This document shows positions 1 through 11,511 of a stretch of DNA of 11,511 bases, piece after piece. The stretch lies in the IMG/VR virus record IMGVR_UViG_2579778919_000009, positions 1 through 11,511 of that record; one strand, written 5' to 3'. The notes under the pieces are model-generated. The model was given only the letters and a program-made list of their open reading frames with translations, was not told where the DNA came from and made no database searches. The stretch comes from a virus. Its lineage: Duplodnaviria; Heunggongvirae; Uroviricota; Caudoviricetes. A program made the translations under genes and the position numbers. The stretch's first letter is position 1; each line of letters opens with the position of its first letter.

Positions 1-495
1 GTGTCTGATTCTATGAGTTACGCTGTGCTAGTTGCCGCAACTCTATTTATGGGGATAGGGTTGCAGATTGCGTGGTTCTTTTTTTCTAGTTTTATTAAAC
101 GCAAAAGAATTGAATCAAGGATATCTGAGATTTCTATTGCTATAGGGAAAAATGCTGAAAATCCAGAGAATGAGGCCTGCGCACTGAATTACCTTAAAGA
201 AAAGTTTTCCCCTGAAAAATTTGAAAATAGAATTACTGATGCTCTTGGATTGGTAATATCAGTAATTCATATGCCACTAAGTTTGCTGATAACAGTGTGG
301 TACTTCGCCATGATCGCCGGAAGAATATTTGGTTTCATGAATATAGAGCCTGTAGTTCTTTGGGTTCCAATGATACTGCAACTGTTGTTAAGCGTTGCTA
401 TCTTTATTTTTTCTGTTTTTATAAAAATTGTCTTTGGAAGATACCCCGGAGAAGCTAAGGGATTTAATAAAGAATTCATAAAAACTATAAAATAA
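1..495 (+). CDS. Small AT-rich integral membrane protein (about 3 predicted TM helices); 5' end at or beyond window edge; possible moron / superinfection-exclusion-type gene
   Basis: ORF open from base 1 (GTG; first ATG at 13) to TAA at 493-495. Hydrophobic stretches [76 protein letters not shown]. Visibly AT-rich compared with the rest of the window. Convergent with the 613-aa virion protein gene. No family recognised by eye. Confidence 0.5.
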
Positions 496-517
496 ATGCC
501 GTCCTTGGCTTACAGTG

Positions 518-2359
518 CTACTGCCGGGTCGCTTCGTTAGCTAAGAGCGGGCGCACGGCAGTAGCAGCCTGATTTAGCGCTCTTTCATAAGCTGGCGTTC
601 CAGCTTTAGTGTTTGCCAGACGTAAGAGCGCATTCCTTGCTGCTTTGGACTCATACAAACGCATCATTGCACCAAAACCAGCCTCAAGCCCCATTGATAC
701 TCCAAGAGTCGCAGTTGCGCCAATCGTCCTTATCCTGTTGGCTTGTGATTGCCCCGTCTGAGTTACTACATTTGCGGTGTCTGACCTTGCTGTTTGCTGT
801 AGAACTTCATGAAGAGCATCGAGCTCTTTCATGTGCTTTCCAGAAAAAATAGTGTTGTAAATTTCACCGCCTGACTGAGATTTAAGCTTATTAACTTCAG
901 TGATGAACTTGGCTGGAGAGTCACCGGCCTTTTCCGCTATTTTGCTGACGTAAGCTGCACGCATAGCATCTTTCCCTTTATCATCCAATGCGCTCCAGAT
1001 TCGTTTCACGTCAGATGGTTTTCTGCTTAATACAACGGTATTTATAAGTTCAGGACTGGCTTCACTGCTTGCCTTGTTGAGCTTGTTAGCAATGTTTTTA
1101 TTAAGCACCTTATTATAAACGTTTGCATAATCTGAATTTGCTTTAAGGTATTTTGCTGCGTCTGATGCACCGAGGTTTTTAGCAACTGCGTTACGAAGGT
1201 CTTTTGACATTGCATTCTCTACCATATTGGTAGCTGCTTTTGCCTGGTTGGGGAAGACCATAGCATCTCCCTGAACATTAGATCTAAATGCTGTTCTGTG
1301 CTGACGCAAGAGATCAAACGTAACATCCAAATCAGTTGCAGGGTTTGCTAATTCTTCGCGTAGGTTACGCAAGGATGTAAGCAGGCTTTGATTGGCAGAC
1401 GTCCCAAGCCGTTCCTGTCTTGCGATCGCTGTATTCAGAGCATTCATAGTGTTTGTGGTATCAACTGCGGCATTCCCCATTTTATTGGTGACGTCATTGA
1501 TAACAGCGCCAGCGGCATCCTTCCGTCCCCTTAACGTGGTGGTCAGAGATTTCACCACATCATCCGGGTTGTACTCACCAAAACGGTCAAAATAATTACT
1601 TACCAACTTACTACGCGTTGCATATTGCTCCGCTCGCTTTGAGCCTGTCCCGAGCAAAGCCCCCTCGGCATCCTGAGTAAGGCCGCGAGTGAAAGCATTT
1701 TTCGGCGGGATAACATCAGATGTCATTGGTGTCACGCCCATCGATTCTGATGTGGCAATTTTCTTCGCCACTTCTGGCGCAATATCACCTTTTATAGCCG
1801 TTATTCCACGCCCTATTCCCTTTGCTGCTGCGGAAAGAACCCCCTGAGCGGCAAGGTTAACTCCGGCATTTTTAGCTGCATTTTGTGCGAAATCGCCTTT
1901 CTGATTTGCGGCCTCTGCCAGTGATCCAATAGCCATGCTTCCTGCCGTTCCAACTCCTGGAACTAAATACCCACCAATTGTTTCACCGGCTTGTGCGTAT
2001 GGGTCTGTCGGTCTGTCTACTGGACGATAAACATCATCCAAAACCTTGGGTCCACCAAGCCCCTGACTGATTGCATTAATCAGACTTGCGCCGCCCTGCA
2101 ATACGTCAAATGGTATGTTTACCAGACCACGACCAGCCTGCTCTGCAATTTGCCCTGCACTTTGACCACCTGTGAGCCAATCGCCAGCTTGTTGCATCAA
2201 TGATGGTTCTTCACGTGCTGGTTCATTATTGGCCTGATTAACTGTTTGTTGCTGAACAGCCTGACCAGCAAAATACTCATCAATGGCGGTGCCAATATCT
2301 TCCGTGCTCGTACCATCAGGGAAGGTAAATGTCTTACCGTTTGCAGTTACTTTCATCAT
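518..2359 (-). CDS. Phage internal virion / DNA-ejection (DNA transfer) protein, P22 gp16-like, 613 aa
   Basis: Long ORF rich in Ala/Gly/Gln/Asn with a Gly/Ala-rich segment ([23 protein letters not shown]...). Size and position (after a gp20-like segment, before a small membrane protein gene) match the P22 gene 20 - gene 16 arrangement. Start ATG overlaps the upstream stop (ATGA), suggesting translational coupling. Family assignment is from memory, not a search. Confidence 0.6.
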
Positions 2360-3933
2360 TCCACCGTAAATTGAATGCCTGATTTTGAGGTATATGATCC
2401 GGATTGACTCTGCTGCTGTTGGGTATTTGTCGGTTGTTGGCTATTGCTCTGTTGTTGACTATTTGCAACACTTGAAACCACCAAAGCATCATAAACGCGA
2501 CCAGACTGACCACGTAATGAGTTATATTGGCCCTGCATTTTTCGCATTTTTGTTTCAGTAGCAGCCTTGGAATCACCAGGCTGAGGCAGGTACATTTTGG
2601 AATACTCCTGCATCTCTGGCAGAGTAATTGCTGCACCTGTTTCTGGGCGCAAAATTGCATACAAGGCGTCTCTCGCATTTACCATATATTGCTGCTCCGC
2701 TGGTGATAGGCTTAAATTTGCAATAGTCCCATCACCAAGAGAGCGATTTATTAATGCAACTCGCTTAGGGTCAATGCTTTTACTAAGCTGATTCATTGAG
2801 TCCATTGAATCTTTTAATCGCAAAGCAAATCCTGCCGCCTTCTTGGAACCCTCATTAGCCTTATCTATGATGCTTTGCGCTTGTGGCAAACTAATTGGTT
2901 TAATGCCATCACCAGATATAGGTTGGTTTAGTTTTCCGGCTTCCTCGCTGCCATCGGTGTAATACTTAGTTACCGAGCCATCAGGATTGGTTTCAACCTT
3001 AAGTAATTTCTTAGCATTGGGATTAATTCCCGCCGCTGCCGCAAATGCCGCTGCACCATCTGGATCCGCCTTTAACATTTGCGCGTACTGATTGTAATTC
3101 TGCATTGCGGCTGTTGGTGCATATGCTGACGTTAACGCATTTGCTCGGCTAATATCCTGCCCTCTCGCCTGAAGTGCTTCGCTGGCCTGATTGCTGCGGA
3201 TTGTCTCTGCCAGTCTGCCTCGGTCAATCTCACGACCAGCTATCTTGTCCTGAACAGCAAACGCCTTTTCTGGCCCAAGTGCACCGAGAGACATAGTAGT
3301 CAGCATGTGTGATAGCTGCTCTGGATTCTGGATACCTGTCTGAATCATCCAGTCAGCATTAGCCCCCACACGATTTAACCTGTCCTTGTTGTCAGTAATG
3401 AATTTACTGTAGGCTTCCGGTCCCTGAGAAAGAGCGACGTTAGCCCTCATGGCTAAATCGCCCATATCGTTGCGTTGCTGCTCATTAAGACCGGAAAACG
3501 CCTGTTGTGCCTGTGCAACAAACGCTGGATTTCCAGATCTGATACTGAGAACGTTTCGTCCAGCAACTGGAGAGAGTTCGACGGTGGCATCATTGCCCAT
3601 GCCGGAGGCGCTGGAGGTTTCGGCTGAGGATGGCACAGGGCATTTTCCTTTGACGAGCACCCTGCCACCATTATCAAGCTTGCGCCGAAGAGCATCATTT
3701 TCAGCTTTCGCATCAGCTAACTCCTTCGTGTATTTAGCATCGAGTGCATCAGCATCACGCTGGCGCTGCTGCATGTCAGTAATGGTGGCAGTCGCCTGCT
3801 TCAGCTCACTGACTTTTTTATCACGCTGCTCTTTGTAGGCGATGGCATTATCACGGTAATGATTGACCGCCCATGACAGGCAGACGATGATGCAGATAAC
3901 CAGAGCGGAGATAATCGCGGTGACTTTGCTCAT
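2356..3933 (-). CDS. Chimeric ORF: Rz-type i-spanin N-terminus (about 120 aa) fused in frame to about 400 aa of ejection-protein-like sequence (P22 gp20-like)
   Basis: N-terminus [30 protein letters not shown]...[19 protein letters not shown] closely matches lambda Rz as I recall it (TM anchor plus coiled coil). Rz is about 150 aa, but this ORF runs on for 525 aa with Ala/Gln/Asn/Ser-rich sequence and no Rz-like C-terminus. Rz start overlaps the R stop (ATGA). Confidence 0.6.
3453..3713 (-). CDS. Rz1-type o-spanin lipoprotein embedded in the +1 frame of Rz; C-terminus extended/altered by the same junction
   Basis: [22 protein letters not shown]... has a lipobox-like signal (VAGC) followed by a proline-rich [16 protein letters not shown] segment, as in lambda Rz1. 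It is 86 aa against about 60 for lambda Rz1; the tail after about residue 55 is unrelated. Confidence 0.55.
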
Positions 3934-4268
3934 ACCTCAACCTCTCTGACCGTTCCGCCTGCTTCTTTGAATTTTGCAATCAGGCTGTCAGCCTTATGCT
4001 CGAACTGACCATAACCAGCGCCCGGCAGTGAAGCCCAGATATTACTGCAACGGTCGATAGCCTGACGGATATCACCGCGATCAATCATCGGTAAAGCGCC
4101 ACGCTCTTTAATCTGCTGCAGTGCCACAGCGTCCTGGCTTTTCGGAGAGAAGTCTTTCAGTCCAAGCTGCTTACGGTAGGCATCCCACCAACGGGAAAGA
4201 AGCTGGTAACGTCCGGCGGCTGTTGATTTGAGTTTACAGGCATAACCCTGTACAACATCAGGAGGCAT
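3930..4268 (-). pseudogene. R: Endolysin R (lambda-type lytic transglycosylase) C-terminal fragment; N-terminal about 55 residues including the catalytic region missing
   Basis: KLKSTAAGRYQLLSRWWDAYRKQLGLKDFSPKSQDAVALQQIKERGALPMIDRGDIRQAIDRCSNIWASLPGAGYGQFEHKADSLIAKFKEAGGTVRE is near-identical to the C-terminal about 100 aa of lambda R from memory. The first 11 codons (MPPDVVQGYAC) are unrelated and are encoded by the sequence that forms the upstream/RBS region of the opposite-strand replication gene. Confidence 0.85.
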
Positions 4269-4273
4269 CCAGT

Positions 4274-5101
4274 ATGGGGTATGTCTCTATACACCGCCAG
4301 TTTATGGACAGCAGGCTCTATAAGGACTCTCAGGCAGTACATCTTTGGCTTCACTTAATCCTCAAGGCTAATCACGAATCTACTGTCGTCAATACGGATA
4401 TCGGTCCGATAACTGTTGATCGCGGTCAGATGATAACTGGACGCCCGTCGCTGGTCAGAGAAACATTCATCCCCGACAACAAAGTTCGGAGCTTATTACG
4501 GACTTTTGAGTCGAAAGGTATGCTTAATATTTGCTCGATGGGGAAGAAATTTAGCCTGTTTACAATCGTTAAATATGACGATTTTCAGGCAAAAAATTGT
4601 CCAACGGTTGTCCAACAGTTGTCCAACGCAAACACCAGTAATGGTGCGGCTCTCAGCGGAGATTGTCCAACGGTTGTCCAACGGTTGTCCATAAACAATA
4701 ATATAAATAATATCTCTAATACTGACGTATTAGAGAGTGCTACAGCAGACAAAAAGTCTGACAAGAAAAAACCTTCCGTCAGCTGTCAGGATGTTGTCGA
4801 TGCTTACCACGAAATCCTTCCTGAAGCGCCAAGAATCCGCGCACTGAATGACAAGCGTAAAAACCAGATCCGAACGTTCTGGCGCAAAGCCGGAGTGATA
4901 ACCCGCCAGCTTGACGGGCATGGGTTCACGATGCAGGACTGGAGAAATTATTTGAGCTACGTAGGCGAAAATTGCCGATGGATGTTCGAAGAGCGTCCAA
5001 ACCATCAACGCGGAACTGTCTGGCACAAAAAGGGATTTGATTTCCTGCTTAACGATAATACCTACCTGAAAGTTCGTGAGGGTGAACACGATGACCGATA
5101 A
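4274..5101 (+). CDS. Replication initiator protein (lambda O / P22 gp18 functional class) with origin iterons inside its coding sequence
   Basis: Good RBS (GGAGG about 8 nt upstream of ATG 4274). Origin-type iterons and an AT-rich region sit mid-gene, as in lambda O. The stop overlaps the start of the downstream helicase gene. Confidence 0.7.
   Translation: MGYVSIHRQFMDSRLYKDSQAVHLWLHLILKANHESTVVNTDIGPITVDRGQMITGRPSLVRETFIPDNKVRSLLRTFESKGMLNICSMGKKFSLFTIVKYDDFQAKNCPTVVQQLSNANTSNGAALSGDCPTVVQRLSINNNINNISNTDVLESATADKKSDKKKPSVSCQDVVDAYHEILPEAPRIRALNDKRKNQIRTFWRKAGVITRQLDGHGFTMQDWRNYLSYVGENCRWMFEERPNHQRGTVWHKKGFDFLLNDNTYLKVREGEHDDR
4597..4695. repeat. Origin iterons: two clusters of three tandem 11-bp repeats (TTGTCCAACGG / TTGTCCAACAG / TTGTCCAACGC, then TTGTCCAACGG x2 and a degenerate TTGTCCATAAA)
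   Basis: Direct tandem repeats read at about 4597-4629 and 4663-4695, separated by about 33 bp. They encode the repetitive linker CPTVVQQLSN...CPTVVQRLS of the initiator. Confidence 0.75.
4696..4740. other. AT-rich putative DNA-unwinding region with short palindrome CTCTAATA-N6-TATTAGAG next to the iterons
   Basis: Sequence ATAAACAATAATATAAATAATATCTCTAATACTGACGTATTAGAGAG lies immediately downstream of the iterons, the typical lambdoid ori layout. Confidence 0.5.
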
Positions 5102-6146
5102 TTTTTATGCGCCGCCCCATAGCATCGAGGCAGAGCAGGCGGTGATTGGTGGATTGCTTCTGGATGATGACAGCAGTGAGCGCGTCCAGAAGGTTCTGGC
5201 GATGCTGAAGCCTGATTCATTTTACAGCCGGCCACACAAAATCCTTTTCGAAGAAATAACCAGAATGCACCGGGAGCAAAAGCCAGTAGATGGCCTGACG
5301 CTTTTCGATGAACTGGAGCGTAAATCGTTAACTGTGTCTGTTGGCGGTTTTGCTTATATCGCTGAGATCGCAAAGAACACGCCAAGCGCAGCAAACATCG
5401 TTGCCTATGCAATGCAGGTTCGTGAAACCGCAATGGAACGCTACGCCATCAACCGTATGACTGAAGCGACGGAATTGCTCTATTCCCGCAACGGAATGAC
5501 TGCAACGCAGAAGTACGAAGCTATTCAGTCGATTTTCACGCAACTGACAGACCATGCAAAAACCGGATCGCGTCGCGGCCTTCGTTCATTTGGTGAGGTC
5601 ATGGAAGACTGGGTTAGCGACCTTGAGAAGCGATTTGACCCGTCAGGCGAACAACGAGGAATGAGCACAGGGATCCCATCGCTGGACAGGATGCTGTCAC
5701 CGAAAGGTCTGGTGAAAGGCTCTCTGTTTGTCATTGGCGCTCGCCCTAAGATGGGGAAAACGACGCTATACAGCCAGATGGCAATCAACTGCGCAGTGCA
5801 TGAGAAAAAGCCCGCTCTGATGTTCAGCCTTGAAATGCCAGGTGACCAGATACTGGAAAAACTGGTAGGGCAGAAGTCTGGTGTTAACCCGAATATTTTT
5901 TACCTTCCGGCGACAAATGACGCTGATGACGGCTATCAGGGTGATTACGATGGTGACTTCAACAGGGCGATCGAAACAGCCAATCGCTTGAGTGAAATCG
6001 ACCTGCTTTACATCGACGACACGCCGGGATTATCTCTGGCTCAAATCGTCAGCGAAAGTCGTCGAATCAAGCGAGAAAAAGGATGTGTTGGCATGATTCT
6101 GGTCGATTACAGGGAGAAGGCGCATGAGACTCGAAAGCGTAGCTAA
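5091..6146 (+). pseudogene. DnaB-family replicative helicase (P22 gp12 class), C-terminal about 110-120 aa missing
   Basis: N-terminal DnaB signature NFYAPPHSIEAEQAVIGGLLLD, Walker A GARPKMGKTT, Walker B-like MILVDY. The ORF stops about 10 codons after Walker B, with an unrelated tail (REKAHETRKRS) that overlaps the Q start region. Likely true start is ATG 5091 (the ORF track starts at 5076). Confidence 0.7.
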
Positions 6147-6603
6147 ATTTCATTCGCCAAAAAGCCCGATGATTAGCGACTCACCACGGGCTACAGCTTC
6201 TGACTCTCTTTCCGGTACTGATGTGATGGCTGCTATGGGGATGGCACAATCACAGGCCGGATTCGGGATGGCTGCATTTTGCGGTAAGCACGAACTCAGC
6301 CAGAACGACAAACAAAAGGCTATCAACTATCTGATGCAATTTGCACACAAGGTATCGGGGAAATACCGTGGTGTGGCAAAGCTCGAAGGAAATACTAAGG
6401 CAAAGGTACTGCAAGTGCTCGCAATATTCGCTTATGAGGATTATTGCCGTAGTGCCGCGACGCCGGGTGCAAGATGCAGAGATTGCCACGGTACAGGCCG
6501 TGCGGTTGATATAGCCAAAACGGAGCAGTGGGGGAGAGTTGTTGAGAAAGAGTGCGGAAGATGCAAAGGTGTCGGCTATTCAAGAATGCCAGCAATCAGC
6601 TAA
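6124..6603 (+). pseudogene. Q: Late-gene antiterminator Q (lambda Q type), C-terminal about 50 aa missing/replaced
   Basis: MRLESVAKFHSPKSPM...CRDCHGTGRAVDIAKTEQWGRVVEKECGRCKGVGYSRMP matches lambda Q from memory, including the CxxC...CxxC zinc motif. It ends after about 159 aa (lambda Q is about 207). No PR'/qut or holin follows. Confidence 0.75.
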
Positions 6604-6605
6604 CT

Positions 6606-6766
6606 TAACGACGCCCATGTTTCACTCCTACTTTGGCTAGTCTGTAAACACCAACAAGGCGCTCTGCGAACGCCCTGTTATTTGCTGCGGCTACCACTAA
6701 TCCCTCAGGTGAATCAGGGTGTCGAATCTCTTCTTTTTCCTGGTATTTCTTACGACGTTTTGTCAT
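6606..6766 (-). CDS. Small basic ORF (53 aa, MTKRRKKYQEKEE...) occupying the position of the 5' end of the replication gene downstream of cII/oop
   Basis: SD-like GGAGT about 4 nt upstream of the ATG. The start codon overlaps the -10 of the oop-type promoter on the other strand, which is where the O start sits in lambda. It ends at the junction with the inverted Q fragment. No recognisable family. Confidence 0.3.
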
Positions 6767-6769
6767 AAT
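6741..6769 (+). promoter_or_regulatory. Po-like promoter for oop RNA (TTACGA - 17 nt - CATAAT)
   Basis: Sigma70-like hexamers with 17-nt spacing, placed just upstream of the oop-homologous sequence. Confidence 0.5.
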
Positions 6770-6776
6770 TACTCCT

Positions 6777-6853
6777 GTAGATTGATCCAGTAATGACCTC
6801 AGAATTGCATATCAATTTGCTTAAAATCCTCGGTGGCGGCCGGGGATTTTTTC
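6777..6853 (+). ncRNA. oop: oop-like antisense RNA overlapping the 3' end of cII, ending in an intrinsic terminator
   Basis: GTAGATTGATCCAGTAATGACCTCAGAATTGCAT...CCTCGGTGGCGGCCGGGGATTTTTTC closely resembles lambda oop RNA as I recall it (the block GATCCAGTAATGACCTCAGAA appears identical). Terminal hairpin CCUCGG/CCGGGG plus U-tract. Antisense to the last about 18 codons of cII. Confidence 0.7.
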
Positions 6854-7095
6854 TTTGTGATTCCATCCAATGCATACTTAAAAGCCCTGCTAATCGGACT
6901 GATGTCTGATGCCATTCCGAAAGCACACAAGACCGAAGCAATAAACCTCCAGTCCGTTCTGCTTATCTTCGATTCATGACAGCCAATCATCTTTGCCAGA
7001 CCGCGCTGGGTAAGCGTTGACAGGTTGATGAGTAAATCAGTTTCAGCGCGATCAATTTCTCGCTGTGTTGGCTTGCTATAACTTGCTTGTGTCAT
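6799..7095 (-). CDS. cII: CII-family transcriptional activator
   Basis: HTH region (LAKMIGCHESKISRTDWRFI) and C-terminus (KKKSPAATEDFKQIDMQF) resemble lambda CII (KSQISRWKRDWI, NKKRPAATERSEQIQMEF). Sits downstream of cro and nutR, as in lambdoid phages. Confidence 0.8.
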   Translation of the reverse strand: MTQASYSKPTQREIDRAETDLLINLSTLTQRGLAKMIGCHESKISRTDWRFIASVLCAFGMASDISPISRAFKYALDGITKKKSPAATEDFKQIDMQF

Positions 7096-7106
7096 TTGTT
7101 AATTTT
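7073..7106 (+). promoter_or_regulatory. PRE-like CII-dependent promoter (TTGC-N6-TTGC around the -35 region, -10-like TAATTT), reading antisense through cro toward cI
   Basis: TTGCTATAACTTGC direct-repeat tetramers with 6-nt spacing lie inside the 5' end of cII on the opposite strand, the same layout as lambda PRE. Confidence 0.45.
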
Positions 7107-7179
7107 CCAATAGTGAATAGTTAGTTGAAAGGTATGCGTGGAAACGCATATGGCCTTAGTTGGTCAGATATCTTGGGGC

Positions 7180-7225
7180 TCGCTTTGTCAGCGACGTAGG
7201 ACGAATGTCCATTGTGAAAAGAGCG
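7180..7225 (-). promoter_or_regulatory. nutR: boxA (CGCTCTTTT) followed by a boxB hairpin of the P22 type (loop GACAAA)
   Basis: On the - strand, just downstream of the cro stop: CGCTCTTTTCACAATGGACATTCGTCCTACGTCGCTGACAAAGCGAGC. The boxB stem-loop matches the P22-type GCGCUGACAAAGCGC rather than lambda GCCCUGAAAAAGGGC. A 7-bp stem hairpin at about 7133-7150 may be part of tR1. Confidence 0.55.
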
Positions 7226-7232
7226 GTGTTAC

Positions 7233-7433
7233 TTATGCAGTTGTTTTTTTGTTACTTGGGAAGGGCTTTATTTCTTCCGCATAAACGCTTCCATCAGCGT
7301 TTATAGTTAAAAAAATCTTTCGGCCTGCATGAATGGCCTTGTTAATCGCGCTTTGATATACGCCGAGATCTTTAGCCGTCTTGGTTTGCCCAAAGCGTAT
7401 TGCATAATCTTTCAGGGTTATGCGTTGTTCCAT
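7233..7433 (-). CDS. cro: Cro repressor
   Basis: 66-aa product [66 protein letters not shown] is essentially lambda Cro (one or two substitutions, from memory). Confidence 0.95.
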
Positions 7434-8247
<814 letters not shown>

Positions 8248-8278
8248 TTGTTTTATTTTTCACGTAATAGGATGATTT

Positions 8279-8620
8279 ATGACACAATTTCAACTTGCAT
8301 TAATCGCTAGAGAAGTTGATGGAGAAGTCATCCATCTTCGCACCAAAGACGGATACATCAATGCCACCGCGATGTGCAAGTCTGCGGGGAAGCTACTTGC
8401 TGACTATACACGACTAAAAACAACACAAGATTTTTTTGATGAATTATCACGCGATATGGGGATTCCCATATCGGAGTTAATTCAATCATTTAAAGGCGGA
8501 AGAGCAGAGAATCAAGGGACTTGGGTTCATCCAGACATCGCAATTAATTTAGCTCAGTGGCTATCTCCAAAATTTGCAGTGCAAGTATCGAGATGGGTGC
8601 GTGAGTGGATGTCAGGTTAA
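8279..8620 (+). CDS. KilA-N domain protein (113 aa) in the rexA/rexB position, co-transcribed with cI
   Basis: YINATAMCKSAGK...ENQGTWVHPDIAINLAQWLSPKFAVQVSRWV fits the KilA-N domain pattern as I recall it. SD AGGATGA upstream of the ATG; only about 31 nt separate it from the cI stop, with no terminator between. Confidence 0.65.
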   Translation: MTQFQLALIAREVDGEVIHLRTKDGYINATAMCKSAGKLLADYTRLKTTQDFFDELSRDMGIPISELIQSFKGGRAENQGTWVHPDIAINLAQWLSPKFAVQVSRWVREWMSG

Positions 8621-8659
8621 AGAGCGCCTGCCGAACTCCCTATCCACCTTAAGCGGTAT

Positions 8660-8965
8660 ATGACAAACCGAGGCAGAGTTCCTCATACGCACTTTTCTAT
8701 GCTTAATGAACTGACGTTTAACTTGGTTGCGCCACTTGAACAGGCCGGATATACGCTGCCAGAAAAAATGGTCCCTGATATTTCAGAGGGTAGGGTTTTC
8801 TCGCAATGGCTCCGTGACAACCGGGGGGTTGAGCCGAAGACATTCCCAACATATAACCATGAGTACCCAGATGGCCGGACATTCCCGGTACGTCTATACC
8901 CAAACGAATATTGCAGATTTCAAACAATACTTCAACGAAGTGTGGCTGCCTCAGTACGCTCCTAA
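8660..8965 (+). CDS. Hypothetical protein, in the same frame as the KilA-N ORF and separated from it by a single TAA; probable frameshift near 8890-8910, after which the alternative frame continues to 9038
   Basis: 8279 and 8660 are in the same frame, with 13 sense codons and one TAA (8618-8620) between them. Weak RBS before 8660. The overlapping ORF 8727..9038 has a protein-like C-terminus (NIADFKQYFNEVWLPQYAPKYFAERDQRALTLIEKIML). Confidence 0.45.
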   Translation: MTNRGRVPHTHFSMLNELTFNLVAPLEQAGYTLPEKMVPDISEGRVFSQWLRDNRGVEPKTFPTYNHEYPDGRTFPVRLYPNEYCRFQTILQRSVAASVRS

Positions 8966-9047
8966 ATATTTTGCTGAACGAGACCAAAGGGCATTGACGT
9001 TGATTGAGAAAATCATGCTACCTGACCTTGATTCCTAAATGTTATTC

Positions 9048-9073
9048 CCGGCCACAGAGCCGGGTTTTCTTTG
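9048..9073 (+). terminator. Intrinsic terminator closing the cI / KilA-N operon
   Basis: CCCGGC-CACAGA-GCCGGG hairpin (6-bp GC stem) followed by TTTTCTTT, about 10 nt after the 9038 stop. Confidence 0.7.
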
Positions 9074-9112
9074 CCTCACGATCCCCCTCACCCAAGAACA
9101 CATAACCAATTG

Positions 9113-9138
9113 TATCTATTTGAAAATAAATAGATACA
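9113..9138. repeat. Perfect 10-bp inverted repeat GTATCTATTT-N6-AAATAGATAC between the terminator and OL3
   Basis: Read directly; AT-rich, so more likely a protein-binding site than a terminator. Confidence 0.6.
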
Positions 9139-9225
9139 ACTCACTAAACATAGCAGTTCAGATCTCTCACCTACCAAACAATGCACCCCTGCAAAAAATA
9201 AATTCATATAAAAAACATACAGATA

Positions 9226-9295
9226 ACCATCTGCGGTGATGAATTATCTCTAGCGGTGTTGACATAAATACCACTGGCGGTGATACTAAACACAT
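9226..9295 (+). promoter_or_regulatory. Left operator OL3-OL2-OL1 with PL promoter (-35 TTGACA, -10 GATACT), transcribing rightward in this window
   Basis: TATCTCTAGCGGTGTTGACATAAATACCACTGGCGGTGATACTAAACACATCAGCAGGACGCAC is near-identical to lambda PL/OL1/OL2 from memory. An OL3-like site AACCATCTGCGGTGA lies about 20 bp upstream. Confidence 0.9.
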
Positions 9296-9355
9296 CAGCA
9301 GGACGCACTACTCACCAGGGCGGTGAATATACAACGATTCAAATATGAATCTACG

Positions 9356-9370
9356 GCGCTGACAAAGCGC
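9356..9370 (+). promoter_or_regulatory. nutL boxB hairpin, P22 type (GCGCTGACAAAGCGC)
   Basis: 5-bp GC stem with GACAAA loop, about 65 nt downstream of the PL start and about 130 nt upstream of the N-like start codon. No convincing boxA identified. Confidence 0.55.
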
Positions 9371-9498
9371 AATAACCAAAGTGAACTTTGGGGTGAATGC
9401 AGAAGCTAACCTTCTCGGCGGAGGCGCTTTGCAATGATTACGCTACCGGAGTTAGTCGCCCGGCTGTATTCACCGCCAAAGTTCACCAGGAGGTCTAT

Positions 9499-9666
9499 AT
9501 GACACGCAGAACTCAGTTCAAAGGCAATTCACGTTCTCGTCGTCGTGAGCGTTTAAAGGCAAAGGCATTAGCTAACGGCGTACTGGCCCGCGAAGAAGCA
9601 ATAAGTTCAGAAGTATTACACCGCCCTACGCCATCATCAATGTTGCGGCGATCGGCATCACCTTAA
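9499..9666 (+). pseudogene. N-type antiterminator, N-terminal arginine-rich motif retained (about 35-40 codons), remainder lost at a deletion junction
   Basis: Strong SD (CAGGAGG) before ATG 9499. MTRRTQFKGNSRSRRRERLKAKA resembles the P22 gp24 arginine-rich motif (GNAKTRRHERRRKLAIER, from memory). Only 55 codons against about 100 for N proteins; the 3' part overlaps the RecT frame. Confidence 0.55.
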
Positions 9667-10364
9667 ACCCAGCCAGCAAACTTGCTTATCTAGTTCCGCG
9701 CGACGGCATGGTTTGCCTTGATATCAGTTATATGGGATTGCTCCATATTGCAATGGAGTCTGGTGTTATCTCATGGGGTCAGGCAAAACTTGTTCATGCT
9801 AACGATACCTATGAGTCAAACGGGCTTGATAAAGCACCAACCCATAAATACAACGCCTTCGGTGATCGTGGTGATATCGTTGGCGTTTACTGCACAGTTA
9901 AGACGCCAGCAGGTGATTATCTAACGGAAGAGATGAGTCTGGCTGAAATTGAGGCTGTAAGGAAAACAAGCAAGGCGGCATTCAGCGATAAAGGACCATG
10001 GGTAAATCACTGGAATGAGATGGCGCGAAAGACGGTCGTAAAGCGTGCAAGCAAGTATTGGCCTAAGGCATCACGTCTTGATAGTGCTATTCACGTACTA
10101 AACGAAGAAGAAGGTGTATGGACTGAACCAGTTATGCCGTACAAATCAGAGGAAGATATCCGCGAAGATGAACGGAAACGCCAGCAGGAAATAACGGATA
10201 AAGCACAACTTCTTTGTGATGAAATGGCTCAGGCAGAAAACATGGATGATTTGAAGCGATATTTTGCAGAAGCATATCGCCTGACATCTGGAATGAAATT
10301 GCAGCATAACGTACAAGCCATTTACATAGAATGCAAAGCGAAACTGGAGGTTGCCAGTGAGTAA
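9576..10364 (+). pseudogene. recT: RecT-family single-strand annealing protein lacking about 50-60 N-terminal residues and any start/RBS of its own
   Basis: Frame open from 9576. ...YAIINVAAIGITLNPASKLAYLVPRDG... and KGPWVNHWNEMARKTVVKRASKYWPKA align to E. coli RecT (FVSAIVQCSQLGLEPGSALGHAYLLPFGN; GPWVTHWEEMAKKTAIRRLFKYLP). First in-frame Met is at 9708. Confidence 0.75.
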
Positions 10365-10839
10365 ACTATATGAAATAGCCAATGAATACGCAAAATTGAT
10401 GGATTCAGATTTAGAGCCAGAGATGATTGCTGACACAATAGAAGGCATGGAAGGAGAATTTACCGATAAAATAGAGCAACTTCTTTCCGTCATTAAAAAT
10501 GAATCTGGTTATGCTGAACGCCTCAAGGAAGAGGCAAAGTCACTGAATGAGCGAGCCGCAGTAATTCAAAATAAGATTGACAGCATCATATCATATATAG
10601 CGTCATCGCTTGAAATGGTAGGCAAGAAAAAGATTAGAGCAGGTATTCACCAGGTAACAATCCGCAAACCGTCAGAAATTGTAGAAATAATCGACTCAAG
10701 CGCCCTTCCTCCTGAATACGTTGAGTTTGAAACAACAATTAAAGCCGACAAACTGGCAATCAAACACCAACTAAAAGCAGGAATAAATATCCCCGGCGCT
10801 CAACTCAAAGTTGGGAAACCTTCACTTCTTATCAAATAA
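10351..10839 (+). CDS. Siphovirus Gp157-family protein (recombination-module accessory protein)
   Basis: LYEIANEYAKLMDS...DTIEGMEGEFTDKIEQL...GKKKIRAGIHQVTIRKPSEIVEIIDSSALPPEYVEF...LKAGINIPGAQLKVGKPSLLIK fits the Gp157 family pattern as I recall it. Probable start is GTG 10357 (GGAGG 6 nt upstream); it overlaps the RecT stop. Confidence 0.7.
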   Translation: MPVSKLYEIANEYAKLMDSDLEPEMIADTIEGMEGEFTDKIEQLLSVIKNESGYAERLKEEAKSLNERAAVIQNKIDSIISYIASSLEMVGKKKIRAGIHQVTIRKPSEIVEIIDSSALPPEYVEFETTIKADKLAIKHQLKAGINIPGAQLKVGKPSLLIK

Positions 10840-10850
10840 CGGTATCGCCT

Positions 10851-10985
10851 ATGAAAAAGACTCCATGGGAGAAATGGGAAGTCGATTTCTTGCGCGAAGT
10901 AGCGGCGACAAGGCCATATAACAACAAACCCTGTCGCTGCCACTCGCGCAGCAAAATCAGAGGTAAGGAGATCAAGACTTACGGC
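10851..10985 (+). other. Short remnant ORF (MKKTPWEKWEVDFLREVAATR...), 5' end of an unidentified gene running out of frame into int-derived sequence
   Basis: ATG 10851 opens a 44-codon frame. From about 10905 onward the DNA is int sequence read in a different frame. Confidence 0.25.
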
Positions 10986-11511
10986 TGACGAATACCTGAA
11001 AATTTATCAAGCAGCAGAATCATCACCATGTTGGCTCAGACTTGCAATGGAACTGGCTGTTGTTACCGGGCAGCGAGTTGGTGATTTATGCGAAATGAAG
11101 TGGTCTGATATCGTAGATGGATATCTTTATGTCGAGCAAAGCAAAACAGGCGTAAAAATTGCCATCCCAACAACATTGCATGTTGATGCTCTCGGGATAT
11201 CAATGAAGGAAACACTTGATAAATGCAAAGAGATTCTTGGCGGAGAAACCATAATTGCATCTACTCGTCGTGAACCGCTTTCATCCGGCACAGTATCAAG
11301 GTATTTTATGCGCGCACGAAAAGCATCAGGTCTTTCCTTCGAAGGGGATCCGCCTACCTTTCACGAGTTGCGCAGTTTGTCTGCAAGACTCTATGAGAAG
11401 CAGATAAGCGATAAGTTTGCTCAACATCTTCTCGGGCATAAGTCGGACACCATGGCATCACAGTATCGTGATGACAGAGGCAGGGAGTGGGACAAAATTG
11501 AAATCAAATAA
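10903..11511 (+). pseudogene. int: Integrase (lambda Int type), catalytic domain only; N-terminal arm-binding and core-binding domains deleted; no xis
   Basis: Int frame open from 10903: ...GHITTNPVAATRAAKSEVRRSRLTADEYLKIYQAAESSPCWLRLAMELAVVTGQRVGDL...HELRSLSARLYEKQ...HKSDTMASQYRDDRGREWDKIEIK. This is near-identical to lambda Int residues about 168-356 from memory and keeps the catalytic residues, but about 170 N-terminal residues are absent. Confidence 0.9.

Follow-up and report, generated by a model that had tools for sequence, protein, structure and literature searches.

The window, by which we mean the whole stretch of 11,511 nt that was analysed, opens with an open reading frame on the plus strand (positions 1-495) comprising 164 codons, with a GTG start at base 1, an alternative in-frame ATG at base 13 and a TAA stop at 493-495. 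The GC content of this frame is 35.2% (GC3 31.5%), compared with 46.6% for the remaining window, and it jumps to 48.3% in the 495 nt directly after the gene. The frame is the lowest-GC 495-nt stretch in the window, and only 0.06% of the 495-nt sliding windows are equally low. On the opposite strand lies a homologue of P22 gene 16 (518-2359, minus strand), which encodes an ejection/DNA-transfer protein of 613 aa (phrog_770, E 2.4e-280; label PF26808 Phage_P22_gp16) that is 76% identical in amino acid sequence to P22 gp16 over its full length. The two genes are convergent, and their stop codons are 22 nt apart (spacer 496-517). The initial annotation, made from the sequence alone, had described a sharp shift to AT-rich composition over a gene for a small multi-pass membrane protein, convergent with the virion genes, and the composition, the gene order and the hydropathy of the product (see below) all bear this out.

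The spacer between the convergent stop codons holds no canonical intrinsic terminator: a terminator scan of 496-517 gave none, and the single match, at 589-606, is located inside gene 16. A hairpin at approximately 517-566 is also mostly inside gene 16, and the predicted fold of 480-610 is not unusual when compared with shuffled sequences (z = -1.69). Across the whole window, Rfam at gathering thresholds returned nothing, and tRNA genes were not found. A 70-aa antisense open reading frame at 267-479 was set aside as spurious, because it lies wholly within the conserved coding sequence of the first gene.

In the product of the first gene, the Kyte-Doolittle 19-residue mean exceeds 1.6 in three hydrophobic stretches: residues ~8-28 (positions 22-84; means 1.65-2.03), residues ~81-105 (241-315; 1.7-2.2) and residues ~118-146 (352-438), the last being the most hydrophobic, with values up to 2.58. 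The first stretch is followed by a basic sequence, KRKR, at residues 33-36. AlphaFold, run on the single sequence, gave an all-helical model whose helices span the hydrophobic stretches (helix 71-109 includes the second stretch, and helix 117-147 corresponds to the third); because of its low confidence (pLDDT 67, pTM 0.43), we take the model as weak support. Lysine and arginine residues are distributed unevenly, with none in the N-terminus, ten in loop 1, one in loop 2 and five in the C-terminal tail. This distribution fits a three-pass topology with the N-terminus out and the C-terminus in, which would expose merely ~7 and 12 residues to the periplasm. The motif FxRYPxEAxxFNK, found by regular-expression match at residues 145-157 (positions 433-471), would then be cytoplasmic. 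The motif is the best-conserved element across types A, B and C of the superinfection exclusion protein SieA, and is predicted to be cytoplasmic in that family (Leavitt et al., mBio 2024; PMC10883804).

Upstream of the gene 16 homologue in its own reading direction, an in-frame fusion of 525 aa (2356-3933, minus strand) joins the N-terminus of an Rz-type spanin (residues ~1-136) to the gene 20 ejection protein from residue ~100 to the C-terminus (the distal four-fifths). Both parts are recognized by Pfam (Phage_lysis at residues 29-142, Inj_translocase at 130-262) and by PHROGs (phrog_13 and phrog_917), and from window base 3532 onward the sequence is no longer collinear with the intact Combat2C1 prophage. 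The Rz::gp20 fusion is the trace of a deletion in which the terminase, portal, scaffold and coat genes were lost, as well as the genes for gp4, gp10, gp26, gp14 and gp7. Since all packaging, head and tail-hub genes are gone, the prophage is defective. The exact fusion protein recurs on 133 contigs and served as the marker by which the source locus was located.

A 3' fragment of a lysozyme gene (3930-4268, minus strand) abuts a plus-strand block (4274-6603) that encodes a shortened Q antiterminator in addition to a replication initiator and a DnaB-type helicase; the nin region that would separate helicase and Q is absent. Relative to cII/cro (6799-7433, minus strand) and the lysis genes, the block is inverted. 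A search for inverted repeats at the ends of the block gave short, chance-level pairs and no long ones. Alongside cro/cII lies an intact gene for a lambda-like cI repressor of 237 aa (7534-8247, plus strand) with HTH_3 and Peptidase_S24 domains, which we take to be nearly identical to lambda cI. Directly downstream of cI, at 8279-9038 on the plus strand, there is an apparent broken gene of the BstA abortive-infection type, consisting of a 113-aa KilA-N open reading frame and two overlapping frames, which match the PADLOC BstA profile at 160-226 (E 4e-12) and 236-272 (E 8e-4). Phage PhiR5_2, whose DNA is 97.3% identical, has a single 253-aa frame in this region. A 154-aa C-terminal integrase fragment (11047-11511, plus strand), which presumably resembles the C-terminus of lambda Int, ends the window at its stop codon. 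The window thus runs from the start codon of the first gene to the stop codon of the int fragment, and seems to have been cut along gene borders.

The window is 99.99% identical to positions 13933 to 2423 of a source locus from Escherichia coli (L003), and five similar E. coli assemblies were found (L004-L008). In E. coli, it is part of a prophage remnant of 16.5 kb located between ybhC and ybhB/bioA, the lambda attB site. Exact lambda att cores, GCTTTTTTATACTAA, flank the remnant at both ends, 16.5 kb apart (2334-2348 and 18814-18828 in L004). The location and the two core copies together identify a defective prophage at lambda attB. The lambda-type parts of the remnant are the int fragment and the cI/cro/cII region, with a scrambled replication/Q block in addition, and the P22-type parts are genes 20' and 16, sieA, mnt, arc, ant and the tailspike gene.

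The initial annotation had placed the AT-rich gene at the edge of the remnant and had suggested that the locus may continue upstream with more cargo. The first point does not hold, as the remnant runs for a further ~4.9 kb upstream of the gene, to the attR core; the second does. A 217-nt spacer (32.7% GC) is followed by orf193, mnt, arc, ant and a 672-aa tailspike gene, an arrangement shared by L004, L005, L007 and L008, where the tailspike contains a Head_binding domain. The gene at 1-495 therefore sits between homologues of genes 16 and 9, as is expected for sieA. The frame that we call orf193 (193 aa, 38.5% GC; 14151-14732, minus strand, in L003 and L004) lies between mnt and sieA, overlaps the mnt stop codon by 4 nt and stands in the place of P22 orf59a. 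The intact Combat2C1 prophage has it too, as does E. coli strain 81. Searches with its product gave phrog_23516, a PHROG labelled as of unknown function, and nothing in Pfam or PADLOC; the frame is a candidate for a further moron.

Among 5,426 complete E. coli genomes, the complete arrangement of the remnant occurs in none, and type A sieA occurs in 35 (0.6%), where it is often labelled ‘hypothetical protein’.

Several lines of evidence identify the frame at 1-495 as sieA. It is 94.9% identical in nucleotide sequence, across 495 of 495 nt, to sieA of P22 and of the 40 other P22-like Salmonella phage records that matched, and the encoded protein is 92.1% identical to P22 SieA (151 of 164 residues); the 13 substitutions are all located outside the motif core, mostly in TM1 and the cytoplasmic loop. 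The PHROG profile phrog_7745 (‘superinfection exclusion SieA-like’) matched residues 1-164 of 164 with an E value of 9.2e-109. The identical gene in the source loci (L003) carries the precomputed Pfam label PF26849:SIEA, and this very protein is listed by NCBI as ‘superinfection exclusion protein A [Escherichia coli]’ and occurs on hundreds of contigs. Other libraries are silent: a Pfam-A scan gave sub-threshold noise (Kri1, DUF6161) with a model set that did not include SIEA, NCBIfam had no matching model, and PADLOC-DB v2, a library from which SieA is absent, had no matching family at E <= 0.01. These blanks reflect library content and are no evidence against the assignment, which accordingly rests on P22 homology, PHROGs and the precomputed Pfam label. 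Similarity of the product to host genes was not found. A SieA peptide-pattern scan of genome contigs (one genome per species) revealed no relative and is uninformative about taxonomic spread. Neither the housekeeping homology nor the flat GC profile that the initial annotation had named as counter-evidence was thus observed, and its proposal of a superinfection-exclusion or moron gene in the slot that follows gene 16 in P22-like phages can be narrowed to a specific gene.

The gene is also complete. In the initial annotation the frame was considered truncated by the window edge, which proved incorrect. The GTG at base 1 is the start codon of P22 sieA, whose annotated coding sequence has the same limits as the window frame. 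In a nucleotide comparison with 41 phage records (P22 and 40 other P22-like Salmonella phage records), all 41 align to bases 1-495, as do 35 of 36 E. coli records, the exception being an IS-split copy in strain 81 that aligns to bases 1-306. What the window edge removes is the ribosome-binding site and the promoter region, and no coding sequence. With more than 90% identity to the P22 protein and no N-terminal extension, the product is a SieA of type A. We conclude with high confidence that positions 1-495 are an intact type A sieA, carried in E. coli by a lambda/P22 hybrid prophage that is itself defective. The observation is genuine, but the gene is not new: the exact protein had been named by NCBI, and the differences from P22 sieA leave the kind of gene unchanged.

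The main alternative concerns the function of the gene, not its identity: this copy could be a silent relic, a genuine sieA frame that is no longer expressed or useful, and that is intact only since the remnant is young. We consider this possible, but on balance not the probable state. The E. coli copies become homologous to P22 DNA just 17-23 nt upstream of the sieA GTG, with the mosaic boundary at the ribosome-binding site. The region that holds the putative promoter PsieA in P22 has no homologue upstream of E. coli sieA (unrelated beyond about -20 nt), and a scan for sigma-70-like consensus sequences on the sieA strand of the 217-nt spacer found no site, both of which are consistent with a silent gene. 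Moreover, an intact frame is in itself no proof of selection, because gene 16 and the Rz::gp20 fusion, which are useless in a headless prophage, are intact as well. The six sampled copies of the remnant show no differences in sieA, which suggests that the remnant is too young for selection to have left a trace.

Insertion sequences have affected sieA or its upstream region in two cases. E. coli strain 81 (NZ_CP088131.1; L009 9001-10718) carries a different P22-like remnant, at the argW/intS site, in which sieA is 100% identical over bases 1-306 and is then split by ISSen4, indicating that the gene is dispensable and open to loss by IS disruption. In one variant of the present remnant (L006, 13934-15083; GCA_900450495.1), the end of an IS5-type element lies 23 nt before the sieA GTG, at a CTAG directly ahead of the ribosome-binding site; everything further upstream, from orf193 through the tailspike gene, is deleted, and sieA is intact. 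Both cases count in favour of a silent relic.

Other observations argue against a silent relic. The Shine-Dalgarno sequence (AAGAGG) and the start codon of sieA are conserved, and the dN/dS of the gene relative to P22 sieA is 0.29, which points to purifying selection on the lineage leading to the present allele. The genes mnt, orf193 and sieA are co-directional, and terminator prediction between orf193 and sieA gave none (in P22, a clear hairpin with a T-run follows orf59a), so that read-through from the mnt promoter (Pmnt) is possible. Furthermore, P22 sieA needs low expression only, and it works in E. coli (PMC10883804). Judged from the sequence, the present copy may be expressed, either from a promoter of its own or by read-through from Pmnt via orf193.

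In a further-reaching scenario, sieA would have been retained in the headless prophage at lambda attB as a functional defence of the host, with its expression rewired: it would be transcribed third in an mnt-orf193-sieA operon or, in L006, driven by IS5. The orf193 product might then be a partner of SieA or a second exclusion factor, and with the lambda-type cI, which may still give repressor immunity besides SieA exclusion, the remnant would amount to a domesticated anti-phage island. We give this scenario a modest probability.

Regarding the extent of the gene, the true product could be a 188-aa protein that is initiated 72 nt upstream of the window, again at a GTG, in which case the window would hold a truncated gene with an extension like those of types B and C. 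The sieA frame is indeed open for 31 codons upstream of the window, with one GTG, at codon -24, and the 188-aa version is called by PGAP and other gene callers in Combat2C1 and several source loci. However, the 24 additional residues (VRNLVLSIRISYRDKVTRKTKEVG) are not hydrophobic, whereas the extensions of types B and C hold an extra transmembrane segment. The upstream frames of P22 and E. coli sieA are unrelated, save for the last 6 residues, which overlap the ribosome-binding site. A good Shine-Dalgarno sequence precedes the window GTG by 6-7 nt in both (AAGGAGG in P22, AAGAGG in the E. coli copies), and none is evident before the upstream GTG. The active P22 construct had only 85 bp of upstream DNA (PMC10883804), too little to include any of the in-frame start codons that lie upstream in P22. 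Finally, the IS5 insertion in L006 destroys the 188-aa extension, and sieA is called there at 164 aa. We therefore rejected the 188-aa product as very unlikely. For P22 SieA itself, the published length is ‘162 or 164 aa’ (PMC10883804), and the ATG at base 13 is an alternative start to the GTG. That the frame at 1-495 encodes a different small membrane protein in the moron slot after gene 16, such as an Abi-type toxin, a holin-like protein or a host housekeeping protein, would agree with the lack of a significant family in PADLOC, NCBIfam and the scanned Pfam set, but is exceedingly improbable and effectively refuted by the near-identity to the characterised P22 SieA over the full length, by the family motif and by the absence of similarity to any host gene, while the little or no effect of chromosomal P22 sieA on cell growth (PMC10883804) argues against a toxin.

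The intact type A sieA of the remnant shares with its P22 counterpart (Leavitt et al., 2024; PMC10883804) the length of 164 codons, the three hydrophobic segments, the motif at residues 145-157, the GTG start with a conserved ribosome-binding site, the convergent arrangement with gene 16 and a low GC content (33.7% in P22, 35.2% in the window). In P22, genes 7 and 20 precede gene 16, and orf59a, mnt, arc, ant and the tailspike gene 9 lie on the opposite side of sieA. Besides the 13 substitutions, the differences lie in the context. The host is E. coli and not Salmonella, sieA is carried by a defective prophage whose int, att and cI are of lambda type, the DNA upstream of -20 is unrelated to that of P22, orf193 replaces orf59a between mnt and sieA, and among the ejection proteins gp16 has diverged and the C-terminal region of gp20 is unrelated.

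Type B SieA (prophage HS1 of E. coli HS) and type C SieA (Providencia, Proteus and Morganella) belong to the same family, occupy the same slot and have the same C-terminal motif; type B has the same exclusion spectrum as type A (PMC10883804). According to the published descriptions, types B and C are set apart by 30 to 40 additional N-terminal residues with an extra transmembrane segment, which the window protein does not have. HK97 gp15, Lactococcus Sie2009 and Streptococcus Ltp are likewise phage- or prophage-encoded membrane proteins that block DNA entry by related phages, with escape mutations in conduit or tape-measure proteins (PMC10883804). All of these, as well as T4 Imm and Sp discussed below, act on long-tailed or T4-like phages and not on P22-like short-tailed phages, and a sequence relationship to SieA was not detected. 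Imm and Sp of phage T4 are comparable phage-encoded membrane proteins that block DNA entry.

The function of the P22 protein has been studied experimentally. When sieA was present in one chromosomal copy together with the 85 bp preceding it, P22 plated at least 10^7-fold less efficiently, lysogenisation dropped 10^5-fold, and the K+ release that marks DNA entry was abolished (PMC10883804). FLAG-tagged P22 SieA, for which three transmembrane domains are predicted, was found exclusively in the inner membrane by fractionation and immunoblotting; it acts on P22-like phages only and functions in E. coli; and escape mutations map to gp16 and gp20 (PMC10883804). The authors proposed that SieA acts on the gp20/gp16 conduit at the inner membrane by disturbing its assembly or function, or alternatively that SieA masks a host factor such as YajC (PMC10883804).

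By homology with P22 SieA, we hypothesize that the window protein, of ~19 kDa, would be located in the inner membrane of the lysogen. With three predicted transmembrane segments and a periplasmic N-terminus according to the positive-inside rule, loop 29-80 and the C-terminal tail with the motif would face the cytoplasm. In the inner membrane, SieA would interfere with assembly or function of the trans-envelope conduit formed by the ejection proteins gp20 and gp16. DNA entry would thereby be halted for P22-like short-tailed phages that superinfect the lysogen, and for the transducing particles of these phages, with other phage types unaffected. From the N-out, C-in topology we infer that contact of SieA with the membrane-inserted end of gp16 is more plausible than contact with the periplasmic gp20. 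When the published escape positions are mapped onto the ejection proteins of the remnant, G532 of gp16 is conserved in the window and P546 is replaced by Ala; the gp20 positions cannot be mapped reliably, because the C-terminal region of the window gp20 is not homologous to that of P22.

The importance of the identification beyond correct annotation is small, and it reveals no new biological principle. It gives an experimentally grounded function to an AT-rich gene that carries the label ‘hypothetical protein’ in many of the 35 complete E. coli genomes. If expressed, sieA would shield the host although the prophage can make no virions, and a defective prophage at lambda attB may thus still protect E. 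coli from P22-like phages, such as HK620, CUS-3 and relatives of Sf6. The presence of sieA in such a remnant is therefore relevant to the prediction of phage host range and to the choice of therapeutic phages.

Follow-up and report, generated by a model that had tools for sequence, protein, structure and literature searches.

An open reading frame of 525 codons on the minus strand of a stretch of viral DNA of 11,511 nucleotides (positions 1 to 11,511 of IMG/VR record IMGVR_UViG_2579778919_000009; hereafter the window) joins the first 133 codons of an Rz spanin gene in frame to codons 100-491 of a P22-type gene 20, and is very probably a scar of prophage decay without function, left behind by an illegitimate deletion. 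From ATG to stop the frame occupies exactly 2356..3933 (-), and its product matches two Pfam families: Phage_lysis (Rz), with profile positions 1-114 of 126 aligned to residues 29-142, and Inj_translocase (P22 gp20), with profile positions 85-217 of 218 aligned to residues 130-262. Nucleotide alignment to Kapi1 Rz and to the intact gp20 of E. coli Combat2C1 maps the junction to 3532/3531, which is codon 133/134; the initial annotation, which had called for such an alignment, had recognised the in-frame fusion of Rz to an ejection protein correctly but had put the switch around codon 125. The Rz-derived part (3531..3933, -) has approximately 96% nucleotide identity to the Rz genes of HK620 and Kapi1 up to 3531, the gp20-derived part (2356..3532, -) has 99.2-99.4% nucleotide identity to intact prophage gp20 from 3532 onward, and the two share a microhomology of two nucleotides (AA at 3532-3531). 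Where about 400 residues of ejection-protein-like sequence had been estimated, there are 392, corresponding to residues 100-491 of the 491-residue DNA transfer/ejection protein and 100% identical in amino acid sequence to many free-standing proteins of that length.

The Rz-derived part begins as a typical Rz, as had been proposed from its membrane anchor, coiled coil and embedded Rz1 and as is now borne out by the Pfam matches, hydropathy and alignment to the Rz proteins of Kapi1 and lambda. It comprises an N-terminal transmembrane helix (residues ~4-23), the first coiled coil (CC1), a linker and the first ~13 residues of the second coiled coil (CC2), and lacks the last 22 residues, which make up the remainder of CC2 plus the C-terminal domain; over residues 1-87 it hardly differs from Kapi1 Rz and is similar to lambda Rz. 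The transmembrane helix is the sole strongly hydrophobic stretch of the chimera (Kyte-Doolittle maximum 2.6, in agreement with the annotation of Kapi1). In line with the membrane-anchored periplasmic product that the initial annotation had envisaged, the product would be a type-II inner-membrane protein in which the Rz transmembrane helix and CC1 lead into a periplasmic portion made of gp20 residues 100-491. A search of NCBIfam assigned no significant family to the chimera, gp16, the endolysin fragment R' or SieA and gave a sub-threshold PspB-like match on the transmembrane region, and a sequence search of the PDB found no solved relative, the sole match being a spurious adhesin (E = 0.007).

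In intact relatives the two parents are separate, complete genes with approximately 12.2 kb between the breakpoints (17150 to 29385 in the coordinates of Kapi1, and likewise in Combat2C1). The gap holds the 3' end of Rz, terS, terL, the portal, scaffold and coat genes, gp4, gp10, gp26, gp14, gp7 and the 5' end of gene 20. A deletion that fused a lysis gene to an ejection-protein gene, as originally suggested, is supported. The further suggestion that the whole virion morphogenesis block was removed holds for terS through gp7 and fails for gp16, which is in the window, and for the tailspike gene, which is in the rest of the element. The proposed course of events begins with a P22-like (Lederbergvirus-type) prophage that had a lambda-type integrase and immunity and, in one E. 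coli lineage, resided at attλ (ybhC|ybhB-bioA); an illegitimate deletion of ~12.2 kb at the microhomology of two nucleotides would have taken out Rz codon 134 through gene 20 codon 99, and the reading frame would have been kept by a one-in-three chance. In the other two frames, translation would end 25 or 14 codons further on.

An alternative to a fusion would be a long protein encoded natively by an intact phage, and the initial annotation had named full-length homologues in intact phages as the observation that would establish it. None exists outside the chimera's own locus in the searches made. Among the best 120 of 3060 homologues in a search of 5.8 billion proteins, both Pfam domains occur together in two clusters, the chimera itself and a further-deleted copy, and the rest of those 120 are free-standing gp20 proteins of 491 residues, which match the C-terminal 74% of the query at 99-100% identity. 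Only one protein that spans the junction emerged from an exhaustive HMMER search with residues 1-262, again a further-deleted derivative of the same locus, and the Rz part is ~96% identical in nucleotide sequence to free-standing 155-residue Rz genes; a native long protein was rejected on the results of the protein and HMMER searches. The junction is absent from 5426 complete RefSeq E. coli genomes and from 50,697 INPHARED phage records, and exact-junction scans of GTDB representative genomes found nothing, which would also fit an error of assembly or scaffolding. The exact chimeric protein is nevertheless present in 273 blocks on 133 contigs of public assemblies, in the same context throughout, and these include NCBI contigs of 5.2-5.3 Mb, ENA and JGI metagenomes and an IMG/VR contig. 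Many independently assembled E. coli genomes and gut metagenomes share the junction to the nucleotide; because these include isolate assemblies with single contigs of more than 5 Mb and metagenomes from different projects, it is not an assembly artefact. The probability that either an artefact or a native long protein explains the reading frame is negligible.

The carriers are nearly clonal. Their context is always a defective prophage at attλ (ybhC|ybhB), the whole element is 99.8-100% identical among them, and the chimeric reading frame is identical in nucleotide sequence in 11 loci. Most carriers have an intact chimera, gp16 and sieA, and since sequence divergence is essentially zero, the intactness of the reading frame is uninformative on selection; in the preferred account, the chimera would be under no selection and would have survived intact only through the recency of the event. 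Two kinds of derivative have eroded further. In one (P0135; loci L020 and L021, four contigs), window positions 1194-3464 are deleted and Rz::gp20' is fused to gp16', which costs gp16 two-thirds of its length and the chimera most of its gp20 sequence; in L020, the chimera sits directly behind pR-cro::R'. In the other (P0016, locus L022), 36 residues are deleted within the chimera and gp16 is broken. Three in-frame junctions are thus found at the locus (Rz::gp20, Rz::gp20'::gp16' and Cro::R'), which is not unusual among ~6 co-directional junctions.

The same prophage bears at least five further illegitimate junctions and has lost pR', the holin gene, the N-terminus of endolysin, functional N and Q, and the N-terminal part of the integrase. 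Upstream of the chimera lies R', the 3' fragment of a lambda-type endolysin gene (3930..4235, -, with the boundary at 4235 set by megablast), which aligns with residues 58-158 of the 158-residue R proteins of Kapi1 and lambda and lacks the 57 N-terminal residues; the listed open reading frame runs on to a fortuitous ATG at 4268. Between R' and cII/gp53 is an inverted O'-P'-Q' block (4234..6595, +), which, by its match to HK542 (98-99% nucleotide identity) and its junction sequences, is on the strand opposite cro and cII and is antisense to the reading direction of the chimera. O' lacks ~8 codons, P' (DnaB-like) is truncated at its 3' end, with a deletion at P'|Q, and Q' lacks ~50 C-terminal codons; the inversion is accompanied by loss of the 3' end of Q, pR', S and the 5' end of R. 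A simple reciprocal inversion was rejected, as the single break in O preserves both of its ends but the partner breakpoints in Q and R differ by ~1.06 kb; the event was an inversion plus loss. Elsewhere in the element, the N match is confined to profile positions 3-54 of 100, RecT has lost its N-terminal end and only a C-terminal piece of Int is left. Among the immunity genes, cro, cII and a cI of the S24 peptidase type remain intact.

Expression of the chimera is doubtful because the late promoter, Q, the holin gene and the N-terminus of endolysin are all gone. A scan of positions 1-7600 for sigma-70 promoters and terminators returned 11 promoter-like sites where 10.9 are expected, none of them adjacent to the chimera, and only a pR-like promoter stands out (7458..7486, -; TTGACT-17-GATAAT, between cI and cro), which is the best match in the scan at 10 of 12 consensus positions and corresponds to the lambda-like PR annotated in HK542. 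It is the nearest recognisable promoter that reads toward the chimera, ~3.5 kb upstream and controlled by cI. A pattern search for the cII box TTGCN6TTGC found three matches where 0.99 are expected, of which one marks the pRE position and another lies at 6411..6424 (-), antisense inside Q' at the expected position of a paQ-like promoter; because the block is inverted, this putative promoter now faces R'-Rz::gp20-gp16, which may be transcribed from it conditionally. An antisense promoter of the oop/pO type at the 5' end of O was considered and dropped, as the O gene is of a different type, its break is at codon ~8 and nothing recognisable is present. No Rfam family matched anywhere in the window at E<=1, and therefore no oop- or sar-like RNA is available to explain expression.

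These signals could allow transient expression of R'-Rz::gp20-gp16 as a functionless or mildly toxic by-product upon SOS induction, by read-through from pR or a cII-activated paQ-like promoter. Intact cI, cro and cII, the good match of pR to consensus, the cII box and the placement of the chimera immediately after pR-cro::R' in the L020 derivative all lend themselves to such a by-product, but the truncation of N makes antitermination unlikely and polymerase must traverse 2-3.5 kb of antisense O'/P'/Q' DNA, and we regard it as improbable. In the favoured explanation, the chimera has lost its own promoter, pR', qut and the C-terminus of Q being deleted, and only the cI-repressed pR and the possible cII-dependent paQ are left upstream; because these are distant behind antisense DNA and N is truncated, the chimera would be silent or only weakly and conditionally transcribed, and we infer that it lacks both expression and function.

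As an ejection protein the chimera cannot act, because there is no virion and the N-terminus of gp20 is missing. Its residues 134-525 are identical to residues 100-491 of P22 gp20/Sf6 gp12-family proteins (PF16928, Inj_translocase) that circulate in E. coli prophages, and the conserved C-terminal region, the last 33-66 residues of which are essential in P22 gp20 (PMC10461980), is therefore whole; in contrast to that family, the chimera lacks the first 99 residues (profile positions 1-84) and has an inner-membrane anchor instead. The intact gp16-type gene that follows (518..2356, -; 612 codons, 609 of 612 residues identical to Combat2C1 gp16) starts within the stop codon of the chimera as TGATG. 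The translational coupling that had been pointed out in the initial annotation is hence supported by an intact gp16 and a stop/start overlap, yet the same overlap occurs between gp20 and gp16 of intact prophages and is not a product of the fusion. Unlike a P22-type ejection system, the locus has no gene 7, gene 14, portal, coat or terminase, none of the P22-like virion genes that were deleted being in the window or elsewhere in the 21-kb loci of the carriers, and therefore no packaging or ejection is possible.

The periplasm is the normal workplace of gp20, and the C-terminal regions of both gp20 and gp16 are genetic targets of SieA, whose gene lies two genes downstream (PMC10461980). The window cuts sieA at its edge (3' part at 1..495, +; 188 residues in full, with PF26849 SIEA matched on the corresponding gene of loci L002-L007). 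A domesticated fusion might be imagined in which Rz-tethered periplasmic gp20, perhaps together with gp16 and SieA, poisons or decoys the gp7-gp20-gp16 conduit of incoming P22-like phages as a new form of superinfection exclusion. Retention of the gp20 C-terminus, gp16 and sieA and the direction of the paQ-like box are compatible with such a role, which is nonetheless very unlikely: the reading frame has no adjacent promoter and promoter-like matches are at the level of chance, PADLOC with PADLOC-DB has no defence-model match for the chimera or gp16, the lack of divergence since the fusion offers no signal of selection, sub-lineages have dispensed with the larger part of the gp20 sequence and with two-thirds of gp16, and the tether is on the N-terminal side of gp20, which is probably far from the inner membrane in the extended-gp20-tube model (PMC10461980). 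The most specific version, an exapted inner-membrane-tethered gp20 fragment that shares a transcript with gp16, driven by a cII- or SOS-responsive promoter brought into line by the Q' inversion, giving decoy exclusion that complements SieA, has a slighter chance still; if true, a decoy would bear on the biology of phage defence. As a decay scar, the chimera matters mainly for annotation, since databases call it a 'phage DNA ejection protein' or an 'acyltransferase' when it is actually a relic of two unrelated phage functions. PGAP sometimes calls just an internal version of 395 residues. The locus also offers a clean, datable view of how a P22-like prophage at attλ was eroded stepwise through microhomology, its derivative stages being kept in sub-lineages.

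Compared to Rz-Rz1 spanins of the lambda/HK620 type (PF03245, PF06085), the chimera has the transmembrane anchor and CC1, and its first 133 codons are 86% identical to the whole 155-residue Kapi1 Rz (nearly identical over the 133 residues shared) and 59% identical to lambda Rz at the protein level. The embedded Rz1 reading frame (3453..3713, -; 86 codons) is likewise present in the +1 frame, with a signal peptide, a lipobox (VAGC) with its cysteine and a proline-rich core; it matches positions 1-40 of 41 of the Pfam Rz1 profile (E = 4e-20) and is identical to the 68-residue Kapi1 Rz1 over the first 58 residues. The altered tail that had been noticed in it consists of 25 codons of gp20 read in the +1 frame, which replace seven native terminal residues after residue 61 of 68, where the sequence upstream of the junction ends. 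The difference from functional spanins is at the other end of Rz: the alignment stops at about lambda residue 133, whereas the distal CC2 and Rz1-binding C-terminal end of lambda Rz span residues 121-152, residues 143-151 contact Rz1, and nonsense mutations throughout the periplasmic domain, codons 151 and 152 included, abolish lysis (PMC5295617). Because the extreme C-terminus of lambda Rz1 is dispensable (PMC5295617), the decisive defect of the embedded Rz1 is the missing end of its Rz partner and not its own exchanged tail. A lambda/HK620-type lysis cassette also has a holin, an endolysin and a late promoter, whereas this locus has no holin gene, no active endolysin and, by comparison with HK542, no pR', qut or 3' end of Q. 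With most of CC2, the C-terminal Rz1-binding end, the holin and an active endolysin missing, spanin activity of the chimera is not possible.

Parallels are also found among defective prophages. The P22-like prophages of E. coli ETEC1716, at the same ybhC attachment site, and of E. coli strain 81 have likewise lost morphogenesis, lysis or replication genes by internal illegitimate deletion, leaving immC on one side, gp20/gp16-sieA-mnt-arc-ant-tailspike on the other, and partial genes that abut (terL'|needle', gp16'|cI). The breakpoints are different, and the annotation treats the genes at those junctions as partial or out-of-frame pseudogenes, not as one long reading frame. Decay of the same kind arose independently in these two prophages. 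The cryptic lambdoid prophages of E. coli K-12 also retain relic lysis genes (rzpD/rzoD of DLP12, the rzpR pseudogene of Rac, rzpQ/rzoQ of Qin), which are stranded Rz/Rz1 remnants in grounded prophages devoid of late regulation, as is the remnant described here; the chimera differs from them in that its Rz relic runs in frame into another virion gene to form a long open reading frame.

The open reading frame at 2356..3933 on the minus strand runs for 525 codons from ATG to TGA without interruption. Pfam assigns its residues 29-142 to the Rz domain (PF03245, profile positions 1-114 of 126) and residues 130-262 to Inj_translocase, the P22 gp20 domain (PF16928, profile positions 85-217 of 218); both profiles are covered only partially, and therefore one end only of each parent is present. 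By megablast, positions 3531-4235 match R and Rz of HK620, Kapi1 and APC_JM3.2 at ~96%, and positions 1-3532 match sieA-gp16-gp20 of E. coli P22-like prophages at 99.2-99.4%. A three-way nucleotide alignment gives the junction as GTTCTCAGTATCAGATCTGGAA/ATCCAGCGTTTG, where the 'AA' at 3532-3531 is the sole sequence common to both parents. The chimeric protein (Rz::gp20) thus consists of Rz residues 1-133, ending NVLSIRSG, followed by gp20 residues 100-491; its sole strongly hydrophobic segment is at residues ~4-23, and in the gp20 part Ala makes up 13% of residues, Gln 10% and Asn 6%. The initial annotation had described an in-frame chimera of this kind with an embedded Rz1, and the ORF, the two Pfam domains, the embedded Rz1 and an exact junction were all found; it came close in placing the junction around codon 125 and the gp20 part at about 400 residues, but the exact values are 133/134 and 392. 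The embedded ORF (3453..3713, minus strand) matches Rz1 profile positions 1-40 of 41 in Pfam and starts with a signal peptide bearing a lipobox. It is the 68-residue Kapi1 Rz1 up to residue 58, and the junction is reached only after residue 61; the last seven native residues are replaced by 25 gp20 codons read in the +1 frame, which bears out the altered tail ascribed to it. Downstream, the gp16 gene (518..2356, minus strand) is identical at 609 of 612 positions to gp16 from an intact prophage, and its start overlaps the chimera stop as TGATG. Translational coupling to an intact gp16 gene, as had been noted, is present but was inherited rather than created by the fusion, because intact gp20 and gp16 in E. 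coli Combat2C1 have the same overlap.

If the 525-residue protein were a native long protein rather than a fusion, intact phages should encode full-length homologues. A search of a 5.8-billion-protein set returned 3060 matching proteins, and among the 120 best-scoring of these only two clusters contain both domains: the chimera's own and P0016, which is the chimera minus a further 36 residues. The remaining matches among those 120 are the 491-residue gp20, with 99-100% identity over 74% of the query. In an exhaustive HMMER search with query residues 1-262 against 1.84 billion cluster representatives, all matches listed but one fit essentially a single half of the chimera: Rz-side matches end by ~residue 154 and a few gp20-side alignments begin as early as residue 77-109. 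P0135, the exception, is the chimera additionally fused to the gp16 C-terminus. Twice tested, the native-protein alternative failed: among the matches listed, only the chimera and its deleted derivatives span the junction, and a search of phage records found it in no intact phage. In intact relatives the breakpoints are ~12.2 kb apart (17150 and 29385 in Kapi1; ~12.16 kb in Combat2C1), separated by the Rz 3' end, small ORFs, terS, terL, portal, scaffold, coat, gp4, gp10, needle, gp14, gp7 and the gene 20 5' end. A single illegitimate deletion of this interval would explain the chimeric gene, as had been proposed for the fusion of the lysis gene to the ejection-protein gene; with the two-domain proteins among the matches listed confined to this locus and ~12.2 kb between the breakpoints in relatives, that interpretation holds with small corrections.

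An assembly artefact was considered and rejected, as the exact 525-residue protein occurs in 273 blocks of public assemblies and on 133 contigs. It is encoded on single contigs as long as 5.2 and 5.3 Mb (NCBI), in ENA gut metagenomes, in JGI data and on one IMG/VR contig; all 5426 complete RefSeq E. coli genomes lack the junction. The ORF is nucleotide-identical in the 11 loci compared, in a surrounding element 99.8-100% identical to the window. The element is always located between ybhJ-ybhC and ybhB-bioA-bioB, the lambda attachment site, with flanks 100% identical to E. coli. At the same locus (2356-3540), the NCBI annotation of some assemblies has only a 395-residue version (P0004), whose start is a non-ATG codon exactly at the junction (MRSGNPAF...) and which hides the Rz-derived part; 'acyltransferase' is among the source names there. 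In practice, the database name 'phage DNA ejection protein' hides a chimeric relic.

The host element is, judging from its gene content, a thoroughly grounded prophage. It is predicted to be unable to excise because Int (11047-11511, plus strand) is a 154-residue C-terminal fragment and xis is not present in the element. RecT (9708-10364, plus strand) lacks ~55 N-terminal codons, and N (9397-9666, plus strand) covers profile positions 3-54 of 100 only, with a junction at ~9628/9629 into recT. On the minus strand, a lambda-like pR is followed by cro, cII and a gp53-like ORF, all intact; at 6595/6594 the sequence passes into Q, which is oppositely oriented and entered at its truncated 3' end, and the block of truncated remnants Q'-P'-O' (6595-4234) is inverted relative to cro-cII, with junctions at 4234/4235, 6110/6113 and 6594/6595. 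The break in O falls at one point (~codon 8), and the sequence on either side of it survives; at the partner breaks ~1.06 kb (HK542 coordinates) is lost, comprising the Q 3' end, pR', qut, the holin gene and codons 1-57 of R. A separate deletion of 2.8 kb in the nin region has brought P' to within 13 nt of the Q start, on its upstream side. Microhomology of 0-2 nt at all junctions checked, and an IS element at none, suggests that the O'-P'-Q' junctions arose in a single complex break-and-rejoin event or by serial illegitimate recombination. The Rz::gp20 junction is one of at least six illegitimate junctions in the element. O' contains an iteron-like array of 11-nt TTGTCCAACGG repeats (4585-4702, plus strand), presumably the origin, and a 59-60-nt copy-number polymorphism (4615-4673) sets apart some carriers (loci L014, L016 and L022). 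Immediately downstream of cI, a BstA-like abortive-infection gene (8279-9038, plus strand) appears to be split into three plus-strand ORFs: the first has a KilA-N domain (8279-8620), the second (8660-8965) matches positions 160-226 of the PADLOC BstA profile, and the third, in another frame (8727-9038), matches positions 236-272.

The intactness of the chimeric ORF is uninformative on selection, because its gp20 part has zero divergence from free-standing gp20 and all chimera copies are identical. Erosion of the locus continues in sub-lineages. One of these, represented by L020 and L021 (four Logan contigs), has lost window positions 1194-3464, leaving the 380-residue Rz::gp20'::gp16' ORF (P0135), and positions 4095-7260, leaving an in-frame Cro::R' ORF of 111 residues; the shortened chimera is immediately behind pR, directly after Cro::R' (5539-7013 in L020, 464-1938 in L021). 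One metagenome scaffold (L022), to be treated with caution, has five more deletions of 60-240 nt, including 36 residues of the chimera, and a gp16 frameshift. In other carriers cro-P' is missing or an IS5-family element has inserted.

Transcription of the chimera is doubtful, because a late promoter and complete Q are absent upstream, a promoter scan at chance level (11 found, 10.9 expected) located none adjoining it, and the lambda-like pR (7486-7458, minus strand; TTGACT-17-GATAAT) is under an intact cI and separated from the chimera by ~3.5 kb that includes antisense Q'/P'/O', while N is truncated. One cII-type TTGCN6TTGC box is at the pRE position (7073-7086, plus strand), antisense in the cII 5' end; a second (6411-6424, minus strand) is antisense in Q', where the paQ of lambda would be. 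Because the Q' block is inverted, this predicted paQ-like site now faces R'-Rz::gp20-gp16 and is a possible conditional expression route for the chimera. The lambda-type immunity region, with a 237-residue repressor containing an S24 peptidase domain (7534-8247, plus strand) and a 66-residue Cro (7233-7433, minus strand), seems to be intact. Carriers are therefore probably immune to phages of lambda immunity, and such protection could plausibly account for the persistence of the remnant.

If translated, the chimera would be a type-II inner-membrane protein with CC1 and a CC2 fragment followed by gp20 residues 100-491 in the periplasm, a topology that follows that of Rz and is supported by the Kapi1 annotation and PMC5295617. 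Lambda Rz no longer supports lysis when nonsense mutations fall at sites across its periplasmic domain, codons 151 and 152 included, and it binds Rz1 through residues 143-151 (PMC5295617). Protein alignment places the chimera break at ~lambda Rz residue 133; because of this break, and because the holin and the N-terminal 57 endolysin residues are also missing, the chimera is predicted to be incapable of acting as a spanin. The part missing from R' includes the catalytic Glu19 of lambda R. Nor, by the gene content of the element, could the chimera be an ejection protein, because no virion genes remain. SieA genetically targets the C-termini of gp20 and gp16 (PMC10461980), and a membrane-tethered gp20 decoy could be imagined to complement it, but this is highly improbable given that PADLOC gives no match, no promoter adjoins the ORF and deletions run into it in sub-lineages. 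As a relic of deletion, the chimera is of low biological interest.

Other P22-like prophages have also left remnants. Those of E. coli ETEC1716 (L018, NZ_CP122880.1), at the same att site, and E. coli strain 81 (L023, NZ_CP088131.1) are independent and have similar internal deletions with partial genes abutting, at junctions different from those of the window (terL'/needle', P'/ninI', gp16'/cI). Each keeps the gp20/gp16-sieA-mnt-arc-ant-tailspike end, and P22-like remnants seem to retain the right arm repeatedly. The temperate P22-like phage φHS3 has been described as integrating upstream of ybhC (bioRxiv 10.64898/2026.05.19.726188). By descent, the two halves of the chimera belong to the well-known Rz/Rz1 spanin and P22 gp20 ejection protein families, but the whole lacks defining features of both and fits among the deletion-generated chimeric ORFs already known from cryptic prophages.

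Follow-up and report, generated by a model that had tools for sequence, protein, structure and literature searches.

The DNA analysed here, referred to as the window, is a stretch of 11,511 nucleotides (positions 1 to 11,511 of IMG/VR record IMGVR_UViG_2579778919_000009). It belongs to a defective (cryptic) prophage, recognizable as such by chromosomal flanks at a known att site and by essential genes that are missing or truncated. Its features, with the evidence for each, are:

1-495, plus strand: sieA, 164 aa, type A (phrog_7745, E = 9e-109; 92% identity to P22 SieA)
518-2359, minus strand: gene 16, ortholog of the ejection / DNA transfer protein gene of phage P22 (ORF, phrog_770, tblastn, MAFFT, PF26808)
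2356-3933, minus strand: Rz::gp20 in-frame fusion ORF, 525 aa (PF03245 and PF16928; phrog_13 and phrog_917; BLASTP)
3453-3713, minus strand: Rz1 (o-spanin lipoprotein) ORF embedded in Rz (phrog_3198, residues 1-61 of 86)
3531-3534, no strand: deletion junction with GGAA microhomology (three-way alignment of the window, an intact Rz from L011 and an intact gene 20 from L001, the intact P22-like prophage of E. coli Combat2C1, NZ_CP019243.1)
3930-4268, minus strand: 3' fragment of the endolysin gene (lysozyme, 'R) (partial phrog_90; 94.5% nucleotide identity to the 3' part of the L001 lysozyme gene)
4274-6603, plus strand: inverted block with an O/gp18-like initiator, a truncated DnaB-like helicase and a truncated Q (phrog_345, phrog_19, phrog_127)
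7458-7486, minus strand: PR-type promoter, TTGACT-17-GATAAT (10/12 matches)
7534-8247, plus strand: intact cI repressor, 237 aa (phrog_4; HTH_3 and Peptidase_S24 on the identical protein)
10918-11511, plus strand: lambda/434-type integrase, C-terminal portion only (partial phrog_1 and phrog_7244)

No gene for terminase, portal, scaffold, coat, gp4, gp10, gp26, gp14 or gp7 was found in the window, from which a holin gene is also absent, and those for lysozyme, Rz, gp20, Q, DnaB and int are truncated. The endolysin fragment lacks its N-terminal part, and its frame is open over 112 codons with no stops. The truncated integrase (int') has an open frame of 197 codons, or 154 aa from its first ATG at 11047; it shares 99.3-99.5% nucleotide identity with the int genes of 434 and Huey, and adjoins ybhC at att-lambda. 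The immunity region, cI-cro-cII, has 97% nucleotide identity to that of HK97. N and RecT gave partial PHROG matches only, suggesting truncation, and a Gam-like gene is also present in the window by PHROGs. A bstA-like gene is split into three ORFs, a lesion that may predate lysogeny. SieA is complete, with its conserved FxRYPxEAxxFNK motif; its gene converges on gene 16, and its promoter lies outside the window.

The inverted block, whose O/gp18-like initiator comes with 11-bp ori iterons, sits between cro-cII and the late-gene remnant. What remains of its Q corresponds to bases 32932-32460 of the L001 gene, the first ~157 of 207 codons. At one edge of the block the start of 'R at 4268 adjoins the inverted O-like gene at 4274 (six bases), and at the other the end of the truncated Q at 6603 adjoins orf53 at 6605, with cII also on that side, such that a late promoter would not fit at either edge. 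Upstream on the gene 16 strand, PR is the sole strong sigma-70 match; it lies next to the cI repressor and is controlled by it. The total of promoter-like sites is at the expectation from shuffling, with no enrichment. With Q truncated and no room for the native late promoter, gene 16 is probably silent. PR read-through after induction, or a weak internal promoter, may conceivably transcribe it.

Gene 16 and the Rz::gp20 fusion

A reading made from the sequence alone had described a 613-aa gp16-like ORF without internal stops, coupled by an ATGA overlap to an upstream chimera, and each of these points is borne out. In the ORF listing of the window, the frame at 518-2359 runs from an ATG start over 613 aa with no internal stop; by our own estimate, the probability that a random frame is free of stops over 613 codons is about (61/64)^613 ~ 1e-13. 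Homology searches likewise confirmed the proposed family. The protein matches phrog_770 ("DNA transfer protein") with E = 2.4e-280, its residues 1-613 aligning to positions 1-663 of the 668 in the profile. In a tblastn search of phage genomes, P22 gene 16 and the window protein share 75.9% identity at 100% query coverage, while a MAFFT alignment of the two proteins gives 77%. PF26808 (Phage_P22_gp16) is assigned to the identical protein in a precomputed Pfam table; our local Pfam-A and NCBIfam copies returned 0 families for gp16, the former seemingly lacking PF26808. A PDB sequence search with gp16 and the chimera as queries gave no match. A tape measure identity, which the sequence-only reading had named as a possible refutation, was checked and rejected: all four PHROG matches are to gp16-related families, and the flanking genes, gp20 and sieA, are those of a short-tailed phage of the P22 type. 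Public databases already list the protein as a DNA transfer protein; its family, the gene order and the decay of prophages by deletion are likewise established knowledge. In its normal role gp16 is packaged in the virion and ejected, and helps DNA across the inner membrane. The membrane activity attributed to it in the sequence-only reading agrees with the discussion of Perez et al. in PMC10883804.

The start region of gene 16 reads GTG GAA TGA TG AAA, preceded by a conserved Shine-Dalgarno-like GGTGGA. The first ATG (2359-2357) overlaps the TGA of the chimera (2358-2356) to form ATGA, and a second ATG (2356-2354) is the start homologous to that of P22, yielding the 612-aa form found in public annotations, with a one-base TGATG overlap. 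The 20/16 junction of P22 itself reads GTG GAA TAA TG AAA, i.e. a TAATG overlap; the coupling is therefore ancestral and uninformative about this locus, and we rejected the preserved ATGA overlap as a sign of function. Divergence from P22 tells of an earlier period. With pS of 0.80 (saturated) and pN of 0.16, gene 16 was under strong purifying selection during its phage history, and because synonymous sites are saturated, dN/dS against P22 says nothing on the host phase.

Upstream of gene 16, the chimera combines an Rz domain (PF03245, residues 29-142) with a gp20 domain (PF16928, Inj_translocase, residues 130-262). The BLASTP match to P22 gp20 begins at chimera residue 135 and gp20 residue 101, and the protein thus comprises residues 1 to ~134 of the Rz i-spanin, including its N-terminal membrane anchor, followed by gp20 from residue 101 to the end. 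The GGAA at the junction is common to the parental sequences on the Rz side and the gene 20 side. The embedded Rz1 frame reads through across the junction, and its C-terminus is rewritten. Relative to the intact L001 prophage, ~12 kb is missing between the breakpoints, which in L001 holds the small and large terminase subunits, portal, scaffold, coat, gp4, gp10, needle, gp14, gp7 and the first 100 codons of gene 20. A single illegitimate recombination at GGAA, with one breakpoint close to the 3' end of Rz and the other at codon 100 of gene 20, would account for this loss, and an in-frame Rz::gp20 product would have been a one-in-three outcome. The in-frame fusion with an Rz anchor could be such chance or a hint of function.

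If the fusion, gp16 and SieA were expressed at a low level, the gp20 periplasmic body on its inner-membrane anchor, together with the coupled gp16 and SieA, might act as a domesticated decoy or exclusion module that traps or mis-assembles the DNA-delivery conduit of an incoming P22-like phage. Such a decoy would constitute a new link between ejection proteins and SieA-type exclusion, turning the attacker's ejection proteins into a defence against it. SieA prevents P22-like phages from injecting, and escape mutations map to gp16 and gp20 (PMC10883804). However, excess ejection proteins overcome SieA exclusion (PMC10883804), from which it follows that host-expressed gp16 more plausibly weakens exclusion than helps it, and we consider a decoy function extremely improbable.

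The gene 16 allele is itself a mosaic, with patchy nucleotide matches in the phage collection, the best of which reaches 83% identity over 43% of the gene; high mosaicism of gp16 and gp20 among P22-like phages has also been described (PMC10883804). This mosaicism, and the report in PMC3945230 that temperate phages acquire defective-prophage DNA, would fit a remnant from which superinfecting P22-like phages pick up alleles of gene 16, gene 20, sieA and the tailspike gene by homologous or relaxed recombination. No recombinant phage with this allele was present in the phage collection, however, and donation would be a consequence of retention in the host rather than its reason; we attach hardly any probability to it.

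Integration site, distal arm and carriers

The wider context of the element was obtained from other assemblies that carry it. In L002-L008 it is flanked by ybhJ-ybhC on the int' side and, beyond the tailspike gene, by ybhB-bioA, which identifies the site as E. coli att-lambda. The chromosomal flank matches the bio operon of one complete E. coli genome at 100% identity and those of the others at no less than 95%. Five of these loci (L003, L004, L006, L007 and L008) contain the complete distal arm up to ybhB, in the order 20'-16-sieA-orf193-mnt-arc-ant-tailspike. The tailspike gene lies just past the left edge of the window and in these sister genomes encodes 672 aa with a P22 head-binding domain; its frame is open in L002, L003, L004, L006 and L007. 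The earlier statement that all head and tail genes had been lost thus holds within the window, but not for the prophage lineage, since the sister genomes keep an intact tailspike. Moreover, gene 16 is not singled out: the whole block from the gene 20 breakpoint to attR is kept, and the "retention" of gene 16 merely marks where one deletion ended.

The exact chimera protein is listed in 273 blocks of the assembly collection and occurs on 133 contigs, the exact gp16 protein on 139. The comparison covered 11 junction carriers, eight found via the exact chimera protein and three via the junction 43-mer GAAACGTTCTCAGTATCAGATCTGGAAATCCAGCGTTTGTTGC irrespective of the state of gp16. The former sample is biased toward undamaged neighbors, and the unbiased junction scan comprises three copies, two of which span gp16. 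All 11 junction-bearing loci are 99.8-100% identical to the window. Their chromosomal flanks, compared in eight loci with each side covered in seven, show identities of 99.96% or more: 100% in seven loci, and one 1-bp indel in L006. Such near-identity of both elements and flanks indicates that the carriers are one clone.

Within this clone, each of the nine copies spanning gene 16 encodes a complete gp16, and none of them carries the inactivating mutations that the sequence-only reading had named as a refutation. The only change in gp16 is a single nonsynonymous SNP, A465V in L007, with 0 synonymous changes. The clone decays by rearrangement: the 11-bp iteron varies in copy number, L003 has a frameshift in the truncated dnaB, L005 and L009 share a 1.2-kb deletion of window 6110-7341, and in L005 an IS element stands in place of all that lies from 24 bp upstream of sieA up to and including the tailspike gene.

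Beyond the clone, no complete RefSeq E. coli genome record contained the Rz::gp20 junction, and none covered more than 42% of the remaining window. NZ_LR536431.1 shares the bio flank but has a different prophage at att-lambda. An exact junction scan of species-representative genomes returned 0 matches, and a gp16 alignment scan of the same genomes returned a single Citrobacter locus, too few for a frequency of gp16 orphaning. A literature search found no published description of this remnant. Altogether, 518-2359 is a genuine full-length copy of P22 gene 16 in a badly deleted prophage, carried by one young E. coli clone.

A probably recent deletion and the open frame of gene 16

For the intact frame, the sequence-only reading had offered either a recent deletion or retention for a host-beneficial role. 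The former is supported by the single clone, by the dead fragments of the element, and by comparison with the nearest intact prophage copy of gene 16, in the functional L001 prophage; only 6 of the 1842 bases separate that copy from the one in the window, three of them synonymous and three nonsynonymous. The resulting omega of 0.31 is, by our own binomial estimate on six differences, not distinguishable from neutrality. Among all possible substitutions in gene 16, 3.5% create stops, and six substitutions would leave the frame free of stops with a probability of 0.81, a value that supposes all six differences arose after the deletion. As a control, five dead fragments (the lysozyme 3' part, the gp20 part, int', Q' and dnaB') likewise have 0 internal stops in the window. 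The intactness of gene 16 is best explained by recent deletion. Selection on gene 16 is unneeded to explain the data, and a clone with a single gp16 SNP has no statistical power to reveal or to exclude it.

Selection of gp16 for a benefit to the host, alone or together with the anchored Rz::gp20 protein, found no support, and we regard it as very unlikely. Possible routes would be obstruction of the conduit that an incoming P22-like phage builds across the envelope, or some other membrane activity. The intact ORF with its Shine-Dalgarno-like sequence and overlapping start would accord with such a role, as would the in-frame fusion that keeps the Rz anchor, and gp16 is membrane-associated and, with gp20, a genetic target of the SieA encoded next door (PMC10883804). 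However, retention covers the whole distal block rather than gene 16 specifically, the dead fragments are equally open, Q is truncated with no room for a late promoter, and no signal of purifying selection is seen, the sole change in the clone being nonsynonymous. Host-made ejection proteins would, if anything, titrate SieA, the exclusion by which is overcome at high MOI (PMC10883804). Independent, recurrent retention of gp16 in deleted prophages was not seen in the sample taken, which is small and in which the junction copies are one clone; another common gp16 allele resides in complete virion modules in nine of the ten distinct contexts among those listed.

A benefit could instead lie with the neighbors of gene 16, if useful sieA exclusion and cI immunity keep the block and gene 16, 22 nt from the 3' end of sieA, hitch-hikes. 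The sieA product is complete, retains the conserved motif and is 92% identical to functional P22 SieA (PMC10883804), which works in E. coli and requires no other phage protein (PMC10883804), and cI is intact. Yet one sublineage (L005) has lost the position of the P22 PsieA promoter to the IS element, showing that sieA is not strictly maintained. Linkage, moreover, gives no protection from internal mutation, and would explain at most why gene 16 was not deleted, not why its frame is open. We thus consider linked retention unlikely.

Overall, we favor, with a probability of roughly 0.8, a passive, recent and probably silent late-operon remnant. The identity of the gene, the anatomy of the element, the clonality of its carriers and the absence of decay in the dead fragments are shown by the data, and we infer from them the silence and neutrality of the remnant. 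The phage it came from would have been temperate and P22-like, with a lambda-type integrase and immunity region, and would have integrated at E. coli att-lambda, between ybhC and ybhB-bioA. After the single deletion proposed above, the distal block (gene 20', 16, sieA, mnt, arc, ant and tailspike) would have survived whole. Gene 16 would be undamaged still because the deletion is young, with carriers that form one clone and have almost no point mutations, and its product would be unable to do its virion job here, since portal, coat, terminase and the other virion genes have been lost. Other lesions, such as the split bstA-like gene, mean that some time has elapsed.

The finding is an ordinary, recent prophage remnant, of little importance by itself and of use as a worked example. 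An open frame in a remnant is not evidence of selection when its carriers are a young clone and its dead fragments are equally open. Here, large deletions and rearrangements have broken up the prophage far ahead of any build-up of point mutations.

Comparison with known systems

Gene 16 of P22 encodes 609 aa, against 613 here, and occupies the same place after gene 20 with an overlapping stop and start and the same 22-nt spacing to a convergent sieA. Residue G532 of P22 gp16, a SieA-escape site conserved in five P22-like phages (PMC10883804), aligns with G536 of the window protein (MAFFT), and P546 is replaced by Ala. Unlike P22, the window element has no portal, coat, terminase, gp4, gp10, gp26, gp14 or gp7 genes, and with these virion genes missing its gp16 cannot be packaged or ejected.

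The intact Combat2C1 prophage (L001) shares 99.4% nucleotide identity with the window over 1-3532, a segment that comprises sieA, gene 16 and gene 20 from codon ~100. It keeps full virion, lysis and Q modules and lies at argW/intS, not att-lambda. Its Rz and lysozyme genes represent a more distant allele, of which only the part corresponding to window 3817-4235 aligns, at 94.5%.

The tenth context of the other common gp16 allele, L024 (an SRR7656242 contig), carries an independent portal-to-gp4 deletion with intact distal genes. Its head genes are deleted, leaving a 64-aa fragment of the portal and no scaffold or coat; gp10, needle, gp14, gp7, gp20 and gp16 are kept as called full-length genes. 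It differs from the window in its breakpoints (portal to gp4), its gp16 allele (615 aa) and its site (argW), and represents the same ordinary mode of decay as the window remnant.

The window also resembles the cryptic or defective lambdoid prophages of E. coli that decay by deletion, in which large deletions and rearrangements accompany few point mutations, and immunity and exclusion genes survive. Its own rearrangements comprise int', probable truncation of recT and N, the inverted replication block, loss of nin, and the Q-to-R and Rz-to-gene-20 deletions. The two differ in ancestry, in that cryptic lambdoid prophages are of lambda-like siphovirus origin, whereas the window remnant is that of a P22-like podovirus at att-lambda.

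Lysis and replication regions

The deletion junction that joins Rz to gene 20 has also altered the nested spanin gene:

3453-3713, minus strand: Rz1 o-spanin ORF, nested in Rz

Rz1 has acquired a foreign C-terminal tail through read-through across the junction. The lysis cassette of the remnant is dead, since Rz lacks its last ~20 codons, the endolysin is truncated and the holin gene is absent. Further losses surround the adjacent replication genes:

4274-6603, plus strand: replication block, comprising the O/gp18-like gene, a truncated DnaB-like gene and the first ~157 codons of Q

This block is inverted relative to cro-cII, with edges at 4268/4274 and 6603/6605; the nin region, the 3' end of Q, the holin and the 5' end of the lysozyme gene are missing around it, and no space is left there for a late promoter. 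The O-like gene contains two clusters of 11-bp iterons (TTGTCCAACGG; 4585-4702), which presumably constitute the phage origin. Iteron copy number varies between the sister genomes that share the junction, with 11-bp indels in loci L005, L007 and L009.

Exclusion genes and integrase

Two phage-defense genes and a truncated integrase are found elsewhere in the window:

1-495, plus strand: sieA, type A
8279-9038, plus strand: BstA-like abortive-infection gene (phrog_6287, profile length 304)

The E. coli SieA of the window shares 92% identity with P22 SieA from Salmonella. Some gene callers place the start farther upstream and predict 188 aa for SieA; the first base of the window is that of the start codon of the 164-aa form, and the sieA promoter therefore lies outside the window. 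The BstA-like gene is split into three ORFs of 113, 101 and 103 aa, and its lesion may predate lysogeny. This lesion is of the point or indel type; elsewhere the element decays via large deletions.

The int genes of phage 434 and of Huey (PQ850609.1), a P22-like podophage, match the truncated integrase (10918-11511, plus strand) at 99.3-99.5% identity. The Huey match thus indicates that P22-like phages with a lambda-type integrase exist, which explains the presence of a P22-like remnant at att-lambda.

Occurrence of the chimera and continuing deletion

In the assembly collection, 273 blocks list the exact Rz::gp20 chimera protein, which is present on two contigs of 5.2-5.3 Mb, yet the junction was found in none of the 5,426 complete RefSeq E. 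coli genomes. Deletional decay is still ongoing within the clone. In L005, representing one sublineage, an IS element (DDE_Tnp_1 transposase; L005 13957-15151) has taken the place of a stretch that begins 24 bp upstream of sieA and takes in the tailspike gene at its far end, and L005 and L009 share a 1.2-kb deletion (window 6110-7341) that removes Q', orf53, cII and part of cro.

A P22-like prophage at argW (L024) retains gp10, needle, gp14, gp7, gp20 and gp16, all called full length, and carries a deletion (L024 3780-4407) that runs from portal, reduced to a 64-aa fragment, to gp4, called at 116 aa. This prophage is unrelated to the window element, and its deletion arose independently.

Follow-up and report, generated by a model that had tools for sequence, protein, structure and literature searches.

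An inverted replication and antitermination block in a defective lambdoid prophage of Escherichia coli: a probable scar of microhomology-mediated recombination

Orientation and gene content of the inverted block

Within the 11,511-nt stretch of DNA analysed here (the window), a replication initiator, a helicase and an antiterminator gene are encoded on one strand, while the cro, cII and lysis genes on either side of them are encoded on the other. This raises the question of whether the arrangement is native to the phage, represents a working genetic device or is a product of decay. Local blastn comparison of the window with phage HK542 and the prophages of E. coli W46, D7 and CH4804 places O, the ori and the truncated helicase and Q genes on the plus strand over 2362 bp (Table 1), while the region of cro, cII and a small ORF (6605-7433) and that of R' and Rz (2356-4268) are on the strand opposite to the block. 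Minus-strand matches to Rz-R (3541/3704-4235; 87-96% identity) are followed by plus-strand matches to O and the helicase gene (4234-6110; 98.5-99.1% over 1877 nt) and to the Q leader and Q (6108/6113-6595; 95-98%), after which the matches return to the minus strand for the small ORF and the start of O (6586-6791; 97.6%) and for cro-cI (7219-8248; 96.4% nucleotide identity with HK542). The alignments have E-values of 0, and chance matching is therefore of no concern; the AT skew furthermore switches sign at both block borders. In all five intact references (HK542, LR536431, W46, D7 and CH4804) these genes share a single strand. The inversion relative to the immunity and lysis genes put forward in the original prediction is thus borne out at the nucleotide level. 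Its proposed extent, 4235-6800, holds at the left end, while the right end lies at 6595 and the small ORF beyond it is not inverted.

Table 1. Coordinates of the features and junctions in the window.
Feature	Position	Strand	Basis
Rz::gp20 in-frame fusion ORF, 525 aa	2356..3933	-	Pfam Phage_lysis 29-142, Inj_translocase 130-262
R' chimeric ORF, 112 aa	3930..4268	-	Comparison with CH4804 R protein; PHROG endolysin, residues 12-111
Junction A	4233..4235		R (HK542 35028, minus) to O leader (HK542 28788, plus); three-way alignments, 4 references
Inverted block O-ori-helicase'-Q'	4234..6595	+	blastn strand and coordinates; AT-skew flip
O-like replication initiator, 275 aa	4274..5101	+	phrog_345 'replication initiation O-like', E = 1e-80
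ori iterons, two clusters of 11-bp unit TTGTCCAACGG	4585..4702	+	Repeat search, family D1
Truncated DnaB-type helicase, 340 native residues + 11-residue tail	5091..6146	+	Pfam, HK542 alignment
Junction B	6108..6110		Helicase codon 340 to Q leader; HK542 (P side), CH4804 (ninI-Q side)
Truncated antiterminator Q	6124..6603	+	Pfam Antiterm, E = 6e-39
Junction C	6594..6595		Q (HK542 33964, plus) to small ORF/O leader (HK542 28789, minus)
Small conserved ORF, 53 aa, HK97 gp53-like	6605..6766	-	phrog_1331, E = 2e-37; HK542 gp39
cII	6799..7095	-	Pfam Phage_CII in related loci
cro	7233..7433	-	ORF list; Pfam Cro
Lambda-type PR promoter TTGACT-17-GATAAT	7486-7458	-	Promoter scan, 10/12 matches
Lambda-type cI repressor, intact, 237 aa	7534..8247	+	ORF list; Pfam HTH_3 + Peptidase_S24

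The O-like initiator aligns to positions 25-292 of the 297 in the phrog_345 profile, is preceded by its own AGGAGG (4260-4265) and lacks 21 upstream codons annotated in HK542. The copy number of the iterons in its ori differs between relatives through 11-bp and 59-bp indels. The truncated helicase contains a DnaB domain (residues 8-112) and a DnaB_C domain (residues 190-344), the latter reaching only profile positions 1-141 of 255. Its native sequence ends directly past Walker B (GMILVDY), where the HK542 alignment stops at 30664, and is followed by the Q leader. The truncated Q gene (Q') retains 157 of 207 codons, followed by two new codons and a stop, and all 1232 E. coli matches with 80% or more of the Q query covered stop at window position 6595.

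The R' reading frame begins with 11 new codons derived from the antisense of the O leader and continues from K58 to the end of the endolysin; it lacks the N-terminal catalytic region and gave zero matches in a Pfam search. Further along the lysis side, the reading frame retains Rz to residue ~142 and continues with the C-terminal region of an ejection protein of P22 type, an in-frame fusion that removed the head genes. This deletion (junction D) lies at ~3532-3541, the blast boundaries being 3532 in one related locus (L035) and 3541 in another (L030). On the immunity side, the small ORF is found between cII and O in the HK542 annotation, and its orientation here is unflipped. A terminator scan located an oop-like antisense terminator hairpin on the plus strand at 6823-6850, and an Rfam scan of the window returned zero families above threshold, oop included. 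Only the 3' 602 nt of int remain and xis is absent.

The sole strong promoter match is PR, from which transcription would cross cro, cII and the small ORF before reaching Q' and the helicase gene in the antisense direction, and a simple scan of the PR-direction strand inside the block found only weak terminator-like matches. This agrees with the antisense reading from PR that had been proposed. O, P' and Q' therefore appear to be severed from PR, the transcripts of which would now run antisense through all three genes. Replication, late transcription and lysis are predicted to be dead, while cI immunity has probably been kept.

Breakpoints and missing DNA

Alignment with intact lambdoid relatives fixed the outer breakpoints to the nucleotide (A, 4233-4235; C, 6594-6595), on the R and the Q/small ORF side as originally placed. 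All three junctions are seamless. At junction A, R is joined to the O leader without added bases, the two sequences sharing the dinucleotide TT. From the break it is 25 nt to the AGGAGG and 39 nt to the ATG at 4274, both of which lie downstream. A break near the initiator RBS, fused to R at about codon 57, had been described, and the alignment places the R cut at codon 57/58. Junction C has a 2-nt overlap (AA) within an imperfect 8/10 match (ATGCCAGCAA versus ATGCCTGTAA), and joins codon 157 of the 3'-truncated Q to the minus-strand small ORF region beside cII, as had been described. The O-side break involves the identical dinucleotide at A and C and is therefore a reciprocal inversion break. 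On the far side of the inversion 1063 bp are gone, comprising the Q 3' end, PR'/qut, the holin gene and R codons 1-57. Junction B shows a 3-nt overlap (TAC), and the equivalent of HK542 30665-33482 is absent, which takes away nin completely and the final (3') third of the helicase gene. A deletion from just after Walker B to the Q RBS with loss of nin had been predicted, and the alignments agree (residue 340 to the Q leader).

Overlaps at the additional junctions in the window are 2-4 nt in length, including AC at junction E and GCCA at junction F. The overlaps thus fall in the 1-10 nt range of microhomology and long homology is absent at the junctions. We calculate that, if the joins had been random and blunt, the combined probability of overlaps as long as those at A (2 nt), B (3 nt) and C (2 nt), or longer, would be ~1e-3. 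Of the two features suggested for the breakpoints, microhomology is present at both outer junctions, while a search for inverted repeats at 4234 and 6595 gave only short matches at chance level and none at both borders. At none of the five ancestral break sites did hairpins or other secondary structure score better than shuffled sequence. The O-leader hairpin TACAGG-CATAAC-CCTGTA does not stand above shuffled sequence (z = -1.1), and a structural cause of this break is thus not evident.

Occurrence, host and decay in relatives

A contig of E. coli SCD1 matches the window at 100% identity, and the sources name the proteins as E. coli SCD1. The element is always located between ybhC and ybhB (att-lambda), with a wider context of ybhJ-ybhC and ybhB-bioA in related loci, and the host flanks share 99.7-99.9% identity with E. 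coli. No junction was found in 5,426 complete E. coli genomes, and Shigella or another species was for this reason considered as host, but rejected on the basis of the flanks and the source labels.

At least 16 independent samples contain identical 40-mers across junctions A, B, C and D. Among the indexed blocks of public assemblies, 318 contain the junction-spanning protein R', 206 contain Q' and 273 contain the Rz::gp20 fusion. A 5.34-Mb contig holds all junctions, while a 5.23-Mb contig holds junction A and a derived deletion. The copies from these samples are at least 99.8% identical and share the same junctions, to which private frameshifts and deletions have been added. In several loci O is frameshifted or the iterons are altered, one locus (L005) carries a 420-bp deletion, and the GCA_900450495.1 lineage (L012 type) carries a secondary deletion of 1232 bp that starts 1 nt from junction B. 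The element is thus fixed in many isolates and has undergone later neutral decay.

Beyond these samples, no junction was found in 501 matching phage records, 3,034 matching E. coli records or 2.9 million IMG/VR contigs, bar one UViG of the same element, and the exact junction A pattern had no match in 185,579 species-representative genomes. Intermediates with A, B or C alone were absent from IMG/VR and from the contigs read for the three junction-spanning proteins; in JGI metagenome contigs, which were scanned for junction B only, it was not found alone. The literature searched for strain SCD1 or a ybhC/ybhB prophage contained nothing covering the present element.

Origin of the inversion

The element is a P22-like prophage with lambda immunity that has become fixed at att-lambda in a single E. 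coli lineage. It is integrated at an att site between host flanks, its genes for excision, replication, lysis and virion assembly are lost or cut, and it has persisted vertically while decaying. The inversion is an ordinary scar of this decay rather than a novel type of system. Very probably, the block is a fossil rearrangement, produced by microhomology-mediated illegitimate recombination in a prophage that carries several deletions and can no longer excise, and not a working device.

The ancestral rightward operon would have had the order cro-cII-small ORF-O-P-nin-Q-PR'-S-R-Rz. Illegitimate recombination with 2-nt overlaps probably acted on a single cut at the O leader, both ends of which were rejoined elsewhere, the left end to Q codon 157 in reversed orientation and the right end to R codon 58. 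Such rejoining would flip the O-to-Q segment and eliminate the intervening 1063 bp, and with them the Q C-terminus, PR'/qut, the holin gene and the catalytic N-terminus of R. A replication template switch or a three-break rejoining could accomplish the flip and the loss together. Because the O-side break is common to both junctions, to the nucleotide, we infer from the junction sequences that the inversion and the 1063-bp loss were most likely a single event. The nin deletion, which joined the helicase gene just past Walker B with the Q leader through a 3-nt overlap, is the only step that clearly requires a separate event. The original prediction of an inversion followed by deletions is refined accordingly, the loss between Q and R being more simply explained as part of the inversion itself.

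The one-step argument rests on the improbability of a later deletion ending exactly at an earlier junction. If a clean reciprocal inversion had come first, with breaks in the O leader and somewhere in the Q-R interval, and deletions had then trimmed the Q and R sides, one deletion would have had to end no more than 2 nt from the earlier junction and remove zero bases of the O-side flank. Neither A, B nor C occurs separately in the isolates and metagenome contigs surveyed. Deletions are, however, common in the element (B, D, E and F, as well as the 420-bp and 1232-bp deletions), and the start of the L012-type deletion 1 nt from B indicates that earlier junctions, or the sequence around them, can be used again, which weakens the one-step argument. 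We consider such a multi-step history possible, if rather unlikely. It is doubtful that one template switch at a fragile site defined by its sequence gave rise to the inversion, the Q-R loss and perhaps also the nin deletion. Of the five ancestral break sites, two (O leader and helicase) lie within the hexamer GATTAC, an independent later deletion begins in the same hexamer, and the junction B product GATTACAGGG nearly equals the native O-leader sequence GATTACAGGC. Were this correct, GATTAC would be linked to recurrent breaks or stalling in the phage replication module, possibly tied to in-situ firing of the nearby ori in an excision-deficient prophage.

The intramolecular transposition of an IS element or transposon that was later lost could likewise have produced an inversion with an adjacent deletion. 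IS elements are carried by comparable remnants (IS1 by cII in strain 1008S19; ISSen4 in strain 81), an IS5-type transposase (Pfam DDE_Tnp_1) lies beside the element in GCA_900450495.1, and the TT at both outer junctions is readable as a 2-bp duplication, but microhomology explains it equally well. No IS gene was detected in the window (ORF list, Pfam), and no IS sequence, IS end or filler base occurs at A, B or C in any copy. As replicative inversion leaves two IS copies, the precise loss of both of which is very unlikely, this route appears highly improbable. A programmed switch of the Hin/Gin/Cin/Pin or integrase type, or a native alternative phage order, has a negligible likelihood. The idea was prompted solely by the neat 2.36-kb size of the block, and nothing was found in its favor. 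There is no serine invertase ORF, the sole recombinase relic being the truncated tyrosine integrase 4.5 kb away, and the borders lack inverted-repeat crossover sites and each interrupt a gene (R and Q). Every locus read, namely L004-L018, L022-L029 and L032-L034 in the assemblies, has one orientation only, and the gene order is absent from every intact phage and prophage compared and from all phage records searched. Short-read assemblies can mis-join prophage repeats, and this is all that speaks for a chimeric contig or mis-oriented repeat. The three junctions are, however, identical in at least 16 independent assemblies (ENA, NCBI, JGI, Logan) made with different assemblers, the chromosome-scale contigs of 5.34 Mb and 5.23 Mb carry all junctions and junction A with the derived deletion, respectively, and the block is unique sequence within the locus and not a repeat. 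Misassembly can hence be practically dismissed.

The preferred microhomology-mediated rearrangement resembles MMBIR/FoSTeS-type events in its seamless 2-3 nt overlaps, the absence of long homology and the joining of three breakpoints. It differs from marked replicative events of this kind in lacking templated insertions or duplications, its mechanism being read from the product alone.

Comparison with related phages and prophages

The phages HK542, HK75, mEpX2 and Sf6 and E. coli prophages such as that of CH4804 share 98.5-99.1% nucleotide identity with the present element in O and the helicase gene and carry the same small ORF, Q and R alleles. In these intact relatives cro, cII, the small ORF, O, P, nin, Q, S, R and Rz are, in contrast, complete and on a single strand. 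The cryptic lambdoid prophages Rac, DLP12 and Qin of E. coli K-12 are fixed in the chromosome and have lost excision, replication, lysis or morphogenesis genes, with a few genes kept. The present element is likewise a fixed lambdoid remnant shaped by deletions and rearrangements, but differs from them in its location at att-lambda, its intact lambda-type cI, cro and cII, the internal O-P'-Q' inversion and a P22-type module of tailspike, ant, mnt, arc, sieA and ejection-protein genes. E. coli B (REL606, BL21) carries the lambda-B element, a defective lambdoid remnant of ~12 kb at ybhC-ybhB that is characteristic of a lineage (PMC4395058). Lambda-B resembles the present element as a defective remnant at the same attB, but is unrelated in content: it contains full int and xis and fragments of terminase and tail-fibre genes, and lacks an immunity region, a replication region and such an inversion. 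Identity of the two elements was rejected on this difference in gene content.

The locus represents a nucleotide-resolved case of a non-excisable prophage that appears to have lost replication, late-transcription and lysis functions yet kept its repressor, and its importance lies mainly in annotation and method. A new biological question would be raised only if the recurrent GATTAC breakpoints prove real. The junction sequences may serve as clonal markers of the carrier E. coli lineage. Gene callers label the chimeric ORFs 'endolysin', 'replication protein P' and 'antitermination protein Q', and all three are truncated.

Inversion of the replication and Q genes

The ORF list and domain hits identify the window as a compact lambdoid remnant, and local blastn places its segments on different strands of HK542 (see table), a relative in which the annotated order cro-cII-gp39-O-P-nin-Q-PR'/qut-S-R-Rz lies on a single strand throughout. 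This native order is also found in the prophages of E. coli W46, D7 and CH4804, with agreeing match boundaries, while the AT skew of the window flips sign at ~4200 and ~6600. On the basis of these boundaries and sign changes, the block at 4234-6595 is inverted relative to the immunity and lysis genes, as the original prediction proposed. Its interpretation is supported by the results below, with the refinement that the flip and the loss between Q and R probably constitute a single event.

Features of the window and corresponding segments of HK542
Feature	Window position	Strand	HK542 position, orientation, identity	Basis or detail
sieA, partial		+		ORF list/domain hits
P22 gp16-type ejection protein		-		ORF list/domain hits
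Rz::gp20 fusion, 525 aa	2356-3933	-		ORF list/domain hits
Junction D, Rz::gp20 fusion	~3532-3541			
Rz, R	3704-4235		35538-35028, minus, 87.8%	blastn
R' (truncated endolysin), 112 aa	3930-4268	-		ORF list/domain hits
O, P	4234-6110		28788-30664, plus, 99.1%	blastn
O-like initiator		+		ORF list/domain hits
Truncated DnaB-type helicase		+		ORF list/domain hits
Q	6113-6595		33483-33964, plus, 95.4%	blastn
Q' (truncated Q), 159 aa		+		ORF list/domain hits
gp39 and O start	6586-6791		28797-28592, minus, 97.6%	blastn
53-aa ORF		-		ORF list/domain hits
oop-like terminator hairpin	6823-6850	+		terminator scan
cII		-		ORF list/domain hits
cro		-		ORF list/domain hits
cro, cI	7219-8248		28199-27170, minus, 96.4%	blastn
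Lambda PR, TTGACT-17-GATAAT	7486-7458	-		sole strong promoter match in scan
Lambda-type cI, full length, 237 aa		+		ORF list/domain hits
KilA-N ORF, 113 aa	within 8279-8965	+		downstream of cI
N fragment				arginine-rich N-terminus; after KilA-N ORF along + strand
Junction E	9628-9629			overlap AC; N fragment/truncated RecT
RecT, truncated N-terminally				after N fragment
Gp157-family gene				between truncated RecT and int
Junction F	10913-10916			overlap GCCA; downstream of Gp157-family gene/int 3' 602 nt
Lambda int, 3' part (602 nt)	follows junction F	+		

Megablast of positions 3800-7200 against 50,697 phage records returned 501 matching records, none of which (0/501) spans the query without interruption; in all of the top 26 listed, the matches break at 4234 and 6110. 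The junctions are likewise absent from 5,426 complete RefSeq E. coli genomes (0/5,426), where every match breaks at 4234, 6110 and 6595, and the exact pattern of junction A is absent from species-representative genomes. Within these phage records and genomes, the arrangement is not a native gene order.

Structure of the junctions

Alignments with HK542 and CH4804 fixed the breakpoints at the nucleotide level, with no filler bases at junctions A, B and C. Junction A joins R (...GATTTGAGTTT) to the O leader (TTACAGGCATAACC...) with the overlap TT (4234-4235), cutting R between codons 57 and 58, and the resulting chimeric ORF consists of 11 new codons followed by R from K58 to its end. R' thereby lacks the N-terminal region holding the catalytic glutamate (E19 of lambda R). 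At junction B, the helicase (...GGTCGATTAC) meets the ninI-Q leader (...CAGGTAC/AGGGAGAAGGCGCATG) with the overlap TAC (6108-6110); 340 helicase residues are kept, ending at GMILVDY (Walker B), and just positions 1-141 of the 255 in the DnaB_C profile are covered. Junction C links Q (...AAGAATGCCAGCAA) to the small ORF ((ATGCCTGT)AATCAGCTAAC...) through the overlap AA (6594-6595), which sits within an imperfect 8/10 match, and 157 of the 207 Q codons are retained.

The O-side break at A is the same as that at C, namely the TT dinucleotide at HK542 28788-28789, and such lossless rejoining of both ends is what a true inversion break leaves behind. The break is joined to R 35028 at A and to Q 33964 at C (HK542 coordinates). 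The 1063 bp between them, of equal length in CH4804 (L030 3489-4551), are missing and comprise, by the HK542 annotation, Q codons 158-207, PR', qut, the holin gene and R codons 1-57.

Origin of the rearrangement

Junctions A and C probably derive from one complex event, either template switching or three-break rejoining. The less favoured alternative is a two-step history, in any of three forms, with an inversion followed by a deletion at either junction or a deletion followed by an inversion. In each form, the later event has to stop no more than 2 nt from the earlier junction and leave the O-side flank untouched, and for this reason one complex event is favoured. This is weakened, however, by a later 1232-bp deletion in the same element (equivalent to window 6110-7341), which starts 1 nt from junction B and joins helicase to cro with the overlap TTA, its new junction forming the perfect palindrome CGATTAATCG. 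The deletion is carried by the related loci L012, L017, L025 and L029 (GCA_900450495.1, GCA_037022885.1). The sub-lineage has an 11-bp iteron deletion in common with L007, a copy carrying all three junctions, and so descends from the window type. No intermediate forms were seen in the contigs read for R', Q' and Rz::gp20, in IMG/VR or in the JGI metagenome scan for junction B.

To the extent that assemblies can tell, a programmed switch is excluded, since the window has no invertase gene, the repeat search found only chance-level short inverted matches at the block borders, and the assemblies read contain one orientation only. Microhomology of 2 nt is present at both borders (the overlaps at A and C). 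Neither IS sequence nor target duplication was found there; IS elements are present in comparable remnants. Overlaps of 2-4 nt also occur at other rearrangement junctions in the window, and illegitimate recombination has thus whittled down the whole element. Under random blunt joins, overlaps this long or longer at A (2 nt), B (3 nt) and C (2 nt) have a calculated joint probability of ~1e-3. The small hairpin located at the O-side break does not reach significance (z = -1.1).

At junction D, the N-terminal ~142 Rz residues run in frame into the C-terminal portion of a P22 gp20-type ejection protein, and none of the copies read has the ORF interrupted. This deletion removed all sequence natively separating Rz from gp20, presumably genes for the head and packaging, while that at junction F took away xis and the int N-terminus. 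The O-leader and helicase break sites both lie inside the hexamer GATTAC (window 4232-4243 and 6105-6113; HK542 28786-28791 and 30659-30664), which thus accounts for two of five ancestral break sites and recurs at the later secondary deletion, and the junction B product GATTACAGGG is almost identical to GATTACAGGC, the native sequence of the O leader. Counting both strands, GATTAC has eight copies in 7.9 kb of HK542, giving a rough chance of ~5e-4 for this coincidence, an oddity noticed post hoc.

Occurrence of the element

Exact-sequence queries with the junction-spanning proteins place R', Q' and Rz::gp20 in 318, 206 and 273 indexed blocks of public assemblies, respectively. Infant-gut metagenome assemblies are among the public blocks (~200-300) indexing the element, which is nevertheless missing from the 5,426 complete RefSeq E. 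coli genomes and the species-representative set. Gene order is identical in every contig read, and the site lies between ybhJ-ybhC and ybhB-bioA, the lambda attachment site. Loci from at least 16 independent samples contain 40-mers identical to those across junctions A, B, C and D, which in practice rules out an assembly artefact. These include the isolates GCA_000482045.1, GCA_965285305.2, GCA_017732115.1 and GCA_045581885.1 (5.34-Mb contig), several gut metagenome assemblies from ENA, assemblies from Logan, JGI sample 3300029076 and another two metagenome contigs. ATJZ01000024.1 matches the window at 100% identity, its proteins being named E. coli SCD1 in the sources, and the chromosomal flank shares 99.7-99.9% identity with E. 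coli. In IMG/VR the three junction patterns match one contig only, a copy of the same element, while the JGI metagenome scan for junction B returned two contigs, each with all junctions.

A literature search found no paper describing the element. The observation is confirmed, and the feature adds one more case to a known kind. Its decay is of the type well known from the K-12 prophages Rac, DLP12 and Qin. At the same attB, E. coli B carries the lambda-B remnant (PMC4395058), which differs in content. Independently decayed P22-like remnants are found at the torI/dsdC site of two other strains, where strain 81 has lost the sequence between the ejection-protein gene (gp20) and cI and also carries an ISSen4 insertion, and ECCWS199 that between gp20 and N.

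Functional consequences and decay

With int cut to its 3' 602 nt and xis gone, the element is probably unable to excise. Nothing of the helicase is left beyond Walker B, Q has lost 50 residues from its C-terminus as well as its target PR'/qut, the holin gene is absent and R is without its N-terminus. O is kept in the window with its own AGGAGG and ori iterons and is frameshifted or iteron-altered in several relatives, as would be expected under neutral decay. The iterons (4585-4702) form two clusters of the 11-bp unit TTGTCCAACGG and vary among near-identical copies, with changes of -11 bp (L007, L012, L017), +11 bp (L014, L027) and -59 bp (L013, L032, L033); L005 has a 420-bp deletion at 5061-5480. 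Full-length cI is present in the window and all related loci read but one.

PR now points past cro, cII and the small ORF and on into the strand antisense to Q', P' and O. On this strand inside the block, a simple scan picked up nothing stronger than weak terminator-like matches. The promoter scan found no credible + strand promoter upstream of the block, a 9/12 match at 3863-3891 being at chance level. Downstream of cI, positions 8279-8965 hold the KilA-N ORF and a 101-aa ORF, and in related loci a 55-aa ORF of the equivalent stretch has a weak BstA_C match. Together these ORFs look like a split BstA-type abortive-infection gene.

What the first reader, a model, noticed from the sequence alone, without database searches (positions are those of the whole stretch)
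8279..9075. KilA-N domain cassette sits in the rexAB slot and is co-transcribed with cI
In lambda, the genes immediately downstream of cI in the PRM operon are rexA/rexB, an exclusion system expressed in the lysogen. Here that slot holds a 113-aa KilA-N domain ORF and a second ORF, bounded by the same type of intrinsic terminator before OL. Anything in this slot is expressed constitutively in lysogens, so it is a prime candidate for an uncharacterised exclusion, defence or lysogenic-conversion function. KilA-N domains are otherwise poorly understood DNA-binding modules. This is the one intact-looking accessory cargo in a remnant that has kept its repressor.
Basis: partly seen in the sequence, partly recalled or inferred. 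Interest (0 to 1): 0.7.

Follow-up and report, generated by a model that had tools for sequence, protein, structure and literature searches.

The report
Broken BstA defence gene after cI

Summary
A KilA-N ORF (8279-8620; Pfam E=1.7e-27) sits 31 bp after a lambda-type cI. It lies exactly where lambda carries rexA-rexB and is followed by the lambda Timm hairpin, then OL/PL.

The "113-aa ORF plus a second ORF" is one gene in pieces. Phage PhiR5_2 and E. coli D5 have a single intact 253-aa ORF in the same slot. The window copy has a GAA-to-TAA nonsense at codon 114 (8618) and a 2-bp deletion near 8911.

The intact protein is KilA-N plus BstA_C (PF26567). It matches PHROG 6287, "BstA abortive infection system", at E=1.8e-82 and the PADLOC BstA model at E=2.5e-20. 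A profile comparison with the BTP1 BstA family gives 97.7% probability.

BstA (Owen et al. 2021) is a characterised abortive-infection protein. It is encoded downstream of prophage repressors, and those authors already noted its synteny with rexAB.

So the defence interpretation is right in kind, the claim that the cargo looks intact is wrong, and the system is already known.

The same broken allele is widespread. A second, independent TAA at the same codon exists on another haplotype. That is a small unexplained curiosity.

The parts
7534..8247 (+). Intact lambda-type cI repressor (237 aa). It is the promoter-proximal gene of the PRM operon that would drive the cassette.
   Evidence: HTH_3 + Peptidase_S24. 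Window 7374-8248 is 96.5% identical to lambda 38100-37226.
8221..8278 (+). Cassette leader: the last ~27 nt of cI plus a 31-nt spacer with a Shine-Dalgarno AGGA at 8269-8272. This ~58-nt leader travels with the gene into other immunity regions. It is the region where an aba-like self-immunity element would be expected by analogy with BTP1.
   Evidence: Alignment of 14 loci with unrelated repressors shows that homology starts about 58 nt upstream of the ATG. The aba position in BTP1 (-29 to +34) is from PMC8585504. Any aba function here is inferred and was not tested.
8279..9038 (+). bstA-family pseudogene (KilA-N + BstA_C). It would encode 253 aa if repaired.
   Evidence: The intact orthologue is a single 762-bp ORF in PhiR5_2 and E. 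coli D5. It matches PHROG 6287 (BstA) at E=1.8e-82 over its full length and PADLOC BstA at E=2.5e-20. Homologues carry PF04383 + PF26567 BstA_C.
8279..8620 (+). The surviving 113-aa ORF, which is the KilA-N (APSES-like) DNA-binding domain only.
8618..8620 (+). Premature stop TAA (GAA in intact alleles) at codon 114, in the linker between the two domains.
   Evidence: Alignments; translation.
8621..9038 (+). Untranslated remnant of the linker and the BstA_C domain. It is read by the mechanical ORFs 8660-8965 (frame of the gene) and 8727-9038 (+1 frame).
   Evidence: PADLOC BstA hits on both fragments, to consecutive profile positions 160-226 and 236-272. hhalign aligns the C-domain of this subfamily to BstA-BTP1 at probability 97.7%.
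8910..8913 (+). Site of a 2-bp deletion (GAATATCTTGCAG -> GAATATTGCAG) that shifts the frame in BstA_C. It removes invariant residues F215, F219, W223, Y231 and F232 from the reading frame.
   Evidence: Alignments; family invariant columns.
9047..9074 (+). Intrinsic terminator (homologue of lambda Timm): CCCGGC-CACAGA-GCCGGG followed by TTTTCTTT. It marks the end of the cassette and of the PRM operon.
   Evidence: Terminator scan; fold at -12 kcal/mol; homology to lambda begins here; the same hairpin ends the cassette in all other contexts.
9225..9290 (+). OL operators and the PL promoter (TTGACA, 17 nt, GATACT at 9259-9287).
   Evidence: Promoter scan; 91.8% identity to lambda 35824-35550, which contains oL1-oL3.

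Best explanation
Window 8279-9038 is a pseudogenised copy of a bstA-family gene. It encodes an N-terminal KilA-N/APSES-type DNA-binding domain fused to a BstA_C domain. The gene sits as a moron downstream of a lambda-type cI, in place of rexAB.

In its intact form (253 aa), I infer the gene is transcribed from PRM/PRE together with cI and is therefore made constitutively in lysogens. By homology to the characterised BstA proteins of BTP1, Klebsiella and E. coli, it would act as a single-protein abortive-infection system. It would go to the replicating DNA of an incoming phage and block phage DNA replication, so the infected cell dies without releasing progeny. The resident prophage would be spared by a short cognate DNA element (aba) at the 5' end of the locus.

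In this window the gene is dead as a BstA. A nonsense codon at position 114 ends translation right after the KilA-N domain, and a 2-bp deletion further corrupts the C-terminal domain. At most a 113-aa KilA-N-only polypeptide is made.

Shown here: the anatomy, the lesions, family membership by sequence and fold, and the position of the gene. Inferred: co-transcription with cI, the Abi mechanism (taken from the literature on homologues that are ~29% identical in the C-domain), and loss of function.
For: Single gene with two lesions.

The same two lesions occur in independent assemblies. These include E. coli EC2641 and 1008S19 (100% identical), 8 of 31 IMG/VR contigs and 10 further contigs. Sequencing error is therefore excluded.

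Family evidence:
- PHROG 6287 'BstA abortive infection system, replication inhibitor': E=1.8e-82 across residues 1-252. BstA-BTP1 hits the same PHROG at E=2e-150.
- PADLOC BstA: E=2.5e-20.
- BLASTP against BstA-BTP1: 29% identity over residues 133-251, E=5e-15.
- hhalign of the two subfamilies: probability 97.7%, E=1.3e-12.
- Both subfamilies carry Pfam PF26567, named BstA_C.

Architecture evidence:
- In every close allele examined, the gene lies on the same strand directly downstream of an HTH+S24 repressor.
- At least 7 different repressor types are involved.
- This matches the defining synteny described for BstA (PMC8585504).

Slot and terminator.
Against: - No experiment has been done on this 253-aa subfamily. 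The tested BstA proteins are 297-307 aa and share only ~29% identity, in the C-domain.
- The top hhalign hit covers only the C-domain. Homology of the N-domain to the 'KilA-N-like' domain of BstA-BTP1 rests on the PHROG profile match.
- The PADLOC BstA model aligns only profile positions 149-271 of 292, so a coverage-filtered annotation pipeline might not call it.
- Outside Enterobacterales the family is mostly not next to repressors. Only 3 of 74 upstream ORFs have an S24 domain.
- No aba element could be identified by sequence.
- Co-transcription with cI is inferred from spacing and the absence of predicted signals, not from RNA data.
- The truncated allele is very common, so some residual function of the KilA-N stub cannot be excluded.
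Confidence: 0.85

Rival explanations
1. The truncated 113-aa KilA-N-only protein is itself a maintained, functional product. It might be a DNA-binding regulator, a decoy or dominant-negative that neutralises BstA of competing prophages, or one half of a split two-polypeptide BstA in alleles where the C-half is intact. On this reading the stop at codon 114 is adaptive rather than decay.
For: - The exact 113-aa product is indexed in 1970 blocks (at least 1000 contigs). The intact 253-aa protein is on 924 contigs.
- The truncated allele occurs in apparently complete prophages (L098, L100, L103, L104).
- The same GAA->TAA at codon 114 is found on two haplotypes, GGT-TAA and GGC-TAA. These differ at 22 sites, including the adjacent base. 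The GGC-TAA allele is only 5 substitutions from an intact allele.
- The stop falls exactly in the inter-domain linker. In-frame ATGs at codons 127 and 141 begin the BstA_C domain.
- Klebsiella and E. coli H5 alleles keep a full-length C-half.
- Among 21 copies of the window allele there are 0 variable sites in the N-part and 5 variable columns in the C-part.
Against: - The copies are nearly clonal, so the 0-versus-5 contrast has no statistical power. It is largely due to one low-quality assembly (strain 81, which has many frameshift flags).
- In the window allele the C-half carries a further frameshift, as expected for decay after a nonsense mutation.
- There is no good Shine-Dalgarno sequence before ATG 8660 or 8699.
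- One Klebsiella split allele has T80A at a family-invariant Thr, which suggests relaxed constraint on KilA-N as well.
- Other truncations also exist (175-176 aa), consistent with recurrent loss of a costly Abi gene.
- Two hits on the same codon could be chance among a few dozen possible one-step nonsense sites.
Confidence: 0.08
2. This is the first reader's reading: a two-gene accessory cassette (a KilA-N protein plus a separate partner protein) of uncharacterised function, intact and expressed with cI.
For: - Mechanical ORF calling gives 8279-8620 plus 8660-8965 / 8727-9038.
- RefSeq annotates the 113-aa ORF as a normal CDS.
- H5-type alleles are annotated as two CDSs.
Against: - Both 'genes' lie in one frame, separated by a single stop that is GAA in 20-21 of 31 viral contigs and in most complete E. 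coli genomes.
- The second ORF is itself split between two frames by a 2-bp deletion.
- Across 80 species the homologue is a single ~250-aa ORF.
- The function is not uncharacterised. The family is BstA.
Confidence: 0.03
3. It is a lytic-cycle KilA / antirepressor (Ant/Bro-type) gene that has been misplaced into the immunity region, not a defence gene.
For: - KilA-N domains occur in P1 KilA and in Bro/Ant-type antirepressors (established knowledge of the domain).
- PHROG 129 'transcriptional regulator' also matches the N-domain at E=8e-24.
- An 86%-identical paralogue sits in the nin/Q region of other E. coli prophages.
Against: - The C-terminal half is BstA_C. It is not an ANT, Bro-C or KilA-C domain, and Pfam reports no such hit.
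- The close alleles are always downstream of repressors and oriented with them. This is the lysogenic transcription unit.
Confidence: 0.03

Closest known systems
BstA abortive-infection system (BstA-BTP1, BstA-Ec, BstA-Kp; Owen et al. 2021, PMC8585504)
   Same: [quoted passage not shown]
- Same PHROG (6287) and same PADLOC model.
- Located immediately downstream of the prophage CI-type repressor, on the same strand, and ending in an intrinsic terminator before OL/PL and N.
- This is the slot that holds rexAB in lambda.
   Different: - The reconstructed protein is shorter (253 aa against 297-307 aa).
- Its N-domain is a canonical Pfam KilA-N (E~1e-27). BstA-BTP1 gets no Pfam KilA-N hit.
- Identity to BstA-BTP1 is only 29%, over the C-domain.
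- No aba element was recognisable. The BTP1 aba sequence and its CCCGCC repeats are absent.
- This copy is a pseudogene.
- This subfamily has not been tested experimentally.
Lambda RexA/RexB exclusion system
   Same: - Same genomic slot (between cI and Timm/OL).
- Same presumed transcription from PRM/PRE.
- Same general role: abortive infection expressed in the lysogen.
   Different: - No sequence relationship. RexAB is two proteins, a sensor and a membrane ion channel.
- BstA is one DNA-associated protein that blocks phage DNA replication (as described in PMC8585504).
Other cargo of the cI-Timm slot in wild lambda-immunity phages (HK542, HK544, mEp234/HK106; GenBank EF120455-EF120461)
   Same: - Same cI, same Timm terminator and OL.
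- The slot is a known hotspot of mosaic exchange (Degnan et al. 2007, as cited in PMC8585504).
   Different: Those phages carry other genes there: two hypothetical proteins in HK542 and in HK544, and hicAB plus one more gene in mEp234. None is a KilA-N/BstA gene.
KilA-N / APSES DNA-binding domain proteins (P1 KilA, Bro/Ant antirepressors, fungal Mbp1/Swi4)
   Different: The C-terminal partner domain and the genomic context differ. Those proteins are lytic-cycle, antirepressor or eukaryotic transcription factors.

Membership tests
BstA (prophage abortive-infection protein) | C-terminal BstA_C domain (PF26567; the C-terminal half of the PADLOC/PHROG BstA models) | tested here: met
   - Intact orthologue: PADLOC BstA E=2.5e-20 and PHROG 6287 E=1.8e-82.
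- hhalign against the BTP1 subfamily: probability 97.7%.
- Homologues carry PF26567 BstA_C.
- The window's own fragments hit PADLOC BstA profile positions 160-226 and 236-272.
- In the window the domain is split by a frameshift.
BstA (prophage abortive-infection protein) | N-terminal KilA-N(-like) DNA-binding domain | tested here: met
   - Pfam KilA-N E=1.7e-27.
- PHROG 6287 aligns residues 1-105 to profile positions 6-121.
- The top hhalign hit did not cover this domain.
BstA (prophage abortive-infection protein) | Encoded directly downstream of, and co-oriented with, the prophage repressor; ends with a terminator before the early-left operon | tested here: met
   - In the window the gene starts 31 bp after cI and Timm lies at 9047-9074.
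- The same holds for all close alleles, with at least 7 repressor types.
- It is not general for distant homologues: only 3 of 74 have an S24 repressor upstream.
BstA (prophage abortive-infection protein) | A single uninterrupted ORF encoding both domains (a functional gene) | tested here: not met
   There is a TAA at codon 114 (8618-8620) and a 2-bp deletion at 8910-8913. The window copy is a pseudogene of the family, not a functional member.
BstA (prophage abortive-infection protein) | Cognate anti-BstA (aba) DNA element overlapping the 5' end of the locus | not testable with these tools
   - aba elements are specific to each homologue and are defined functionally.
- The BTP1 aba sequence and its CCCGCC...CCCGCC repeats are absent.
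- A conserved ~58-nt leader travels with the gene, but no conserved repeat was found across diverged homologues.
BstA (prophage abortive-infection protein) | Abortive-infection phenotype: block of incoming phage DNA replication | not testable with these tools
   This needs plaque, burst and DNA-replication assays with the intact allele.
RexAB exclusion system | Homology to RexA and RexB | tested here: not met
   Lambda homology stops at the cI stop and resumes after the rexB stop. No Rex-related family appears in the Pfam, PHROG or PADLOC hits.
KilA-N antirepressor / Bro / P1 KilA type proteins | KilA-N joined to an ANT, Bro-C or KilA-C type C-terminal domain, expressed in the lytic cycle | tested here: not met
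   The C-terminal half gives no Pfam hit other than BstA_C. The context is the lysogenic repressor operon.

The most novel reading that the evidence does not exclude
The stop at codon 114 may not be simple decay. It has arisen at least twice at the same inter-domain codon. The resulting KilA-N-only product (or, in alleles with an intact C-half, a split KilA-N + BstA_C pair) may be retained because it does something useful for the prophage. For example, it could bind aba-like DNA or BstA itself and so disarm BstA-type defence of rival prophages, while removing the self-toxic effector.
Probability: 0.07. Interest if true: 0.6.

Novelty: already known. Interest (0 to 1): 0.15.

Why it matters
As it stands the finding matters little. 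It is a decayed copy of a defence gene whose family, genomic position and rexAB synteny were published in 2021, and which PHROGs, PADLOC and Pfam already catalogue.

It has three practical uses.
- Annotation: the RefSeq entry "KilA-N domain-containing protein" (113 aa) should be read as a bstA pseudogene fragment. Defence-system counts that rely on intact ORFs will miss or miscount this common allele.
- Experimental: the 253-aa canonical-KilA-N subfamily is extremely widespread, at about 55-60% identity across many bacterial phyla, yet none of its members is among the three BstA proteins tested by Owen et al. (2021). Its compact form would be a good subject for working out what BstA_C does.
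- Evolutionary: a costly abortive-infection gene has been knocked out repeatedly, twice at the same codon. That is a small natural experiment on the fitness cost of prophage-borne defence.

Tried and rejected
1. An aba-like element.
- I looked for direct and inverted repeats around the start codon, for the BTP1 aba sequence, and for CCCGCC terminal repeats.
- A 7-nt direct repeat, GAGAAGT...GAGAAGT, at +31/+43 looked interesting. So did an inverted repeat, TCAACTT/AAGTTGA. Both appeared to co-vary in the 77% paralogue.
- Neither is kept in the Hafnia, Providencia, Rouxiella or Photorhabdus homologues. I rejected both as chance or as effects at the protein level.

3. Whether the repressor-downstream architecture is general. 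Across 80 species it is not: only 3 of 74 loci have an S24 repressor upstream. It holds only for the Enterobacterales prophage alleles.

4. Selection on the truncated allele. Variable-site counts in the N-part against the C-part were 0 against 5 among 21 copies. The copies are too clonal, and one poor assembly contributes too much, for this to mean anything.

5. Rfam scan of the window: no hits.

6. Source genome. No complete E. coli genome in the collection contains the whole window. The same arrangement occurs in draft assemblies next to ybhC/ybhJ.

7. NCBIfam: no model matches the intact protein.

8. The Degnan et al. 2007 paper could not be retrieved from the library. I used only its GenBank records and its citation in PMC8585504.

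Full report
**What is in the sequence**

The window is a lambdoid prophage remnant read with the lambda map inverted. The genes are cII (6799-7095, minus strand), cro (7233-7433, minus strand) and an intact lambda-type cI (7534-8247, plus strand; HTH_3 + Peptidase_S24).

Window 7374-8248 is 96.5% identical to lambda 38100-37226. Window 9047-9326 is 91.8% identical to lambda 35824-35550. In lambda, cI is 37227-37940, rexA is 36275-37114 and rexB is 35825-36259. So window 8249-9046 (798 bp) replaces exactly the rexA-rexB segment.

Three features of the finding hold up.
- ORF 8279-8620 is a canonical KilA-N domain (PF04383, E=1.7e-27).
- A GC-rich hairpin with a T-run lies at 9047-9074. This is the lambda Timm homologue.
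- A PL-like promoter lies at 9259-9287.

No promoter-like or terminator-like site was predicted on the plus strand between cI and the ORF. An AGGA sits 6 nt before the ATG. Co-transcription with cI is therefore a reasonable inference, but it is not shown.

**One gene, not two, and broken**

The 113-aa ORF and ORF 8660-8965 lie in the same frame and are separated by a single TAA. ORF 8727-9038 is in the +1 frame.

Phage PhiR5_2 (PV340546.1) has a single 762-bp ORF after an identical-type cI, at 97% nucleotide identity over the whole segment. E. coli D5 has the same ORF, annotated WP_000191544.1.

Against these, the window has two lesions.
- G->T at 8618 (GAA->TAA, codon 114).
- A 2-bp deletion within 8910-8913.

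The window's own pieces confirm this. ORF 8660-8962 matches PADLOC BstA profile positions 160-226 (E=4e-12). The +1-frame ORF 8727-9035 matches positions 236-272 (E=8e-4).

The same two lesions are present in E. coli EC2641 and 1008S19 (100% identity), in 10 further contigs and in 8 of 31 IMG/VR contigs. They are therefore real alleles and not sequencing errors.

**What the gene is**

The intact 253-aa protein matches known BstA resources.
- PHROG 6287, "BstA abortive infection system, replication inhibitor": E=1.8e-82 over residues 1-252. BstA of Salmonella phage BTP1 hits the same PHROG at E=2e-150.
- PADLOC BstA model: E=2.5e-20 over the C-terminal half.
- BLASTP against BstA-BTP1: 29% identity over residues 133-251, E=5e-15.
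- Profile-profile comparison of 34 relatives of this protein with 32 relatives of BstA-BTP1: probability 97.7%, E=1.3e-12, for the C-domain.

Relatives of both proteins carry Pfam PF26567, which names BstA_C. Relatives of the window protein also carry PF04383 KilA-N.

**What is known about BstA**

This summary is from Owen et al. 2021 (PMC8585504).
- BstA is a prophage-encoded abortive-infection protein.
- It is encoded downstream of the cI repressor and is highly expressed in lysogens.
- It co-localises with incoming phage DNA and prevents phage DNA replication.
- The resident prophage escapes through a 63-bp DNA element, aba, which spans 29 bp upstream and the first 34 bp of bstA. The element is specific to each homologue.
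- The authors explicitly point out that the corresponding site in lambda harbours rexAB, and that the cI-N interval is a known mosaic hotspot.

A lysogen-expressed exclusion gene in the rexAB slot is, however, already established.

**Survey of the slot and of the gene's neighbours**

Other wild lambda-immunity phages carry different cargo between cI and the same Timm.
- HK542: two hypothetical proteins.
- HK544: two hypothetical proteins.
- mEp234: hicAB plus one more gene.

I examined close alleles of the gene (at least 95% nucleotide identity) in 31 viral contigs, 10 further contigs that carry the window's exact 113-aa product, and several complete E. coli genomes. Wherever an upstream ORF could be scored, the gene lies on the same strand directly after an ORF of about 230-255 aa. 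Three loci were cut short or had a degraded upstream gene. Representatives of 7 non-lambda ORF types all have an S24 peptidase domain, and six of the seven also have an HTH domain.

The unit that moves consists of three parts.
- A ~58-nt leader, which contains a degenerate relic of the last 27 nt of lambda cI.
- The gene.
- The Timm-like hairpin.

Further away the picture differs. I sampled 80 species at 53-91% identity, spanning Proteobacteria, Bacteroidota, Verrucomicrobiota and others. There the homologue is a single ORF, mostly about 250 aa, and it is rarely next to a repressor: 3 of 74 loci have an S24 ORF upstream. Its neighbours include aceK, IS elements, and restriction or Abi genes (also 42-44).

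An 86%-identical paralogue is present in 117 complete E. coli genomes and in the vB_EcoS-613R10 phages. It sits in the nin/Q region, not after a repressor.

**Allele frequencies and an oddity**

In the 31 IMG/VR loci the alleles divide as follows.
- 20 are intact over the full 253 aa. One more is unbroken but runs off the end of its contig.
- 8 carry the window's TAA plus the 2-bp deletion.
- 1 carries a TAA alone.
- 1 is truncated at 176 aa.

Among 5426 complete E. coli genomes, 24 carry a close allele. Two of them match the window's disrupted allele exactly, and most of the rest have the undeleted length of the intact gene.

In the large protein collection, the exact 113-aa product is indexed in 1970 blocks (at least 1000 contigs). 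The intact protein is on 924 contigs. The broken allele also occurs in apparently complete prophages.

The TAA exists on two haplotypes.
- GGT-TAA, the window type, is always found with the deletion.
- GGC-TAA (E. coli H5/H6, L110) has an intact C-half. It differs from the window allele at 22 sites, including the adjacent base, and is 5 substitutions from an intact allele.

Two independent hits at the inter-domain codon are the simplest reading. This could be chance. It could also be recurrent loss of a costly Abi effector. Least likely, it reflects a functional KilA-N-only or split form. The data cannot discriminate between these.

**Verdict**

The KilA-N ORF, the slot and the terminator are real. 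The claims of two ORFs and of intact-looking cargo are wrong.

The gene belongs to a defence family in the PRM operon, but that family is known and this copy is dead.

On BstA membership, the domain and synteny features are met. ORF integrity is not met. The aba element and the phenotype are not testable with these tools.

Novelty: already known. Interest is low. A small residual curiosity remains about the recurrent, widespread truncation.

Noticed in passing
window 8618-8620; L015:3381-3383; L110: The same GAA->TAA nonsense at codon 114, in the inter-domain linker, occurs on two distinct haplotypes (GGT-TAA and GGC-TAA) that differ at 22 sites. The exact 113-aa truncated product is at least as common in public assemblies (at least 1000 contigs) as the intact 253-aa protein (924 contigs).
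   Followed up: partly
window 8221-8278, and L109, L110, L112, L115, L121, L126-L128, L136, L016 upstream of the gene: The gene travels with a ~58-nt leader that contains a degenerate relic of the last 27 nt of lambda cI (GTGGCC.GA.GAG..GTTTGGGTGA), even when it sits behind unrelated repressors. It also travels with its own Timm-like hairpin. This gives a cleanly delimited moron cassette.
   Followed up: partly
window 1-6603 and 9397-11511: The remnant is heavily scrambled.
- A chimeric ORF at 2356-3933 joins an Rz-like lysis domain to a P22 gp20-type injection translocase.
- A lysozyme fragment lies at 3930-4268.
- A truncated DnaB-type helicase (5076-6146) abuts a Q-like antiterminator ORF (6124-6603).
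- N is cut to 55 aa (9499-9666) and RecT is truncated (9708-10364).
- Only the C-terminal 154 aa of a lambda-type integrase remain (11047-11511).
In assemblies with the same arrangement, the remnant abuts ybhC (pectinesterase) and ybhJ, which is the lambda attachment site.
   Followed up: partly
L002:4968-5741 (phage vB_EcoS-613R10) and 117 complete E. coli genomes: A paralogue (77% nucleotide and 86% amino-acid identity, 257 aa, intact) of the same KilA-N+BstA_C gene sits between the replication/LygF genes and Q, on the opposite strand. It is not downstream of a repressor. This is a second, different moron slot for the same defence gene.
   Followed up: partly
L017-L096 (80 species): The 250-aa KilA-N+BstA_C protein keeps 53-61% identity across very distant phyla (Proteobacteria, Bacteroidota, Verrucomicrobiota, Spirochaetia, Gracilibacteria, Nitrospirota). 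It mostly lies outside recognisable prophage immunity regions. In 8 of the surveyed loci, mostly Stenotrophomonas, it lies next to aceK.
   Followed up: partly
L139, L140, L141 (HK542, mEp234, HK544 immunity regions): The cI-Timm slot of other lambda-immunity phages holds hicAB plus one ORF (mEp234) or pairs of hypothetical proteins (HK542, HK544). These are uncharacterised cargo that may be more worth testing than the window's dead bstA.
   Followed up: no
L013 (E. coli strain 81): This copy has an extra 1-bp deletion in a G-run. Together with the 2-bp deletion, it restores the frame of the C-terminal part. The assembly has many 'frameshifted' flags, including in cI, so this may be an assembly error.
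   Followed up: no

Follow-up and report, generated by a model that had tools for sequence, protein, structure and literature searches.

Positions 8279-9038 of the window (the whole 11,511-nt stretch of viral DNA analysed here) hold a pseudogene of a 762-nt gene, coding for a 253-residue protein, that is intact in E. coli D5 and in phage PhiR5_2. The pseudogene is very probably a dead copy of an abortive-infection gene of the BstA family, brought about by decay; as such it is an ordinary pseudogene, from a defence family that is already known and in the slot where that family is usually found. In annotation, the rex-slot cargo of this prophage remnant, on this reading a dead BstA-type gene, should be entered as a single pseudogene instead of a KilA-N gene followed by hypothetical ORFs, and defence-system finders should not score the window cassette as active. 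Two features stand out as curious: a stop at the domain boundary has recurred, and the KilA-N-only allele is widely spread.

BstA is a prophage-encoded abortive-infection protein, whose gene usually lies just downstream of the repressor gene; it consists of a KilA-N-like N-terminal domain and a separate C-terminal domain, and inhibits the DNA replication of superinfecting phages (Owen et al. 2021, PMC8585504). For the benefit of the prophage itself, BstA is neutralised by aba, a cognate DNA element (PMC8585504).

Layout of the immunity region and its reading frames

What the window covers, read in the direction of cI, is the immunity region of a lambdoid prophage. Its cI-cro region is 96.9% identical at the nucleotide level to the HK97/mEp234 counterpart, and the Pfam domains HTH_3 and Peptidase_S24 are on record for the identical cI gene of another locus (L007). 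The features of the region and of the cassette that it carries are as follows.

7233-7433, minus strand: cro (ORF listing)
7486-7458: PR-like promoter
7534-8247, plus strand: cI repressor gene, 237 aa, intact, lambda-immunity type (ORF listing)
8221-8278, plus strand: 5' edge of the cassette, made up of the final 27 nt of cI (CAGTGGCCAGAAGAGACGTTTGGGTGA) and a 31-nt leader with the Shine-Dalgarno sequence AGGA at 8269-8272
8279-8620, plus strand: surviving N-terminal ORF, 113 aa, with a complete KilA-N (APSES-like DNA-binding) domain, ending at a premature TAA
8660-8965, plus strand: second ORF, 101 aa, the part downstream of Met128, in the same frame as 8279-8620
8727-9038, plus strand: third ORF, 103 aa, in the +1 frame (8727-8279 = 448), overlapping the end of the second ORF
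9047-9072, plus strand: 3' edge of the cassette, an intrinsic terminator (CCCGGC-CACAGA-GCCGGG, then TTTTCTTT) that ends the cI-bstA operon (terminator scan)
9259-9287: PL-like promoter

The first two ORFs of the cassette share a frame (8660-8279 = 381 = 127 x 3); between them lie the TAA at 8618-8620 and, at 8621-8659, 13 sense codons. The ATG at 8660 is preceded by a weak Shine-Dalgarno-like AAGCGG at 8651-8656, which is poorly placed, with a 3-nt spacer. A first-pass annotation of this DNA had given the coordinates and frame relations of the three ORFs, all of which were correct on rechecking, and had called the ribosome-binding site of the second ORF weak, in agreement with the AAGCGG sequence and its short spacer.

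The intact allele and the lesions of the window copy

Megablast of window positions 8240-9100 against 5,426 complete E. coli genomes retrieved 2 genomes that are 100% identical to the query and a larger group that is 99.4% identical and two bases longer. The intact allele is one gene of 762 nt, located directly after cI, which encodes a 253-aa "KilA-N domain-containing protein" (WP_000191544.1); the intact gene of phage PhiR5_2 specifies a 100% identical protein and is placed between cI and N. DNA alignment of the window with the intact allele of E. coli D5 yields exactly four differences, listed here with the two remnants that they leave behind the N-terminal ORF.

8287, plus strand: silent G>A (CAG>CAA, Gln3), confined to the broken haplotype and inside the putative aba-equivalent region (alignments)
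8618-8620, plus strand: first lesion, G>T at 8618, which turns GAA (Glu114) into a premature TAA (alignment with the D5 allele)
8910/8911, plus strand: second lesion, a 2-bp deletion, intact GAATATCTTGCAG to window GAATATTGCAG (alignment columns 677-678)
8928, plus strand: C>T, His218Tyr in the ancestral frame (alignment with the D5 allele)
8621-8910, plus strand: frame-0 remnant, residues 115-211, comprising the linker and the first two thirds of BstA_C (PADLOC, translation)
8913-9038, plus strand: +1-frame remnant, residues 213-253 with the original stop codon at 9036-9038; it is the tail of the ORF 8727-9038 and includes His218Tyr (translation, PADLOC)

At the deletion junction the intact TATCTTGCA has become TATTGCA. 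The deletion site is spanned by the Tyr211 codon (8909-8911), past which frame 0 continues for 18 junk codons to a stop at 8963-8965. The alignment with the 253-aa allele of D5 substantiates the earlier proposal of a single KilA-N protein of about 250 aa with a C-terminal domain, as well as its split by a nonsense codon, orthologous intact alleles having GAA where the window has TAA at 8618-8620. The single-base indel proposed near 8890-8910 has to be amended: the frameshift is real, but it results from a 2-bp deletion (-2, equivalent to +1), and this deletion, at 8910/8911, lies one base past the proposed interval.

Assignment to the BstA family

The product of 8279-8617 matches the Pfam KilA-N profile PF04383 over profile positions 4-106 of 107 with E = 1.7e-27 and 95.8 bits, above the gathering threshold of 23.8. 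The two pieces downstream match the PADLOC BstA profile, the ORF 8660-8962 at positions 160-226 (E = 4.3e-12) and the ORF 8727-9038 at positions 236-272 (E = 8e-4). As the matches of the three pieces fall on successive stretches of a single protein family, the arrangement is not due to chance. The intact allele matches the PADLOC BstA profile in its C-terminal half (E = 2.5e-20) and, end to end, PHROG 6287, "BstA abortive infection system, replication inhibitor" (E = 1.8e-82). In BLASTP, residues 133-251 of the intact protein align with residues 171-302 of the BstA of phage BTP1 at 29% identity (E = 5e-15); no pairwise similarity was detected by BLASTP between its N-terminal domain and the KilA-N-like domain of BTP1 BstA. 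The assignment of the C-terminal domain rests on PADLOC, PHROGs and BLASTP: BstA_C was absent from the output of the local Pfam library, even for BTP1 BstA itself, and PF26567 (BstA_C) was seen in precomputed annotations only, where it is on record for a called 55-aa gene at 8871-9038.

Judged by these matches, the intact protein is a member of the BstA abortive-infection family, with an N-terminal KilA-N domain and a C-terminal BstA_C domain. From this membership the intact 253-aa protein would be expected to be active in defence; the literature search found no experimental paper on the 253-aa BstA subfamily. The window copy falls short of an intact family member by the TAA at codon 114 and the frameshift at codon 211/212, neither of which interrupts its intact relatives. 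Because of these two lesions the window copy is a pseudogene of the BstA family, not a functional member, and we infer that the cassette is non-functional as a BstA system and no longer gives BstA-type defence.

The gene has the position expected of a bstA, with cI at 7534-8247, the co-oriented gene start at 8279 and a terminator at 9047-9072. Similar to BTP1 BstA, BstA-Ec and BstA-Kp, it follows directly after a co-oriented cI, precedes N and has its own terminator; the gene order of BTP1 is cI, bstA, terminator, N, and that of PhiR5_2 is cI, the intact 253-aa gene, N. The two-domain plan is the same as in BTP1 BstA and the C-terminal domains are homologous. BTP1 BstA differs, however, in several respects: the window copy is a pseudogene (stop and 2-bp deletion), the intact allele of the present gene is shorter (253 versus 307 aa), the N-terminal domain here is a canonical Pfam KilA-N whereas that of BTP1 is "KilA-N-like", and the aba sequence of BTP1, CCCGCC repeats included, is absent here. 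Compared with RexA/RexB of lambda, the cassette occupies the same slot (cI to OL/PL-N) of a lambda-immunity module, with co-transcription with cI in the lysogen and an abortive-infection cargo in common (PMC8585504), but there is no sequence relationship, one gene stands in place of two, and PADLOC gives no Rex match. Unlike KilA-N/APSES proteins (PF04383; Mbp1, Bqt4), the KilA-N domain of the window is the residue of a two-domain defence protein and not a native single-domain gene.

Position of the lesions in the protein

The AlphaFold2 model used to locate the lesions is that of an 86%-identical homologue, with a mean pLDDT of 90.2. It comprises an N-terminal domain (residues 8-111), an unstructured linker (residues 112-121, pLDDT about 71) and a C-terminal domain (residues 122-247). 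Residues 114-119 are the least conserved stretch of the family, and Glu114 is the first residue of this unconserved interdomain linker. Since the stop falls in an unstructured and unconserved linker, the KilA-N domain is cleanly cut off and left complete, and the 113-aa KilA-N domain is the only complete product that remains. According to the model, the frameshift at 211/212 removes the helices 209-235 and 237-247, which hold five invariant residues (F215, F219, W223, Y231, and F232) and seven nearly invariant ones, including H218 (at least 90% conserved). A restart at Met128 would still replace the last 42 residues, that is, the two conserved helices, by 18 junk residues; with these helices lost, an intact C-terminal domain cannot be made, even by re-initiation at Met128, the ribosome-binding site of which is poor. 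Fold searches returned no solved-structure relative for the C-terminal domain.

A single gene in its homologues

The first-pass annotation had named homologues natively divided into two genes, or the lack of any homologue spanning the junctions, as the findings that would speak against one ancestral gene. Instead, a single ORF extends across both lesion sites in 77 of 80 species-representative homologues, which come from many phyla and are 49-99% identical, and likewise in 63 of 74 viral contigs and in 120 of the 120 best database matches. A native two-gene architecture as the ancestral state was therefore rejected, homologues being single ORFs. The remaining 3 species representatives have unrelated internal stops. 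The best 120 of the 2,748 database homologues are about 250 aa long, apart from two truncated ones (153 and 172 aa); PF04383 and PF26567 are both on record for 119 of these 120, and one, a partial match, has PF26567 only. The 74 scorable IMG/VR loci divide into 63 intact copies, 8 with the window haplotype, and one each with the Glu114 stop alone, with W177* and with a stop at 179. Ten intact close alleles segregate 50 synonymous versus 8 conservative non-synonymous substitutions; in the relatives the gene is a single ORF under purifying selection.

E. coli H5/H6 and a Klebsiella allele are split into a 113-aa ORF and a C-terminal ORF at exactly the same boundary as the window copy. These split alleles are rare and derived from the single gene; they do not represent a family natively made up of two genes. 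Other disrupted products of the gene are 69, 81, 93, 124, 144, 175, 176, and 239 aa long, and about 15% of the close IMG/VR copies of this BstA subfamily are disrupted, against 3/80 species representatives. Such frequent natural inactivation in the BstA family fits abortive-infection genes that are costly, or dispensable once the prophage is inactive. Disrupted relatives are found in L121/L173 (W177*), L028/L197 (stop at 179), L091 (stop at 177) and L103 (stop at 14), with the protein sequences P0002-P0015.

Origin of the broken haplotype

The 13 isolate and metagenome loci that were found via the exact 113-aa product all have the four changes, completely linked, and all further metagenome and viral contigs with GGT-TAA that reach the deletion site have the identical haplotype. 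The 113-aa product occurs on at least 1000 contigs, and a 55-aa ORF covering both the deletion and the His>Tyr change on 423; the window is 100% identical to one NCBI assembly (L012). Decay, a sequencing error and a regulated readthrough or frameshift had been offered in the first-pass annotation as accounts of the split, and it is decay that is upheld, because derived copies of the broken haplotype carry further damage, namely V184G, 1-bp indels and terminator deletions. The changes in the few derived variants are distributed as 1 in the N part versus about 6 downstream. That the real gene is intact and the lesions are a sequencing or assembly artefact has a negligible probability. Nothing specific favours this reading, except that one carrier assembly, strain 81, is noisy and has extra indels in cI and in the terminator; a stop-creating substitution is not a typical homopolymer error, the deletion lies outside any repeat, and sequencing error is excluded since the same four-change haplotype is present, identically, in many assemblies of independent origin (NCBI isolates, ENA gut metagenomes, IMG/VR).

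Programmed recoding, by which the TAA would be read through and the frame shifted near 8911 to give the full-length protein at a regulated level, has geometry only to recommend it, in that the three pieces are still open and jointly reconstitute the full protein. We rejected it as scarcely conceivable. Near-identical alleles have GAA and are two bases longer, which makes the arrangement a derived and not a conserved one. Neither a slippery motif at AAC GAA TAT TGC AGA nor a slippery heptamer within 8905-8915 is present, the downstream RNA folds no better than its shuffles (z = +0.49), and no Rfam family matches. Two independent low-efficiency events would be needed in one pass, TAA being an efficient terminator in E. 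coli, and more frameshifts accumulate on the broken haplotype.

The abundance of the 113-aa ORF speaks against plain decay, and the same Glu114 stop is found on a second DNA background together with an intact C-terminal ORF, which neutral decay does not predict. This second form, with GGC-TAA, occurs in E. coli H5/H6, in one IMG/VR locus (L106) and in one metagenome locus (L024); its alleles are without the 2-bp deletion, have the C-terminal ORF intact and otherwise resemble the intact alleles of L124 and L134. The window haplotype is GGT-TAA in a D5-like allele, and the adjacent base and many flanking sites differ from the GGC-TAA background. A third protein background, in Klebsiella, has the 113-aa and C-terminal ORFs on 62 and 82 contigs, respectively, the independence of this split allele being judged on protein differences only; the Klebsiella Glu114-stop allele was not found in IMG/VR. 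The gene offers 109 possible single-substitution nonsense paths. Given this number and the difference in the adjacent base, two independent G>T events at Glu114 are the most parsimonious reading; gene conversion combined with a change at the hypervariable third-position site 339 could, alternatively, have spread a single origin. The Glu114 stop, seen on two backgrounds at the least and probably on three, looks like the outcome of either recurrent mutation or gene conversion. The sequences with the recurrent stop are the window (8618-8620), L017 (3042-3803), L024 and L106/L172, with the proteins P0004 and P0037.

Selection for the stop at codon 114, either as a stand-alone KilA-N protein with a use of its own or as a functional split BstA, would account for these observations, and we consider it unlikely. 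A stand-alone KilA-N might bind the cognate aba or other DNA, or might act as a dominant-negative or anti-BstA factor; alternatively, the window copy could be a later, further-damaged derivative of a functional split gene that makes KilA-N and a separately translated BstA_C. The stop lies exactly in the unconserved, unstructured linker and leaves KilA-N complete, the same G>T is found on two DNA backgrounds (GGT-TAA, D5-like, and GGC-TAA, L124/L134-like) with a further split in the Klebsiella protein background, and the repeated use of one path among 109 would not be expected. The C-terminal ORF of H5/H6 is intact, the 113-aa product is the commonest disrupted form, and natural homologues with the N-terminal or the C-terminal region alone have been described (PMC8585504). 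Against selection, the gene has suffered many other disruptions, so that some coincidence of sites is plausible, and the spread of a single origin by gene conversion with the change at site 339 would give the same picture. The ribosome-binding site at ATG 8660 is poor, the C-terminal domain is destroyed anyway in the window haplotype, and the allele may be abundant simply through hitch-hiking on an immunity module or host lineage that is itself successful. Were the stop nonetheless selected, the KilA-N fragment, which is carried also in well-preserved prophages, would not be junk and might influence BstA-type defence or the recognition of aba, acting for instance as a dominant-negative or anti-defence factor.

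Decay, as the preferred reading, very probably took the following course. The ancestral gene encoded one 253-aa protein with a KilA-N/APSES N-terminal domain, a 10-residue linker and a BstA_C C-terminal domain, as a cargo cassette between cI and N, the slot that is held by rexAB in lambda. It would have been transcribed with cI in the lysogen (PRM operon) as far as its own terminator, and the intact protein, by analogy with the characterised BstA, would block the DNA replication of superinfecting phages. A G>T change converted Glu114 to a TAA stop, the 2-bp deletion at 8910/8911 shifted the frame, and the nearly invariant His218 was replaced by Tyr; the dead allele is inherited as a single haplotype with the lambda-immunity module, in the scrambled remnant as well as in far better preserved prophages.

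Prophage context and spread of the dead allele

The whole window is a cryptic prophage in scrambled order, located at the lambda attachment site with ybhB/bioA on one side and ybhC on the other. It contains an in-frame Rz::P22-gp20 fusion ORF and a lysozyme fragment; the segments with O/DnaB and with Q run in the opposite direction to those of intact relatives, truncation has affected DnaB, N, and RecT, and a C-terminal fragment is what is left of Int. Examples of scrambled parts are these.

2356-3933, minus strand: scrambled part
4234-6595: scrambled part
9397-10364: scrambled part
11047-11511: scrambled part

Unlike the surrounding scrambled prophage, cI, cro, cII, PR, and PL are intact in the window. 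The cII-cro-cI-bstA-PL module (window about 6586-9629) is 99.6-99.97% identical in four much better preserved lambdoid prophages (L008, L010, L013, and L014), which are located at another chromosomal site, near dsdC/dsdX, and have the dead haplotype at 10001-10760 in each locus. N and the replication genes are of full length in all four, and Q and lysis genes are present as well in L008, L010, and L014. The presence of the same haplotype in well-preserved prophages indicates that the pseudogene travels with the lambda-immunity module and has not decayed in place; the broken bstA did not decay along with the prophage remnant of the window.

Cassette boundaries and the aba-equivalent region

The 27-mer at the 3' end of cI, together with the leader, also precedes the gene in loci with unrelated repressors. 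The terminator is conserved with the gene, ahead of differing downstream DNA, and the right boundary is formed by the stop codon and the hairpin (9036-9072). The cassette boundary looks like a recombination junction for the exchange of cargo in the cI-N slot. The 27-nt copy of the lambda-type cI 3' end encodes QWPEETFG*, and the 27-mer is present twice in some loci. Fixed cassette boundaries, whatever the upstream repressor, were seen in L017, L025, L115, L116, L118, L121, L123, L128, and L129.

The aba self-immunity element of BTP1 overlaps the start of bstA, and aba elements are allele-specific and functionally defined (PMC8585504). In BTP1 aba lies at the counterpart of 8221-8278 and of the first 34 nt of the gene; the putative aba-equivalent region here (8250-8312, equivalent by position) is conserved with the cassette, with the silent change at 8287 as its one private difference. 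A perfect inverted repeat with arms of 10 bp, GTATCTATTT-(6 nt)-AAATAGATAC, lies at 9112-9137, after the cassette terminator and before the OL operators; other lambda-immunity loci conserve it in part.

Follow-up and report, generated by a model that had tools for sequence, protein, structure and literature searches.

An open reading frame that begins as a gene for an antitermination protein N and terminates inside DNA that encodes, in another frame, a RecT-like annealing protein raises the question of whether the junction between the two is a scar in a decaying prophage or the joint of a module whose products still work. The junction lies in the window, by which the whole stretch of DNA analyzed (11,511 bases) is meant, and is very probably an ordinary deletion scar in the PL (early-left) operon of a defective lambdoid/P22-like E. 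coli prophage located at att-lambda.

The chromosomal setting of the element was determined by exact-protein look-ups in 10 NCBI assemblies, all named Escherichia coli (for example strain SCD1), and these locate it at the E. coli lambda attachment site, flanked by bioA/ybhB on one side and by ybhC-ybhJ-ybhI-ybhH-ybhD-pgl on the other. The plus strand of the window corresponds to the direction of lambda leftward (PL) transcription. Outside the early-left operon proper and at its far end, the following features describe the state of the element:

2356-3933, minus strand: in-frame fusion reading frame Rz::injectosome translocase, a sign that the packaging and head genes have all been lost.
4234-6595: O/DnaB-like/Q block, inverted relative to cro-cII and the lysis genes.
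6799-7095, minus strand: cII.
7233-7433, minus strand: cro.
7534-8247, plus strand: cI repressor gene, lambda-type, 237 aa, full length (Pfam HTH_3 and Peptidase_S24).
10851-10916, plus strand: the first 22 codons of a gene resembling HK140 gp39; similarity to both HK140 and E. coli 7/2 stops at 10916.
10910-10916, plus strand: second deletion junction with a 7-bp overlap, joining codon 22 of the gene that follows Gp157 to about codon 157 of int.
10917-11511, plus strand: integrase remnant that has lost its 5' end and begins near codon 157 of 356, with its first ATG at 11047; int ends at 11511.

The nin region within the O/DnaB-like/Q block is internally deleted, the holin gene is lost and, between cI and PL, a defence gene of the bstA type is broken into three open reading frames. 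Similarity to the lambda-site integrase begins at 10910, and the integrase remnant is 99.0% identical to the 3' 602 bases of the ybhC-adjacent integrase gene of NZ_LR536431.1 and covers positions 28-168 of the 172 of the Pfam Phage_integrase profile; xis is absent from the element. The whole element is a grounded, decaying prophage and offers the usual picture of routine decay. The truncated int, the absent xis, the lost head genes and the inverted replication block would be consistent with a harmless, non-inducible prophage.

In the control region upstream of the junction, the following elements were located, together with a counterpart on the rightward side:

9225-9241, 9245-9261 and 9269-9285, plus strand: operators OL3, OL2 and OL1, respectively, transferred from the annotated mEp234 by gap-free alignment.
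9259-9264 and 9282-9287, plus strand: PL, with -35 TTGACA and -10 GATACT separated by a 17-bp spacer, from a sigma-70 consensus scan.
9304-9312, plus strand: nutL boxA CGCACTACT, by coordinate transfer from mEp234 (where it is annotated as putative); HK97 and mEp234 are identical.
9356-9370, plus strand: nutL boxB hairpin GCGCT-GACAA-AGCGC, an exact pattern match that is annotated as nutL boxB in mEp234.
7180-7194, minus strand: nutR-type boxB TCGCT-GACAA-AGCGA, from a pattern search, with two mismatches that leave the stem paired.

The hexamers of PL are overlapped by three 17-bp operators, as expected for a lambda-type PL/OL region, and OL2 carries a single G-to-A difference from mEp234, at 9252. 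Alignment to HK97 and to the annotated immunity region of mEp234 puts the probable start of the PL transcript at about 9294. The cognate repressor gene cI is present, and its counterpart in E. coli 1008S19 is annotated as a 237-aa LexA family protein; the intact cI together with the operators should hold PL off in a lysogen. Both boxA and boxB of the cognate nut site lie downstream of PL, and a boxB also lies downstream of PR, between cro and cII, which is the expected position of nutR, the count of boxB patterns being weak on its own since at least two matches occurred in 13 of 200 shuffles. A scan of the plus strand from 9300 to 11511 detected no terminator-like hairpin. Earlier claims of a sequence-only reading that the nut sites are retained, that CI is intact and that Gp157 follows downstream are borne out by these coordinates and by the full-length Gp157 gene described below.

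The four features that make up the junction and its surroundings are these:

9499-9666, plus strand: N', a reading frame of 55 aa best read as a pseudogene, in which codons 1-44 (9499-9630) are native N of the H-19B/HK97 type and codons 45-55 plus TAA are out-of-frame RecT DNA.
9628-9629, plus strand: deletion junction with a 2-bp microhomology AC common to N codon 44 and RecT codon 56, from three-way alignments.
9630-10364, plus strand: RecT', likewise best read as a pseudogene, comprising codons 57-300 of 303; the first canonical start is ATG 9708 (Met83), and a premature TAA (10362-10364) stands at codon 301.
10357-10839, plus strand: Gp157/Mu Gam-like gene, 160 aa, full length, starting with GTG and preceded by the Shine-Dalgarno sequence GGAGG (-10.5 kcal/mol).

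The junction was placed, as the sequence-only reading had proposed, by alignment to relatives of N and of RecT. Partners in the three-way alignments were E. coli 1008S19 on the left, which is 100% identical to the window over 9200-9629, and E. coli 7/2 on the right. Similarity to N-bearing phages ends at 9629 and similarity to RecT-bearing phages begins at 9628, leaving the dinucleotide AC common to both: the window tracks N up to ...CCCTAC and then RecT from GCCATCATC... onward. On the N side the break falls within codon 44, where ACT becomes ACG and the threonine is kept, and on the RecT side it falls between codons 56 and 57 of 303. The frames of N and RecT differ at the junction and the fusion is therefore out of frame. 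Identities of 98-100% over hundreds of bases on both sides rule out a chance resemblance. The earlier proposal that N ends in DNA that is RecT in another frame from about residue 60 thus stands as to the kind of DNA, and the RecT part can now be given an exact start, at codon 57.

It is evident from the prophage of E. coli 7/2 how such a junction can arise, as this prophage carries the same type of N and the same type of RecT in the same order. Its genes run cI, two open reading frames, HK97-type N, ral, a small open reading frame in the cIII position, kil, a 102-aa open reading frame, RecT, Gp157 and the next gene. In that locus the breakpoints fall at 6449 and 8087, corresponding to a matching deletion of 1637 bp, a size that, like the list of lost genes, is taken from a relative 94-98% identical and not from the true parent, in early-left regions that are mosaic among lambdoid phages. 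With the same N and RecT types in the same order and 1.6 kb apart, one deletion is sufficient to produce the junction, and the single deletion put forward in the sequence-only reading is supported. According to this scheme, illegitimate recombination at the 2-bp microhomology would have removed about 1.6 kb, namely N codons 45-127, RecT codons 1-56 and, if the gene list of 7/2 applies, ral, the cIII-position open reading frame, kil and a small unnamed open reading frame between them. Left behind would be the cI-repressible PL/OL with nutL, the 55-codon N', a RecT' without start or promoter and the intact Gp157/Gam-like gene.

Alternatively, two different lambdoid phages, resident in the same host or brought together by superinfection, could have recombined illegitimately, with RecT and Gp157 coming from one of them and the immunity region, PL and N from the other; a series of deletions could also have formed the junction. 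The closest relative of the left side, the prophage of E. coli 1008S19 (99.97% identical to the window over 6728-9629), possesses a Rad52-type recombinase and not RecT, the phages closest on the right side, of the HK140/Dewey type, possess a different N, lambdoid genomes have a mosaic make-up and several more rearrangement junctions occur in the window, all of which would suit such an origin. However, the gene order of E. coli 7/2 makes a single deletion both sufficient and simpler, and the junction lies inside both genes and joins them out of frame, as is typical of a deletion. Functional mosaic joints that are kept by selection fall at gene boundaries. An origin from two phages or in several steps is accordingly considered unlikely, and a single deletion within one early-left operon is preferred.

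What the deletion left of N can be stated residue by residue. Residues 1-44 of N' are identical to those of the 127-aa N of HK97 (also the type found in mEp234) and of E. coli 1008S19, and residues 45-55 (PSSMLRRSASP), which precede the stop codon TAA at 9664-9666, have no counterpart in N. A Shine-Dalgarno sequence AGGAGG (-11.5 kcal/mol) precedes the start at 9499. An 89-aa version of the reading frame, beginning at ATG 9397, was rejected in favor of 9499, which has this AGGAGG and equals the annotated start of N in HK97 and mEp234. N' matches profile positions 6-55 of the 100 of Pfam N_peptide (PF25694) with 25.8 bits, which is below the gathering cut-off of 27.9, compared with 57.8 bits for full-length HK97 N; N' also matches the PHROGs family "anti-termination protein N-like", with E=1e-9. 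A 367-aa protein that shares a cluster with N' (P0003) is an unrelated membrane permease and its grouping is a clustering artefact. The closest homologues of N' are 127 aa long, and not about 55 aa as they would be if N' had its natural length, in agreement with the truncation claimed before. It had also been claimed that only the arginine-rich N-terminus of N is kept, which is too narrow, as the 44 native residues comprise the motif plus part of the central region. In summary, N' resembles the N proteins of H-19B, HK97 and mEp234 in residues 1-44, in its Shine-Dalgarno sequence and in the sequences of PL/OL and of nutL boxA and boxB, and differs from them in that residues 45-127 are replaced by 11 out-of-frame residues.

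The boxB-binding feature of the N family is present in N' as the arginine-rich motif 12-RSRRRER-18, and this motif, together with residues R3, S11, R15 and R18, matches H-19B N as described (PMC3526286). The feature that is missing is the C-terminal RNA-polymerase-binding region, which is lost with residues 45-127. For H-19B N, deletion of residues 78-127 reduces read-through from 34% to 8%, the C-terminal domain is needed away from nut, a C-terminal deletion fails at a second, nut-distant terminator, and the N-terminal domain, through its interaction with nut, can suffice to hinder Rho, but only near nut (PMC3526286). Judged from its motif, N' could still bind boxB. It should not support processive antitermination, because the RNA-polymerase-binding region is missing and the smaller deletion of 78-127 in H-19B N is already severely defective.

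On the other side of the junction, RecT' is identical to HK140 gp41 and to RecT of E. coli 7/2 in 240 of 244 residues, and the PHROGs family of RecT-like annealing proteins matches it with E=6e-64. Against Pfam RecT (PF03837) it scores 88 bits (cut-off 24) and covers profile positions 60-186 of 198, whereas full-length HK140 RecT covers positions 5-186; about 55 of the 198 positions are thus missing from RecT'. The closest homologues, of 303 aa, have their start 82 residues ahead of Met 9708, so that a native start near this position, which would have made RecT' a natural short form, does not occur among them and the earlier claim of an N-truncated RecT stands. In addition, codon 301 has changed from CAA to TAA, which costs RecT its three C-terminal residues and is synonymous in the overlapping Gp157 frame. 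Compared with HK140 gp41 (303 aa) and the prophages of E. coli 042 and 7/2, the locus shares the 240 of 244 RecT residues, the overlap of the RecT stop with the Gp157 start and the full Gp157; unlike HK140 gp41, RecT' has neither codons 1-56 nor the native start and carries TAA at codon 301.

Translation of RecT' was considered from several starting points. Between the upstream stop in the RecT frame (9570-9572) and ATG 9708 there is no ATG, GTG or TTG; non-canonical starts upstream of 9708 were rejected, as merely ATT and ATC codons are found there. A frameshift fusion of N' to RecT was rejected as well, because the sole slippery heptamer, TTTAAAG at 9552, leads into a -1 frame that stops at 9570-9572, upstream of the junction. 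Pairing with the anti-Shine-Dalgarno sequence ahead of 9708 amounts to -2.1 kcal/mol, compared with -11.5 for N' and -10.5 for Gp157, which means that there is no Shine-Dalgarno sequence; the native start of RecT is deleted and RecT' has no ribosome-binding site of its own.

With respect to the structure of a possible product, the N-terminal lobe of LiRecT (residues 34-109) is a helix bundle that lies above the DNA groove and supplies one of the filament interface's two hydrophobic cores (PMC9772228). A PDB sequence search with full-length HK140 RecT gave no match at the default threshold, and at E up to 10 it returned LiRecT 7UB2 alone, with an E of 0.0044 that allows a rough mapping. In this weak alignment with the only relative whose structure is solved, Met83 pairs with approximately residue 106 in the 7UB2 chain, so that most of the lobe lies N-terminal to it. 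The complete RecT core including the N-terminal lobe is therefore not found in RecT', as judged from the start of the profile match at 60 instead of 5 and from the 7UB2 mapping, itself weak. A working RecT' product is unlikely because a Shine-Dalgarno sequence is lacking, the match begins at position 60 of 198 and the region of the N-terminal lobe is absent; a protein starting at Met83 would probably be synthesized at a low level or not at all, and it is not expected to anneal DNA. The N-truncated RecT from Met 9708 that had been suggested as possible does begin at the first in-frame ATG, but its synthesis is improbable for the same reasons.

The gene that follows is of a different kind. Gp157 matches Pfam Sipho_Gp157 (PF05565) with 125 bits (cut-off 28.6, E=4e-36) over positions 1-162 of 162, and the PHROGs family "Mu Gam-like end protection" with E=2.5e-53; the score against Pfam Phage_Mu_Gam, 17.2 bits, is below the threshold of 28.3. 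The gene is called at the same position in the sister assemblies.

From the arrangement of these parts we infer repression of PL in the lysogen, read-through into the downstream genes and a lack of RecT' translation. If PL were derepressed, a transcript would be expected to run through N', RecT' and Gp157 and possibly into the int remnant, and Rho-dependent termination in the untranslated stretch of RecT' may stop such a transcript.

A different reading regards the locus as a domesticated module whose products still work, either N' as a boxB-binding peptide or RecT(83-300) as an annealase or both, expressed upon SOS induction together with Gp157. The strong Shine-Dalgarno sequence of N', its whole arginine-rich motif and the conserved cognate boxB of nutL and nutR could be cited for it, as could the capacity of the N-terminal domain of N, at nut, to hinder Rho nearby on its own (PMC3526286), the intact cI, PL and Gp157 and the finding that the N' and RecT' reading frames are unbroken in all ten assemblies. 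But these assemblies are near-clonal (99.9-100% identical to the window over 9200-10950, with four of them identical over all 11,511 bases), so unbroken reading frames are expected by default and their conservation says nothing on selection either way. N' lacks more of its C-terminus than the severely defective 78-127 deletion, RecT' combines the missing Shine-Dalgarno sequence with the loss of about 55 profile positions and of the filament-packing lobe and with an extra nonsense change, and in sister strains further neighbouring parts of the element have gone. This reading is therefore highly unlikely.

A related proposal, an SOS-inducible module in which the cI-controlled PL/nutL would drive the 55-aa arginine-rich peptide plus Gp157, N' acting as a Nun-like boxB decoy or as a local Rho shield, is given an equally small chance of being correct. 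Targets of such a decoy or shield would be the transcript of the element itself or superinfecting phages with nut sites of the H-19B/HK97/Stx type. Nothing positively supports this proposal, in which N' would be expressed solely when cI is inactivated. N' and RecT' are best read as dead genes, that is, as pseudogene fragments of known families.

The occurrence of the junction was analyzed in several collections. Among 5,426 complete E. coli genomes it was found in none, while one side or the other was present in 1,077, which indicates that the junction is derived and not ancestral. None of 50,697 phage records spans both sides of it, and a scan of GTDB species representatives with a 31-nt junction sequence gave no match, an uninformative outcome given a single representative per species. 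In the complete genome whose chromosomal flank comes closest (99.9% identical), this site is occupied by another prophage, which is intact. The junction is genuine and specific to a single E. coli lineage. A chimeric assembly, or the existence of short forms of the two genes in nature, was considered merely on account of the many junctions in 11.5 kb, no supporting point having been found, and its probability is practically nil in view of the identical junction in ten independent assemblies (in four of them on contigs of more than 1 Mb, and in all ten with the same chromosomal flanks) and in one IMG/VR metagenome contig, the presence of the exact proteins on 199 contigs (N') and 266 contigs (RecT'), and closest homologues of 127 and 303 aa.

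Two groups of known prophages can be compared with the element. The cryptic lambdoid prophages of K-12 (Rac, DLP12, Qin and e14) are remnants that keep some regulatory or accessory genes, with genes for excision, lysis, structure and host killing truncated or lost, and the present element is a grounded prophage remnant of the same sort. It differs from them in its location at att-lambda, in its gene content, in its complete cI/cro/PL/PR switch and in its occurrence in 0 of 5,426 complete genomes. In engineered recombineering lambda prophages such as that of DY380, gam-bet-exo are driven by cI857-PL. The element shares with these the order of repressor, PL/nutL and recombination genes, the location at att-lambda and the inability to excise; unlike them, it is natural, its N and its annealase are truncated and the module is predicted to be inactive.

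The finding is a case of routine prophage decay, and its importance beyond annotation is little. With regard to annotation, the deposited 55-aa "antitermination protein N" and the 218-aa "RecT" are halves of one scar and should be annotated as pseudogenes. The junction sequence, absent from the complete E. coli genomes searched, is a convenient marker of the lineage. For the prophage itself, the deletion would have meant being disarmed in one step: with N and kil gone, delayed-early expression and a host-killing gene would be removed, and the prophage would probably be harmless and could no longer be induced, with its immunity switch (cI, cro, PL and PR) still in place.

Beyond the scar at 9628-9629 that joins the truncated N to the truncated RecT, the element, a decayed lambdoid prophage, carries several further rearrangements. 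A fusion ORF on the minus strand starts with the Rz spanin (Phage_lysis profile positions 1-114) and continues in frame into the C-terminal part of the P22 injectosome translocase (Inj_translocase positions 85-217), and it looks like a deletion scar in which the terminase, portal, head and tail-accessory genes were all lost. Comparison with HK542 shows a block of replication and late-regulator genes in inverted orientation with respect to cro/cII and the lysis genes, with breakpoint overlaps of 2 bp (4234-4235) and 10 bp (6586-6595). The nin region is deleted at 6110/6111, between the DnaB-like helicase and Q parts of this block. No holin gene is left, and the endolysin gene has lost its 5' end.

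2356-3933, minus strand: fusion ORF of Rz spanin and P22 injectosome translocase, 525 aa (Phage_lysis and Inj_translocase profiles)
4234-6595, plus strand: inverted block with the O gene, DnaB-like helicase to codon ~340 and Q codons 1 to ~157

Within the O gene, the length of the stretch at 4615-4673 differs among assemblies (loci L014 and L019, copies of the element), and both L014 and the IMG/VR contig show a gap of ~36-59 bp. This stretch encodes repeated PTVVQ(Q/R)LS motifs, and the repeats may be origin iterons.

One superinfection-exclusion ORF and one abortive-infection gene were recognized. The superinfection-exclusion ORF, of SieA type, is 188 aa long as called in the sister assemblies from this E. 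coli lineage and therefore has its 5' end cut off by the window edge. The bstA-type gene lies between cI and PL, the known location of BstA, and it is broken into three ORFs, with a tImm-like terminator hairpin 3' of it at 9047-9064.

1-495, plus strand: SieA-type superinfection-exclusion ORF (Pfam SIEA assignment in sister loci)
8279-9038, plus strand: broken bstA-type abortive-infection gene
8279-8620, plus strand: bstA-type ORF 1, KilA-N domain
8660-8965, plus strand: bstA-type ORF 2, BstA profile positions 160-226
8871-9038, plus strand: bstA-type ORF 3, BstA profile positions 237-272

At the PL operator OL2, a G-to-A change relative to HK97 and mEp234 was observed at 9252, and E. coli 1008S19 has the same change. 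A C-to-T change at 10362 converts RecT codon 301 from CAA to TAA and is synonymous in the overlapping Gp157 frame (AGC to AGT, both Ser).

Three sister assemblies show additional losses: in L006 and L010, window positions 6110-7341 are gone, and with them cII, the Q fragment and part of cro, and L007 lacks the left 6.3 kb and has a tailspike-like gene adjoining ybhB. The junction between N and RecT is the same in all three. At the int end (10851-11511, plus strand), an HK140 gp39-like gene breaks off at codon 22 and continues out of frame into int at codon ~157 of 356; this is a second deletion junction, and its microhomology is 7 bp long (10910-10916). As xis is absent, the element is unable to excise.
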